Below are positions 1-64,000 of a stretch of DNA of 64,000 nucleotides, one piece after another. This DNA comes from an uncultured Chloroflexia bacterium (GTDB taxonomy: Bacteria; Chloroflexota; Limnocylindria; Limnocylindrales; CSP1-4), in the NCBI GenBank assembly GCA_963828165.1, contig CAWHDR010000001.1:2368001-2432000 (forward strand), written 5' to 3'. Both the position numbers and the translations under genes were made by a program. How positions within the stretch are numbered: the stretch's first letter is position 1; every line of letters starts with the position of its first letter. The notes under the pieces are model-generated. The model was not told where the DNA came from, made no database searches, and saw only the letters and a list, made by a program, of their open reading frames with translations.

Positions 1-1826
1 TGGCCGATCCGTCCGGCCGCATCATCGACGTCCCCGTGCGGAGCAACTTCCGCGAGGGGATGACGGTCCTCGAATACTTCATCTCCACCCACGGCGCCCG
101 CAAGGGCCTCGCGGACACCGCGCTCCGAACCGCCGACTCGGGGTACCTGACCCGGCGCCTCGTGGACGTGGCCCAGGATGTCATCACGCGCGAGGACGAC
201 TGCGGCACCGAAGAAGGAAGCTGGATCATCCGCTCCGAGTCGAGCGACGAGAAGGGCGCGTTCCAGCGCCGGCTCGTCGGTCGGCTGTCGGCGGCCCCGC
301 TGCCGGATCCCCGCGTCAAGCCCAAGAAGGGCGAGGAGGCACCGCTCCTCGTCGAGCGCAACGAGATGATCACCGAAGAGGTGGCGGCCCGTATCGACGA
401 GGCCGGCGTCGACGAGGCGCTCGTCCGCTCACCGCTCACCTGCGAGGCCCGCAACGGCGTGTGCCGGGCGTGCTACGGCCGCAACCTCGCCACCGGCGAG
501 ATGGTCGGGTCGGGCGAGGCGGTCGGCATCATCGCGGCCCAGTCGATCGGCGAGCCCGGTACGCAGCTGACGATGCGGACGTTCCATACCGGCGGCGTCG
601 CCGGCGGCATGGACATCACCGCGGGTCTGCCGCGCGTCGAGGAGCTGTTCGAGGCCCGGATCCCCAAGGGCAAGGCCGAGATCAGCCACATCGACGGCAT
701 CGTCGAGATCATCCGCGGCGACGGGCTGACCAAGGTGAAGGTCGTCTCGACGGAGGTCTATGACACCTCGCTCGCTCTCCCCAAGGGCGCCGAGCAGCTG
801 GCCGCCGCGGGTGACACCGTCACCCTCGGCCAGGTCATCGCTCGGGGCGAGACCGACGGGGCCGCAGTCGACGTGACCGCCCCGGTCGCCGGCTTCCTCG
901 TGAAGGGCGACGACGGCCTCGTCGTTCGCGCCGAAGACGTCGTCGAGCGCGAGTACCTCATCCCGCACAACGCCAAGGTCCTCGTGGAGAACGGCCAGGA
1001 GATCCGTGCCGGTGACCCGATCACGGATGGCCCGATCAACCCGCAGGAGTACCTCGACACCCGGGGCAAGGACGCGGTCCAGCGCTACCTGGTGAAGGAA
1101 GTCCAGAAGGTCTACAAGAGCCAGGGCGTCACGATCAGCGACAAGCACATCGAGATCATCGTCCGTCAGATGCTCCGCAAGGTGCGCATCGATCAGCCGG
1201 GCGACGTCGACCTGCTCCCGACCGAGCTCGTCGACCGGCTCGAGTTCGAGCAGCACAACAACCACGTCCTGGCCGAGGGCGGCGAGCCCGCCACGGCTCA
1301 GACCGTCCTGCTCGGCGTGACGAAGGCGTCGCTCAACACGTCGTCCTTCCTTGCCGCCGCGTCCTTCCAGGAGACGACCCGGGTGCTGACCGAGGCCGCC
1401 ATCAACGGCGCCAAGGACCACCTGATCGGTCTCAAGGAGAACGTGATCATCGGCAAGCTCATCCCGGCAGGCTCGGGTGCACCGGCGAACGTCGCCGCCC
1501 GCAAGGCGCGCGAGCGCCAGGCCGCCCTCGAAGCCCTCGCCGGCGAGGCGCTCGAAGGTCTCGGGCAGTCCGAGTACAACCCGTTCCTCGAGGACGGGAG
1601 CGAGGGCGAGGCCGGTCCCGACGACGAGGCCGCCGGTCTCGCGCTGGCAGCGACCATCGCCGGTGGCGACACCGACGAAGAGAGCGACGGCGCGAACCCG
1701 TTCCTGGCCGGTGACGGCTCGGACGGGGCGGATGCCTCGGACGGTGAGGCCACCGATGAGGAGGTCAACCCGTTCCTGGCCGAGGCCGAAAAGGTCACGG
1801 CGGGGAAGGGCAAGAGCGAGGGCTAG
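1..1826 (+). CDS. rpoC: RNA polymerase beta' subunit (5' partial)
   Basis: Frame open from window start ([19 protein letters not shown]); motifs [63 protein letters not shown]. Confidence 0.99.
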
Positions 1827-1848
1827 CCCGCAGCGACCCTGATTTCGC

Positions 1849-1880
1849 GACGAGACCCCGGGGCGCCCCGGGGTCTCGTC
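1849..1880 (+). terminator. Perfect 32-bp palindrome after rpoC, probable terminator hairpin
   Basis: GACGAGACCCCGGGGCGCCCCGGGGTCTCGTC equals its own reverse complement; 22 nt after the stop; no U-tract. Confidence 0.7.
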
Positions 1881-2161
1881 ATGTCCGGATGGGGCGAGCG
1901 GCTGGGGGACGAGCGGCCGCGTGATCCGGCCGACGCCGGATCCTGGCCGACGCCGGATCCTGCCAGATGGTCACCCCATGACACTCGGGCGTGGTTCGTC
2001 AGCCGTCATGGCCCGGGACATGGCTTGCCGGAGTCCGGTCCAGCGTGGGGTCGCGGACCGGACGCGCTGCGAGCACCCGATTCCGGGCCCAATGGTCACC
2101 CCATGCCGATGTGGCAGGAAACTCAGGGCGCGACTGGCACTGGGGACCGGGTCGGCCAAAT

Positions 2162-2310
2162 GTGCATGGTGTGCACCTTCACGGCGGTTCCCACGACCGC
2201 GACGCCGACTTTGCGATCGATCCGTGTGTCGGCAGGGAGCGCGAAGGCGTCAGAAGGCCGATATCGTCGCCTCCGACTCCCGATTCCGGCCCAAGGTGCA
2301 CGTGGTGCAC
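2162..2310. repeat. 149-nt intergenic element bounded by imperfect 18-nt inverted repeats
   Basis: GTGCATGGTGTGCACCTT (2162-2179) vs AAGGTGCACGTGGTGCAC (2293-2310). Confidence 0.6.
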
Positions 2311-2352
2311 TTCTGTCAGGATTCAGGTCCGCGGCGCCGCCCCCGAGTTCGT

Positions 2353-2382
2353 TTGACACAGATTTCGGGCCGCTGCTAAACT
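2353..2382 (+). promoter_or_regulatory. Sigma70-type promoter of the str operon
   Basis: TTGACA (2353-2358), 18 nt, TAAACT (2377-2382) with upstream TGn. Confidence 0.8.
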
Positions 2383-2568
2383 CCGCCTTCGTGGCCTCGG
2401 GAGGGGTCCGCCCTCGGCGCTTGCGCCGACGACCATTCCGACACCATCACACCACCGGTCCCAGCCGGATCGGCCCTGCGGGGCAGATGTCGGCGACGCA
2501 TGGCCGGACCGCGGTCACTCGACGACCGCCACCGCACCCGCTCTCGAGAACCGAAAGGAAACGTCTTC

Positions 2569-2997
2569 GTGCCGACGATCAGTCAGCTCGTGCGCCACGG
2601 CCGGCAGAACAAGATCAAGAAGGTCAAGGCGCCGGCCATGCGCAAGAACTGGAACAGCCTGCGACGCCGCCAGGTGTCGATCAAAGGCGCCCCGCAGAAG
2701 CGCGGGGTCTGCCTGCAGGTCCGGACGATGACGCCCAAGAAGCCGAACTCCGCGCTGCGCAAGATCGCGCGCGTGCGCCTGTCCAACCAGATGGAGGTCA
2801 CGGCCTACATCCCGGGCATCGGGCACAACCTCCAGGAGCACTCGGTGGTCCTCGTCCGCGGCGGCCGCGTGAAGGACCTCCCGTCGGTCAAGTACCACAT
2901 CATCCGCGGCACCCTGGACGCTGCCGGCGTGCGCGACCGCAAGCAGGGTCGCAGCAAGTACGGCGCCAAGGCCCCCGGCAAGGGCGGGGTCAAGTAG
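2569..2997 (+). CDS. rpsL: 30S ribosomal protein S12
   Basis: GTG start after GAAAGGA; [26 protein letters not shown]. Confidence 0.99.
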
Positions 2998-3465
2998 ATG
3001 CCGCGTCGTACGAGCATCCCCCGCAAGACGAAATACGAGGTCGTGCCGGCCAACCGCATCACGCATCGCTTCTCAGCGAAGCTGATGAAGGGCGGCAAGC
3101 AGAACCTCGCGGAGCGCATCCTGCGCCAGGCCCTCGCCCGCGCGGAGGCCCAGGCAGGGCGTCCCGGCCTCGAGATCCTCGAGGCGGCGATGCGCAACGC
3201 CACCCCCATCATCGAAGTCAAGCCGCGCCGCGTCGGTGGCGCGACCTACCAGGTCCCGGTCGAGATCCGGGGCGACCGCCGCCTGTCGCTCGGTGTCCGC
3301 TGGCTCGTCCAGTCGGCCCGCAAGCGCAACGGCAAGAGCATGAGCGAGAAGCTGGCCGCCGAGTTCGTCGATGCCATGAACGGCCTGGGCGCGGCAGTCA
3401 AGCGTCGAGAAGATACGCACAAGATGGCGGAGGCGAACCGCGCCTTCAGCCATTTCAAGTGGTAG
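2998..3465 (+). CDS. rpsG: 30S ribosomal protein S7
   Basis: EVKPRRVGGATYQVP, HKMAEANRAF; synteny. Confidence 0.98.
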   Translation: MPRRTSIPRKTKYEVVPANRITHRFSAKLMKGGKQNLAERILRQALARAEAQAGRPGLEILEAAMRNATPIIEVKPRRVGGATYQVPVEIRGDRRLSLGVRWLVQSARKRNGKSMSEKLAAEFVDAMNGLGAAVKRREDTHKMAEANRAFSHFKW

Positions 3466-3486
3466 ATCAGGGAGCTTAGGGACACC

Positions 3487-5577
<2,091 letters not shown>

Positions 5578-5590
5578 GGAGCACGACGAC

Positions 5591-6787
<1,197 letters not shown>

Positions 6788-6794
6788 GGACGAC

Positions 6795-7103
<309 letters not shown>

Positions 7104-7152
7104 TGACGGCACACCACATGGACATCGCCGTCCAGCCGGCCGGGTGGCAGCG

Positions 7153-7776
7153 ATGAGCATCGGACTCATCGGCCGCAAGGTCGGTATGACCCAGGTCTTC
7201 CAGGACGACGGCACCATGGTCGCCGTCAGCGTCCTCGCCATCGAGCCGAACACGGTCACGCGTCTGCGCACGCCCGATCGCGACGGCTACACGGCCGTCC
7301 AGCTCGGCACCGAGACCAGCAAGAAGCTGTCCAAGCCCGAGGCCGGCCAGCTCAAGGACCTGCCCAAGGCCGCCCAGTCGATCAAGACGATCCGCGAGTT
7401 CCGCGTGGACAGCGTGGACGAGTACGAGCTCGGCCAGACCGTCTCGCTCGTGGACCTGTTCACGGTGGGTGACGAGGTCGACGTGAGCGGCGTCTCCAAG
7501 GGCAAGGGTTTTGCCGGCCACATCAAGCGCCACAACTTCCACCGCGGCCCCAAGACCCACGGTTCGGACCATCATCGCGAGCCGGGCTCCATCGGCCCGG
7601 GCACGACGCCTGGTCGTGTCTACCGCGGCATGAAGATGGCCGGCCACATGGGCGACGAGACCGTGACCATCAAGAAGGTGCGCGTCGTGCGCACCGACCC
7701 GGACCGCAACCTGCTGCTCGTCAAGGGGAGTCTCCCCGGCGCGCGCGGGTCGCTGATCCTCGTGAAGAAGGCCTGA
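7153..7776 (+). CDS. rplC: 50S ribosomal protein L3
   Basis: [24 protein letters not shown]. Confidence 0.99.
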
Positions 7777-7779
7777 CGA

Positions 7780-8403
7780 ATGCCGTCCATCCCCCTGTAC
7801 GACCGCGCCGGCAAGAACATCGGCGACGTCGAGCTCAGCGATGAGCTGTTCGCCGCCCCGGTCAACACCGCCGTGCTGCACCAGGTCGTGACCGCCCAGC
7901 TCGCTGCCCGCCGGACCGGTACGAGCGACACCAAGACCCGCGGCGAGATCCGCGGCGGTGGCCGCAAACCGTATCGCCAGAAGGGCACCGGGCGCGCCCG
8001 CCAGGGCACCGTCACCGCGCCGCACTACCGCGGCGGTGGCGTGGTCTTCGGGCCGCATCCGCGCTCCTACGAGCAGCGCCTGCCGCGCAAGATGAAGCGC
8101 CTCGCGCTGCGCGGTGCGCTGACGGCCAAGCTCGTCGACGAGCAGGTCAAGGTCATCGACAGCTTCGGGCTCAAGGCGATCAAGACCAGCGATCTGGCAG
8201 GCGTGCTGCGCGCACTGGCCGCCGACGGGCGCGTCCTGGTCGTGGCCCCGAGCCGCGACCAGAACCTCGAGCTGTCCGCCCGCAACCTTCCGACCGTCGA
8301 CATCATCCTCGCCGACTCGCTCAACGTCGTCGACCTCATCAAGGCCGACCTCGTGCTGATCGAGCAGCCGTCGCTCGCGCGCATGCAGGAGGTGTACGCA
8401 TGA
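7780..8403 (+). CDS. rplD: 50S ribosomal protein L4
   Basis: GGGRKPYRQKGTGRARQG. Confidence 0.99.
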   Translation: MPSIPLYDRAGKNIGDVELSDELFAAPVNTAVLHQVVTAQLAARRTGTSDTKTRGEIRGGGRKPYRQKGTGRARQGTVTAPHYRGGGVVFGPHPRSYEQRLPRKMKRLALRGALTAKLVDEQVKVIDSFGLKAIKTSDLAGVLRALAADGRVLVVAPSRDQNLELSARNLPTVDIILADSLNVVDLIKADLVLIEQPSLARMQEVYA

Positions 8404-8714
8404 CCGCCCTGACCGCGCCCGAGATCATCCTTCGTCCGGTCATCAGCGAGAAGACCATCGACGAGTCGACACGCGGCAAGTACACGTTCGCCGTCAACGA
8501 CCACGCCAACAAGATCCAGATCAAGGCCGCGGTGGAGGAGCTCTACAAGAAGGAGAACGTGACCGTCATCTCGGTCAACGTCCTGACCACCAAGGCCAAG
8601 GAAAAGCGACGCGGGACGAAGCGCGGCCGGATCGTCGGCCACACCACCCCGTGGCGCAAGGCCATCGTGACCCTGGCTCCCGGCCAGAAGATCGAATTCT
8701 TCGAGGGGGTCTGA
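8400..8714 (+). CDS. rplW: 50S ribosomal protein L23
   Basis: PVISEKT, ANKIQIKAAVE, WRKAIVTL. Confidence 0.98.
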   Translation: MTALTAPEIILRPVISEKTIDESTRGKYTFAVNDHANKIQIKAAVEELYKKENVTVISVNVLTTKAKEKRRGTKRGRIVGHTTPWRKAIVTLAPGQKIEFFEGV

Positions 8715-8717
8715 CCG

Positions 8718-9545
8718 ATGCCGCTTCGAACCTACAAGCCAACCTCGCCGGGGCTCCGGCAGATGACTCGCTCGACCTTCGAGGAGATCACCACCAAGGA
8801 GCCGCACAAGCCCCTGCTCGAACCGCAGACACGCGGATCCGGCCGGAACAACCAGGGCCGCCTCACCGTGCGCCATCGCGGCGGCGGCGAGAAACAGCAC
8901 TACCGTCGCATCGACTTCAAGCGCGACAAGTTCAATGTGCCGGCGCGAGTCGCGACGATCGAGTACGACCCGAACCGCTCGGCGCGGATCGGCCTGCTCC
9001 ACTACCGCGACGGCGAGAAGCGCTACATGATCCTGCCGCACGGCCTCAAGGTCGGCGACGTGGTCGTGGCGGGACCGGACGCCGAGGCGCGCGTGGGGAA
9101 TGCCCTGCCGCTCGCGAACATCCCGCTCGGCACGACGATCCACAACATCGAGCTGACGCCCGGCAAGGGCGGCCAGATCGTGCGCTCGGCAGGAACCTCG
9201 GCGCAGTTGCTCGCCAAGGAAGGCGACTACGCCACGGTCCGCATGCCGTCGGGCGAGATGCGACGCATCCCGATGCGCTGCATGGCCACCGTCGGCCAGG
9301 TCAGCAACCTCGACCACGAGAACCAGAACCTCGGAAAGGCCGGCCGCGCCCGGCACATGGGCCAGCGCCCGGAGGTCCGCGGAGTCGTCATGAACCCGCG
9401 CGACCATCCGCACGGCGGTGGCGAGGGCAAGTCCCCGACCGGGATGCCGCCCAAGACCCCGTGGGGCAAGCCTGCCATGGGCTACCGCACCCGGCGGTCC
9501 AAGACGACCGGACGCCTGATCGTCCGTTCGCGGCATCGCAAGTAG
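8718..9545 (+). CDS. rplB: 50S ribosomal protein L2
   Basis: [22 protein letters not shown]. Confidence 0.99.
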
Positions 9546-9563
9546 CCGGGGAGGTAGGAGCCA

Positions 9564-9848
9564 ATGTCCCGTTCCATCAAGAAGGGCCCCTTCATCGAGG
9601 CCCGACTCCTCGGCCGTATCGAGGAGATGAACAAGCGCAACGAGAAGAAGGTCGTCAAGACCTGGTCCCGTGCGTCCGTCATCTTCCCGACGTTCATCGG
9701 TCACACCATCGCCGTCTACAACGGCAAGAAGCACGTCCCGGTCTACGTGACCGAGAACATGGTCGGCCATCGTCTTGGTGAGTTCAGCCCAACCCGCAAC
9801 TACCGCGGCCACGGCAAGCACACCGACCGGTCGACGGCGTTGAAGTAG
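9564..9848 (+). CDS. rpsS: 30S ribosomal protein S19
   Basis: [27 protein letters not shown]. Confidence 0.99.
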
Positions 9849-9856
9849 GCCGGCCG

Positions 9857-10195
9857 ATGCGTGTTTCCGCCACTGCCAAGTACCTGCGTGCCTCGACTCG
9901 CAAGACCCGTCTGGTGACCAACGCCATCACGGGCAAGCGGGTGGAGGAAGCCGCCGCGCTCCTGCGGTTCATGCCGCAGAAGGCCGCAGCTGACGTGGCT
10001 CGCGTGCTCAAGAGCGCGACTGCCAATGCCGAGAACAACCACAACCTGTCCGCGGAGGACCTGATCATCGTCGAGGCCGTCGCCAACGAGGGCCCCACGA
10101 TCAAGCGCTTCCAGCCGCGGGCCCAGGGTCGGGCGTTTCCGATCCACAAGCCCATGACCCACATCACCATCACCGTCGCGGACCAGGAGGCCTGA
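9857..10195 (+). CDS. rplV: 50S ribosomal protein L22
   Basis: SATANAENN, PRAQGRA, THITI. Confidence 0.98.
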   Translation: MRVSATAKYLRASTRKTRLVTNAITGKRVEEAAALLRFMPQKAAADVARVLKSATANAENNHNLSAEDLIIVEAVANEGPTIKRFQPRAQGRAFPIHKPMTHITITVADQEA

Positions 10196-10196
10196 C

Positions 10197-10880
10197 ATGG
10201 GACATAAGGTCCATCCGTACGGCTTCCGCCTGGGTGTCTCGCGCACCTGGACCGCGAAGTGGTACGCGGATAAGGAATACACCGCCTCCCTCAAGGAGGA
10301 CATCGGCATCCGCACGCTCATCGAGAAGCGGTTGTCGAACGCCAGCGTGAGCGGCGTGGAGATCGAGCGTGGCATCAATCACGTGACGGTCACCATCCAC
10401 ACCGCCAAGCCCGGCATCGTCATCGGCAAGGGCGGGGCCAACGTCGAGGTGCTGCGCCAGCAGATCGGCGCGCTTTCGAACCGCAAGGTCAAGCTCGAGA
10501 TCAAGGAGATCCGCCAGCCGGAACTCGACGCGCATCTGGTCGCGATGAACATCGCCGGCCAGCTCAGCCGCCGGATCGCCTTCAAGAAGGCGATGAAGCA
10601 GGCCATCCAGCGCTCGATGAAGGCCGGCGCCAAGGGCGTCAAGATCGCCGTCGCGGGCCGCCTCGGCGGGTCCGAGATGGGCCGGCGCGAATGGGACAAG
10701 GAAGGGCGCATCCCGTTGGGAACGCTCCGCGCGGATATCAGCTACGGCCAGATCCACGCCCACACCACGTACGGCCGCATCGGCGTCAAGGTCTGGATCT
10801 ACCGCGGCGACTTCGCGCCGGAGCCGATCCGCCGACCCGAGCTCGTCGGTGCCCCGGTCCAGCCCGGACAGGGGGTCTGA
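10197..10880 (+). CDS. rpsC: 30S ribosomal protein S3
   Basis: [31 protein letters not shown]. Confidence 0.99.
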
Positions 10881-10882
10881 CG

Positions 10883-11305
10883 ATGTTGATGCCGCGTCGG
10901 GTCAAGCACCGCAAGGTCATGCGAGGACGGATGTCCGGACTTGCCAAGGGCGGCTACATGGTCGCCTTCGGCGAGTACGGCCTGGCCACGCAGGAGCCGG
11001 CCTGGATCACCAGCCGCCAGATCGAGGCCGCTCGACGCGCCATGACCCGTTCGGTCAAGCGCGGTGGCAAGATCTGGATCCGGATCTTCCCGGACAAGCC
11101 CGCCACGAAGAAGCCCGCCGAGACACGGATGGGTTCCGGCAAGGGCGCCCCCGACCACTGGGTCGCGGTCGTCAAGCCCGGTCGCATCCTGTTCGAGATG
11201 GCCGGCGTGGATCACGAATCCGCGGTCGAGGCCATGCGCCTCGCCAGCCACAAGCTTCCCGTGCAGACCCGCGTGGTCGTCCGGGAAGGCGCGAAGGAGG
11301 CGTAA
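10883..11305 (+). CDS. rplP: 50S ribosomal protein L16
   Basis: [25 protein letters not shown]. Confidence 0.99.
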
Positions 11306-11309
11306 CGGG

Positions 11310-11510
11310 ATGGATATGGACAAGGCCCGTTCCCTCTCCGACGCCGAGCTCGACGAGGCCCTGCGCGAGGCGAAGCAGGACCTGTGGGGAGCGCGCTTCG
11401 CGCTCTCGACCCGACAGCTCAAGGACTACAGCACGATCCCGCAGACGCGGCGAACGATCGCGCGGATCCTGACCGTGCAGCGTGAGCGCAAGCTCGGCAA
11501 GACGGCCTGA
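11310..11510 (+). CDS. rpmC: 50S ribosomal protein L29
   Basis: [18 protein letters not shown]; between rplP and rpsQ; start could be 11316. Confidence 0.95.
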
Positions 11511-11524
11511 AGGGATATCACGCG

Positions 11525-11986
11525 ATGACAGGAGCAGACACCACGGTGCAGACAAAGCGGAAATTGAAGGTCGGCCGCGTGGTCAGCGACAAGATGGACA
11601 AGACGATCGTCGTGTCCGTCGAGCGACTGGCCCGTCACCGGCTGTACAAGCGGGTCATCCGCTTGTCCACGAAGTTCAAAGCCCACGACGAGACGAATGA
11701 CGCCAGGATCGGCGACACCGTCCAGATCGAGGAGTCGCGGCCCCTGTCCGCGACCAAGCGCTGGCGTCTCGTCAGCGTGATCGCGCGCGCCGGGGAGCAT
11801 GGTCTCCCGGGTGAGTCGGTCGTGGAGGAGGAGGCCGAGGTCACCGAGGCCATCCACGCCGCGGCCCACCCCGGGCGCACGAACAAGGCCGAGGCCGAGA
11901 CCGAGCCTGATGAGGTCGGCGCCACCTCCGGCGACGACGCGGCCGGCGACGAGCAGCGCGCTCCGACGGAGGAGGCCGTCTCGTGA
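11525..11986 (+). CDS. rpsQ: 30S ribosomal protein S17 with acidic C-terminal extension
   Basis: [25 protein letters not shown]. Confidence 0.98.
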
Positions 11987-12351
11987 TCCAGCCCCAGACC
12001 CGCCTCAAGGTCGCGGACAACACCGGCGCCCGCAGCATCCAGTGCATCCGGGTGATGGGTCGTTCGCTCAAGACCACGGCCGGCGTGGGTGACGTGATCA
12101 TCGCCAGCGTCAAGCAGGCGATCCCCAATGCCGCCGTGAAGAAGGGCGATGTCGTCCGCGCGGTCATCGTGCGCACGAACAAGGAGTACGGCCGCGCCGA
12201 CGGGAGCTACATCCGGTTCGACGAGAACGCCGCCGTCCTCATCAACAACCAGGGCAACCCGCGCGGCACGCGCATCTTCGGCCCGGTGGCGCGCGAGCTG
12301 CGCGACCGGAACTACATGAAGATCGTGTCCCTCGCCCCGGAGGTGCTGTGA
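11983..12351 (+). CDS. rplN: 50S ribosomal protein L14
   Basis: [26 protein letters not shown]. Confidence 0.99.
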
Positions 12352-12788
12352 TGGGCGTTCGAGCCGCGACCGCCCGGTCGCCGAAAGTGCCCGAAGTCCG
12401 CAAGGGCGACACGGTCGTCGTGCTCTCCGGCCGCGATGCCGGCAAGCGCGGGACCGTCGAGCGCGTGATCCGGCGTCAGCCGGCCCCGCGCGGCCGCAGC
12501 ATGTTCCGTCGCGGGACGACGGCCGGTGGCGTGAGTGTCGTCGTCGAGGGCCTCAACATCGCCAAGCGCCACACGAAGGCCCGCCAGACCTCGAGCTCGA
12601 CCGACCGCATGCCCAAGGTCCAGCAGGGCGGCATCCTCGAGATCGCCCAGCCGATCCCGGTGGGCAAGGTCATGGTCGTCTGCTCGAGCTGTGGCAAGCC
12701 GACCCGCATCTCGCACGCGACGCTCGACAACGGTCGCCGCGTGCGCGTCTGTCGCCACTGCGGCGAGCAGCTGGAGGTCAAGTCGTGA
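12351..12788 (+). CDS. rplX: 50S ribosomal protein L24
   Basis: KOW motif [22 protein letters not shown]; C-terminal CxxC..CxxC; ATG overlaps rplN stop. Confidence 0.96.
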
Positions 12789-13327
12789 CCAGCCGTCTGC
12801 ACGAGCGCTATCAGGCCGAGATCGTCCCGGCGCTCCGTAAGCAATTCGAATACGGCAACCCGAATCAGGTGCCGAAGGTCAGCAAGATCGTCGTCAACAT
12901 CGGCCTGGGCGAAGCCCTGACCAATGCCAAGGCGCTCGATGCGGCCCTGGGCGACCTGGCCAGCATCACCGGCCAGAAGCCGATCGTCACCAAGGCCAAG
13001 CGCTCGATCGCCCAGTTCCACGTGCGGGCGGGCAACTCGATCGGAGCCAAGGTGACGCTCCGCGGTGAGCGGATGTGGGATTTCCTGGACCGGCTGACGA
13101 CCCTCGCGCTGCCGCGCATCCGCGACTTCCGGGGGATCCCCGACAAGTCGTTCGATGGGCGGGGCAACTATTCGCTGGGATTGCGCGAACAGCTCGCGTT
13201 CCCGGAGATCGATTACGACAAGGTGGACCGTCTCCGCGGGCTGGAGATCAGCATCGTGACGACGGCGAAGACCGACGAGGAGTCCAAGAAGCTTCTTGAA
13301 CTCCTCGGCATGCCCTTCGCCTCGTAG
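12785..13327 (+). CDS. rplE: 50S ribosomal protein L5
   Basis: [22 protein letters not shown]. Confidence 0.99.
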
Positions 13328-13345
13328 GCGCGGGGAGGGAGAGAC

Positions 13346-13531
13346 ATGGCCAAGAAGTCGATGGTCGCAAAGGCGAAGCGCACTCCGAAGTTCAAGGTGC
13401 GCGCGTATCACCGCTGCTACGTGTGCGGGCGACCGCGCGCCTTCCTGCGACGGTTCGCGCTATGCCGCATCTGCTTCCGGGAGCGTGCGCTCCTGGGCGA
13501 GCTGCCCGGCGTCACGAAGTCGAGTTGGTAG
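13346..13531 (+). CDS. rpsZ: 30S ribosomal protein S14, short zinc-binding type
   Basis: 61 aa; [15 protein letters not shown]. Confidence 0.98.
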
Positions 13532-13538
13532 GAAACCG

Positions 13539-13937
13539 ATGAACATCTCCGATCCGATCGCGGACATGCTCACACGCGTCCGGAACGCGTCGAGGGCGCG
13601 CCACACCGAAGTGGTCGTCCCGGCGTCGCGGACGAAGCGTGAGATCGCCCGCATCCTCAAGGACGAAGGCTTCATCGCCGACGTCAGCGAGGAGCAGGAT
13701 GGCCCCACGGCGCTCCTGCGCATCACCCTCAAATATGTCGACGGGAAGGTCCCGGTCGTCTCCGGCCTCAAGCGGATCAGCAAACCCGGCCTGCGCGTCT
13801 ACGCGCGCAAGACGGACATCCCGCGAGTGCTCGGCGGCCTGGGCATCGTCATCGTCAGCACGAGCCAGGGCATCATGACCGGCCAGCAGGCGCGCCAGGC
13901 GCAGCTGGGCGGCGAAGTCCTCGCGTTCGTCTGGTAG
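13539..13937 (+). CDS. rpsH: 30S ribosomal protein S8
   Basis: [22 protein letters not shown]. Confidence 0.99.
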
Positions 13938-13947
13938 GCGCGTAACC

Positions 13948-14499
13948 ATGTCGCGTATCGGACGCCTGCCCATCCCCGTCCCGTCGGCCGTCGACGTGAC
14001 GATCGACGGACGCCAGGTCACGGTCAAGGGGCCCAAGGGCACCCTCAGCCGCGCCCTGCACCCGGACATGTCGGTCAGTCAGGAGGACGGCACGATCGTC
14101 GTCACCCGCCCGACCGAGCAGAAGACCCACAAGCAGCTCCACGGCCTGACCCGGACCCTCGTGAACAACATGGTCGTCGGCGTGACCGACGGCTATCGCA
14201 AGGGGCTCGAGATCACCGGCGTCGGCTACCGGGCCGCGCTGAACGGCAAGAAGCTGACGCTCAATCTGGGCTACAGCCACCAGATCGAGATCGAGCCGCC
14301 CGACGGCATCACCTTCGAGCTCGAGAACCCGACCCGGCTTGCGGTCGTCGGGATCGACAAGGAGCTGGTCGGCCAGATCGCCGCGAAGGTGCGGTCGACG
14401 CGGAAGCCCGAGCCCTACAAGGGCAAGGGCGTGCGCTACGCCGGGGAGCAGATCCGCCGCAAGGCCGGCAAGGCCGGCAAGATCGGCGGCAAGAAGTGA
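13948..14499 (+). CDS. rplF: 50S ribosomal protein L6
   Basis: [20 protein letters not shown]. Confidence 0.99.
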
Positions 14500-14521
14500 T
14501 CACCCACGAAGGACTGACACG

Positions 14522-14884
14522 ATGACGAAGGTCGCCAGCCGAGGCGCCGCCCGACGCAAGCGCCACGACCGGATCCGCCTGACCCTGGCGGGTTCGGAAG
14601 GGCGGCCGCGTCTCGCCGTGTTCCGCAGCCTCAACCACATCTACGCGCAGGTCATCGACGATGCGTCCGGAACGACGCTCGCGGCAGCCTCGACCGCCGA
14701 GAAGGAGCTCAAGGGCTCCAGCTCGAGCAAGTCCGAGGAAGCAGCGCTCGTCGGTCGCCTCCTGGCCGAGCGGGCCAAGACCGCCGGCATCGAGCGCGTC
14801 GTCTTCGATCGAGCCGGTTTCCGGTACCACGGGCGGATCAAGTCGCTCGCCGATGCCGCCCGCGACGCCGGCCTCGACTTCTGA
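14522..14884 (+). CDS. rplR: 50S ribosomal protein L18
   Basis: [28 protein letters not shown]. Confidence 0.98.
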
Positions 14885-14898
14885 TCGGAAGGAACTCA

Positions 14899-15438
14899 AT
14901 GGCACGCATCGACCCGAACAAGCTCGCGCTCGAGGAGCGCGTCGTCCAGATCAACCGAGTGGCCAAGGTCGTCAAGGGTGGCCGCCGCTTCAGCTTCAGC
15001 GCGGTCGTCGTCGTCGGTGACGGCGCCGGGCACGTCGGTGTGGGCCTGGGCAAGGCCGGCGAAGTGCCGGAGTCCATCCGCAAGGGCGTCGAGGACGCAA
15101 AGAAGAACGTCATCAAGATCCCGATGGTCGGGACGACGATCCCGCACGAGGTGCAGGTCGTGTTCCGCGCCAGCAGCGTCCTGCTGAAGCCAGCCTCGCA
15201 GGGCACGGGCGTCATCGCCGGTGGCTCGGTCCGGGCCGTCCTCGAGTCGGCCGGCGTCCGCGACATCCTGTCCAAGGTCCACGGGTCGACCAACCCGGTC
15301 AACGTGACCCGCGCGACCATCGAGGCGCTGCGCAGCCTGCATTCGGCCGAGGAGCTGGGTGCACGACGCGGGGTGAAGCTGGTCAGCCGGATCTCCGGTC
15401 AGCCGGCGGCGACCGCGGAGGTGGCCGATGGCCGGTAA
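14899..15438 (+). CDS. rpsE: 30S ribosomal protein S5
   Basis: [24 protein letters not shown]. Confidence 0.99.
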
Positions 15439-15724
15439 GCTGAAGGTCACCCAGACCAAGAGCACGATCAGTCACATCGCCCGTAACCGGGCGACCGTCA
15501 AGGCCCTTGGCCTGCACGGCATCGGAAGCACCAGCGTCGTCGCGGACAACCCGGCGACCCGGGGCATGGTCCGTCAGGTCCGCTTCCTCGTGACCGTCGA
15601 GGAGATCGCCGAGTCGACCGAAGGGCGCGCACGGAAGGCAGACAAGGGCGGATCCAGGGACCAAGGTGCGGACACGGGCCGCTCCGAGGACTCCGAGGAT
15701 TCGAAGGAGAAGGCAACGGCATGA
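15428..15724 (+). CDS. rpmD: 50S ribosomal protein L30 with charged C-terminal extension
   Basis: [20 protein letters not shown]; synteny. Confidence 0.95.
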
Positions 15725-16704
15725 GACTCCACGACCTGCGCCCGCCAGAAGGTTCGCGCAAGGAGCGGACACGCGTCGGCCGCGGCATCGCCGCCGGCAA
15801 GGGCAAGACCGCGGGCCGCGGCACGAAGGGCCAGAAGGCGCGGGCCGGCGGCTCCATCCCGCCGTGGTTCGAGGGTGGCCAGACGCCGCTCCATCAGCGC
15901 ATCCCCAAGCTCCGCGGCTTCAAGAACCGCTTCAGGATCGAATACGAGATCGTGAACGTTGGCGATATCGGGGCGGCCGCCGAGCGCGGCGCGTTCGAGG
16001 CCGAGGCGGCCGATGCGAAGCCCACGGGCAAGACCAAGGCACCGACGCAGATCACGGTCAATCAGGACATCCTGCGGGCCGTGGGTCTGGTTCGGAGCCT
16101 GGACAAGCCACTCAAGATCCTCGGGAACGGCGAGCTGTCGGCACCGCTCTTCGTCGTGGCCGATGGGTTCACCGCATCCGCGCGAGCGAAGATCGAGGCC
16201 GCCGGCGGCACGGTCAACGTGCTCGAGGTCCCGACCGCACCGCTGCAGGCGATCGGCGTGGAGTCCGGCGACGAGCGCACCCCGGCGAAGCTGTCCCGTG
16301 GCGGTCAGGCCGCGGCGGACAAGGCCGATCGCGCCCGGGCCGCACGCGCCGAGGATGCCGAGGCTGCCGAAGCGGCGCCCGTGACCGCAGCCAAGGCGCC
16401 GTCCGCGCCCGAGGCCGACGAAGCCGACGAGGCCGAAGCGCCGACTGCGCCCGCCGCGGAGGCCGCAGATGCCGACGCGTCCGCCACGACCGAGGTGGAG
16501 GCCTCCTCCCCTGAGGCCGCGACCGCCGCACCGACCGAGGACGCCGCCGAGTCGGCCACGCCGGCGAAGCCGCGCCGCGCCTCGAAGACCAAGGCCGCCG
16601 CGACCGACGCCAAGCCGTCGGCCGAGGCCGAATCGACACCCGAACCCGAGACCGCGAGTGCGGCAACCGACGAGGCCGAGACCGCGTCCGGCGACGACGC
16701 CTAG
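15721..16704 (+). CDS. rplO: 50S ribosomal protein L15 with long low-complexity tail
   Basis: RVGRG, GRGTKGQKAR, FEGGQTPL, KILGNG. Confidence 0.98.
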   Translation: MRLHDLRPPEGSRKERTRVGRGIAAGKGKTAGRGTKGQKARAGGSIPPWFEGGQTPLHQRIPKLRGFKNRFRIEYEIVNVGDIGAAAERGAFEAEAADAKPTGKTKAPTQITVNQDILRAVGLVRSLDKPLKILGNGELSAPLFVVADGFTASARAKIEAAGGTVNVLEVPTAPLQAIGVESGDERTPAKLSRGGQAAADKADRARAARAEDAEAAEAAPVTAAKAPSAPEADEADEAEAPTAPAAEAADADASATTEVEASSPEAATAAPTEDAAESATPAKPRRASKTKAAATDAKPSAEAESTPEPETASAATDEAETASGDDA

Positions 16705-16709
16705 ATCCC

Positions 16710-17990
16710 GTGTTCGAATCCCTCCTGAACGCCTTCCGGGCGCCGGACATCCGGCGCCGGATCCTGGTCGTCCTGGGCCTGCTCATCGCCTTCCGGTTCC
16801 TGGCCGCCGTGCCGGTCCCGGGGATCGATCGCGCCCAGCTCGCCACCTTCCTGGAGGGCAACCCGCTGTTCGGGTTGCTGAACCTGTTCTCCGGCGGCGG
16901 TCTGTCCAACTTCTCGGTCGTGGCACTGGGCCTGAATCCCTACATCAACGCGTCGATCATCATGCAGTTGATGCAGGGCGTCGTGCCCTCCCTCCAGGCG
17001 CTCAGCCGGGAAGGGGAGTTCGGGCGCAACAAGATCACCCAGTACACGCGCTACCTGTCGGTGCCGATGGCGTTGCTGCAGTCGTACGGGTTCCTCGCAC
17101 TCCTCAATAACAGCAACGTCCTGACCGGCAGCTTCGACCTGGGCAGCTACGACACGCTGACCCAGATCGCGACGCTCACGGCCGGGTCGATCGCGCTGAT
17201 GTGGATCGGCGAGCTCATCACCGAACGGGGCATCGGCAACGGCATCAGCTTCGTGATCTTCGCGGGCATCGTCAGCCAGGCGCCTAGCGCCATCGGGGCG
17301 TTCCTGGCGAGCCCGAACATCGCGATGTTCATCGCCTTCGGCCTCGTCGCCATCGCAGCCGTGGCCGTGATCATCTACATCCAGGAGGGCCAGCGCCGGA
17401 TCCCGGTCCAGTACGCCAGCCGCGTGCGCGGCCGGCGGATGTACCAGGGCGGCCAGACGTTCCTGCCGCTGCGCGTCAACCAGGCGGGCGTCATCCCGAT
17501 CATCTTCGCGGTCAGCATCCTGCTGTTCCCGGTCCAGCTCGCGTCGTACTTCACGGCGTCGGACATCCAGATCGTGCGCGACATCGCGAGCGGGATCGTC
17601 TTCCTGTTCAATCCGAACTCGATCTTCTACATCGTCGCCTACTTCCTGCTCACGGTCGGCTTCACGTACTTCTATACGGCCTTCACCTTCAAACCGGACG
17701 AGACCGCCGAACAGTTGCGCAAGAACGGCGGCTTCATCCCGGGCATCCGCCCGGGCCGTCCGACACAGGATTACCTTGCCCGCGTCGTGAGCAGGATCAC
17801 GTTCGCAGGCGCCATGTTCCTGGCGATCGTCGCGGTGTCGCCGTCGTTGCTCGGTCTCGCCTTTCCGGAGCTCGGGGCGATCGGTCTCGGTGGCACGAGC
17901 CTGCTGATCGTCGTGTCCGTCGTGGTCGAGACGATGAAGCAGATCGAAGCGCAGCTCATGATGCGCAACTACGAAGGCTTCATCAGATGA
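16710..17990 (+). CDS. secY: Preprotein translocase SecY
   Basis: LGLNPYINASII, GIGNGIS, GVIPIIFA, GGFIPGIRPG, GGTSLLI. Confidence 0.99.
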   Translation: MFESLLNAFRAPDIRRRILVVLGLLIAFRFLAAVPVPGIDRAQLATFLEGNPLFGLLNLFSGGGLSNFSVVALGLNPYINASIIMQLMQGVVPSLQALSREGEFGRNKITQYTRYLSVPMALLQSYGFLALLNNSNVLTGSFDLGSYDTLTQIATLTAGSIALMWIGELITERGIGNGISFVIFAGIVSQAPSAIGAFLASPNIAMFIAFGLVAIAAVAVIIYIQEGQRRIPVQYASRVRGRRMYQGGQTFLPLRVNQAGVIPIIFAVSILLFPVQLASYFTASDIQIVRDIASGIVFLFNPNSIFYIVAYFLLTVGFTYFYTAFTFKPDETAEQLRKNGGFIPGIRPGRPTQDYLARVVSRITFAGAMFLAIVAVSPSLLGLAFPELGAIGLGGTSLLIVVSVVVETMKQIEAQLMMRNYEGFIR

Positions 17991-18181
17991 TGTCGACAAG
18001 CCTGACGGCCCATCCGAGCGTTGCCGGCTCCGCGCCCTCCCTCACGCAGGAACCCTCGGGCCGATGGCTCGCGGGGCGTCGCCTCGGACCTCGGGGGGTA
18101 GTGCGCTCGCTCGGGTGCTCGCCGGCGCCTTCGGCTGGACTCGCCATGCTTGCCGACAGGTATCGCGCGCGTTCGTCATGA
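17987..18181 (+). CDS. Putative 64-aa small protein of unknown function
   Basis: ATGA overlap with the secY stop and ATGA overlap with the adk start; fills the whole gap. Confidence 0.5.
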   Translation: MMSTSLTAHPSVAGSAPSLTQEPSGRWLAGRRLGPRGVVRSLGCSPAPSAGLAMLADRYRARSS

Positions 18182-18855
18182 CGGTCGTCGTGCTTCTTGG
18201 CGGCCCTGGGTCGGGGAAGGGCACGCAGGCGGAGATCCTCGCCGAGCGTTTGGGGATCCCGCATGTCGCCACGGGCGACCTGTTCCGGGCCGCCGTACGC
18301 GATGCCTCACCGATCGGTCTTGAGGCACGGCGCTACATGGAGCGTGGCCAGCTCGTCCCCGACGACATCACCATCCAGATGCTCCTGGACCGCCTGGAGG
18401 CGTCCGACGCCGCCGACGGCGTCCTGCTGGACGGGTTTCCACGCAACCGCGCCCAGGCGGGGGCGCTCGCGACCGCGCTCGGGGAGCGGGGTTCGCAGGT
18501 CGACCGAGCCATCAACATCGAGGTACCCACCGACGAGCTCGTACGGCGGCTGTCGGGGCGCTGGGTCTGTCGCGACGCTGGGCACGTGTACAACGAGTCC
18601 ACCAACCCGCCACAGGCCGAGGGTCGGTGCGACATCGACGGATCACCGCTCGTCCAGCGCGCGGACGACAAGCCCGAGACCATCCGGGCGCGACTGACCC
18701 AGCAGCTGGCCAGCCTCAACGATGTCGTCGACTACTACGACGTGGCCGGGCTCCTGCGCGTCGTCGACGGCGTCCAGGAGATCGATCGCGTGGCCGATGA
18801 CGTGCTCGCCGCCGTCACGAGCGACGCGCCCAGCGGCGCCACGGGCGCGGGCTGA
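18178..18855 (+). CDS. adk: Adenylate kinase
   Basis: GGPGSGKGTQA, TGDLFR, LDGFPR, QRADD. Confidence 0.98.
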   Translation: MTVVVLLGGPGSGKGTQAEILAERLGIPHVATGDLFRAAVRDASPIGLEARRYMERGQLVPDDITIQMLLDRLEASDAADGVLLDGFPRNRAQAGALATALGERGSQVDRAINIEVPTDELVRRLSGRWVCRDAGHVYNESTNPPQAEGRCDIDGSPLVQRADDKPETIRARLTQQLASLNDVVDYYDVAGLLRVVDGVQEIDRVADDVLAAVTSDAPSGATGAG

Positions 18856-18856
18856 G

Positions 18857-19621
18857 GTGGTCACTCGCAAGTCGCGCGCGGAGATCGAGCGCATGCGCCG
18901 AGCCGGCCGCATCGTCGCCGAGGTTCTCGCCCTCGTGGAGGGCGAGCTCAAGCCAGGCGTCACCACCGGCCACCTCGACCGCCTCGCGGAGGCTCACATC
19001 CGCAAGGCCGGCGCGGTCCCATCCTTCAAGGGGTATCCCGGCATCAACCCGCGCCGCCCGTTTCCCGGCAGCCTGTGCATCTCCATCGACGACGAGATCG
19101 TGCACGGCATCCCGGGCGAGCGAGCCATCCGGGCGGGCCAGGTCGTATCGATCGATGCCGGCGCCATCGTCGAGGGGTGGCATGGCGACGCCGCGCGGAC
19201 CTTCTACGTCGGCGAGCCGCCGGCCGAGGTCCGTCAGCTGATCGACACGACCCGGAAAGCGATGATGGCCGGCATCGCCGCCGCCGTTCCGGGCAATCAC
19301 ATCGAGGACATCTCGGCCGCCGTCGAGGACGCGGCCAAGCCGCACGGGTTCGGCGTCATCCGCCAGTTCGTCGGGCACGGGATCGGTACGTCGATGCACG
19401 AGGACCCGCAGGTCCCGAACTACCGCACCGGTCGCCGCGGCCGCAAGCTGGAGCCCGGGCTGTGCCTCGCCATCGAGCCGATGTTCACGCTCGGTGACTA
19501 CCGAGCCCACGTCCTCGCCGACGACTGGACCGTCTCGACGGTCGACGGCTCGCTCGCCGCCCACTTCGAGGACTCGATCGCCGTAACGGAGGGAGGACCC
19601 GAGATCCTCACTGCCATCTGA
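18857..19621 (+). CDS. map: Type I methionine aminopeptidase
   Basis: IVHGIP, GHGIG, HEDPQVPNY, AIEPM, AHFE. Confidence 0.98.
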   Translation: MVTRKSRAEIERMRRAGRIVAEVLALVEGELKPGVTTGHLDRLAEAHIRKAGAVPSFKGYPGINPRRPFPGSLCISIDDEIVHGIPGERAIRAGQVVSIDAGAIVEGWHGDAARTFYVGEPPAEVRQLIDTTRKAMMAGIAAAVPGNHIEDISAAVEDAAKPHGFGVIRQFVGHGIGTSMHEDPQVPNYRTGRRGRKLEPGLCLAIEPMFTLGDYRAHVLADDWTVSTVDGSLAAHFEDSIAVTEGGPEILTAI

Positions 19622-19699
19622 TGGAGCGGATACGGGAGACACGGGCCTGCGGCATCCGCACCGAGGACACTCGTCCGAGGTCCCGAGATCCTCACTGCC
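19598..19699 (+). repeat. 18-bp exact direct repeat duplicating the 3' end of map
   Basis: CCCGAGATCCTCACTGCC at 19598-19615 and 19682-19699. Confidence 0.85.
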
Positions 19700-19806
19700 G
19701 TTTGGACGGCAGTTGCTCGGAACGGCGACTTTTGATACGCTACGCGTTCGTGTGTCGGCCCGCCTTGGGCCGACACTGCGCGTGAGAAAGGGAAGCACGT
19801 AAGCCT

Positions 19807-20025
19807 GTGGCCAAGAAGGACGCGATCGAAGTCGAAGGGACGGTGATCGAACCGCTCCCCAACACGATGTTCGCAGTCGAGCTGGAGAACGGCCACCGTG
19901 TGCTCGCCCATATCAGCGGCAAACTTCGGATGAATTTCATCCGGATCCTGCCCGGTGACCGCGTCCGCGTCGAGTTGTCGCCATACGACCTGACTCGCGG
20001 TCGGATCACGTACCGACTCAAGTGA
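19807..20025 (+). CDS. infA: Translation initiation factor IF-1
   Basis: [22 protein letters not shown]. Confidence 0.99.
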
Positions 20026-20059
20026 ACAGCACCACCACACGAACACGATCGAGGATCCG

Positions 20060-20173
20060 TTGAAAGTCAGAGCTTCCGTCAAGGCGCGCTGCGACAACTG
20101 CAAGGTCATCCGACGCCACGGCACCGTGATGGTCATCTGCACCAATCCCAAGCACAAGCAACGGCAGGGGTAA
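20060..20173 (+). CDS. rpmJ: 50S ribosomal protein L36 (not in ORF track)
   Basis: TTG start; [37 protein letters not shown] translated by hand. Confidence 0.98.
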
Positions 20174-20176
20174 CAG

Positions 20177-20548
20177 ATGGCACGCATCGCCGGCGTCGAT
20201 ATCCCGCGTGAGAAGCGCGTCGAGATCGCCCTCACGTATGTCTTCGGGATCGGTCTGCCCACCAGCCAGAAGATCCTCGCCCAGACCAACATCAATCCGG
20301 ACACCCGCGTCCGCGACCTCACCGAGGAGCAGGTCAACCGCCTGCGCGAGCTGATCGACCGGCGCTACAAGGTGGAGGGCGACCTCCGCCGCGAGACCGC
20401 GCTCAACATCAAGCGCCTCATCGAGATCGGCTCGTACCGCGGCCTCCGCCACCGGCGCAACCTGCCGGTCCGCGGCCAACGCACCAAGACCAACGCTCGC
20501 CAGCGGCGCGGACCGAAGAAGACGGTCGGCGTGCGGCGCAAGAAGTGA
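20177..20548 (+). CDS. rpsM: 30S ribosomal protein S13
   Basis: [23 protein letters not shown]. Confidence 0.99.
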
Positions 20549-20565
20549 CGAGGGACTGACCAGGC

Positions 20566-20961
20566 ATGGCGGAACGCAAGCGAGCGGTCAAGACGCGTCG
20601 GCGGGAGAAGAAGAACGTGCCCCAGGGCCACGTTCACATCCAGGCCACGTTCAACAACACGATCATCACGATCACCGACCTCAACGGCGCGGTCATCAGC
20701 TGGGGCTCGGCCGGGGTGGCCGGGTTCAAGGGATCGCGCAAGAGCACGCCCTATGCGGCAGCGCTCTCGGCCGACGGCGCCGCCAAGCGTGCGATGGAGC
20801 ACGGCATGCGCCAGGTCGAGGTCTACGTGAAGGGCCCGGGTGCCGGTCGCGAGCAAGCCATCCGCTCGCTCCAGGCCGCCGGTCTCGAGGTCAGCGCGAT
20901 CACCGACGTCACGCCCATCCCGCACAACGGTTGTCGCCCGCCCAAGCGACGCCGCGTCTAG
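20566..20961 (+). CDS. rpsK: 30S ribosomal protein S11
   Basis: [27 protein letters not shown]. Confidence 0.99.
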
Positions 20962-20973
20962 GCTCGAGGACCA

Positions 20974-21600
20974 ATGGCCCGCTACACCGAATCCGTCTGC
21001 CGCATCTGTCGCCGTGAGGGTGCCAAGCTCTTCCTGAAGGGCTCGCGCTGCTACACGAAGAAGTGCGCCTTCGAGCGCCGTCCCACCCCGCCCGGCCAGC
21101 ACGGCGTCCGCCGCCGCAAGGTCGGCGAGTACGGCCTCCAGCTGCGCGAGAAGCAGAAGGTCCGCAAGACCTACGGCGTGCTGGAACGACAGTTCCGCAA
21201 CTACTTCATCGCGGCGGAGAACCGCCCCGGTGTGACCGGCGAGAACCTGCTTCGTTCGCTCGAGCTGCGCTTCGACAACGTCGTCTACCGGGCGGGCTTC
21301 GCGCCCTCCCGAGCGGCCGCCCGCCAGCTCGTGAACCACGGCCACTTCGCCGTGAACGGCGTGCCCACCAACATCTCGTCCTACCAGCTCAAGCCAGGCG
21401 ACAAGATCGAGGTCCGGGAGATCCGCCGCGACCGGGAGCCGTTCAAGGTCGCCAAGGAGACCCTCAAGAATCACCAGGCGCCGGAATGGCTGACCATCGA
21501 CCCGGTCAACCTGTCCGGCTCCATCGCCACTCCGCCAAGCCGCGACCAGATGCCGCTCGATCTCAACGAGCAGCTCGTGGTCGAGTACTACTCGAGGTAA
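20974..21600 (+). CDS. rpsD: 30S ribosomal protein S4
   Basis: [28 protein letters not shown]. Confidence 0.99.
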
Positions 21601-21610
21601 CTGACTACTC

Positions 21611-22600
21611 ATGATCGAACTCGAGAACCCGCAGATCGAGCCTGTCGAGGAAGCCGGCACGTACGCCAAGTACGAGGCCGGACCGCTCCAGGCCGGCTAC
21701 GGCGTGACCCTCGGAAACGCGCTCCGGCGCGTCCTCCTGTCCTCGCTCGAGGGCGCCGCGGTCACGAGCATCCAGATCCGCGACGTGTACCAGGAGTTCT
21801 CGACGATCCCCGGCGTCAAGGAAGACGTCACCCAGATCGTCCTGAACGTCAAGAAGCTGCGACTGAAGAGCTTCGCCGCTCATCCAGTCCAGCTCCGCCT
21901 CATCAAGAGCGGCGCGGGCGCCGTGACGGCCGCCGACGTGGCCGAGTCGGCCGACGTCGAGATCATCAATCCCGAGCTCGTCCTCATGACGCTCGACACG
22001 GACGACGTCACGATCGAGATGGACCTGACCGTCGAGCGCGGCGTCGGCTACCTCGGCGCGGAGCGCGCGGAGGCCCTGCCGATCGGGGTCATCGCCGTGG
22101 ACGCGATCTTCACGCCGGTCCGCAAGGTCAACTACTGGATCGAGAGCATGCGCGTCGGTCAGGTGACCAACTTCGACAAGCTCACGATCGAGATCGAGAC
22201 CGACGGGACGATCACCCCGGAGGAGGCGCTCAGCCGCTCCGCCGAGATCCTCGTCAACCAGTTCCGTCCGTTCGTGACGATCGGCATGGCCGCCGTCCCG
22301 CAGGCGGTCGCCACCGGCATCGCGGCGCTGCCGCCGAACATGCTCGACATGCCCATCGAGGAGCTCGATCTCCCGATGCGCGCCTACAACTCGCTCAAGC
22401 GCAACAACATCGTCAAGGTGGGGCAGCTGCTCCAGCTCAAGGACGACGAGCTGCTGCGGATGCGCAACTTCGGCAAGAAGTCGCTCGACGAGATGAAGGA
22501 GCGCCTCCGCATGCGCGGCTTCATCGTCCCCGAGACGGAGACGGACGGCCTCGATGACCTCGACGGCGACGAGCCGTTCGAAGACGAGACCGAGGACTGA
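21611..22600 (+). CDS. rpoA: RNA polymerase alpha subunit
   Basis: GYGVTLGNALRRVLLSS, GVKEDV, RNFGKKSL. Confidence 0.99.
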   Translation: MIELENPQIEPVEEAGTYAKYEAGPLQAGYGVTLGNALRRVLLSSLEGAAVTSIQIRDVYQEFSTIPGVKEDVTQIVLNVKKLRLKSFAAHPVQLRLIKSGAGAVTAADVAESADVEIINPELVLMTLDTDDVTIEMDLTVERGVGYLGAERAEALPIGVIAVDAIFTPVRKVNYWIESMRVGQVTNFDKLTIEIETDGTITPEEALSRSAEILVNQFRPFVTIGMAAVPQAVATGIAALPPNMLDMPIEELDLPMRAYNSLKRNNIVKVGQLLQLKDDELLRMRNFGKKSLDEMKERLRMRGFIVPETETDGLDDLDGDEPFEDETED

Positions 22601-22603
22601 CCC

Positions 22604-22957
22604 GTGGCGCATCGGATCGGAGGGCGCAAGCTCAGCCGCAAGCAGGGCCCGCGCCTGAGCCTGTACAAGAATCTGGCCGTGTCGGTCATCCGGTACGAGC
22701 GCGTCAAGACCACCGAGGCCAAGGCCAAGGAGATCTCGGGCCGCGTCGAGAAGATCATCACGCTGGCCAAGAAGGGTGACCTCGCGGCCCGCCGCGCGGT
22801 CGTCGCCCAATTCCCCAATGAGCCGCTCGTCGTGAACAAGCTGTTCGACGAGATCGCGCCCAAGTACGCCGACCGAACGTCCGGGTTCACCCGGATCGTG
22901 AAGATCGGTCAGCGCCGCGGTGACGCGGCGGAAATCGTCCAGATCGAACTGGTCTAG
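22604..22957 (+). CDS. rplQ: 50S ribosomal protein L17
   Basis: KTTEAKAKE, GFTRIVK, RRGDAA. Confidence 0.98.
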   Translation: MAHRIGGRKLSRKQGPRLSLYKNLAVSVIRYERVKTTEAKAKEISGRVEKIITLAKKGDLAARRAVVAQFPNEPLVVNKLFDEIAPKYADRTSGFTRIVKIGQRRGDAAEIVQIELV

Positions 22958-22963
22958 CAAACG

Positions 22964-23752
22964 ATGCCCGAGAGGGCGTCCCCGCGGCGCTTCCGCGCCA
23001 GGGTCGAATACGACGGCACCGACTTCGCCGGGTTTCAGGTGAATCCCGGAAAGAGGACGGTGCAGGGGGTCCTCGAAGACGCCCTGGTGCGACTCGGCGA
23101 CGGGCGGCACCGGAGGGTCGACGGGGCCGGACGCACGGACGCGGGCGTGCATGCCACGGGACAGGTCATCGCCTTCTCCTGGGATGGACGCCACACGGCG
23201 ACGGAGTTGGGTACAGCGCTCGAACGGGTGCTCCCGGCCGATGTCGCGGTCCACGACCTGCGCGAGGCACCCGAGGGGTTCCACCCCCGCTTCGCGGCGC
23301 GGTACCGGGAATACCGCTACACCGTCTGGAACGGGCCGCCCAGTCCGCTTCGCGAGCGCACCGCGCTCGGGGTGCGGGTCCCACTCGACACCGCCGCGAT
23401 GGCGCGGGCCGGGTCGGTCTTCATCGGCCGGCACGACTTTCGAGCCTTCGGGGCGTCGGACCGCTCACCGGTCCGGACCGTCATGGCGGTCCGGGTCCGG
23501 CGGCAGGGCCGGCTCGTCACGATCGACGTGCGAGCCGACTCGTTCCTGCGGGGACAGGTCCGCCGCATGGTGGCCGTCCTCGTGGAGGTCGGTCTCGGAA
23601 AGATGGATGACACAGCGGTCCGATCGGCACTCGCCGGTGCGGAACCGGCCTTCAAGGGGACAGCGGTCCCGGCGAAGGGCCTGTGCCTCCGACGCGTCGC
23701 CTTCGGGCGGCCGGTCGGAAGCGACATGAACGGAGAACACGAGGAACGATGA
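22964..23752 (+). CDS. truA: tRNA pseudouridine(38-40) synthase
   Basis: EYDGTDFAGFQ, AGRTDAGVHATGQV, G.HDF, FLRGQVR. Confidence 0.97.
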   Translation: MPERASPRRFRARVEYDGTDFAGFQVNPGKRTVQGVLEDALVRLGDGRHRRVDGAGRTDAGVHATGQVIAFSWDGRHTATELGTALERVLPADVAVHDLREAPEGFHPRFAARYREYRYTVWNGPPSPLRERTALGVRVPLDTAAMARAGSVFIGRHDFRAFGASDRSPVRTVMAVRVRRQGRLVTIDVRADSFLRGQVRRMVAVLVEVGLGKMDDTAVRSALAGAEPAFKGTAVPAKGLCLRRVAFGRPVGSDMNGEHEER

Positions 23753-24180
23753 ACGCGAAGACCTATACGGTCCGGGAGAGCGAGATCGAGCGACGCTGGT
23801 ACGTCGTTGACGCGACGGACGAGACCCTCGGCCGCCTCGCCTCGCGCATCGCGCCGGTCCTCGAGGGCAAGCACAAGCCCACGTACGCGCCGAATCTCGA
23901 CTCGGGCGATCACGTGATCGTGCTCAACGCCGGCCGGATCGCCGTGACGAGCGACAAGCTGGAGAGCAAGGTCTACGCCCGCCACAGCGGCTACCCGCAG
24001 GGCTTCAAGGAGGAGACCCTGGGTCACCTCCTCGGCCGGCGGCCGGAGGAAGTCATCCGCCGAGCCGTCAAGGGCATGCTGCCGCACACCCGACTCGGTG
24101 CCCAGCAGCTGCGCAAGCTGAAGATCTACGCCGGATCGGATCATCCCCATCAGGCTCAGCAGCCTGAGCCGCTCGCCTGA
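23749..24180 (+). CDS. rplM: 50S ribosomal protein L13
   Basis: WYVVDA, LGRLAS, GKHKP, AVKGMLP. Confidence 0.98.
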
Positions 24181-24197
24181 CGAGGAGCATCAAAACC

Positions 24198-24596
24198 ATG
24201 TCCATCCCCGCCTTCTACTCCGGGACCGGCCGCCGCAAGACGGCGATCGCTCGCGTCCGACTGCTGCCGGGCGAGGGTGAGATCGTGATCAACGGCCGAT
24301 CGCTCGATGAGCATTTCGGCAACGCGGTCAACGAGGCCGAGGTCCGCATGCCGTTCCGTGTGACCGGGACCGAGGGCCGCTTCAACGTCATGGTCAAGGT
24401 CGAAGGCGGCGGCGTCACCGGGCAGGCCGGCGCGATCCGGCACGGCATCGCCCGAGCGCTGCTCGAGGTCGACGATGCGGCCAACCGTGTGCCGCTGCGC
24501 CAGGCGGGGCTCCTGACGCGCGACCCGCGCATGAAGGAACGCAAGAAGTACGGGCTCAAGCGGGCACGCAAGGCGCCGCAGTACACCAAGCGCTAG
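24198..24596 (+). CDS. rpsI: 30S ribosomal protein S9
   Basis: [28 protein letters not shown]. Confidence 0.99.
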
Positions 24597-24660
24597 ACGC
24601 GCCCCTGCCGACCAACAATCGGTCGACGAGACCAGTTGACGGCGGCATTCGAATGTTCTG

Positions 24661-24948
24661 ATGCGGCTGGAGTTTCACGGCGAGATCACGTATTGGCGTG
24701 GGCCGTCGCCGTTCCACTTCATCGCGGTGCCTGAGCCCGGCTGCCGCGAGATCCGTGCGATCTCGTCGCTCGTCACGTACGGCTGGGGCGTCATCCCGGT
24801 CACGGTCCGTATCGGGGAAAGCGTGTGGACGACGTCACTGTTTCCCAAGAACGGTGGCTATCTGGTGCCCATCAAGGACGTCGTCCGGCGCGCGGAGGGG
24901 CTGGCACTCGGCGATGAACCCACCGTCTCCCTGACCATCGAGGCCTGA
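24661..24948 (+). CDS. DUF1905-like small protein
   Basis: WRGPSPFHF, GWGVIPV..IG, TSLFPK.G.Y.VP.K resemble DUF1905 from memory. Confidence 0.7.
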   Translation: MRLEFHGEITYWRGPSPFHFIAVPEPGCREIRAISSLVTYGWGVIPVTVRIGESVWTTSLFPKNGGYLVPIKDVVRRAEGLALGDEPTVSLTIEA

Positions 24949-24979
24949 GCAGACCCGCTGGCGACGCTACAGTGAGGCG

Positions 24980-25933
24980 ATGCGCATGACCAGCGAGCTC
25001 GGGACGCTTCGCGGCCGCGACCTGCTGTCCGTGGCCGACCTGTCGGCGGCGGAGGTCGAGCAGGTCTTCGGCACGGCTGAGGCGCTCAAGACGGAGTTCC
25101 GGGCGACGCGGCGGCACGCGAGCCCTCCGCTGACGGGACGGTCGTTGGCGATGCTGTTCCAGAAGCCGTCGTTGCGGACCCGCGTCACGTTCGAGGCGGG
25201 CATGGCCCAGCTCGGCGGTGTCGCCATCTACCTGCCCGAGGATGCCGTCATGGGCGCTCGCGAAGCAGTTCGTGATGTCGCGCGCAACCTGGAACGCTTC
25301 GTCGACGGGATCGTGGCGCGGACCGGGCCCCACGCGGTCGTCGTGGAGCTTGCCGCCCAGGCCAGCATCCCCGTCATCAACGGCCTGACGCTGCGGGAGC
25401 ATCCGTGTCAGGCGCTGGCGGACATCTTCACGATCCGGGAGCGTCTCGGGCGCCTGGGCGGCGCGGTCATCGCGTTCGTCGGGGATGGCAACAACGTCTA
25501 CCACTCGCTCGCCCTGCTCGGGGCGGCGTTCGGGATGGAGGTGCGCCTCGCCCATCCCGCCGGCTACGCCCCCAATGAGCAGATCGTCGCGCGGGCGCAG
25601 TCACTGGCCGAGACGTCGGGCGGACGGCTCGTGTTCGGGAGCGACCCGCACGAAATGGTGCAGGGCGCCGACGTCGTCTACACCGACGCCTGGACCTCGA
25701 TGGGTCAGGAAGCCGAGGCGGAGGAGCGGCGAGACGCCTTCGCCGGGTACCGGGTCGATGACTCGCTGATGGCCGCAGCCGGACCGGACGCCGTCGCGAT
25801 GCATTGCCTGCCGGCGCATCGGGGCGAGGAGATCACCTCGTCCGTGATGGACGGGCCCCAGAGCCTGATCTTCGAGCAGTCCGAAAACCGGCTGCACGTC
25901 CAGAAGGCCCTGCTCGTCGAGCTCCTGGCATGA
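24980..25933 (+). CDS. argF: Ornithine carbamoyltransferase
   Basis: KPSLRTR, HPCQALAD, GDGNNV, WTSMG, HCLP, ENRLH. Confidence 0.95.
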   Translation: MRMTSELGTLRGRDLLSVADLSAAEVEQVFGTAEALKTEFRATRRHASPPLTGRSLAMLFQKPSLRTRVTFEAGMAQLGGVAIYLPEDAVMGAREAVRDVARNLERFVDGIVARTGPHAVVVELAAQASIPVINGLTLREHPCQALADIFTIRERLGRLGGAVIAFVGDGNNVYHSLALLGAAFGMEVRLAHPAGYAPNEQIVARAQSLAETSGGRLVFGSDPHEMVQGADVVYTDAWTSMGQEAEAEERRDAFAGYRVDDSLMAAAGPDAVAMHCLPAHRGEEITSSVMDGPQSLIFEQSENRLHVQKALLVELLA

Positions 25934-26940
25934 GCGACGCGCTGTACGAGCGGTACAAGGACGCGCTCCGCCGCGGTCACGTGGCGGCCGCGCGTGGGCG
26001 CCAGGACGCGGCCCTGGCGGCATACGGCGAGGCGGCCAAGCTCGCGCCCGATCGCTCGCTGCCGCTCGTGAGCATCGGAAACGTGCTGGCCGGCATCGGA
26101 AAGCACACGGAAGCCGCGGCCGCGTTCGAGGCGGCCCTGGAGCGCGTGCCGGCCGACGAAGCAGCCCTGCGCGGTCGCGCCGAATCCCTCGTCTCGACCG
26201 GCGATCGCGTCTCCGCCGCGGAGACCCTCGATCGCCTGGCCGCCGTGCTCGATGCGGACGGACGAACGTCCGAGGCCCTGGATGTGTCGCGTCGGGCCCT
26301 GGAGCTCGCCGAATCGCGCGGCCGGCGGGCCGGCGTGAAGGCCATGGTCGCTCGAGTCACGCAGTCGGAGACCAGCAGCGATCCAGGCGTCGGTGAGACC
26401 CTATCGCGGGCACTGGGCATCCTCGAGGACCGTGTCCTGGGCCGGAGCCGGCACGAGACGGGGGCGATGGCCCTGGTCGAAGCCGTGGAGGATCCTGCAC
26501 CCGGGCTGCCCGAGGTCGCTCCAGGGGCACCAGCCGAACCCGAGGAATTCGTCGCGCCAGAACCACCACCACCACCGCCCCCGTTCGATCCGGTGGCCGC
26601 TACGGCTGCCGTCGAGGATGCGGCCGCTGCCGGCGATGCCGTTGCGACCCGGGAGCTCGCGCTGGCTGCGGCGACCGGTCTTCGGGCGGCCGGCCAGCTC
26701 CATGCGGCGATCGACGTGTGCTACCAGGCAATGGCCACGAGCCCGGCGGACCCCGGTCTGCATCTCGCGCTGGCCGAGCTCTACGTCGACCTCGGCTGGC
26801 GCACCACGGCGGCCGACAAGCTCGTCCTCCTGGCCCGCCTTGCAGAGCTCGGGGACGACACTGCGACCCGGACCCGCCTGTGCGCGGTCGTGACCGCGCG
26901 GCTGTCGGACGATCCGAGGCTGGTTTCGCTCTGCGCCTGA
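25930..26940 (+). CDS. TPR-like helical repeat protein
   Basis: Ala/Leu helical repeats (ALAAYGEAAKLAP, AAAAFEAALERVP), Pro-rich linker; ATG overlaps argF stop. Confidence 0.7.
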   Translation: MSDALYERYKDALRRGHVAAARGRQDAALAAYGEAAKLAPDRSLPLVSIGNVLAGIGKHTEAAAAFEAALERVPADEAALRGRAESLVSTGDRVSAAETLDRLAAVLDADGRTSEALDVSRRALELAESRGRRAGVKAMVARVTQSETSSDPGVGETLSRALGILEDRVLGRSRHETGAMALVEAVEDPAPGLPEVAPGAPAEPEEFVAPEPPPPPPPFDPVAATAAVEDAAAAGDAVATRELALAAATGLRAAGQLHAAIDVCYQAMATSPADPGLHLALAELYVDLGWRTTAADKLVLLARLAELGDDTATRTRLCAVVTARLSDDPRLVSLCA

Positions 26941-27001
26941 GGTTCGCGGCGAGCCCGACGGCCTCGGCCCGGACGGGGCGCGATGCTACACTCGGCCAAC
27001 G

Positions 27002-27859
27002 ATGACGGAGCTCCTCGGATCGATCCTCGAGCAGGTTCGGCTGACCACGCTGGTCGACATCGGGATCACCGCCCTCCTCATCTACTGGCTGTTCAGCCTG
27101 ATCCGCGGGACACGCGCCGTCCGACTCGTCATCGGGGTCAGCGTCCTGTTCGTGGTCTACGTCCTGGCGGTGGCATTCGGGCTCGAGCTGCTCACCCGGA
27201 TCCTGCAGGGTGGCGCGGTCGTCGGCCTGTTCGCCCTCGTCGTCATCTTCCAGCCGGAGATCCGCCGCGGGCTGGAGCGGATCGGGCGCGTGGGATCGCT
27301 CGGCTGGGTGCTCTCGCCGGCCGACTCGCGCGCCGTGGATCACGTCGCGGACGAGGTCGCGCGGGCAGCCGCCGACCTGAGTGCCGATGGCCATGGAGCG
27401 CTGATCGTGCTCGAACGTGAGACCGGCCTCGAGGACGCCGCGGAGAGCGGCGTCATGATCCACGGCGACATCTCGGCCGATCTCATCCGGACGATCTTCG
27501 CGCCACGGACGGCGCTGCACGACGGCGCGCTCATCATCCGCGGCGAGACGATCCTCGCGGCCGGAGCTCTCCTGCCGCTGTCGGAGACGAGCGTCCACGC
27601 CGAGCGGTTCGGGACCCGGCACCGGGCCGCCCTCGGCATTGCCGAGCAGACCGACGCCGTGGTGGTTGTCGTCTCCGAGGAGAACGGCCAGATCAGCCTC
27701 GTGGAGCGGTCGCGCATCGTCCGCAACCTCAACGAGGCCCACCTGGCGCGCTCGATCCGGCATCTGCTCGACCCGAACCACGGGCGCCGCCGAGGCGCGT
27801 TCGGGTGGCGCCCGGCGCGGGAGCCGACCACACCCTCGGCCGCACGGGCTCCGCGGTGA
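27002..27859 (+). CDS. cdaA: Membrane diadenylate cyclase CdaA
   Basis: Three N-terminal hydrophobic segments, FQPEIRR, LHDGA, GTRHRAA, VSEE. Confidence 0.96.
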   Translation: MTELLGSILEQVRLTTLVDIGITALLIYWLFSLIRGTRAVRLVIGVSVLFVVYVLAVAFGLELLTRILQGGAVVGLFALVVIFQPEIRRGLERIGRVGSLGWVLSPADSRAVDHVADEVARAAADLSADGHGALIVLERETGLEDAAESGVMIHGDISADLIRTIFAPRTALHDGALIIRGETILAAGALLPLSETSVHAERFGTRHRAALGIAEQTDAVVVVVSEENGQISLVERSRIVRNLNEAHLARSIRHLLDPNHGRRRGAFGWRPAREPTTPSAARAPR

Positions 27860-29115
27860 CCCGAGTCCTGCAGGTCCTCGTCCACAACTGGCCCCTGAAG
27901 CTCGCCGCGATCGGGCTCGCGACCCTGCTCTACGGCGGCCTCGTCTTCTCGCAGAGCACGCAGTCGTTCCCCGGATCCATCCCGGTCGAGGTCCGCGGCC
28001 AGGCGGCAGACACGTTCCTGCTCATCGACCCTGAACCCGTCACGCTGGTGCGCTACACCTCGCCGTCCGGCGTGCGGCCCATCACCTCCACCTTCAAGGC
28101 GTGGATCGACATCAGTGGCATCGAGCCGGGCAGCGGGCCGCAAAGCGTGCCCGTGACCGTGGAATCGATCGACGATCGCATCACCGTGTTCGGCCAGGAG
28201 CCGGACCGGATGACCATCGACCTCGATCGGCTGGCCACGCGCACCGTTCCCGTCCGGGTACCGCAGGTCGCACCCCCGGACAACGTCGAGCTGGGGGCCA
28301 CGACCGTCGATCCGAAGCAGGTCGAGATCTCCGGACCTGCATCCGTGCTGGACCGGGTCATCGAAGCCCGCGCGGACGTCCTCATCCAGCCCGGCGGGAT
28401 CGACGTCGACCAGGAGGCCCGGCTCGTGCCGGTCGATGTCCTCGGCGATGCGGTGGGTCAGGTGAATGTGGATCCACCCACCGCGCGCGTGACGATCCCG
28501 GTGTTCTCGGACAAGGACTCGAAGACGCTCACGATCAGCCCGCTGACAACGGGCGAACCAGCGCCCGGATTCGAGTTGGTGTCGGTGACCGCGGAGCCAC
28601 GGGTCGTCACCGTCGAAGGCGACATCGATGAGCTCGAACCGCTCCGCACCATCGACACAGAACCGGTGCCGATCGGTGGGCTGTCGGCCAACGAGACGCT
28701 CGAGACCACGCTGGCGCTGCCGACGGGCATCGTCGCCCTCGACGTGGAGGCCGTGCGCGTCACGATCACCGTGCGCGCGGTGACCGCCACCCGGACCTTC
28801 GAGGTCGGCCTCGACCTCATCGGCGCGCGCCCGGACCGGACCTATCGCACTTCCACGGACCGGGTGCTCATCACGCTGGGCGGCTCCGTGGCCGATCTCG
28901 ACCGGCTGCAGGGCGCGACCCTCCTCGCGACGCTAGATGTCGCCGACCTCGATCCTGGGACGACGTCGGTCGGGGTCACCACCGACGTGCCCGCGGGCAT
29001 GGCCTTCGTGAGCGCGAGTCCGGACCAGGTCGCCGTCACCGTGTCGATCCCGGCGTCGCCATCACCGGCGGCCGGCGGGACGCCGCCCTCCGCCTCGCCG
29101 GCCGCGGGCGGCTGA
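27856..29115 (+). CDS. cdaR: CdaR/YbbR-domain regulator
   Basis: N-terminal TM (NWPLKLAAI), repeated P..V.I.G beta domains; between cdaA and glmM. Confidence 0.85.
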   Translation: MTRVLQVLVHNWPLKLAAIGLATLLYGGLVFSQSTQSFPGSIPVEVRGQAADTFLLIDPEPVTLVRYTSPSGVRPITSTFKAWIDISGIEPGSGPQSVPVTVESIDDRITVFGQEPDRMTIDLDRLATRTVPVRVPQVAPPDNVELGATTVDPKQVEISGPASVLDRVIEARADVLIQPGGIDVDQEARLVPVDVLGDAVGQVNVDPPTARVTIPVFSDKDSKTLTISPLTTGEPAPGFELVSVTAEPRVVTVEGDIDELEPLRTIDTEPVPIGGLSANETLETTLALPTGIVALDVEAVRVTITVRAVTATRTFEVGLDLIGARPDRTYRTSTDRVLITLGGSVADLDRLQGATLLATLDVADLDPGTTSVGVTTDVPAGMAFVSASPDQVAVTVSIPASPSPAAGGTPPSASPAAGG

Positions 29116-29120
29116 GGGCC

Positions 29121-30452
29121 ATGTCCCGCCTCTTCGGTACCGACGGCATCCGCGGTGTCGCCAACGTGGATCTCAAGCCACCCATGGCCTACGCGCTCGG
29201 CCGGGCCACGGCGAAGCGCCTGGCGGGTCCGGGCGGCTGCATCGTCGTGGGCCAGGACACCCGTCGCTCGGGCGACATGTTCGTCGCCGCCATCACGGCA
29301 GGCGCGACGAGCCTGGGCGTCGACGTCCACGCTGTCGGGGTCGTGCCGACCCCGGCCCTCGCGTTCCTCGCACGAAGCGGTCCCTACCAGGCGGGGATCA
29401 TGGTCTCGGCCTCGCACAACCCGGCCGACGATAACGGCCTCAAGGTGCTCGACGCCGATGGCCTGAAGCTCGACGACGCGATCGAGGAGGAGCTCGAGGC
29501 CCTCATCTGGCGCGAGGGCGAGCTCGGCGGCGTGGGCAACGCGCAGCTGGGCCGGTCGGTGGACGCGAGCGCCGAGGTGGGTGCGTATCGGGAACATCGC
29601 GTCGGGCTGGCTGGCTCCATCGACGCGTCGGGCCTGCACATCGTGCTCGACGGGGCCAACGGCTCGGGCGGGGCGTTCGGCCCGGGCATCCTCGCCGCGA
29701 CCGGCGCCCGCGTCGAGGCGATCCATGTCGAGCCCGACGGCATCAACATCAACGTCGATAGCGGCGCGACGTCGCCGGGATCGCTCGCCGCGGCCGTGAA
29801 GGAGCGCGGCGCCGATGTCGGGTTCGCGCTCGACGGGGACGCCGACCGCCTGATCGCCGTTGACGGGCACGGTCGGGTGGTCGATGGGGACCAGGTTCTG
29901 GGCATCCTGGCGCTCGAGCGACTCTCGCGCGACGCCCTGGCGGGTGGGCTCGTCGTGTCGATCCTGTCGAACGGCGGCCTGCAGCGGGCCGTGGAAGCGG
30001 CGGGTGGCGAGATCGTGCGCACGCCCGTCGGCGACAAGTACATCCTGGAAGGGATGCAGGTCTCGGGCGCCACGCTCGGCGGCGAGAAATCCGGCCACGT
30101 CATCGTGCTCGAGCACACGACCTCGGGTGACGGGATCGTCACGGCCCTCGAGCTCTTGCGCGTGATGACCACCCACCGTGCGTCGCTCGCGGACCTGGCC
30201 GCAGCCATCCCGATGCTCCCGCAGCAGCAGCGCGCGATCAGGGCCCGCCACAAGGACCAGTGGGAGGGCGACGCGGCACTTCGGCGGGCGATCGACGACG
30301 CCCAGGTCCGCCTGGGCGACGCGGGCCGTGTGCTCGTCCGGCCATCCGGCACGGAACCCGCGCTACGGGTCATGGTGGAGGGTCACGACGAAACGCTCGT
30401 CGCCGAGCTGGCCGACACGCTCGCGGCCCTCGCGGAGGAGCGTCTAAACTAG
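29121..30452 (+). CDS. glmM: Phosphoglucosamine mutase
   Basis: FGTDGIRG, SASHNP, DGDADR, GGEKSGH, RPSGTEP. Confidence 0.97.
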   Translation: MSRLFGTDGIRGVANVDLKPPMAYALGRATAKRLAGPGGCIVVGQDTRRSGDMFVAAITAGATSLGVDVHAVGVVPTPALAFLARSGPYQAGIMVSASHNPADDNGLKVLDADGLKLDDAIEEELEALIWREGELGGVGNAQLGRSVDASAEVGAYREHRVGLAGSIDASGLHIVLDGANGSGGAFGPGILAATGARVEAIHVEPDGININVDSGATSPGSLAAAVKERGADVGFALDGDADRLIAVDGHGRVVDGDQVLGILALERLSRDALAGGLVVSILSNGGLQRAVEAAGGEIVRTPVGDKYILEGMQVSGATLGGEKSGHVIVLEHTTSGDGIVTALELLRVMTTHRASLADLAAAIPMLPQQQRAIRARHKDQWEGDAALRRAIDDAQVRLGDAGRVLVRPSGTEPALRVMVEGHDETLVAELADTLAALAEERLN

Positions 30453-30581
30453 ATCCTCGGGCCAATGGCGTCGCGGAACTTCGCCTCGGAATCCTCGGGC
30501 GGATGGCTCGCAGGAGCGTCGCCTCCGACCTCGGAGAGGCTTGTACCGGCTCGATAGCCGTCAAACGGGAGACCATCGCGT

Positions 30582-32411
30582 ATGTGCGGCATCGTTGGCT
30601 ATACGGGGCCCCGGGAGGCCGGCCCCATCCTCATGGAAGGGCTCAAACGCCTCGAGTACCGCGGCTACGACTCGGCCGGGATCGCGCTCGTCGATGACGG
30701 CGGCGACCTGTTCGTCGAGAAGAAGGCGGGCAAGCTCGCCAATCTTGAGATCGCGATCGCGGATCGGACACCGCACGCCGCGATCGGCCTCGCCCACACG
30801 CGCTGGGCCACCCACGGTCGCCCCAACGACCTCAACGCCCACCCCCACCAGGACTGCACGGGCGAGATCACCGTCATCCACAACGGGATCATCGAGAACT
30901 TCCGCGAGCTGCGCGACGGCCTCGCGGCGCGCGGTCACAACCTGACGTCGGAAACCGACACCGAGGCGCTCGCCCACATGGTCGAGGAGGCGTACACCGG
31001 CGATCTCGCCGATGCCGTCCGCACCGCGCTGCGCCTGGCCGAGGGTGCCTACGCCATCGCCGTCATGCATCGTGGCGAGGGCGACCGGCTGGTCGGGAGC
31101 CGCAAGGACGTGCCGCTGGTGGTGGGCCTGGCGGACGGCGAGAGCTTCCTTGCGAGCGACGTCGCCGCGATCCTGGCCCACACGGACAAGGTCATCTTCC
31201 TCGAGGACGGCGACGTCGCCGACCTGCGGCCGTGGGGCGTCACGATCACCGACGTCGACGGCACGGAGCTCCAGCGCGCGATCACCACCATCGACTGGAC
31301 GCCCGAGGCCGCCGAAAAGGGCGGCTACGAGCACTTCATGCTCAAGGAGATCCACGAGCAGCCCGAGACGCTGCGCCAGACGATCGCCGGTCGGGTGACC
31401 CGCGAGAACCACATCTGGCTCGAGGAGTTCGAGGGATTCGACGAGACCATCCGAGACATCGATCGGGTGGAGCTGATCGCCTGCGGGACGGCGTATTACG
31501 CGGCGTTGGTGGGGGCGACCGCGATCCAGGACTGGGTGGGCATCCCGGCGCGTGCGACGGTCGGCTCGGAGTTCCGCTACAACCCACCCCCGCTGGACGG
31601 CCGGACGCTGGTCATCTCCGTGACGCAGTCGGGCGAGACCGCCGACACGATCGCCCCGACCCGGTTGGCGCGCGAACGCGGCGCACCGGTCATCGCGGTG
31701 ACGAACACCGTCGGCAGCGCGATCACCCGCGAGGCGGATCGGATCCTCTTCCTGCAGGCCGGACCCGAGATCGCGGTCGCCGCGTCCAAGACGTTCGTCG
31801 CCCAGGTCACGACGTTGGTCATCCTCGCCGCGGCCATCGCCAAGGCCCGCGGGGCGCTCGGCGCGGAACAGGAGCTCGAGCTCGGGGCGGCGCTGCACGC
31901 CCTGCCTGCGGGAGCCGCGCGCGCCCTCGAGAACTCGACGGGGATCGCCGACCTCGCGCGCCGCTACGTGAACTCGCGCGGCTTCATGTTCGTCGGTCGC
32001 GGCTACACCTATCCCACGGCCCTCGAGGGCGCCTTGAAGCTCAAGGAAGTCAGCTACGTCCACGCGGAGGGTTATGCCGCAGGCGAGATGAAGCACGGGC
32101 CTATCTCGCTGCTCGATGCGGAGTGTCCGCTCGTGGCCGTGGCGACGCGGTCATCCGTGTACGAGAAACTCGCGTCCAACGTCATGGAGGGTCGTGCGCG
32201 CGACGCGCGAGTCATCGCCGTCGCGACCGAGGGCGACACCCAGATCGAGCGCTTCGCAGACGACATCTGCTGGGTGCCCGACACGCACGAGGCCCTGAGC
32301 CCCGTCCTGGCGATCATCCCGCTCCAGCTGTTCGCCTATCACGTGGCGATCGCCCGGGGCACGGACGTGGACCAGCCACGCAACCTCGCGAAATCGGTCA
32401 CGGTCGAGTAG
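30582..32411 (+). CDS. glmS: Glutamine-fructose-6-phosphate transaminase
   Basis: MCGIVG, LEYRGYDSAG, HTRWATHG, QSGETADT, PRNLAKSVTVE. Confidence 0.99.
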   Translation: MCGIVGYTGPREAGPILMEGLKRLEYRGYDSAGIALVDDGGDLFVEKKAGKLANLEIAIADRTPHAAIGLAHTRWATHGRPNDLNAHPHQDCTGEITVIHNGIIENFRELRDGLAARGHNLTSETDTEALAHMVEEAYTGDLADAVRTALRLAEGAYAIAVMHRGEGDRLVGSRKDVPLVVGLADGESFLASDVAAILAHTDKVIFLEDGDVADLRPWGVTITDVDGTELQRAITTIDWTPEAAEKGGYEHFMLKEIHEQPETLRQTIAGRVTRENHIWLEEFEGFDETIRDIDRVELIACGTAYYAALVGATAIQDWVGIPARATVGSEFRYNPPPLDGRTLVISVTQSGETADTIAPTRLARERGAPVIAVTNTVGSAITREADRILFLQAGPEIAVAASKTFVAQVTTLVILAAAIAKARGALGAEQELELGAALHALPAGAARALENSTGIADLARRYVNSRGFMFVGRGYTYPTALEGALKLKEVSYVHAEGYAAGEMKHGPISLLDAECPLVAVATRSSVYEKLASNVMEGRARDARVIAVATEGDTQIERFADDICWVPDTHEALSPVLAIIPLQLFAYHVAIARGTDVDQPRNLAKSVTVE

Positions 32412-32418
32412 CGATCGG

Positions 32419-33033
32419 ATGCCTGCGAGCCGGGATGCCGCTTCAGAGCCCCCGGAGGGCCGAGGCGACGCCCGTGCGAGCGATCGGCCCGACGGCACCA
32501 CGGAACTGGGGATCGACATCATCAAGGTCGACCGGATCCGGGCGTCACTGGATCGATTCGGGGAGCGTTTCACCAAGCGCGTGCTGACGCCCGGCGAGCA
32601 GCGCTACGTCCGGGGTCGGCCCGAGACGATGGCGGGCCGTTGGGCGGCCAAGGAGGCCGTGTCCAAGGTGCTGGGACTCGGGGTCCGTGGCATCGGTTGG
32701 CGCGACATCGAGATCGATCGGCTGCCCACCGGACAGCCATCGGTCCGTCTCCACGGACGGGCGGCGGCGCGCGCTGGACAGCTCGGCATGGGGCGGATCG
32801 CGGTCTCGATCACCCACGAGTCCGAGTACGCGGTCGCGATCGCGTACGGCGTTCGGACGGCCGGCGGTCGCTACCTCTTCCCGCCCGACATCGAGGATCG
32901 GCTCGACGATCGCGAGCGCCGGATCCTCGCGCGGATCGAGCGCCTGCGGGTCGCCGCCGAGGCCGGTGGGGCCGGCAGCCTTGCCACGGATGCGCCGCTT
33001 CCCCCCGACGTCGACGAGGACGGACATGCCTGA
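32419..33033 (+). CDS. acpS: Holo-ACP synthase with C-terminal extension
   Basis: LGIDII, AGRWAAKEAVSK, VSITHE; start uncertain. Confidence 0.92.
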   Translation: MPASRDAASEPPEGRGDARASDRPDGTTELGIDIIKVDRIRASLDRFGERFTKRVLTPGEQRYVRGRPETMAGRWAAKEAVSKVLGLGVRGIGWRDIEIDRLPTGQPSVRLHGRAAARAGQLGMGRIAVSITHESEYAVAIAYGVRTAGGRYLFPPDIEDRLDDRERRILARIERLRVAAEAGGAGSLATDAPLPPDVDEDGHA

Positions 33034-34141
33034 TCGGACGCCGCTCGGGTTCGGCCGGCGCACGACCGACGGTCCGGACGGGACGGTCGAGAGCGCGAAG
33101 GACGAGCGGCCCTGGCCGACGGGTGCGACCCGGCTCGACGACGACCTTGCCGCCTCGTTGTTGCCGGAGCGCCCGGCGCGCGGTCACAAGGGCTCGTTCG
33201 GCAAGCTGCTGGTGCTCGCTGGCTCGCTCGACTACGCCGGCGCGGCGCTGCTCGTCTGCCGCGCGGCTGGGCGGGCCGGCGTGGGCCTCGTGACGTTGGC
33301 CGTCCCCGAGTCGCTCCAGCCGCTCTTCGCGGCCAAGGTCGTCGAGGCCACGACGATGGGCCTGCCCGAGGACGATGTCGAAGAGGTCGATCCGGAGCCC
33401 GCCCTGGCACGGATCCTGGACCACGAACACGACGCGATCGTGATCGGCCCGGGTCTCCGGCCCGGCCTGGCCACGGCTGAGCTCGTGCGCGAGCTCTTCG
33501 CGCCACCGGGCGAGCAGCCACCACCGATCGTGCTCGACGCCGAGGCTCTTCGGTCGTTGGCCACGATGGATGGCTGGTGGAGCGGGGAACGCAGACCGGC
33601 CGTCCTCACCCCGCACATCGGGGAGTTCGAGCGGCTGCGGGCGGGCAGTGGCGTGGAGCACGGCGCGGACGGCGACCTCGCCGACGACGACGAGGCAAGA
33701 GTCGCGGCCGCGCGCGACGCCGCGGCCGCCTGGCACCAGGTCGTGGTGCTCAAGGGTGCCCGGACCGTGATCGCCGCCCCGGACGGGGAGGTGGCGATCG
33801 CCCCGTTCGAGAACCCCGCCCTGGCCACCGGCGGAACGGGAGACGTCCTCACGGGCGCGATCGGTGCCTTGCTGGCCCAAGGCCTCCCGCCGTTCGTGGC
33901 CGCGCGGCTGGGCGTCTACCTGCACGGCGCCGCCGGCGACTGGGTGCGCGACCGCTACGGCGACTCCGGCTTGCTCGCCTCGGACCTGCCCGAGGGCCTT
34001 GCGGTCGCCCGGAAACGGCTGGCCAGCGTGGCCGAGCGGCGACAGGGTGCCAAAGGCCTCGGGTTCGGTTCGCGCGAGCGCCTCGCAGCGACCGCGAGTC
34101 CCGCGTCGCCGCAGGGCACGGATCCCGTCAATCGCAGGTGA
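33026..34141 (+). CDS. nnrD: ADP-dependent NAD(P)H-hydrate dehydratase (stand-alone, no epimerase domain)
   Basis: HKGSFG, GS.DYAGAA, IGPGL, LDAEAL, LTPH.GE, LKG, GGTGDVL. Confidence 0.93.
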   Translation: MPDRTPLGFGRRTTDGPDGTVESAKDERPWPTGATRLDDDLAASLLPERPARGHKGSFGKLLVLAGSLDYAGAALLVCRAAGRAGVGLVTLAVPESLQPLFAAKVVEATTMGLPEDDVEEVDPEPALARILDHEHDAIVIGPGLRPGLATAELVRELFAPPGEQPPPIVLDAEALRSLATMDGWWSGERRPAVLTPHIGEFERLRAGSGVEHGADGDLADDDEARVAAARDAAAAWHQVVVLKGARTVIAAPDGEVAIAPFENPALATGGTGDVLTGAIGALLAQGLPPFVAARLGVYLHGAAGDWVRDRYGDSGLLASDLPEGLAVARKRLASVAERRQGAKGLGFGSRERLAATASPASPQGTDPVNRR

Positions 34142-35382
34142 GCTCGATCGAGACGCATCTTGAGGCGGCCGGCCTGCCGCCGCTCCCCCGAACGGCCTGG
34201 CTGGAGATCGACCTCGACGCGCTGCGCGGCAATCTGGCGGCGCTCCGCTCCCTCGCGGGCACCGGCATCCCGGTCCATCCCGTGGTCAAGGCCGACGCCT
34301 ACGGTCACGGTGCCGTGCCGGTGGCGCTTGCCCTCGAGGCCGCGGGTGCGGACGGGTTCTGCGTTGCCGCGCTGGACGAGGCCTTCGCGCTCCGGGCCGG
34401 CGGGATCCGCGCCCCGATCCGGGTGCTCTATCCCATCCCGGTGGGGCTGGCCGGGGAGGCAGCCCGCCAGCGCGTCACGGTCACGGGGGGGGACCCGGAG
34501 CAGCTCGCGGCTCTCCTGGAAGCGACAGAGGCCACGCGGGCCCCTGACACCGCCGAGGCGATGCTCCTCGACGTCGAGCTCGAGGTGGAGACCGGGCTGG
34601 GTCGCGGTGGCTTCGCACCCGAGGCCCTCGCCGACGCCGCCTCAGCCATCACGGACGCCCCGCACACGAGGCTGGCGGGCGTATGGACCCACCTCCAGGC
34701 GAGCGAGGATCCAGGCCGGACCCGCGACCAGCTGGCGCGGTTCGAGGCCGCGACGGTCAGCCTGCGCGAGGCAGGGCTGCCCATCCCCCCGCGGCATGTC
34801 GCGGCGAGTGGCGGGCTCTTCACGGGCGTGGAGGCCCTCGACGGCGTTCGGCCGGGCCTCTCGATCTACGGGATCGTGCCGGACGAGCTCGCCGACGCCT
34901 CCCTCACGGCCGATGTAGGTGCTGCCAACGCCGCCCTTCGGCCGGTCATGTCCCTGCACGCCCGCCCGGTCAGGCTGGCGGACCTGCCAGCCGGGCACGG
35001 GATCAGCTACGGGCCGACGTTCACGACGGCACGGGCCAGCCGCATCGCAACGCTGCCGCTCGGTTACGGGGACGGGTTCACCCGCACCTTCTCGAACCGC
35101 GCCGAGGCCCTCGTGCGCGGCGTTCGGGTACCGCTCGTCGGGAACGTCGCGATGGACGCGATCATGTTCGACGTGACCGACGTCCCGGGGCCGCCGGTCA
35201 CGCCTGAGGACGAATTCGTGCTCATGGGGGCCCAGGGCGACGACAGGATCAGCGCGGAGGACCTGGCGCGGGCACGCACCACGAACACGTGGGAGGTCGT
35301 GACCCAGATGGCTGGGCGGTTGCCCCGGGTGTACCATGCCGCGGCTGGACCGGTCGGTCTGCGCACGCTCACCGAGCGATGA
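34138..35382 (+). CDS. alr: Alanine racemase
   Basis: VVKADAYGHG, RPGLSIYG, ISYG, GYGDG, VGNVAMD. Confidence 0.95.
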   Translation: MSSIETHLEAAGLPPLPRTAWLEIDLDALRGNLAALRSLAGTGIPVHPVVKADAYGHGAVPVALALEAAGADGFCVAALDEAFALRAGGIRAPIRVLYPIPVGLAGEAARQRVTVTGGDPEQLAALLEATEATRAPDTAEAMLLDVELEVETGLGRGGFAPEALADAASAITDAPHTRLAGVWTHLQASEDPGRTRDQLARFEAATVSLREAGLPIPPRHVAASGGLFTGVEALDGVRPGLSIYGIVPDELADASLTADVGAANAALRPVMSLHARPVRLADLPAGHGISYGPTFTTARASRIATLPLGYGDGFTRTFSNRAEALVRGVRVPLVGNVAMDAIMFDVTDVPGPPVTPEDEFVLMGAQGDDRISAEDLARARTTNTWEVVTQMAGRLPRVYHAAAGPVGLRTLTER

Positions 35383-35385
35383 GGG

Positions 35386-35952
35386 ATGGCACGAACCTTG
35401 GCACGGATCGAACTCTGGAACGGTGACATCTGCGAGCTCGAGGTCGACGCGATCGTCAACCCGGCCAACCTCTCGCTGTGGATGTCGACCGGGGTCGGTG
35501 GCGCCCTGAAGCGCGCCGGTGGTGACGAGATCGAGTTCGCGGCCGTGCGCCAGGCGCCGGTCGCGCTCGGCGAGTCCATCGTGACCACGGCCGGGACCCT
35601 GGCCGCCCGCGCCGTCATCCATGCGGTCTCCCTGGACCGTGTCCGGCGCACGAGCGCCACGATCATCGAGGCCGCGGTCCGCAGCGCCATGGCCCGCGCC
35701 CGGGAGATCGACGCCACGAGCGTGGCCTTCCCGGCGCTCGGCACCGGGGTCGGCGGTTTTCCGCTCGAGGACGCCGCCAGGATCACGGTCGACACCGTGC
35801 GCGACGAGCTCGGGCGCTCCCCGAACCTCGAGCACGTGATCTTCGCCCTGCGCGGGGCCGCTGCCTACGAGGCCTTCGGCGCGGCCCTGGCTCCTGCGGA
35901 GAGGGCGAGCGTGGTCGGGCGCGTCGGGGCCTCCGGGAGCCCCGCCGGATGA
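35386..35952 (+). CDS. Macro domain (ADP-ribose-binding) protein
   Basis: GDI, DAIVNPAN, GVGGAL, VIHAV, SVAFPALGTGVGGFP. Confidence 0.9.
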   Translation: MARTLARIELWNGDICELEVDAIVNPANLSLWMSTGVGGALKRAGGDEIEFAAVRQAPVALGESIVTTAGTLAARAVIHAVSLDRVRRTSATIIEAAVRSAMARAREIDATSVAFPALGTGVGGFPLEDAARITVDTVRDELGRSPNLEHVIFALRGAAAYEAFGAALAPAERASVVGRVGASGSPAG

Positions 35953-36239
35953 ACCTCGAGATGGAGCCGACCGAGGAACAACGAGACGAGCTCATCGAGA
36001 CGGTCGCGCGCGAGATCCAGCTGCGTGGGCTCACCTCGTCGGCGGTCCATTTTCTGGAGGCGAGCCGACCGTATCGAGCCCTGGGCGCGAATGCGATGCT
36101 CTTCTTCGACCCCGTGCTCCGTGGCGTGTTCGGCGGCGAGCTGGCCTCGGCCAGCGAGATCATGACGGACGAGACGGGCATCGAGCTGCTGATCGCGCGG
36201 CTCGAGGAGCTCGACGAAGAGCTCGCCTGGGACGCCTGA
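35949..36239 (+). CDS. Small acidic helical hypothetical protein
   Basis: 96 aa; ATGA overlap with macro gene; host-like codon pattern. Confidence 0.75.
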   Translation: MNLEMEPTEEQRDELIETVAREIQLRGLTSSAVHFLEASRPYRALGANAMLFFDPVLRGVFGGELASASEIMTDETGIELLIARLEELDEELAWDA

Positions 36240-36277
36240 CCCACTCTCGTTCGGCACGGTCCGGGTAGCATCTGGCG

Positions 36278-37948
36278 GTGACCTCCGAACCGCATGCCTT
36301 CCTGACCATCGACCACGGTGCCGCCACCGCGTCGATCGCGCTGATCGGTCGCGTCGCCGGGACGTGGCGACTCATCGGGACCCTGGCGCTCCCGGCCGGT
36401 GCGGCCATGGACGCCGCGGTCGACCTGCTCGTGAGCCGGGTGCGGATCGCCGACCCGGAGCTCGCGTCGGCGCTCGGCGTGGTGGACATCGACAGCGATG
36501 CCCTGCCAAGGTTCGAGGTCCGCAGCCGGCGGCCTCGACGGCTGGCCGTGGTGGCGGCCGCGGAGCGGACGCTCACCAAGCTGATGACGACGGCCGGTCG
36601 CAGCGGCTGGCGTCCGACCGGAGCCAGCGCCGAGACCACCGACCCTCTCGTGATGTCGCGACTGCTTCTCGATCACGACATCGACGCCATCCTCGTCGGA
36701 GCCGGCGACCCACCGCGGCCCGACGAGCGCAGCGCGATCCGCGAACTGGCGGCCCTCGTCTCCGCCGTGGCGGTACGCCGGCCGGACGTACCGATCATCT
36801 TGTCCGGGGCGATGTCGGAGGCCCTCGATGAATTCGGCGACGTATCGTCGCGGCCCGGCCCGATCGTGCTCGCCCCGGCAGCCCTCGACCGTTCGCCGGG
36901 GCGCGGCGGGCAGGCCATCCGGATCAGGATCCCGATCAGCGAGGGCCCGGGCGCCACCGGTGACAAGCCCGATCCTCTCGGTGAGCTGCTGCTCGAGGTG
37001 GCCATGCCGGCGGACGATCCGCGGCGGGCGATCGGTCCGGCGACCCAGGCGCTGGCGGATGTGCTCCACCGCCGGGTGGAGACCATCATCCTGGGCCACG
37101 ACGCCGGGATCCGCGCCGCGGCCGAGCCGTCGATCGGGGGTACGAGCCGCGAGGTGCGCCTGGCGGTCGTTCCCGCCGCCGCCGTCGCCCCGGACGAGCC
37201 GGACGACGCCATCGTCGACGGCGTCCTCGTGTGGTCTACCGTGCCATCGGACCGGCACCGCATCCGGGACCGCATGCGTGAGCTGCGGATCGCACCATGG
37301 GCCGATGCTGCCGGCGACGGCGCAGCCCTGCGGATGGCGGCCGCCCGGGCGGCCCTCGTGCGGCTCGCCGCGGCCACGACCGATTTCGAGGGCGCACCCC
37401 CCGACCTCGTCGTGTGTGGTGGCGGCGTGTGGTCGGCGGTCCCAGCCCCGACCGTGGCCCTCGCCCATGTCGACGTCCTGCGACGATCCGGAGCCAGCCA
37501 GTACGCGCTCGACCATGCCCGCCTGATGGGCACGCTCGGGGCGATCCCCGATGAGAAGGAACGGCTCACGGTCATGGGCGATCTGGCGGACGATCTTCTC
37601 GCGCCACTGGGCAGCGTGGTGATCCCGTCCGGGTTGCGATCCGGGCGATCGGCGGGGAGCGTGCTCGTCCATGCCGGCGGCGGCGTGAGCGAGCTCGATC
37701 TCGTGCCGGGCAGCCTCGAGCTCGTCGACCTGCCGCCGGGCGAGACGGCCGTCGCCGAATTCCGCTTCCGCGACCGGATCAAGCTCGGCGCACGCGGGAA
37801 GCACTTCGCGGTCGATGTGGCCGGCGGGCTCGGTGGCCTGCTCGTCGACCTGCGCGACGTCCCGCTGCGGCTGCCCGATCGGGCGGACCGGCGGCGCGAC
37901 CTGCTGGCTGCCTGGCAGGCGGCGCTCTGGCAGGGGTTCGACACGTGA
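36278..37948 (+). CDS. Divergent GlmL/glutamate mutase L-like ASKHA-fold protein
   Basis: N-terminal IDHGAATA (degenerate DxGSTxT), DLVVCGGGV, C-terminal GGLGGLLVDLRDVPL; family from memory. Confidence 0.65.
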   Translation: MTSEPHAFLTIDHGAATASIALIGRVAGTWRLIGTLALPAGAAMDAAVDLLVSRVRIADPELASALGVVDIDSDALPRFEVRSRRPRRLAVVAAAERTLTKLMTTAGRSGWRPTGASAETTDPLVMSRLLLDHDIDAILVGAGDPPRPDERSAIRELAALVSAVAVRRPDVPIILSGAMSEALDEFGDVSSRPGPIVLAPAALDRSPGRGGQAIRIRIPISEGPGATGDKPDPLGELLLEVAMPADDPRRAIGPATQALADVLHRRVETIILGHDAGIRAAAEPSIGGTSREVRLAVVPAAAVAPDEPDDAIVDGVLVWSTVPSDRHRIRDRMRELRIAPWADAAGDGAALRMAAARAALVRLAAATTDFEGAPPDLVVCGGGVWSAVPAPTVALAHVDVLRRSGASQYALDHARLMGTLGAIPDEKERLTVMGDLADDLLAPLGSVVIPSGLRSGRSAGSVLVHAGGGVSELDLVPGSLELVDLPPGETAVAEFRFRDRIKLGARGKHFAVDVAGGLGGLLVDLRDVPLRLPDRADRRRDLLAAWQAALWQGFDT

Positions 37949-38931
37949 TGAGCACGAACGGCACGTCCGATACCGCCGTGCCGGCCGACCTGGGCCTGGT
38001 CAGTGCGCGCCGGCTGGTCGACCCACCCGCCGAGATCACGTTCAGCCTCTCACCTGGTGACCGTGCGCTCGTGGCTGCAGGTGAGACGGTCGTCGCCGGG
38101 GCACCGATCGCCGAGCGCCTGCGCGATCCGGTGCTGCTCGACCGGGTCGTTCCGGCGAGCGCGGAGCCACGACCCGGCGAGCGTACGAGCGACGGCGAAC
38201 TGCTGTTCGCCTGGCGGGATCGCTGGCGGGTCGCCGGCGGTGAGGTGACGGAGTCCTTCGACAGCCCGGTGACCGGCATCGTCCGCGAGGTCCGGCCGGG
38301 TTCCGCCATCGTGATCCAGGCGAACGGTCGCGCGCTCAACGGCATCGTGGCCCTGGGCGGACCCAGCCGTGGCCGTCTGCACATCGCGGCCGGCAGCGAC
38401 GGCGAGCTGCGCTCGGGTGGCCTCGACGTCGGTCTCGCCGGGACGATCCTCGTCGTCGGCTCGCGCATCGATGCGGAGACGCTCACGCGCGCCCGGGCGA
38501 TGGGCGTGAACGGGATCGTGGTCGGGGGTCTCGCCAGCAAGGAGCGGCGCGACTTCACGGCCTCCGAGCGGCGCCAGCGCGCGGCACTGCATCGCCTGGC
38601 GCCGTATGCCGTCCTCGTCCTCGAGGGAGCGACCCGCCGGCCCCTTCCGAGTCCGGTGATGGACGTGCTGGAGGCCCTCGCCGGACAGGAGGTGGCGATC
38701 GTGGGCGATCCGCCGATGCTCGTGTTCGAGAGCGAGGTGGACGTGCCGCAGCCCCGGCCGGACTTCGTGCGCGTGAGGGGTGGCCCCCTCGGTGGTCGCG
38801 ACGGGATCTGGGCTGGGTTGGTCGGGCCGCGCCGGTTCGCAGGCGGGGTGCATCTCGAGGCGGGCTCGGTGCGGTTCGCCGATGGAACGGTGACGGCGGT
38901 ACCACTCGGCGATCTCGAACGGTTCATCTGA
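37948..38931 (+). CDS. Hypothetical protein with barrel-sandwich-hybrid-like and swivel-like segments
   Basis: LVAAGETVVAGAPIA, SPVTGIVREV, GTILVVG..ARAMGVNGIVVGG; start overlaps previous stop. Confidence 0.7.
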   Translation: MSTNGTSDTAVPADLGLVSARRLVDPPAEITFSLSPGDRALVAAGETVVAGAPIAERLRDPVLLDRVVPASAEPRPGERTSDGELLFAWRDRWRVAGGEVTESFDSPVTGIVREVRPGSAIVIQANGRALNGIVALGGPSRGRLHIAAGSDGELRSGGLDVGLAGTILVVGSRIDAETLTRARAMGVNGIVVGGLASKERRDFTASERRQRAALHRLAPYAVLVLEGATRRPLPSPVMDVLEALAGQEVAIVGDPPMLVFESEVDVPQPRPDFVRVRGGPLGGRDGIWAGLVGPRRFAGGVHLEAGSVRFADGTVTAVPLGDLERFI

Positions 38932-38936
38932 CGGCG

Positions 38937-39410
38937 ATGCCCTCGTCAACCGCGGATCGCCGCCTGATCATGGCCCCGGCTCCCGCTGCCACGAGCGGGC
39001 TGGGCCGCGCGCTGGGGGCCGTGGCGCAGGCCGGGGACCTCGTCTGTCTGTGGGGTGAGCTCGGGGCGGGCAAGACCCACTTCGCGAAGGCCTTCGCGGC
39101 AGGCATGGGCGTGACCGATACGGTCACGTCGCCGAGTTTCATCCTCATGGCCGAGTACCGCGGACGCCTGCCGCTGTTCCACATCGACCCGTACCGCCTG
39201 GCTTCCGCGGAGGACGCGCTCGCCGGCGGGCTCATCGACGAGCGCCAGCGCGAGGGCGTCACGCTCGTGGAGTGGCCCGAACGTCTGGGCGACGCCCTGC
39301 CGTCCGCCCGGCTCGATGTCCGGATCGAAGGGACCGGGGACGAAGGCCGCTCGATCACGCTCATCGCGGGCTCGGACGACTACCGGCGCTACCTGGACGT
39401 TTCGGCATGA
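38937..39410 (+). CDS. tsaE: t6A biosynthesis ATPase TsaE
   Basis: GELGAGKT, VTSPSF, HIDPYRL, VEWPE. Confidence 0.96.
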   Translation: MPSSTADRRLIMAPAPAATSGLGRALGAVAQAGDLVCLWGELGAGKTHFAKAFAAGMGVTDTVTSPSFILMAEYRGRLPLFHIDPYRLASAEDALAGGLIDERQREGVTLVEWPERLGDALPSARLDVRIEGTGDEGRSITLIAGSDDYRRYLDVSA

Positions 39411-40162
39411 CCCACGACGGACGCCGGCGGGCGATCCTCGCCATCGACACCGCGACCACGCACGTCGTGATCGCCACCGGCACGCCCGAGGGCGTGGCCG
39501 ATGGCCTGTCGGCCTGGACCGCGGGGTATCGCCACGGCGAGACGCTGTTGCCTGCGATCGGGCGGTTCCTCGGCGAGCAGAACATCCGGCGGTCACGCCT
39601 GGTCGGCATCGTCGTCGGGACCGGCCCGGGCGCGTTCACCGGGCTGCGGGTCGGCATCGCGACGGCCAAGGGCCTGGCCCACGGACTCGGCATCCCGCTG
39701 GTCGGGGCCTCGACCGCCGAGGCGTTGATCGTGGCGTACGAGGCGGCGGAGGCAGCCGTGGCGGTGGCCGAAGGCCTCGACGGCCCGGCCGCACCGAGCG
39801 TCCTGCTGCTGCCGGCCGGCCCGCGTGACCGTCTCGTGGTCCGTGCCGGCTCCGCCCCCATCCCACTGCCCGCAGGCGAGGAGCCGGAGCTCGGCGCGGG
39901 GGAACGGCTCGTGGCCGTGGATCTCGAGGGGCGCGCCCCGGACGATGCGATCGCTCGCGGCGAGACGGCACGGACGGGCCTCGGTCAGGCGCTCCTGCGG
40001 GCGGGGGCGGCCAAGCTTGCGGCCATCTCCGCCGCGGCAGGTGCCGCTCCCACGGACGGCCCACGATCCGAGCTCGAGACGCTCGTCCCCGACTACGTGA
40101 CCCTCCCGCGCGGCGTTCGCGCGACCGGCGGGGCCGTCGAATGGTCGCGCGACCCCCGGTGA
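39407..40162 (+). CDS. tsaB: t6A biosynthesis protein TsaB
   Basis: ILAIDTAT, HGETLLP, GPGAFTGLRVG. Confidence 0.95.
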   Translation: MTHDGRRRAILAIDTATTHVVIATGTPEGVADGLSAWTAGYRHGETLLPAIGRFLGEQNIRRSRLVGIVVGTGPGAFTGLRVGIATAKGLAHGLGIPLVGASTAEALIVAYEAAEAAVAVAEGLDGPAAPSVLLLPAGPRDRLVVRAGSAPIPLPAGEEPELGAGERLVAVDLEGRAPDDAIARGETARTGLGQALLRAGAAKLAAISAAAGAAPTDGPRSELETLVPDYVTLPRGVRATGGAVEWSRDPR

Positions 40163-40704
40163 GGGTGGTCATCGAGCCGATGCGGCTCGACGACCTCCCC
40201 GCCATCCACGCGATCGAGCAGGCGAGCTTCACCTCACCCTGGCCGCCCCACGCCTACCAGAGCGAGCTCGAGAGCAACCGGCTCGCGCACTACCTCGTGG
40301 CCCGGATCGGTGACACGGTCGTGGCGTATGGCGGGATGTGGCTGATGGTGGATGAGGCCCACATCACGACGTTCGCGGTCCATCCTGCCTGGCGTCGCCA
40401 GCGCATCGGGGAGCGGCTGCTCGTGGCCTTCCTCGACATCGCGATCGAGCGTGAGGCCCACGAGGCCACGCTCGAAGTCCGCCTCTCCAACCTGCCCGCC
40501 CGCAAGCTGTACGAGAAGTACGGCTTCCGGCCGGTGGGCTTGCGGCCCCGCTACTACAGCGACGACAACGAGGACGCGCTGATCATGACCACCGAGCCGC
40601 TCGGCGAGCCGCTCATGCGCACCCGTGTCGAGCGGTTGCGCGCGGCACTCGACGAGGCAGCCGCGCCGACGGACACCGCGAGAGCGACCGATCCCAGCCC
40701 CTGA
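40141..40704 (+). CDS. rimI: RimI-family N-acetyltransferase
   Basis: EAHITTFAV, LEVRLSN, LYEKYGF, R.RYY..EDALIM. Confidence 0.93.
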   Translation: MVARPPVRVVIEPMRLDDLPAIHAIEQASFTSPWPPHAYQSELESNRLAHYLVARIGDTVVAYGGMWLMVDEAHITTFAVHPAWRRQRIGERLLVAFLDIAIEREAHEATLEVRLSNLPARKLYEKYGFRPVGLRPRYYSDDNEDALIMTTEPLGEPLMRTRVERLRAALDEAAAPTDTARATDPSP

Positions 40705-40713
40705 GGACACCGC

Positions 40714-41787
40714 GTGAGCGGACCGCTCCTGCTCTCGATCGAGTCCTCGTGTGACGAGACCGGCATCGCGCTCATCGAAGGTGGCCGGCGCATCCTCTCG
40801 AACGTCGTCGCGTCCCAGGTCGCGCTCCATGCGCCATCGGGTGGGATCGTCCCGGAGGTCGCCGCGCGAGCCCACCTGCGCTGGATCGTGCCCACGCTCA
40901 ACGAGGCGTGGAACGACACCGGCGTCTCGTGGGACGACATCGATGGTGTCGCGGTCACCTACGGACCGGGTCTCGCCGGATCGCTGCTCGTGGGCATCAA
41001 CTTCGCGAAGGCGCTCGCGTGGGTCCACGACAAGCCGCTGGTCGGGGTCAATCACCTCGAGGGACACGTCTACGCGGCCTGGCTGCTCGACCCCGGCGAG
41101 GACGAGGCCACGAAGCCCGCGCCGGAGTTCCCGCTCGTGGCCCTGGTCGTGTCGGGCGGCCACACCTTCCTGGCCGAGATGCGCGATCACCTGACGTACC
41201 GGCTGCTCGGCACGACCGTGGACGACGCGGCAGGGGAGGCGTTCGACAAGGTCGGCCGCTTGTTGGGGCTGGGATATCCCGGGGGTCCCGCCATCCAGAA
41301 GGCCGCCGAGCGGGCGGTGCGCCGCGACGTCGTGTTTCCGCGCGCCTGGATGGGCGATTCCTACGACCTGAGCTTCTCGGGGCTGAAGACCGCGGCCCGG
41401 CGGATCGTGGCCGACGCCCGGGCCGAGGAAGGTCTGCCCGTTGACGACACGTCCGCGACGCTGTCCGCCGCGACGACCGCGGAGCTTGCCTGGGGCTTCC
41501 AGGACTCGGTCGTCGATGTCCTGACCACGAAGGCGATCCGGGCGGCTCGGGAGATCGGGGCCCGCTCGATCGTGCTCGGTGGGGGTGTCGCGGCGAACTC
41601 GGTGCTGCGCGAGCGGCTGGCGGGCGAGTCGGAGGCGCTCGGCGTGCCGCTCATCGTGCCCCGGTCCGGCCTGTGCACCGACAACGGGGCGATGATCGGC
41701 GCCGCCGGCGCCCGCCGGTTCGAGGCCGGCGAGCGAGCCGGGCTGGAGCTCGACGCGCGGCCGTCGTTGCCACTGGCGACCCGGTGA
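40714..41787 (+). CDS. tsaD: t6A threonylcarbamoyltransferase TsaD
   Basis: IESSCDET, PEVAARAH, NHLEGH, SGGHT, DDAAGEAFDK, CTDNGAMI. Confidence 0.98.
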   Translation: MSGPLLLSIESSCDETGIALIEGGRRILSNVVASQVALHAPSGGIVPEVAARAHLRWIVPTLNEAWNDTGVSWDDIDGVAVTYGPGLAGSLLVGINFAKALAWVHDKPLVGVNHLEGHVYAAWLLDPGEDEATKPAPEFPLVALVVSGGHTFLAEMRDHLTYRLLGTTVDDAAGEAFDKVGRLLGLGYPGGPAIQKAAERAVRRDVVFPRAWMGDSYDLSFSGLKTAARRIVADARAEEGLPVDDTSATLSAATTAELAWGFQDSVVDVLTTKAIRAAREIGARSIVLGGGVAANSVLRERLAGESEALGVPLIVPRSGLCTDNGAMIGAAGARRFEAGERAGLELDARPSLPLATR

Positions 41788-42662
41788 CGATCGACCCGGC
41801 CGAGGTGCGCGCCACGCTGCGTGCCGCCGGCCTGCGCGCCCGCCACTCGCTGTCGCAGAACTTCCTGGCCGACACGGACGTGCTGTCCCAGATCCTCGAG
41901 GCCGCCGATCCGGAGGCCGGCGGGCGCGTGCTCGAGATCGGGCCGGGGCTCGGGCTCCTGACCGCCGGGCTGCTGGACGCCGGTGCCACCGTGACGGCCG
42001 TCGAGCTGGACCGGGGTCTCGCCAGGTTCCTGCAGGAGCGCTTCGAGCCGGCGCTCGAGGAGGCTCGGCTCCGGCTCATCGAGGGCGATGCGCTCGACCA
42101 GGATCTCGTCAACCTCGTGGAGCCGCCCTACGACGTCGTCGCGAACCTGCCGTACCACATCACGAGCCCGATCCTGCACGCGCTGCTGGGCACGCCACCC
42201 CGGCCGCGGCGGCTCGTGCTCATGGTCCAGCGGGAGGTCGCGGAGCGGATCGCGGCCCCGCCCGGGAAGATGAGCTACCTCTCGGTATTCGTGCAGTACC
42301 ACGCTCGCGTGCGTGTCGCGTTCCGCGTGCCGCCCGAGGCCTTCGAGCCCGAGCCCGCCGTAGAATCGGCGGTCATCGTCGTCGAGCCGTTCGCCGCGGA
42401 CGATCGACTCTCGCCCGAGGAGGAGGACCAGCTGTGGCGGCTGGTCCAGGCGGCGTTCCGCGAGCGGCGGAAGATGCTCCACAACGTGCTTGCCCGCCAG
42501 CTCCCCTTCGACGCGGCGCGCGTGGCCGCGGCCCTCGAAACGGCCGGCATCGCCGCGGACCGGCGTCCCCAGACGGTGGCCGTGGGGGAGTGGCTCGCCC
42601 TCAAGGACGCGCTGGGACCGATCGGCGCGGACTGGCGCGGCCGTAAGTCCGGGGATGGGTAG
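41784..42662 (+). CDS. rsmA: 16S rRNA dimethyltransferase RsmA/KsgA
   Basis: SQNFL, LEIGPGLG, VANLPYHIT, MVQREVA, RRKML. Confidence 0.96.
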   Translation: MTIDPAEVRATLRAAGLRARHSLSQNFLADTDVLSQILEAADPEAGGRVLEIGPGLGLLTAGLLDAGATVTAVELDRGLARFLQERFEPALEEARLRLIEGDALDQDLVNLVEPPYDVVANLPYHITSPILHALLGTPPRPRRLVLMVQREVAERIAAPPGKMSYLSVFVQYHARVRVAFRVPPEAFEPEPAVESAVIVVEPFAADDRLSPEEEDQLWRLVQAAFRERRKMLHNVLARQLPFDAARVAAALETAGIAADRRPQTVAVGEWLALKDALGPIGADWRGRKSGDG

Positions 42663-42668
42663 GCCGCC

Positions 42669-43655
42669 GTGCCCGATGCGCACCTGACGCCGATCATCCG
42701 GCTCGCGCCGGCGAAGCTCAACCTGACGCTGGCCGTCGTGGGACGACGTGAAGACGGGTTTCACGACCTGCACTCGGTGTTCGTTCCGCTCGCGCTCGCC
42801 GACCGGCTGAGCCTGGCACCGGCGAGGGCCGACGCGGGTGAAGACACGCTGCATGTGACCGGGTTCGACGCCGGCCCGGTGGAGGACAACCTCGTCCTGC
42901 GCGCGATCGCGGCGGCGCGGGCAGCCGTGGGGGAGGGACCCGGTCGTCCGGCCACGCCTGCCCTTGCCGCCCGTCTCGAGAAGCACATCCCGGTCGCGGC
43001 CGGGCTCGGTGGCGGCTCGTCGGACGCGGCCGCCGCCTTCGATGGCGCGCTCGAAGCGTGGGGCGCCGAGCTCGACTTCGAGCGTCGCCTGCAAGCGGCG
43101 GCTTCGATCGGATCCGACGTGCCGTTCTTCCTGCGCGGCGTCCCGGCGCTCGTCGAGGGACGGGGGGAGCGCCTCACGCCGCTCAAGGGCGTGCACGGAC
43201 ATCCGGGCATCCTGCTGGTGACCCCGTCGATCGCGGTTCGGACGCCGGACGTGTTCTCCGTCTTCGATGGGATCCGCGGGTCGGGCGATGGCTCGATCCG
43301 GATGTCGTCGGAGCACCTGGCGCAGGAGCTGGGCAACGGCTTGTCGGGGACGGACCTGATCGCCCGAGCCGGGGTCCTCGCCTCAGCCAACGACCTGCTG
43401 CCGGCCGCGCTCCTCGTGGCGCCGGGACTCGTGGGCGTCAAGCGCGCGCTCACGCGGACGCTGACGCGAGCCGTCGGGCTGAGCGGGTCCGGACCGACCC
43501 TGTGGACGCTCTATCCTTCGCTCGCAGAGGCGCAGGCAGCCGCCGAGGTTGCCGAAGCGGCGGTTGCAGCCGGCACGATCCCATCCCTCGGCGACGGATC
43601 ACCATCGATCATCGCCACGACCATCCGGACCGGACACGAGGAGCCCACGCCATGA
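42669..43655 (+). CDS. ispE: CDP-ME kinase
   Basis: APAKLNL, KHIPVAAGLGGGSSDAA, GSDVPF, SGSGP. Confidence 0.95.
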   Translation: MPDAHLTPIIRLAPAKLNLTLAVVGRREDGFHDLHSVFVPLALADRLSLAPARADAGEDTLHVTGFDAGPVEDNLVLRAIAAARAAVGEGPGRPATPALAARLEKHIPVAAGLGGGSSDAAAAFDGALEAWGAELDFERRLQAAASIGSDVPFFLRGVPALVEGRGERLTPLKGVHGHPGILLVTPSIAVRTPDVFSVFDGIRGSGDGSIRMSSEHLAQELGNGLSGTDLIARAGVLASANDLLPAALLVAPGLVGVKRALTRTLTRAVGLSGSGPTLWTLYPSLAEAQAAAEVAEAAVAAGTIPSLGDGSPSIIATTIRTGHEEPTP

Positions 43656-44035
43656 CCCGCCAGGCCGTCTCGACGAGCAGTGCCCCCGCCGCCATCGGCC
43701 CCTACAGCCAGGGCATCGCGAGCGGCGACCTCGTGTTCTGCTCCGGCCAGCTCGGCCTGGATCCGGCGACCGGCGAGATAGTCGAAGGCGGCGTGGAGGC
43801 CCAGGCCGAACGCGCGCTGCGCAATCTCGGAGCCGTGCTCGATGCCGCGGGCGTCGGCATGAACGACCTCGTGAAGACCACGCTCTTCCTCGCGAACATC
43901 GATGACTTCGCGGCCGTCAACGCGGTCTACGCCAAGTTCATGCCCGAGCCGCCGCCGGCGCGCTCCACGTTCGCCGTGGGTGCGCTCCCGAAGGGCGGCC
44001 TGATCGAAATCGAGGCCATCGCGCGACGCTCCTAG
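43652..44035 (+). CDS. ridA: RidA-family imine deaminase
   Basis: APAAIGPYSQ, SGQL, PPARS, LPKG.LIEIEAIA. Confidence 0.93.
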   Translation: MTRQAVSTSSAPAAIGPYSQGIASGDLVFCSGQLGLDPATGEIVEGGVEAQAERALRNLGAVLDAAGVGMNDLVKTTLFLANIDDFAAVNAVYAKFMPEPPPARSTFAVGALPKGGLIEIEAIARRS

Positions 44036-44132
44036 CGGTCGCATCAAGGCTGGCGCGCAGCTGTCCGATTCCCCTCCGTAGCGCGTTACCGAAGCAGAGG
44101 GATGAACCTCACCCGACGCTGACGGAGATCCG

Positions 44133-44708
44133 ATGGAAGACGCGGCCACGCTGGCGACCGAGCGGGATGTTCCGGCCGGCGAGCGGGACGAGGAGCTGGC
44201 GCTCGCGGCGCGGTCCGATCCGGCCGCCTTCGGCATCCTCTACGCACGCCACCGGCTCGCGGTCTTTCGATACCTTCGGACTCGCACCAGCAGCGAGGAT
44301 CAGGCCGCCGAGCTGACAGCCGTCGCGTTCGAGCGGGCGCTCAGCGCGATGCCGCGTTACCGCTCGACAGGTGGTGGGTTCCTGGCCTGGCTCCTACGGA
44401 TCGCCCGGAACGCGGCGATTGATGCCGGGCGTCGCGCCTCGGCCATCCCGCTCGACGCCGACCTGCCGGACGAGCGCCATGCCAACGCGCCCGAGGCGGC
44501 GATTCTCGCCAGCGAGGCGCGCGCCACGCTCGTGGCGGCCATCAACCGCCTGCCCGAGGTCCAGCGTGAGGCCATCGCTCTCCGTTATGCCGCCCGTCTG
44601 ACCGCGCGCGAGATCGGAGAAGTCCTCGGCAAGACGGACCAGGCGACCCAGAAGCTCATCAGCCGTGCTCTCGAGACCATCAGGGAGTCCTACCGTGTCG
44701 ACCGCTGA
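44133..44708 (+). CDS. ECF RNA polymerase sigma factor
   Basis: AFGILY, AWLLRIARN, LPEVQREAIALRY..EIGEVLG. Confidence 0.9.
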   Translation: MEDAATLATERDVPAGERDEELALAARSDPAAFGILYARHRLAVFRYLRTRTSSEDQAAELTAVAFERALSAMPRYRSTGGGFLAWLLRIARNAAIDAGRRASAIPLDADLPDERHANAPEAAILASEARATLVAAINRLPEVQREAIALRYAARLTAREIGEVLGKTDQATQKLISRALETIRESYRVDR

Positions 44709-45757
44709 CGCTCGCATCCCAAATCTCGCCCCGCCTGACCGGCTCGAGGCCGACCTCGTCGCGCTATTCGCGGTCCAGCCCCAGGGCGGCGTCCTCGATC
44801 GACTCGACGAACGGATCGAGCTCACGCTTCGGGCCTGGAAGCCGACGACGACCCGCGGCCTCTTCGTGCGTTGGCGTCGGGTTGGACTGATCAGCCTCGT
44901 CGCGGCCACCTTCGTCCTCGGCGGCGCGACCGGCAGCCTCCAGAGCCTGTACTTCTTCCTCGCGGGTCCGTTCGACGTGCCCTGGCATCGCGGCGAGGAG
45001 ATCGGCCTGTCACAGACGGTCAACGGCTACACCGTGACGATCGACCGCGCCTACGCGGATGCGGCTCGTCTGGCCCTGGCGATCTCAGTCGTGGACGAGC
45101 AGGAGCGACCGGGAACGACCCAGATCATGGCGTTTTCCACGATCGTGACCGACCAGGACGGTGAGTACGAGTCCGGCGGCGGCGCCACGTCCAGGCCGGA
45201 CGGCGCGTTCGCAGCCGTCAACGTCGCCTGGAAGCAGCCTGCGGTGCTACCCCTTCCCGCCGGACCGCGCCGATTGCACGTCGTGCTGCCGTTCATCATG
45301 GTCCGTGACGACACGATGCCGCCGCAGAAACGGATGCGGATGCGAACGAATGGACTCCGTGGCACCGAGTGGCCGGTCCGTGGACCTTCGATTTCGAAGT
45401 GATCGTGGATGGCGGCACGACGGTCACCCCGAACGCGATCGCCGAGGTCGATGGCGTCCGGGTCACCGTTCCGCGCCTGATCGCCGCCTCGAATATCGTG
45501 CGGGTCGAGATGCGGATCGACGGCGATCTCCCTCCTGGTGATTGGACACCCATCGGCGAGGTCAGGCATCGGAACAAGGTCCTGCCCTTTGTCGTCGGCG
45601 ACCTGGACGCCGGGCCTGACGGGATGCTCGCCTTCATGACCGACGGTGGCGTGCCGAACGCATCCGGCGAATGGACCGTGACCGTCAAGGAGCTGATCCG
45701 GTGAGCGGGGACGAGCGGCTGGCCGGCCCATGGGTACTGAAGTTCAGGGCTCCGTAG
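44695..45757 (+). pseudogene. Putative membrane anti-sigma factor split by two frameshifts
   Basis: One TM (VGLISLVAATFVLGG), IGLSQTVNGYTVTID; frame changes near 45320 and 45700; reconstructed domains end in AGPWTFDF and AGPWVLKF. Confidence 0.65.
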
Positions 45758-45787
45758 CGGACAGGCAGCCTCCGCAGGAGCCCCACC

Positions 45788-45958
45788 CGTCAGCCTCAGG
45801 CACCATTCGCCTACAAAGGTGCAGGACCGGCGAGCGCACGTCACCCCCAGGCACCATCGGGGCACAGCCGTGCACGATCGATCGCTCAGGCGGGCCGAAT
45901 CGCCCTACCAAGCGGTCGATCACGCGGATCTGTCGGTAAATCGTGCCTGAGGGTGACA
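45788..45958. repeat. 171-nt REPIN-like element, copy 1
   Basis: CGTCAGCCTCAGGCACC (45788), CGTCACCCCCAGGCACC (45839), inverted CGTGCCTGAGGGTGACA (45942-45958). Confidence 0.85.
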
Positions 45959-45986
45959 CGACCCCGCCGCGCGCGGCCCCTCACGC

Positions 45987-46016
45987 TTGACGGTCCCGGC
46001 GGGCCGCCCATACCAT
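45987..46016 (+). promoter_or_regulatory. Sigma70-type promoter upstream of glmU
   Basis: TTGACG, 18 nt, TACCAT. Confidence 0.65.
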
Positions 46017-46107
46017 CCGGGCTCCATCTGATGACACTCCTCCTCCGCCCGTCGGGCACCGCATGCAGCGCGGGCAAGCATCGCCCCGCGCACGCCCGAC
46101 GCCGCGC

Positions 46108-47588
46108 ATGAACCCTCCAAGTCCCGAGCCCATGCCTGGGCAAGCCGGCCGAACCACCGCCGTGGTCCTCGCGGCGGGTCTGGGCACGCGCATGAAGTCC
46201 GCGCATCCCAAGGTGCTGCACCCGCTGTGCGGCCGCCCGATGCTGGCCTACGTCCTCGATGCGTGGCACGAAGTCGCCGCAGCCGCCGGCACGACCCCCA
46301 CCAGACCGGTCATCGTCTATTCCCCGGCGGTCGAGGCCATCCGCGACGTCTTCACCGACCGCGCCGACTTCGCGCTCCAGGACGAACCCCGCGGCACCGG
46401 TGACGCCGTTCGCGCCGCGATCTCCGCGGTCCCCGACGACGCCACCGAGATCCTGATCCTGTCGGGCGACGTCCCGCTCATCGCGGCCAGCGATCTCGAC
46501 GCGATCCTCGAGGCTCGTCGCCAGGACGACGCGGCCATTGCCCTGGCCACGGTCTTCGCCGCGGACCCGGCCGAGCTCGGTCGCATCGTCCGCAGCGAGT
46601 TCGGCATCGTGGAGGCGATCGTCGAGTTCAAGGATGCCGACGAGGACCAGCTTGCCAACAACGAGATCAACTCGGGGCTGTACGCGTTCGATGCCGCTTG
46701 GCTGCGCCGCCGCCTCGAATCACTGGAGCCGTCGCCCACGACCGGCGAGCTGTACCTGACCGAGCTCGTCCGCCTCGCCCGCGAGGACGGCCGACTCGTC
46801 ACGGCCGTCGCCTTCGAGGACGACGGGCGCTTCGATGGCATCAACGACCGGTCGCAGCTCGCCGCCGCCGAGTGGAACCTGCGCGTGCGGCGCAACGAGG
46901 AGCACATGCGCGGGGGCGTCACGATGCGTGACCCGTCGACGGTCTACCTCGATTGGGACGTCACGCTCGCCCCTGACGTCACCCTCGAGCCGAACGTGAT
47001 CCTGCGCGGCAGGACCTCGGTGGGGGAGGGGACCGTGATCGGGGCGGGCAGCCAGATCATCGACAGCCAGATCGGCGCGCGGTCGCGCGTGTGGGCATCG
47101 ATCATCGAGTCCTCCGTCATCGAGGACGAGGCGACCGTTGGCCCGATGAGCCACCTGCGGCCGGGCAGCGTCGTCGGCCGTGGCGCCGAGGTGGGCAACT
47201 TTGCCGAGCTCAAGAACGCTCGCATCGGCGCCGGCAGCAAGCAGCACCACATGAGCTACCTCGGCGACGCCGAGCTCGGCGAAGGGGTCAATGTCGGCGC
47301 CGGCACGATCACCGCGAACTACGACGGCACGAACAAGTACCGAACGACGATCGGCGACGGCGCGTTCCTGGGCGTCGACACGATGATCGTCGCGCCCCGG
47401 GACATCGGGAAGGGTGCCAAGACAGGCGCCGGAGCCGTCGTCACGAAGGACGTCCCGGCCGGCAAGCTGGCGGTCGGCATGCCCGCGCGGATCCGCGAGC
47501 CACGCGTGAAACCCGCCGCGGACACGGATCCAGTCGCCGACTCGGACCCGGCCGACCCATCGGAACCCGCAGCCGGTGACGCGTCGTA

Positions 47589-47589
<1 letters not shown>
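46108..47589 (+). CDS. glmU: Bifunctional GlmU
   Basis: VLAAGLGTRMKS..PKVLH, GTGDAV, ELYLT, HMSYLGD, GAGTITANYDG; start could be 46132. Confidence 0.97.
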
Positions 47590-48926
<1,337 letters not shown>

Positions 48927-48947
48927 AGAGCGGTCAGACGGGCCTGA

Positions 48948-49973
48948 TCAGGCCGAGATCACCCCGACGATGATCTCCTGGAGCCGCGCCCGGGCCGCCG
49001 GCTGGACCACGCCCGCGGCATCGAGCTCCGCGAGCGCCTCGTCCCGGTAGCGGCGCGCCTGGTCGCGGGTGTAGTCGCGCGCGCCGACGCGCTCGAGGAT
49101 CTGCACGATCTCGGTCAGCTCCGTTGCCGTGGCTTCCGCCTTCGAGTAGATCTCGAGCAGCCGGGCGCGGTCCTCGGGGCCGGCGTGCTCGACCGCGTAG
49201 ATGACCGGCAGCGTCTTCTTCTTGTGCGCGACGTCGGACGGCTCCTTGCCGGTCGCCTGCTCGGCGCCCCAGATGCCCAGGAGGTCGTCGTTGATCTGGA
49301 AGGCGAGCCCGAGGGCCCAGCCGAACCGGCGATAGCGCGTGATGACCGCCTCGTCGTCCGTGGCGAGGAGGGCACCGGCCTCGATCGAGCCGGCGATGAG
49401 CGCCGCCGTCTTGCGCCCGATCATGTCGAGATACCGCTCGACCGACATCAGCTGGTCCGATTCGCTCGTCGCGATGTCGATGTACTGGCCCTCGCACAGC
49501 GCCAGGCACGTCTCGTCGTACAGGCGCATCAGCCGTAGGACCTTGGCGTCGGAGAAACCGAGATCGGTCAGCCGATGGAGGGCGATCCGCGACAGGCTGA
49601 ACAGCGTGTCTCCGGCGTTGATGGCCTGGGGAACGCCGTAGATGCTCCACAGCGTCGCTCGATGGCGTCGCTCGCGGTCCCCGTCCTCGATGTCGTCGTG
49701 GACCAGGCTGAAGTTATGACCGAGCTCGACCGCGGCCGCGCCCGGCAGCGCCTTGCGGTGATCGCCCGCGATCGAGGCGTACGCCAGGAGCCCCAGGAGG
49801 GGACGGATCCGCTTGCCGCCGCTCGCGCCGGACCCATCGAGCGCAAGGTGGTAGCGGACCATCTCGTAGAGGCCGTGGGTGGAAGGATCGCGGTCCTGGA
49901 CCAGCCTGACGATCTCGCCTTCGGTGTCGGCGATGAGCTCGGCGAGGTCCAGCTCGGGGAGCGTCGTGGTCAT
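48948..49973 (-). CDS. Polyprenyl diphosphate synthase
   Basis: GGKRIRP, SLVHDDIED..RR, GQYID, KTA, FQINDD. Confidence 0.95.
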   Translation of the reverse strand: MTTTLPELDLAELIADTEGEIVRLVQDRDPSTHGLYEMVRYHLALDGSGASGGKRIRPLLGLLAYASIAGDHRKALPGAAAVELGHNFSLVHDDIEDGDRERRHRATLWSIYGVPQAINAGDTLFSLSRIALHRLTDLGFSDAKVLRLMRLYDETCLALCEGQYIDIATSESDQLMSVERYLDMIGRKTAALIAGSIEAGALLATDDEAVITRYRRFGWALGLAFQINDDLLGIWGAEQATGKEPSDVAHKKKTLPVIYAVEHAGPEDRARLLEIYSKAEATATELTEIVQILERVGARDYTRDQARRYRDEALAELDAAGVVQPAARARLQEIIVGVISA

Positions 49974-50212
49974 CGTGGCGCCAGTGTACACGAAACGTGT
50001 TCGCTGGCGGTAGCCTGTTGACCGCCCGGCCGGGTGCGAGCCGCGCCAGGCGCCACGCGACGGGCCGCGAACCGCAGGCACGCGACAACGACGCCGGCGC
50101 GGGGGACGCGACCGCACCGGCGTCTAACAATGAGGTACGCGCGGAAGCCTCGCACGGATGAGTCGGGCGCCAGCGACCCCTCTGCGAGCCCCGTGCTACC
50201 GTCGCTGGCGAG

Positions 50213-50986
50213 ATGCCCGCACCCCGCCGCTACACCACCGAGGCCATCGTGCTCTCACGCTTCGACCTGGGGGAGGCGGACCGGGTCCTGACCCTGATCA
50301 CCCCCGGCGGCGGCAAGCTGAAGGCGATCGCCAAGGGCGTGCGGCGGACGACCTCTCGGCTCGGTGGCAGCCTGGAGCCGTTCGCGGAGCTGACCGTGTC
50401 GCTCGCTCGGGGCCGCACGTTCGAGGTCGTCACCCAGGTCAGCGTCGGCCATGCCTGGCTGAACCTGCGCGACTCCCTGGAGAGTGCCGCCACCGCCTGG
50501 TATCTGGCCGAGCTCGCGGATCGCAGTCTCGAGGAGCGCCACGCCGCCGAGCCGCTGTACGCGCTCCTGCGCCGCGCCTACGAATTGCTCGATGCGGGCA
50601 TGGCGCCCGGTCGGGTCGCGCGCTGGTACGAGATGCACCTGCTCGACGAGCTTGGCATGCGCCCCGAGGTCGATCGCTGCGTCGAGTGCGACCGCATGCT
50701 CGAGGCGGAGGAGCGCTTTCGCTGGGTGCCGCCACTCGGCGGTGTCATCTGCCAGCGATGTCCCGGGCCGCCGCACGAGCGCACCGGCCTCACCCTCGAG
50801 GGACTGAAGCTGCTCAAGGCGTACCAGCGTCTCGACATCGAGGCCCTCGCCGAGCTCCGCCTGGCCGTGGCGGTGGAGCGCGAGGTCGAGACGGCCCTGC
50901 GCGACTTCGTGGGCCAGGCCCTCGAGCGGCAGGCCCGCTCGCTCGCCTTCCTCGACGAGGTCCGCCACGCCCCGCTGGCGCGCTGA
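50213..50986 (+). CDS. recO: DNA repair protein RecO
   Basis: GEADRVLTLIT, AKGVRR..SRLGG.LEPF, CVEC..CQRC zinc finger. Confidence 0.96.
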   Translation: MPAPRRYTTEAIVLSRFDLGEADRVLTLITPGGGKLKAIAKGVRRTTSRLGGSLEPFAELTVSLARGRTFEVVTQVSVGHAWLNLRDSLESAATAWYLAELADRSLEERHAAEPLYALLRRAYELLDAGMAPGRVARWYEMHLLDELGMRPEVDRCVECDRMLEAEERFRWVPPLGGVICQRCPGPPHERTGLTLEGLKLLKAYQRLDIEALAELRLAVAVEREVETALRDFVGQALERQARSLAFLDEVRHAPLAR

Positions 50987-51017
50987 CCGCACTCGGCGGC
51001 CCTCTCGACCGACCCGG

Positions 51018-51188
51018 CGTCACTACCAGGCACGAAAACCGTACATGTCAGCGTGATCGCACGGCTGCCGTCACCACCAGGCACGCTGATGGCACAAACG
51101 AGCGTGACCCGTCACTCATGTGGTCCCGGATCGCCTACGAAGCGATCGATCACGATGGACGATGCCGGATCGGTGCCTGGGGCTGACG
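51018..51188. repeat. 171-nt REPIN-like element, copy 2
   Basis: CGTCACTACCAGGCACG (51018), CGTCACCACCAGGCACG (51069), inverted GGTGCCTGGGGCTGACG (51172-51188); same offsets as copy 1. Confidence 0.85.
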
Positions 51189-51207
51189 TTGCGCGGCGGG
51201 AACGCAA

Positions 51208-52488
51208 CTAGATGAGCGGCGCGATCAGGGCCGCCGCGCGCGCCGCCCCGTCCGTCTCGACCGGGCGGTAGTCCACCGGCCGATCGATCTCCGCGGCGAT
51301 GGCCTCCGCGATGACCTCGGGCGGGGAGGCGGCGTACTCCATGTAGCGCCCGGCCCCGTATCGCTCCAATCGATGCCGGACGTGCCGGTTCTGCTCGAAG
51401 TGGTCGCGCAGCGGGAAGTACAGGAACGGCCGGCGCGCGGCCGCCAGCTCCATCGTCGTCGTCAGCCCGCCCTGTACGACCGCCAGGTCGCAGGCCGCCA
51501 GGTGCCGGTACAGGTCGGGGACGAAGGCGCGGACCTCAACCCCGGCGACCGCCCCCAGCGACGCGGGGTCGATGCGCGGTCCGGCGACCGCGATCATGCG
51601 CAGGCCGTTGACGCGCCGCGCGGCATCGGGATAGCTGGCGATGACCCGTCGCAGGAGCGACTCGCCGACGCCCGAGCCACCGACCGTGACGATCACGACC
51701 CGCTCATCCGGCTGGTAGCCGAGCTCGCGGCGGAGTTCCTCGCGCCCTTCGATCAACGGGGTCGGATCGAACCCGGTGACGTAGCCGCTGAACTCGAAGT
51801 GCCGCTCGGTCCAGTCGCGGATGGGCCCGAGGCCAGGCCCGAAGTCGTCGGGCACGATGTCGTCGGGTTCGCCGACGAAGATCGAGCGGTCGCGGACGCG
51901 TGGGAAGCGCTCCACCTGTTCGATCATCTCGGCGTTGTAGTCGGACGTCAGGAACGCCTCGCGATCGCCGCCCGACGGCATCGGGAGCCAGCCGACGAAA
52001 TCGGTCATCCAGGCGAACGCCGTCCGCTTCAGCTCCGGGTTCTCGTGCAGGAAGTAGTCCACGTCCCAGGCCTCATCCCCGATCACGAGGTCGTACTCGC
52101 CGCTCTCGATCGCGTCGTGGAAGACCATGAAGTTCGCGACGAGGATCTCGTCCATGCGGCGGATCGCCTGGAACGCATTGAGGTCGTGCTCCGACGATTC
52201 GGCGGTGATGTGCGCGGATTCCGAGGCCAGCTCGGCGCTCAGCGGGTGGATGCGTTCACCGTGGGCCTCGAGCACGGTCGTGACCGGGCTCTGGGCGAGC
52301 CAATCGATCTCGATATCCGGCCGTAGCTTGCGGAGCTCGCCCGCGATCGCGACGTCGCGCTGTGCGTGGCCGAGGCCGATGGGGGAGGAGATGTAGAGCG
52401 CGCGACGCCGGCGGGCGAGTGCGCGGGTCCACGTTCGCGGCGTGCTTTGGGGGCTCGGAGCGTTCGATGGAGTCGATGGCGCGATCAC
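51208..52488 (-). CDS. GT-B fold glycosyltransferase-like protein
   Basis: SSPIGLGHAQRD, VTVGGSG, CDLAVVQGGLTTTMEL, HFEQ. Confidence 0.8.
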   Translation of the reverse strand: MIAPSTPSNAPSPQSTPRTWTRALARRRRALYISSPIGLGHAQRDVAIAGELRKLRPDIEIDWLAQSPVTTVLEAHGERIHPLSAELASESAHITAESSEHDLNAFQAIRRMDEILVANFMVFHDAIESGEYDLVIGDEAWDVDYFLHENPELKRTAFAWMTDFVGWLPMPSGGDREAFLTSDYNAEMIEQVERFPRVRDRSIFVGEPDDIVPDDFGPGLGPIRDWTERHFEFSGYVTGFDPTPLIEGREELRRELGYQPDERVVIVTVGGSGVGESLLRRVIASYPDAARRVNGLRMIAVAGPRIDPASLGAVAGVEVRAFVPDLYRHLAACDLAVVQGGLTTTMELAAARRPFLYFPLRDHFEQNRHVRHRLERYGAGRYMEYAASPPEVIAEAIAAEIDRPVDYRPVETDGAARAAALIAPLI

Positions 52489-53374
52489 TGGACCGTCTCC
52501 TGTGGGAGGGATCGGACGAAGTCACGGATGAGCAAGTTCGCGAGGATCGGATGGCGGGCCGGGATCATGTGGTCGGCGCCCTCGACTTCGACGAGTGGCG
52601 CGCCGGTCAGCTCGGACAGCCGCCGCGACCGCTCGACGGGCTGGCAGGTGTCCTCGGTCCCGTGGACGAGGAGCAGCGGGCAGCGAACGGCGCGGAGCGT
52701 CGCCAGGATGTCGTCGAGCTCGAAGTCCTGGGCGAGCAGGTTGTCGGCGATCATCGCGTCGATCGAGCCCTCGAGCGCCCACTCCACGGCGTCCTCGATC
52801 TGCTTGGTCGAATGGGGCTCGGAGGTGATCTCTTCGAAGAAGAACCGGGCGAAGCCCGCGTAGTCCCGACGAAAGTAGTGCTGGTTGACCTTCGCCCAGC
52901 CTTCGTCGGTCGGCAGCTCGTCCTCGAAGGACCACTGGACCTTGAACGGGTGCGGTGGCGCCATGCCCGGCACGCCGGCCGCGAAGGAGACGATGCCGGT
53001 GACACGCTCCGGCTTGGCCGCGGCCAGCTCGATCGCGCGCCAGACGCCATCGCTGCACAGTCCGACGAGGACTGCGGCCGGCGTTCCCGTGGCATCCATG
53101 ACGGCCTCGATATCGCCGACGCAGCCGCTCCTCGCGGTAGTCATCGGGTTCGGTCGGGCGGTCGGAGCGCCCGTTGCCGCGGCCGTCGAAGGCCACGACC
53201 CGGTGCTGCCGGCTGAAGTAGGGGACCTGGCCCTTCCACTGGCGCGAATGGACGATCGGCGTCGATGGGAGGAACACGATCGTCGGGTCGCCAGCGCCGA
53301 ACACTTCGTAGGCGATCCGCACGCCGTCGGCGACTGGTGGCGATGCCGGCCTCGGCCGGCTCGACCGCGCGCAT
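52485..53374 (-). pseudogene. Alpha/beta hydrolase with two frameshifts
   Basis: MRAVEP.. / DGVRIAYEVFG..FDGRGNGRSDRP / VGDIEAVMDA..GADH in three frames; shifts near 53332 and 53121. Confidence 0.8.
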
Positions 53375-54327
53375 CAGGCGGTCCGCCGACCGAAGCCCGG
53401 GTGGACCGAGGCCACGAAGTCGCGGAGAAGCAGGTTGGTGAGGACCGGGTCTCGAGCATCCGGGATGTGGCCTCCGCCCGCGATGGTGACGAGCCGCGCG
53501 CCACGGACCGCCTCCGCGAGCGCGATACCCGGCCCGGCGCCGGAGATCGCGTCGTTGTCGCCGACGATCACCAACACGGGGCAATGGACCCGAGCGGCCA
53601 GGGCAAGCGTCTCCTCGGCGCTCAGGCCGTCGGCGTGGTGGCCCGTGACGAGCGTCTCGGCCCCGATCTCGTGGCCCCAGCCGACGCAGTCCTCGATCTG
53701 CTTGGTGGAGTGCGGCTCATTGAAGCAGCGCGAGAAGAAGAACTGGAGGAAGCCGTCGAGATCGCGCCGCCAGTAGTGCGCGTTGTACTTGGCCCACCCC
53801 TCGTCGGTGCCCAGCACGTCGTCGAACGGGAGCCAGCGCCGTCCCGGGAGGCGCCTACCGATCGGCAGGCTCGGGCCGATCGCAACGAAGCCATCCACCC
53901 GATCCGGGTGCTCTGCGGCGACCAGCAGACCGCGTTGGGCGCCGAGCGACAACGTGACCAGCGTTGCCCGGGCCGTGGCCGTGGCGTCCATGACCGCCAC
54001 GATGTCGGCGGCCATCTCGCGCTCGTCATACGACTCCGGCTCTGCCGGTCGGTCCGACTTGCCGTTGCCGCGTGGATCGAACGTGACGACCCGGCAATGG
54101 CGGGCGAAGTAGGGGATCTGGGCTTTCCAGAGTCGCGAGTGCACGATGTGCCAGGTCGGCACGAACAGGATCGTCGGTCCGCCTTCGCCATACACCTCGT
54201 AGGCGACCCGCACGCCGTCACGTTCGACGAGGCCCTCGGCATCGGGGTAGCGGGCGCGCATCTGCTCGTGAACGCCGGTGTCGGTGGCGGTGGCGTGCGC
54301 GTGGACCGGGGGCGTGTCGACGGCCAT
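53374..54327 (-). CDS. Alpha/beta hydrolase
   Basis: DGVRVAYEVYG, FDPRGNGKSDRP, TLSLG elbow, GDND, GGGH; start could be 54261. Confidence 0.9.
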   Translation of the reverse strand: MAVDTPPVHAHATATDTGVHEQMRARYPDAEGLVERDGVRVAYEVYGEGGPTILFVPTWHIVHSRLWKAQIPYFARHCRVVTFDPRGNGKSDRPAEPESYDEREMAADIVAVMDATATARATLVTLSLGAQRGLLVAAEHPDRVDGFVAIGPSLPIGRRLPGRRWLPFDDVLGTDEGWAKYNAHYWRRDLDGFLQFFFSRCFNEPHSTKQIEDCVGWGHEIGAETLVTGHHADGLSAEETLALAARVHCPVLVIVGDNDAISGAGPGIALAEAVRGARLVTIAGGGHIPDARDPVLTNLLLRDFVASVHPGFGRRTA

Positions 54328-54332
54328 CGTGA

Positions 54333-55007
54333 TTACCCCGCTGTCACCGTCGTATCGGGGTCGGTCTCGGGCGTGGGCGCGGCCACGCGCCGGAGGAGCA
54401 CCCCGACCTTGCGCAGCGCCGAGCGCATCGGGAGCGTGGATTCGGTGACGCCGAGCAGGATCAGCTCCTCGGCGCCCAGGAACGGGGTACCCATCAGGGC
54501 CGCGATCTCGTCCGGCGTGAAGCCGCCGAGGTCGCCGCCACGTTCCTGCTCGCGCCGAGCGACTTCCGCGAGGACCCGATACCACCCACCGGCGATCTCG
54601 CGGACCGCGGCCGCGACCTCCGGGTCGGACCAGCCGGCGGCGATCATCTCCTGGAGGATCCGGACGTAGCCGGAATCGAGGTCGGCGTCGAGGAAATCGC
54701 AGGCCCGCTCCCAGCGGACCCACAGCGGCTCCGGCGCGTCGAACATGTCGCGCTGGCGTTCCAGCAGGCGCGCGGTCTCGGCCTCGAGGACCGCCAGGAT
54801 GAGCTGGCGCTTCGATCCGAAGTGGTAGTGGATCTGGCTGAGCGGGACCTGCGCCGCATCCGCCACGCGGCGGGTCGAGAGGTTGGCATAGCCGTCGGCC
54901 AGCAGGCAGCTTCGCGCCGCCGCGACGATCGCGGCGCGGGTGTCGGCGGTCGCCTGCTCTCGGCGCTCACCTCGAGTTCGGCCGTCGGTCGAGGTCGGAT
55001 CCAACAC
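54333..55007 (-). CDS. TetR/AcrR family regulator
   Basis: GYANLSTRRVADAAQVPLSQIHYHFGSKRQL; GTG 6 nt after TATGCT. Confidence 0.92.
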   Translation of the reverse strand: MLDPTSTDGRTRGERREQATADTRAAIVAAARSCLLADGYANLSTRRVADAAQVPLSQIHYHFGSKRQLILAVLEAETARLLERQRDMFDAPEPLWVRWERACDFLDADLDSGYVRILQEMIAAGWSDPEVAAAVREIAGGWYRVLAEVARREQERGGDLGGFTPDEIAALMGTPFLGAEELILLGVTESTLPMRSALRKVGVLLRRVAAPTPETDPDTTVTAG

Positions 55008-55048
55008 GCGCCGAGCATACGACCCGGCGCTCGCGCGCGATCCGGCGC

Positions 55049-55819
55049 TCACGCGGCGACCACGTACACGGCTGCAAGGACGAGCACGACGCCAAGCGGG
55101 CGAGTGAGCCGACGACCCTGTGGCAGGTTCTTCTCGATGGCGGTGACGGCGCCGAGCACCAGCATGGCCGTCAGGCTGCTGATGCCGACACCGAACATGA
55201 CGAGCATCAGCGACCAACAGCAACCGACGCAGAACGCTCCGTGGGCGAGGCCCATCGCCAGCGCCTCGCGTCGCTCGGACACCCCGCGCCAGCGGTTCAG
55301 CACGAACCCCAGCGGGCTGCGGCACTCGTCCAGACAGCGGTCGCGGAGCGGGCTGAACTGCCACACGCCGGCCCCGAGCAGGGTGGCGCCGAGGATCAGC
55401 TGCGGATGCGCCGCGAGCCACGGCAGGGCATCGACCGCAGCGTGGACGCCGCGGTCCGCCGCCCACGCGGCGAACCCGAACGCGCCCCACACGAGCAGGT
55501 AGCCCAGCAGCAGTAGCACGACCAGCTGGCCGGGCCGGGCGCGCCGGCCGACGAGGGCCGCGAACGTGACCACCAGCGGCACGCTGCTGGGCAGCATCAT
55601 CGCGACGATCATCAGCGTCCAGCCGAGCGTGAAGGCGATCGCGCCGACGGCCACCGAGGTGCTGACCCCGCCACCGACCTCGTGGTGCAGGTAGTGCCCG
55701 TACGGGGAGCCCTCCCACCACCAAAGTGCGAGCCAGGCCAGCCCGGCGATGGCCGCGAGGGACCCGGTCAGGATCGCCCGATCCCGACCGGGTGCGCGAA
55801 GGTGCGCGGGAGAGAACAT
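55049..55819 (-). CDS. DUF2182-like predicted metal-binding membrane protein
   Basis: WTLMIVAMMLPS, QFSPLRDRCLDECRSP, CVGCCWSLM, EK; several TM segments. Confidence 0.85.
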   Translation of the reverse strand: MFSPAHLRAPGRDRAILTGSLAAIAGLAWLALWWWEGSPYGHYLHHEVGGGVSTSVAVGAIAFTLGWTLMIVAMMLPSSVPLVVTFAALVGRRARPGQLVVLLLLGYLLVWGAFGFAAWAADRGVHAAVDALPWLAAHPQLILGATLLGAGVWQFSPLRDRCLDECRSPLGFVLNRWRGVSERREALAMGLAHGAFCVGCCWSLMLVMFGVGISSLTAMLVLGAVTAIEKNLPQGRRLTRPLGVVLVLAAVYVVAA

Positions 55820-55840
55820 CGGCCCGGCTCCTTCGCCGCG

Positions 55841-56449
55841 TCAGGCCGCGAAGCGGAAGTGGCCCTGGAGGGCGTTGTGCCCCTGCAGGTCGACGCTCGG
55901 GATGCCGTGGCCAGTCCCGTCCTTCGTGAACTGGCTGGCCTTGCTGGCGAACACCGGCGAGCCCGGGATGGTGCTGAACACCGTCTCGGCCAGCGTGGTC
56001 GGGTTGCCGGTGGCGCCCATGAACGGTGCCATCTCGGCCTCGACGCGCGTCCCGATCTTGAGCTTGCCCTTACCGCCATCCACGGTGAAGCTGATCGGCG
56101 CGCGTTCAACGGCCACGACCTCACCGATGAGGCCCGCCAGGTCGGCGATCGCGCCACCGAGCTGTCCGGTGAACAGCTTGAGCAGCACGCCTTCCTGCTC
56201 GCTGGTGGCGCGCTCGTCGACGAACACGACGGCCTTCCACGACTTCGGGATCAGGATGTTCTTGGGGATGTGGGCCGAGACCGCCATCGTCAGCCCATCG
56301 ACGCTCACGCCCTCGATCGAACCCTGTTCGATGCCCCAGGCGATCACGGTGTCGCACGTCTTGAAGTCCGGGTCCTCGCCGACCCAGCATGGGCACAGCA
56401 CGTTGCAGGTGCAGACCTCCAACAGCCGTCCCTCGATCTCGTACGCCAT
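55841..56449 (-). CDS. DUF1326-like Cys-rich protein
   Basis: EVCTCNVLCPC..CD, FVDERAT.EQ; adjacent to DUF2182-like gene. Confidence 0.85.
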   Translation of the reverse strand: MAYEIEGRLLEVCTCNVLCPCWVGEDPDFKTCDTVIAWGIEQGSIEGVSVDGLTMAVSAHIPKNILIPKSWKAVVFVDERATSEQEGVLLKLFTGQLGGAIADLAGLIGEVVAVERAPISFTVDGGKGKLKIGTRVEAEMAPFMGATGNPTTLAETVFSTIPGSPVFASKASQFTKDGTGHGIPSVDLQGHNALQGHFRFAA

Positions 56450-56482
56450 CACGCACCTCCCCATGCCCACGTGTCGGGGCTA

Positions 56483-56516
56483 TCGGTCAATCGACCGACA
56501 TCGGTCGAACGACCGA
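56483..56516. promoter_or_regulatory. Tandem palindromic operators, probably TetR-type
   Basis: TCGGTC-AATC-GACCGA (56483-56498) and TCGGTC-GAAC-GACCGA (56501-56516). Confidence 0.75.
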
Positions 56517-56544
56517 ACAATAGCGCGGGTTTGCCGGTTGTCAA
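56517..56544 (-). promoter_or_regulatory. Sigma70-type promoter of the DUF1326 cassette
   Basis: Minus strand TTGACA (56544-56539), 16 nt, TATTGT (56522-56517). Confidence 0.75.
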
Positions 56545-56607
56545 GCCGTAGCGGTGGAGATCGGGCGCGCTCTGCTAGCATCGGGCCCCCAGTCCTCGCG
56601 TCCGGCC

Positions 56608-58071
56608 ATGCCAGGTCCGGATGCCCTTTCGGAGGCTCCTCCCGTGCCCCTTCCCACGACCGACCCGAGCGAGGTCGCGCCAGACGACGTCGCGCCCGCC
56701 ATCGCGGAACTCGACACGATCGTCTCGCTCTCCAAGCGGCGCGGCTTCATCTTCCCGTCCTCGGAGATCTACGGCGGCATCAACGCCGTCTGGGACTACG
56801 GTCCCCTTGGCGTCGAGCTCAAGAACAACGTCAAGCGCGCCTGGTGGCGGTCGATGGTCCAGGAGCGCGACGACATCGTCGGGCTCGATGCCGGGATCCT
56901 CATGCACCCGCAAGTGTGGGTGACGTCCGGGCACGTCGGCTCGTTCAGCGATCCGCTGGTCGAATGCCAGACGGACCAACGGCGGTTCCGGCTCGACGAG
57001 CTGCCGGGCGCGGAGGGGCTTTCCGCGACGGACCTCCAGGATCCCGGCATCGTGGAGCGCCTGGGACTCAAGTGCCCCGTGGACGGCGGCCCGCTGTCTG
57101 CGCCACGCCGGTTCAACCTCATGTTCAAGACGTTCATGGGCCCCGTTGAGGAGGATGCGTCGGTCATCTACCTGCGCCCAGAGACCGCGCAGGGCTCATA
57201 CGTGAACTTCAAGAACGTCCAGCAGTCGAGCCGCAAGAAGCTGCCGTTCGGGATCGCCCAGATCGGGAAGTCGTTCCGGAACGAGATCTCGCCCGGCAAC
57301 TTCGTGTTCCGCATGCGCGAGTTCGAGCAGATGGAGATGCAGTACTTCGTCCGGCCCGAAGCGGAGGCTGCAGCCGCGTTCGAGGAGTGGCTGCCGGCCC
57401 GCCGAGCCTGGTACGAGCGTTTCGGCGTGACGTCGTCGCGGCTCCGCTTGCGCGAGCACGCGCCCGACGAACTCGCGCACTACGCCAAGAAGGCGGTCGA
57501 TGTGGAGTACCGCTTCCCCTTCGGGTGGAAGGAGCTCGAGGGCGTCCACAACCGCGGGGACTTCGACCTGTCGCGCCATTCCGAGGCGTCGGGCGAGACC
57601 CTGGAGTACTTCGATCAGGCGACCAACGAGCACGTGGTGCCATGGGTGGTCGAAACGGCCGCGGGCGCCGACCGAGCCGCCTTCACGTTCCTCATCGACG
57701 CCTACCGCGAGGAGGAGGTCCGCGGCGAGACCCGCGTGTCCCTCGCCCTCCATCCCGACCTCGCGCCGTACAAGGTCGCCGTCTTGCCGCTGCTCAAGAA
57801 GCGGCCCGAGATCGTGGCCCTCTGTCACGCGATCAAGACCGACCTGCAGCGCCACACGATGGCGGTCTACGACGACACGGCGGCGATCGGAAAGCTCTAC
57901 CGCCGTCAGGACGAGATCGGCACGCCCTGGTGCATCACGGTGGACGTCGATTCGCTGGACGACAACGCCGTCACGGTGCGCGATCGCGACACCATGACCC
58001 AGGAGCGCATCCCGGTCGAGGGCGTGACGCGGCTCATCCTCGATCGACTGGACGCGGCCCGGGCGAAGTGA
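56608..58071 (+). CDS. glyQS: Glycine-tRNA ligase, homodimeric type
   Basis: KRRGFIFPSSEIYGG, YLRPETAQG, GKSFRNEI, REFEQME, YRRQDEIGTP; start uncertain. Confidence 0.96.
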   Translation: MPGPDALSEAPPVPLPTTDPSEVAPDDVAPAIAELDTIVSLSKRRGFIFPSSEIYGGINAVWDYGPLGVELKNNVKRAWWRSMVQERDDIVGLDAGILMHPQVWVTSGHVGSFSDPLVECQTDQRRFRLDELPGAEGLSATDLQDPGIVERLGLKCPVDGGPLSAPRRFNLMFKTFMGPVEEDASVIYLRPETAQGSYVNFKNVQQSSRKKLPFGIAQIGKSFRNEISPGNFVFRMREFEQMEMQYFVRPEAEAAAAFEEWLPARRAWYERFGVTSSRLRLREHAPDELAHYAKKAVDVEYRFPFGWKELEGVHNRGDFDLSRHSEASGETLEYFDQATNEHVVPWVVETAAGADRAAFTFLIDAYREEEVRGETRVSLALHPDLAPYKVAVLPLLKKRPEIVALCHAIKTDLQRHTMAVYDDTAAIGKLYRRQDEIGTPWCITVDVDSLDDNAVTVRDRDTMTQERIPVEGVTRLILDRLDAARAK

Positions 58072-59057
58072 CCGCGGCCGAGGAGCTCATGCGGTCCGTC
58101 GGGGCGTGGCTCGGCGGGCTCGACGCCGGCCAGCGAAAGCGTGCGACCTTCCCGTTCGAGAGCACCGAGCGCGTCGTCTGGGACTATCGCCCGGGTGAGC
58201 GGGGTGGCCTCGCACTCGCCGACATGCGCCCGGACCAGCGCTCCGCGGCGATGACCGTGGTACGTACCGCGCTCAGCGAACGTGGGGCGAACGAGGTGGC
58301 GTCGATCATCGCCCTCGAAACGGTCCTGGGCGAGCTCGAGCGCGACCGTGGCCGTGATGGGTGGATGCGCCGCGACCCGGAGCGGTACTGGTTTGCGGTG
58401 TTCGGTGACCCGGGCTCGGATGGGCCGTGGTCATGGCGCGTCGGGGGGCACCACGTGGCCATCCAGCTGACCGTCGCCGACGCCCGCATCGTGGGCAGCA
58501 CGCCGTCCTTCCTGGGTTCCAACCCGGCCGTCGTGCCGAGCGGGCCGACGGCGGGTCAGCGCGCCCTCACCGGCGAGGAGTCACTGGCCCGGGCGCTCGT
58601 GGATAGCCTGTCGCCGGAGCAGCGGGCGATCGCGATCGCGGATGCCGTGGCGCCGCCCGACATCCTGAGTGGGAATGGCGCGCGCGCCGACGTCTCTGCG
58701 ATCCCCGCCGGGATCCGCCACGACGATCTGACGGAGGCTCAGCAGGAGGGCCTGGAGCGGCTGATCCGGCATTACGTGGGGCGGGCACAGGACGAGGTTG
58801 CCGCCGCGGACTGGGGGCGGATCAGGGAAGCGGGCCTCGCCGCGATCACGTTCGCCTGGGCTGGTCCACTGGGCCCCGGTCGTGGCCACTACTACGCGGT
58901 TCGCGGCCCCGGCTTCCTCGTCGAGTACGACAACACCCAGGACGGCGCGAACCACATCCACGCGGTCTGGCGCGACCTCACCAACGACTGGGGCGAAGAC
59001 TTGCTCGCTGCGCATTACCGCTCGGGCCATCGCGAACGCGGAATAACCGGGAGATAA
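58068..59057 (+). CDS. DUF3500-like protein
   Basis: Y.FAVFGDP..WSWRVGGHH, YYAVRGP.FLVEYDNTQ..ANHIH.VWRD..ND.G. Confidence 0.8.
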   Translation: MTAAEELMRSVGAWLGGLDAGQRKRATFPFESTERVVWDYRPGERGGLALADMRPDQRSAAMTVVRTALSERGANEVASIIALETVLGELERDRGRDGWMRRDPERYWFAVFGDPGSDGPWSWRVGGHHVAIQLTVADARIVGSTPSFLGSNPAVVPSGPTAGQRALTGEESLARALVDSLSPEQRAIAIADAVAPPDILSGNGARADVSAIPAGIRHDDLTEAQQEGLERLIRHYVGRAQDEVAAADWGRIREAGLAAITFAWAGPLGPGRGHYYAVRGPGFLVEYDNTQDGANHIHAVWRDLTNDWGEDLLAAHYRSGHRERGITGR

Positions 59058-59080
59058 GCCCTGGCGGCCATCCTCATCGA

Positions 59081-59824
59081 ATGGATGACGCTCGCGTCGG
59101 CCGATCGCTCCGCGTCCTGCGACAGCGGCGTGGACTGCGACAGTCTGAGGTTGCGATCGCTGCGGGCGTCTCCCAATCCACCGTTTCTGACGTGGAATGT
59201 GGTCGCGTGGCCCGTTTGCCGATGGCGACGATCCGGCGAATCTTCGCGGCTGTCGATGCTGGCTTCGAGGGCACGGTGCAATGGCGTGGCGCCGGCCTCG
59301 ATCGATTGCTCGACGCCCGGCATGCCGCTTTGGTGGCGGCGAGCGTCCGTCGCCTTGGCGGCCTCGGCTGGCAAACGAAGGTCGAGACGACGTATTCGAT
59401 CTATGGGGAGCGCGGTTCGATCGACGTGATGGGCGGTTTCGTGAAGCTGCGTGCGGCCCTGGTCGAGGAGGTCAAGTCCGAGCTCCCGAGCCTCGAGGAA
59501 ACCATTCGAAAGCTCGACGAGAAGGTCCGACTCGTGAGAGAGCAGATCGCGGAGCGAGAGTTCGGTTGGCGTCCCGAGTCGGTCGGTCGGCTGCTGGTTC
59601 TGCCGGATTCCACAACCTCGCGGCGCCGAGTGATGGCCTTGGATCCAGTACTCCGTGTCGCCTTCCCAGATCGCGGATCTTCAGTGCGAGCGTGGCTACG
59701 CAACCCTTCCGGCGACCTGTCCGGGATCCTGTTTCTGCCTGATATCGCCACAGGCGATCGTAGCCCGGACCATCGCGAGGTCCAGCGCGTGCGGGGCCGC
59801 CGAGATGGCGAATTTGGGCCCTGA
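59081..59824 (+). CDS. XRE-type HTH fused to putative PD-(D/E)XK nuclease domain
   Basis: LRQRRGLRQSEVAIAAGVSQSTVSDVECG; GW..KVE..GSIDV..LVEEVKS; more T/A-ending codons than neighbours. Confidence 0.75.
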   Translation: MDDARVGRSLRVLRQRRGLRQSEVAIAAGVSQSTVSDVECGRVARLPMATIRRIFAAVDAGFEGTVQWRGAGLDRLLDARHAALVAASVRRLGGLGWQTKVETTYSIYGERGSIDVMGGFVKLRAALVEEVKSELPSLEETIRKLDEKVRLVREQIAEREFGWRPESVGRLLVLPDSTTSRRRVMALDPVLRVAFPDRGSSVRAWLRNPSGDLSGILFLPDIATGDRSPDHREVQRVRGRRDGEFGP

Positions 59825-59914
59825 TATCGCCCCCCGCAATCGTTGGTGCCCATTTCGTGGCAACTGCGCCGCCGATCCCTCGTGGGCCGAACCTACGATC
59901 GCCGGGGGCGATAT
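59742..59914. repeat. Two direct plus one inverted 20-nt repeat at the 3' end of the HTH-nuclease gene
   Basis: ATATCGCCACAGGCGATCGT (59742), ATATCGCCCCCCGCAATCGT (59824), inverted ACGATCGCCGGGGGCGATAT (59895-59914). Confidence 0.8.
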
Positions 59915-59985
59915 TCGGGGGATTCGCCGGGAAAGGGTGAGGCGTGGCGGGTCCGGACCCGCACCTGATCCTTGAAGCCGCACCT

Positions 59986-60444
59986 TCAGCGCGGATGGAG
60001 CTCGAACACCGGTCGACCCTCGGCCGCTTCCACGGGTCGTCTGATGTCTACCCCATCGACGATGCGAATGAACGTGACGCCGAACGGGATCCTTCGCGCG
60101 AGGGGGCCAAGGATGTCGCGAAAGAACTCCACGCTCTCGGTCGGGTCCAGCTCGGTCGCTCGTACTACTTCCTCCTGACCGCGGTAGTTGACGGTCGCGC
60201 GTCCGGCAGCCCGCAGATTGCGCACCCAATGGACCTCGCCCCAGGGCGCCCAGATGAACCTCCTGCCCGAGACCGCGATGATCGCCACCGGTGTGGTCCG
60301 AGGCAGGCCACTCTTCCGGCCCGGAATGGTGATGAGCCCGTTGTAGCCGATGGGAACGCCAGCGGCCAACAGGAACTTGAGGATCGGGCTGAACAGCGAG
60401 ACCTGCAGCGGTACGTGGGCGACCCTGCCCATCTGCGTTGTCAT
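59986..60444 (-). CDS. Deazaflavin (F420)-dependent nitroreductase-family oxidoreductase
   Basis: ITIPGRKSGLPRTTPV, WVRNLRA, PVFEL; GGAAGGAG upstream of ATG. Confidence 0.8.
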   Translation of the reverse strand: MTTQMGRVAHVPLQVSLFSPILKFLLAAGVPIGYNGLITIPGRKSGLPRTTPVAIIAVSGRRFIWAPWGEVHWVRNLRAAGRATVNYRGQEEVVRATELDPTESVEFFRDILGPLARRIPFGVTFIRIVDGVDIRRPVEAAEGRPVFELHPR

Positions 60445-60491
60445 CTGCACGGCTCCTTCCCGCGTCGGTGCGTTCCAGGTATCACAAGGAT

Positions 60492-60518
60492 GACCCGCGA
60501 GACCGTGCGGACGTGACC
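60492..60518 (-). promoter_or_regulatory. ECF41-like promoter of the oxidoreductase gene
   Basis: GGTCACG-n16-GGTC on minus strand. Confidence 0.65.
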
Positions 60519-60538
60519 GCCGCCGATGCCCGGGACGT

Positions 60539-61423
60539 TCAGCCAGCGACCACCGTGAGATCCAGCTCAGCGAGTCGGTCCGGATCCGCGAGCACGTCGA
60601 TCACGACGACCTTCCCGCCGCGGACCGTCAGGGCCACGACGGCAAACGGACTGCCGTCTGGCGACCAGGCAACGCCCCCGGGGATGCCGTTGACGAGGAT
60701 CCTCGTCGACGTAGCGGCGAACCGACGGAAGCTCATCGCCTGCGCGGCAACGGCCGGCGCGCCGCGGACCAGCGAGACCAGACCCGGTCGTGCCGCGCCG
60801 CCGTCGGAGCGCACGACGACATCCGGATCGAGCACCCCCAGGAGTCGCTCGAAGTCACCATCACGCGCCGCCGCCAGGAACGCGTCGACCACGGCCCATT
60901 GGCCATCGAGATCGACGTCCGGCACGGGCGCACCCTGGACGCGGCGGCGGGCCCGGCTTGCGAGCTGCCTCGTGGCTGTCGGCGTTCGGCCGACGATCGG
61001 TGCGATCTCGTCGAACGGCACGGCGAACACGTCGTGCAGCACGAAGGCGATCCGTTCGGCGGGCGTCAGGGTCTCGAGGACGACGAGCATCGCGAGCCCG
61101 ACCGAATCGCCCAGCAGGGCTTCCTGCTCGGGATCCATGCCCTCCTCGGGGCTCACGACGGGATCCGGGACGTGTGTGTCCAGGGAGCCTTCGCGGCGCG
61201 TCTTGCGCGAACGCAGCATGTTGAGGCAGACCCGTGCGACGACCGTGGTCAGCCACGCCCGCAGGTTATCGACGCGGGTCGCGTCGGAGCGGCTCAGCCG
61301 GATCCAGGCCTCCTGGACGGCGTCGTCCGCCTCAGTGAGCGAGCCGAGCATCCGATAGGCCACACCGCGCAGGTGCGAGCGGTTCGCCTCGAAGCGTTCG
61401 GCGAGCACGTCCTGGTCGTCCAT
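60539..61423 (-). CDS. ECF41/SigJ-type sigma factor with SnoaL-like C-terminal domain
   Basis: AYRMLGSLTEADDAVQEAW, AWLTTVVAR, ERIAFVLHDVF, RQLASRAR, DGGA. Confidence 0.9.
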   Translation of the reverse strand: MDDQDVLAERFEANRSHLRGVAYRMLGSLTEADDAVQEAWIRLSRSDATRVDNLRAWLTTVVARVCLNMLRSRKTRREGSLDTHVPDPVVSPEEGMDPEQEALLGDSVGLAMLVVLETLTPAERIAFVLHDVFAVPFDEIAPIVGRTPTATRQLASRARRRVQGAPVPDVDLDGQWAVVDAFLAAARDGDFERLLGVLDPDVVVRSDGGAARPGLVSLVRGAPAVAAQAMSFRRFAATSTRILVNGIPGGVAWSPDGSPFAVVALTVRGGKVVVIDVLADPDRLAELDLTVVAG

Positions 61424-61462
61424 GCGATACGTTCCTTCGGTCGATACGGGGGTCAAGTCGTT

Positions 61463-61489
61463 GACCCGCCAGCCCGCGAACCTGTGACC
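61463..61489 (-). promoter_or_regulatory. ECF41-like autoregulatory promoter
   Basis: GGTCACA-n16-GGTC on minus strand. Confidence 0.7.
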
Positions 61490-61500
61490 GGACAGCGGAC

Positions 61501-62448
61501 CTACTGGTCGGCGTTCGCCTCGGCGGCATCGATGGCCGCGGCCAGATCCGCACCCGCCACGCCGCGGGGCTCCTTGCCCTTGGGCCAGTACAGCTCCTTC
61601 TTGACCGCCTCCTCGGGCAGCCCGAGGTCCAGGAGCGTCTGCTCTGCGGACAGGATCATGTCCGGGTTGCCGCACAGGTACGCGATCGTGTCGGCCGGAT
61701 CGAGCCCGAACTCGTTCATGACCGGTGCCACGATCGTCTCGACGCGGCCGGTCCGACCCGTCCAGCCGGCGTTCGACGGATCGTCCGGACGCGAGACGGT
61801 CGGCACGAACGTGACCGGGTACTCCCCGGATGCTTCCCAGCCAGCCACGAGCTCGCGATAGCCAAGGTCGCGCTCGTGGGACACGCCATTGAGGAAGATC
61901 GCGCGCCGCGGCCGGCCGGCAGCGAGGGCATCCCGCATCATCGAGACAAACGGCGCGTTGCCCGTCCCCGACGACACGAACAGGTGGGCTCGGTCGTCGT
62001 CGGGCTCCAGCAGGAACTTGCCCTTCGGGCCGATCATCCGCATCCGGTGACCCACGGGCAGGTCCCAGAGAAGCGGCGTGAACGTTCCACCGACCACGAG
62101 CCGCAGGTAGAACTCGTACCCCGTGTCGCCCGCGACGCCGGGCGCCGACGCGACCGAGTAGGGCCGCTGCACGATCTTGCCGTCGACGAATACGCCGATC
62201 GTCATGTACTGCCCGGGCTCGAACGGGGTCGGCTCGTCGTCGAAGCGCACCCAGAAGTAGGCCAGGCTGTCGTGCTGGTCCATGCGCTTCACGAGCGTCG
62301 CGTTGTAACGCTCGTCGTCGGTGGCGATGATGCCGGGCGGCGGTTCCGTCGCGGTGCTGGTGGGACCCGTGGCACCCGCGGCAGCGGCGGTGCCCGCGGC
62401 GGCGGCCTCGGTGGCGGCGACGCCGGCGTTACCGGCGATATCGGTCAT
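61501..62448 (-). CDS. Ferredoxin-NADP+ reductase-like FAD/NAD(P) oxidoreductase
   Basis: FEPGQY, RPYSVAS, GPKGKF, GTGNAPF, YLCGNPDM, KELYW. Confidence 0.9.
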   Translation of the reverse strand: MTDIAGNAGVAATEAAAAGTAAAAGATGPTSTATEPPPGIIATDDERYNATLVKRMDQHDSLAYFWVRFDDEPTPFEPGQYMTIGVFVDGKIVQRPYSVASAPGVAGDTGYEFYLRLVVGGTFTPLLWDLPVGHRMRMIGPKGKFLLEPDDDRAHLFVSSGTGNAPFVSMMRDALAAGRPRRAIFLNGVSHERDLGYRELVAGWEASGEYPVTFVPTVSRPDDPSNAGWTGRTGRVETIVAPVMNEFGLDPADTIAYLCGNPDMILSAEQTLLDLGLPEEAVKKELYWPKGKEPRGVAGADLAAAIDAAEANADQ

Positions 62449-62503
62449 GGCAGGGAAGTCTCCCGTCCTTCGTTCCGTGGGATGGTACCCGGACCCGGCA
62501 GCC

Positions 62504-64000
62504 CTAGAGCAGCGCCGGACGTTGCCACGCAGCGTCCAGCACGTACTGGTCCAGGAACGCGAGCACGGTCTCGTACCAGACCCGCGCGTTCTGCGGCTTC
62601 GCGATCCAGTGGTTCTCGTCGGGGAAGTACAGGAACTTGGCGTCCACCCCGTGGCGCTGCAGGTCGGTCCACAGGCGCAGGGCCTCGGAGATCGGCACGC
62701 GTGCATCGAGCTCGCCGTGGATCACGAGCATCGGCGTCCTGATGTCGGCCAGGGCCCGTGACGGGGAGTTGTCGAGGTAGCGGGACGCATCCTCGTACGG
62801 GTTGCCGATCTCCTGCTCCCAGGCGATCCCGTCATCGGTCGTACCGTGGAAGCCGCGCAGCTCCCACAGCGAGGCGTGCGTGACGATCGCCTTGAAGCGG
62901 TCGGTGTGACCGGCGACCCAGTTGGCCATGTAGCCACCGAACGAACCGCCCATCAGCGCGGTCCTCGTCCCGTCGATATCGGGGCGCTCCAGCACGCCGT
63001 CCACCGCGGTCAGCACGTCCGTGTACGGCCGCTCCCCCCAGGTGCCCCAGCCGCGGTCGATGAAGGCCTGCCCGTACCCCGTCGAGAGCGCCGGATCGGG
63101 CATGAGGACCGCGTACCCGCGCTCAACGAGCAGGTTGGCGTTCCAGCGCCACGACCAGCCGGCCCAGGTCCCGAGCGGACCGCCATGCACGAACACGACC
63201 AGCGGCGCCGGCTTCTCGCTCGACGCCCCCGCGGGCCGCATCAGCCACGAGCCGATGGCCACGCCGTCGTCCGCCTTGGCGCTCAGCCGCTCGACGACCC
63301 CGGTCCGCGGCAGCTCATCGGCCGGCGTCGCCGGCGATCGAACCTCCACGGGATCCTGGTCCGCGGCCCGCGCATCGAGCCGCACGACGTGGGGTGGCCG
63401 GTCGGGGCTCGCGCGCAACGCGAACACGGCGTCACCGTCGGGCGAGACCGCGATGTCGCTGAACGCGGCGCCGCCGGCCAGCCGCGTGACGGCGTCGCTC
63501 GCGAGGTCTACCCGGTAGATCGACACGCCGCCCTCGTCGTCCGCGGTGAACAGGATCGCCCCGCCGTCCGGTGTCCAGACCGGCGAGACCGGCCATCGAT
63601 CCAGGCTGCCGGCCACGACCCGCGCGTCGCCGGTGTCGAGGTCGTAGACGGCCAGCTCGAACCGCTCCGGGACGTCGGGTGCCGATTCGCGTCCGCGCGC
63701 GACGGCCAGCTGCCGGCCGTCCGGCGAGAAGGCGGGCGCTGCCGACCAGCCGACTTCGCCGGTGAGGTTCCGCCGTTCGCGCGTGGATCGATCGATGACG
63801 ACGATGTCGTCACCCGTCGCCCCGGGGCGGAATCGCCGCCAGGTGGTCGCCACCGAGCGGCCATCCGGAGCGATGTCGAAGTCGGGCTCGGGGAGGGCGG
63901 TGCCGCTCGGACCGGTCAGATCCTCGGCGTCGAGGGGTCCGTCGTCGCCGGGCGCCTCGGCGATGAAATAGCGGCCGTCGCGCGGCCCCAGGTAGTGATC
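62504..64000 (-). CDS. S9 family peptidase (5' partial)
   Basis: HGGP, GGSFGG, IHGELDARVP, FPDENH; propeller repeats; frame open to window end. Confidence 0.93.
   Translation of the reverse strand, partial: DHYLGPRDGRYFIAEAPGDDGPLDAEDLTGPSGTALPEPDFDIAPDGRSVATTWRRFRPGATGDDIVVIDRSTRERRNLTGEVGWSAAPAFSPDGRQLAVARGRESAPDVPERFELAVYDLDTGDARVVAGSLDRWPVSPVWTPDGGAILFTADDEGGVSIYRVDLASDAVTRLAGGAAFSDIAVSPDGDAVFALRASPDRPPHVVRLDARAADQDPVEVRSPATPADELPRTGVVERLSAKADDGVAIGSWLMRPAGASSEKPAPLVVFVHGGPLGTWAGWSWRWNANLLVERGYAVLMPDPALSTGYGQAFIDRGWGTWGERPYTDVLTAVDGVLERPDIDGTRTALMGGSFGGYMANWVAGHTDRFKAIVTHASLWELRGFHGTTDDGIAWEQEIGNPYEDASRYLDNSPSRALADIRTPMLVIHGELDARVPISEALRLWTDLQRHGVDAKFLYFPDENHWIAKPQNARVWYETVLAFLDQYVLDAAWQRPALL

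Follow-up and report, generated by a model that had tools for sequence, protein, structure and literature searches.

An XRE helix-turn-helix/PD-(D/E)XK protein of Chloroflexota and the palindromic repeats in and beyond its gene tail: a candidate RAYT/REPIN-like pair with different chemistry

Summaries of RAYT/REP-REPIN systems describe one gene flanked by its own palindromic repeats, an inverted pair of which forms a doublet of ~100-200 nt, and gene clades that co-vary with the repeat sequences. The RAYT gene is outlined there as typically single-copy and vertically inherited, the repeats being the copied part (PMC2817692, PMC3116915, PMC5581495), and the copies of REPs in a genome exceed 100 (PMC2817692). 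C proteins of type II restriction-modification systems are similarly outlined as dimers that bind paired palindromic operators beside their own gene and control the gene of a PD-(D/E)XK endonuclease (PMC2175313, PMC2504287). The R2 RLE domain, NucS/EndoMS and the type II restriction enzymes share their catalytic fold and D...ExK motif with the protein described here. To our knowledge, none of them carries its own sites within its own gene. In insertion sequences, the transposase ORF commonly extends into the inverted repeat on the right. The present locus, in which a gene for a helix-turn-helix (HTH) nuclease-like protein ends within a set of palindromic sites, looks like a previously undescribed protein-plus-repeat partnership; at the level of abstracts, the literature gave no description of such an HTH-nuclease/repeat system. 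We consider a RAYT/REPIN-like pair built on different chemistry to be its best explanation, with a probability of roughly 0.55.

The gene occupies positions 59081..59824 on the forward strand of the window (the whole stretch of DNA that was analysed, 64 kb in length), and the ORF encodes 247 aa. The initial annotation, made from the sequence alone, had described a protein of this length with an N-terminal XRE HTH and an E..D..EVK motif, in a gene with a codon usage unlike that of its neighbours, and all of this holds. Residues 6-59 (59096..59257) match Pfam HTH_31 (E = 1.1e-11, 45.4 bits with a cut-off of 27) and HTH_3 (25.0 bits, cut-off 23); with these Cro/C1-type models above their curated cut-offs, the domain belongs to the XRE family. 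GC3 is 0.71 in the gene compared with 0.81-0.92 across seven neighbour genes. These encode a DUF1326 protein, a class II tRNA synthetase, a DUF3500 protein, a member of the F420H2 quinone reductase family, a sigma-70 r2/r4 factor, an FNR-type oxidoreductase and an S9 peptidase; there is no methyltransferase or immunity gene among the seven. The host is a soil/freshwater Chloroflexota bacterium.

By sequence, the PDB gave matches to the HTH only, and no relationship to any PDB chain outside this domain; the defence and phage families in PADLOC and PHROGs likewise matched only the HTH. Sequence and fold matches of the domain in the PDB comprise HigA2, C.BclI, C.AhdI, DdrO and HipB, and the best superpositions are those on C.AhdI and C.BclI (TM-scores on the target of 0.80 and 0.68, rmsd 1.2-1.3 Å). 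The recognition helix corresponds to residues 32-39 (QSTVSDVE). A homodimer is predicted with an ipSAE of 0.58 against 0.00 for the best control, above a pass mark that admits 20 of 30 homodimers of solved structure and 1 of 23 monomers, although this pass may reflect likeness to known structures because XRE dimers have already been solved. The predicted interface is formed by residues 1-16 and 43-77, with a contact agreement of at least 73% and a partner pLDDT of at least 79 in the homodimer runs.

Residues ~72-220 (59294..59740) form a separate domain with a pLDDT of 93.4 in the AF2 model, which shows a restriction-endonuclease-like alpha/beta core. In the Foldseek search of the PDB, the named matches down to rank 36 are all PD-(D/E)XK proteins, with a probability of 1.0 at the top ranks, bearing out the nuclease fold that had been proposed for this protein. 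Among the matches are R2 RLE, NucS/EndoMS, AF1548, SduA, PspGI, PfoI and Hjc. The best-scoring structures, the R2 RLE domain (TM-score on the query 0.45-0.49) and NucS (0.38-0.40), are nevertheless only modestly similar, and sequence identity to these nucleases and the type II enzymes is 12-20%. The catalytic D...(D/E)-x-K motif and its upstream acidic residue, which mark membership of the PD-(D/E)XK group, are present as E102, D115 and E130-V-K132; these residues are invariant in 81 of 81 family members, down to ~45% identity, and are also kept in a 30-sequence alignment. No HUH/Y1 transposase domain was found in Pfam or NCBIfam at E <= 1, and no known transposase family matched the protein. 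We infer that the protein may catalyse metal-dependent phosphodiester cleavage.

A search of the 64-kb window with the site pattern ATATCGCCNNNNGCRATCGT, allowing up to two mismatches, returned exactly three matches, all of them exact, where 0.12 were expected; at least three matches occurred in 0 of 100 shuffles. They are the three 20-mers reported in the initial annotation at the 3′ coding end, at the stop codon and in inverted orientation, and they together span 173 nt (59742-59914) as stated there. Copy 1, the left arm, lies on the forward strand at 59742..59761 in the coding tail (P-D-I-A-T-G-D-R), 12 nt past the F218 codon, which is the codon offset of the dyads in homologues; its core is ATCGCC ACA GGCGAT at 59744-59758. 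Copy 2, the middle copy (59824..59843, forward strand), begins on the A of the TGA stop and is an imperfect dyad, ATCGCC CCC CGCAAT. Copy 3, the right arm, is inverted (59895..59914, reverse strand; core ATCGCC GGG GGCGAT at 59898-59912) and agrees with copy 2 at all but 2 of the 20 positions, the 18/20 noted previously. The composite element of ~180 nt (59738..59919) overlaps the final 27 codons and the stop, together with the intergenic space between the convergent genes.

The core of the sites is a 15-bp dyad, ATCGCC-N3-GGCGAT, which is perfect at 59744 and 59898. Because this core is a palindrome, flanking bases alone set whether a copy is called direct or inverted. The 22-nt arms at 59742-63 and 59893-914 are 91% complementary. 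In comparison with the family locus L001, copy 2 is conserved at 18 of 20 positions (90%) and the spacer that follows it at 30 of 52 (58%); for copy 3 and the sequence after it, the values are 16 of 20 (80%) and 31 of 71 (44%). Chance or a coding artefact as the origin of the copies was ruled out by the shuffles, by within-gene controls and by the conservation of the noncoding copies.

In a family sample of 80 Chloroflexota/Limnocylindria loci, one site is located at the same tail codons and further copies, mostly inverted, lie past the stop; most copies are found past the stop codon between convergent genes. The three-site layout of ~170 nt, first described for the window as two direct copies and one inverted copy, is a trait of the family, and homologues carry flanking repeats as had been anticipated. 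The tail contains a dyad of 15 bp in which at least 5 of 6 pairs are symmetric in 19 of 78 loci, compared with 145 of 2118 control blocks (Fisher p = 2e-6), and the majority of the tail dyads share one codon offset. When 14-mers drawn from the stretch of 45 nt past the F218 codon were searched within 250 nt past the stop, matches with up to one mismatch were obtained in 12 of 74 loci (one of which, L047, is a self-overlap artefact) against 21 of 958 control pieces of the same genes, and matches with up to two mismatches in 32 of 74 loci against 150 of 958, 26 of these 32 being inverted. Hairpins scored generically showed no excess in the tails (stems of at least 5 in 29/79 versus 325/1103), and the enrichment is confined to the dyad measure with its fixed 15-bp span.

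Site sequences specific to each locus are concentrated in the same place. With up to two mismatches, their density over 46 loci is 3.02/kb in the 300 nt past the stop, 0.94/kb upstream and 0.31/kb elsewhere; with up to one mismatch (19 loci), it is 2.8/kb versus 0.04/kb. The gene is accordingly flanked by cognate palindromic repeats in the manner of RAYT genes, on the 3′ side in the window and the family, and on the 5′ side in ~7 loci that have copies within 300 nt upstream of the start (L005, L010, L021, L029, L053, L059 and L065). Tandem arrays of variable copy number adjoin the sites in L020, L034, L026, L038 and L006.

The site sequence varies between paralogues and tracks residue 33 of the recognition helix. 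Site bases 2-3 are those with which this residue has most information in common (0.56 and 0.78 bits), and none of 300 shuffles reached such values. That the shared information is distributed symmetrically is a consequence of palindromy and adds no independent evidence. In the tree, ACC sites accompany Q33 in clades that are separate from one another; of four independent pairs, 3.5 follow this direction and 0 run against it, but the tests of covariation lack power once phylogeny is controlled for (median p = 0.125 for Q33) and the tree used for these tests included the helix-3 columns. A link between leucine at residue 37 and adenine at base 4, which appears in the shared-information table, was not supported by the independent pairs, two of which go one way and two the other. 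The proposal that the repeat motif co-varies with the protein clade is supported in that the site sequence changes with the clade. Because every paralogue lineage keeps the layout with a site sequence of its own, the protein and the element appear to co-evolve as a cognate pair.

The gene is flanked by the class II aminoacyl-tRNA synthetase gene and the FNR-type gene in 15 of 80 loci, where it is syntenic and vertically inherited, a behaviour that the initial annotation had counted against its own reading. The window and 13 of these 15 loci constitute one supported clade of 14 rows. There is no paralogue in the 64-kb window (the best other tblastn match has E = 1.7). With no window paralogue and synteny in 15/80 loci, near-identical non-syntenic gene copies, as would characterize an insertion sequence, were not found.

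Orphan copies are rare. No further 20-mer of the window motif occurs in the 64 kb outside the 3′ end of the gene, and the three other core matches have a mismatch each and are all far from the gene. Whole orphan elements within ±5 kb were observed in 2 of ~76 loci (L015 and L021), at 3-5 kb from the gene. L021 has three element copies with a mean column identity of 75%: an orphan at a distance of 4.6 kb upstream, a second copy immediately before the gene and a third across the gene tail. In L015, which has two, the orphan of 213 nt (76% identity) directly follows the stop of an unrelated gene. The predicted orphans therefore exist as whole cognate elements in these two loci, whereas the motif of the window's own gene has none within the window. 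No link to the 171-nt orphan elements of the window, such as had been hypothesized, was found: these elements have no alignable sequence in common with the gene's element, and BLAST found no similarity between it and the two of them. Their CGTCA-N4-CAGGCAC motif, which the initial annotation had proposed to look for beside one of the paralogues, is present in 0 of 80 family loci, and the two orphan elements show no BLAST similarity to each other. Taken as a whole, the initial reading of HTH-nuclease paralogues with cognate repeats is supported in part: the fold, the flanking repeats, the three-site layout, the change of the repeat with the clade and the orphans of L015 and L021 speak for it, whereas orphans of the gene's own motif in the window and the 171-nt link are not supported, and the gene proved to be syntenic.

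The upstream region also carries conserved features. Two direct boxes, AATAAC (59042-47) and GATAAG (59053-58), are separated by 5 nt within 59042..59058 on the forward strand, at -39..-34 and -28..-23 from the start codon; the repeat of this kind noted earlier is real, and the second box contains the stop codon (TAA) of the DUF3500 gene that lies upstream. A -10-like hexamer, CATCCT (59069..59074, forward strand), is positioned such that the transcript would start at the A of the ATG. In the alignment of 73 loci on the start codon, A is found at -36 and at -25 in 50/73 each, A at -11 in 47/73 and T at -7 in 53/73. The hexamer placement and the last two positions agree with the probable leaderless start suggested earlier. 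The double box is found at a single place in the 64-kb window, and its 5 strict matches in 660 kb of loci are only upstream of family genes. A simple scan gave no sigma-70 consensus promoter. From these sequences, we predict that the family promoter is of a conserved leaderless type with two GATAAG boxes, and a leaderless mRNA would be transcribed from this family-specific promoter.

In the proposed mechanism, a single-copy domesticated site-specific nuclease would bind a private palindromic element and possibly nick or cut it. The XRE HTH of the dimer would read the 15-bp dyad with its AT-rich 5′ flank, and the same chain is predicted to carry an intact PD-(D/E)XK domain. The element consists of an outer inverted pair of sites and a weaker middle copy, with the last codons of the gene inside. 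The gene is inherited stably and vertically. The element can duplicate in tandem with a period of ~50 nt, be copied upstream of the gene and, rarely, reach other intergenic positions. Binding at its own 3′ end and in the promoter region probably gives autoregulation as well. That the protein binds the sites is the part we regard as quite likely, and its role in copying the element is tentative. Also speculative is a bolder reading, in which protein and element constitute a new kind of domesticated partnership of mobile DNA: the protein would recognise double-stranded 15-bp dyads by a simple and evolvable code in its recognition helix, residue 33 would set bases 2-3, the nuclease would cut or nick the cognate three-site element of ~170 nt for tandem copying and copying to new intergenic sites, each paralogue would drive its own element family, and a paralogue from another part of the 2.9-Mb genome would drive the CGTCA-N4-CAGGCAC elements of the window.

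Each of the known systems differs from this locus. Unlike RAYT/REPIN, the protein combines an XRE HTH with PD-(D/E)XK instead of an HUH/Y1 transposase, the sites have the look of double-stranded dyads read by an HTH dimer and not of single-strand hairpins, and one copy is always inside the coding tail; the scarcity of orphans also contrasts with REPs as summarized above. C proteins resemble the HTH most closely in structure, but here the HTH and the nuclease fold are in one chain, no methyltransferase is nearby, most sites are at the 3′ end rather than the promoter, and the gene is chromosomal and syntenic. As in insertion sequences and their MITE-like derivatives, inverted repeats bound the element in which the ORF ends, and short copies without the gene occur at other places; in contrast to them, the gene is not multicopy, the inverted repeats bound the ~180-nt 3′ element and not the whole gene, and no transposase family is recognized.

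The most serious competitor is an ordinary autoregulatory XRE transcription factor, for which the palindromes would be operators (with looping between the promoter side and the 3′ side), the orphans operators of other genes, and the nuclease fold a means of oligomerisation or ligand sensing. The HTH is of the repressor/antitoxin/C-protein type, 15-bp dyads are typical sites of dimeric HTH proteins, copies precede the start in the ~7 loci, and the conserved boxes overlap the promoter. Against it stand the position of most copies past the stop codon between convergent genes and the invariance of the E-D-E-K residues. The composite elements, moreover, recur as whole units with alignable spacers, which looks like copied DNA and not like independently evolved operators. 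We regard this explanation as rather unlikely.

Two further explanations are weaker. The protein could be an endonuclease of the homing or restriction type that stands alone and cuts rarely, with sites only at its own locus, which persists selfishly by break-induced gene conversion or post-segregational killing and mobilises no element. Its long site (12 specified bases), found within the 64 kb only at the locus, and the pairing of an HTH with a cleavage domain would fit, and repeated break repair could have produced the tandem arrays in the five loci; the lack of a methyltransferase or immunity gene, sites that are intact and not split by the gene, synteny that is stable over deep divergence and the orphan whole elements make it improbable. 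Still less credible is that the inverted arms act in RNA, as a long-range 3′ stem that stabilises or terminates the mRNA at the convergent junction independently of the protein. The segment 59735-59925 does fold at -97.1 kcal/mol (z = -3.4 versus shuffles), the tail-to-downstream matches are predominantly inverted and the elements lie just past stop codons. Nevertheless, the dyads hold a fixed 15-bp span regardless of stem length, copies also occur upstream of promoters and as direct tandem arrays, and the site sequence tracks an HTH residue. Rfam gave 0 matches at E <= 1 in 58900-60100, no T-run terminator is present at the repeats, the sole terminator-like match (59707-59726; shuffle mean 0.5) is inside the gene, and the minimum-energy and centroid folds pair different copies.

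If functional, the RAYT/REPIN-like pair would be a second case, chemically unrelated to the first, in which a single-copy nuclease and a private palindromic element co-evolve, and would bear on the origin and persistence of REP-like repeats. The series of naturally occurring HTH variants, each with its matching site of 15 bp, would then amount to a readable specificity code. With 1423 clusters at 50% identity (E <= 1e-10), the family is large, and no Pfam model matches its catalytic domain. The Atlas search returned only hypothetical proteins of Chloroflexota, and full-length homologues (247 aa) reach 87% identity. Leaderless starts would also make annotation lose the HTH of family proteins; the source record gives the present one at 200 aa.

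The 20-nt pattern proposed in the initial annotation has exactly three matches in the window (0.12 expected), all at the 3′ end of the XRE-HTH/PD-(D/E)XK gene, whose open reading frame (59081..59824, + strand) translates into 247 amino acids. Copy 1 at 59742 (+) lies within the coding tail, copy 2 at 59824 (+) starts at the final stop-codon base, and copy 3 is located at 59895 (−). The core of each copy is the 15-bp palindrome ATCGCC-N3-GGCGAT, with full symmetry in copies 1 and 3 and incomplete symmetry in copy 2; therefore, the orientation of the copies is set by their flanks only. Copy 1 codes for D-I-A-T-G-D in the protein's tail, of which residues 224–247 are disordered in the structure model (pLDDT under 50), and copies 1 and 3 form 22-nt arms with 91% complementarity. 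Together, the three copies make up an element of about 180 nt (59738–59919), which occupies the space between the gene and a convergent gene of the F420H2 quinone-reductase family (59986–60450).

Comparison with the closest relative, locus L001 (87% protein identity), indicates that copies 2 and 3, both noncoding, are kept at 18/20 and 16/20 positions, with 30/52 in the spacer and 31/71 past the element. Other syntenic loci carry the same core motif in the same places, at times in more copies: in L005, three lie upstream of the gene, one inside it and two downstream of it, triplets flank the gene on both sides in L010, and L006 contains an array of 50-nt period. The expected flanking repeats were also found in non-syntenic paralogues, which share the layout with different site sequences, namely TACCAC..GTGGTA (L028, L034 and L021), ATCAC..GTGAT (L038), ACGAAC..GTTCGT (L030) and ACCAAT..TTGGT (L014).

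For a family-wide measure, 14-mers from the 45 nt that follow the F218 codon were sought within 250 nt after the stop. Allowing up to one mismatch, they recur in 12/74 loci and in 21/958 control pieces of the same genes, one of the 12 (L047) being a self-overlap artefact; with up to two mismatches, the counts are 32/74 versus 150/958, and 26 of the 32 matches are inverted. A 15-bp tail dyad with at least 5/6 symmetric outer pairs, mostly 12 nt past the F218 codon, is present in 19/78 loci versus 145/2118 control blocks (p = 2e-6). Locus-specific sites reach 3.02/kb over the first 300 nt past the stop compared with 0.31/kb elsewhere (46 loci, 10-fold), or 2.8 compared with 0.04/kb at no more than one mismatch (19 loci, about 70-fold). 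Because a generic hairpin measure showed no enrichment in the gene tails and the 15-bp span of the dyad is constant, the sequences argue for a putative protein site over an RNA stem. Simple tandem arrays with no obvious build on the tail dyad occur within 300 nt after the stop in L071 (25 nt × 8), L078 (18 nt × 7), L066 (39 nt × 5) and L004 (26 nt × 4).

The predicted covariation of protein clade and motif was looked for with a 15-mer read at a fixed offset. Residue 33 of the HTH recognition helix shares most information with site bases 2–3 (0.56 and 0.78 bits) and the positions that mirror them; for residue 37, the strongest partners are base 4 and the base opposite it in the palindrome. All of 300 shuffles gave lower values, although the mirror pattern is no independent evidence because the sites are palindromic. 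Half-sites read ACC in the Q33 lineages, which fall in separate clades of the tree, ATC in their S/A/P sisters and ACG in the G/D lineages. In independent pairs, which are too few for significance, the site moved the same way in 3.5/4 and 2.4/3 cases and never in the opposite way. A link between Leu at residue 37 and base 4 is unsupported, with two pairs moving the same way and two opposite.

Residues 6–59 match Pfam HTH_31 (E = 1.1e-11, over the cut-off), and the rest of the protein has no match in Pfam or NCBIfam. The proposed nuclease-like fold agrees with the model of the C-terminal domain (pLDDT 93.4), whose PDB matches all have the restriction-endonuclease fold (R2 retrotransposon RLE domain, NucS/EndoMS, AF1548, SduA, PspGI, PfoI, XisH and Hjc) at modest TM-scores of 0.35–0.49; the full-length model retrieved these proteins as well. 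Glu102, Asp115, Glu130 and Lys132 are kept in 81/81 sequences examined. A homodimer through the HTH and linker was predicted with a score of 0.58 (best control 0.00), contact agreement of at least 73% and pLDDT of at least 79, a mark passed by 20/30 solved homodimers and 1/23 monomers. This pass may reflect likeness to known structures, because XRE dimers have been solved. The family is large, with 1948 word-indexed matches and, by C-terminal-domain profile, 1949 cluster representatives at E ≤ 1e-3 (1423 at E ≤ 1e-10), and all 150 profile matches listed share the architecture. Its range is Chloroflexota only, chiefly Limnocylindria-type MAGs; L055 and L066 bear the MAG titles Patescibacteria group and Chromatiaceae, probably through binning or labelling and not transfer.

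The gene's neighbours (on one side a class II aminoacyl-tRNA synthetase gene, on the other an FNR-type gene) are common to 15/80 homologue loci, and the window groups with 13 of these in a single supported clade (14 rows, 97*), with L054 as its sister and L013 placed elsewhere; the lineage is therefore vertically inherited. Its codon usage is indeed unusual: GC3 is below that of the neighbours in all 16 syntenic loci (0.69–0.85 versus about 0.78–0.96; family median 0.80 versus about 0.88–0.95), and is thus an old family trait rather than an indication of recent transfer. The 64-kb window holds no paralogue of the gene. Second family-gene matches were observed in L026 (2509–2880; truncated, residues 97–220, 50% identity, 2.1 kb upstream) and L017 (9547–10059; a divergent paralogue 4.5 kb downstream).

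Alignment of 73 loci at the start codon revealed A at −11 in 47/73 and T at −7 in 53/73, a −10 hexamer (CATCCT at 59069, + strand, in the window) placed as would suit the suspected leaderless transcript. A direct pair of G(A/T)TAAG boxes, offset by 11 nt, lies at −39..−34 and −28..−23; in the window, it is the upstream repeat noticed previously (AATAAC at 59042 and GATAAG at 59053, both +). In the window and loci, the double box occurs solely upstream of family genes, and it is conserved across paralogues whose dyads differ. A 200-aa database copy of the protein (100% identity, 81% coverage) begins at M48 and lacks the HTH encoded in 59081–59221, which fits a start overlooked for want of a ribosome-binding site; gene callers seem to overlook the leaderless starts of the family.

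Copies of the elements were found in several loci. Three copies (~170 nt) of the cognate three-site element can be aligned in L021: one overlaps the gene's tail, another lies directly before the promoter, and the third is an orphan 4.6 kb upstream. In L015, a 213-nt orphan copy (76% identity, opposite strand) starts about 10 nt past the point where an unrelated acyltransferase gene stops and contains the stretch that codes for the tail in the family gene. Cognate sites lie upstream of the gene in about seven loci, and several loci have tandem arrays of ~50-nt period whose repeat unit comprises both site and spacer. Therefore, the elements are duplicated as units, at low frequency in the sampled flanks. 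A masked N run in L010 (1370–1600) lies inside an apparent tandem duplication, flanked on both sides by the same ~50-nt sequence ending AAATATCG, before the downstream three-site element.

A cognate pair is well supported: across a large family, the dimeric HTH-nuclease co-evolves with a composite palindromic element of its own, in which the gene's end is embedded. We infer that the nuclease would act on the element and thereby copy it. The main alternative is a pure autoregulator, an ordinary XRE transcription factor with the palindromes as operators, which both the invariance of the catalytic residues and the whole-unit copies make less likely. The HTH-nuclease pair is closest in its way of working to RAYT/REPIN, but its protein lacks the defining RAYT feature, and the orphan copies anticipated for the gene's motif number zero within the 64-kb window, in contrast to the high copy number of REPINs. 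No description of such a gene–element system was found in the titles and abstracts of the literature searched.

The two 171-nt orphan elements of the window, with CGTCA-N4-CAGGCAC sites at 45788/45839/45943(−) and 51018/51069/51173(−), span 45788–45958 and 51018–51188 in steps of 51 and 104 nt. As had been noticed, their three-site layout resembles that of the gene's element; a step of ~51 nt is likewise common to both. The two kinds of element have no alignable similarity, and the CGTCA-N4-CAGGCAC motif is absent from all 80 family loci examined; a link to the gene's family is hypothetical. An inner block of each (about 45899–45925 and 51129–51155) reads ATCGCC ... GCGATCGAT and resembles the gene's motif with a longer spacer, which could be chance at a genome GC of 69%. 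Other repeats in the window are a 185-nt direct repeat (family D2; 53144–53328 and 54035–54219, 74% identity, 891 nt apart) and, upstream of the tRNA synthetase gene, an 18-nt tandem repeat of 1.9 copies, ATCGGTCAAACGACCGAC (56482–56516).
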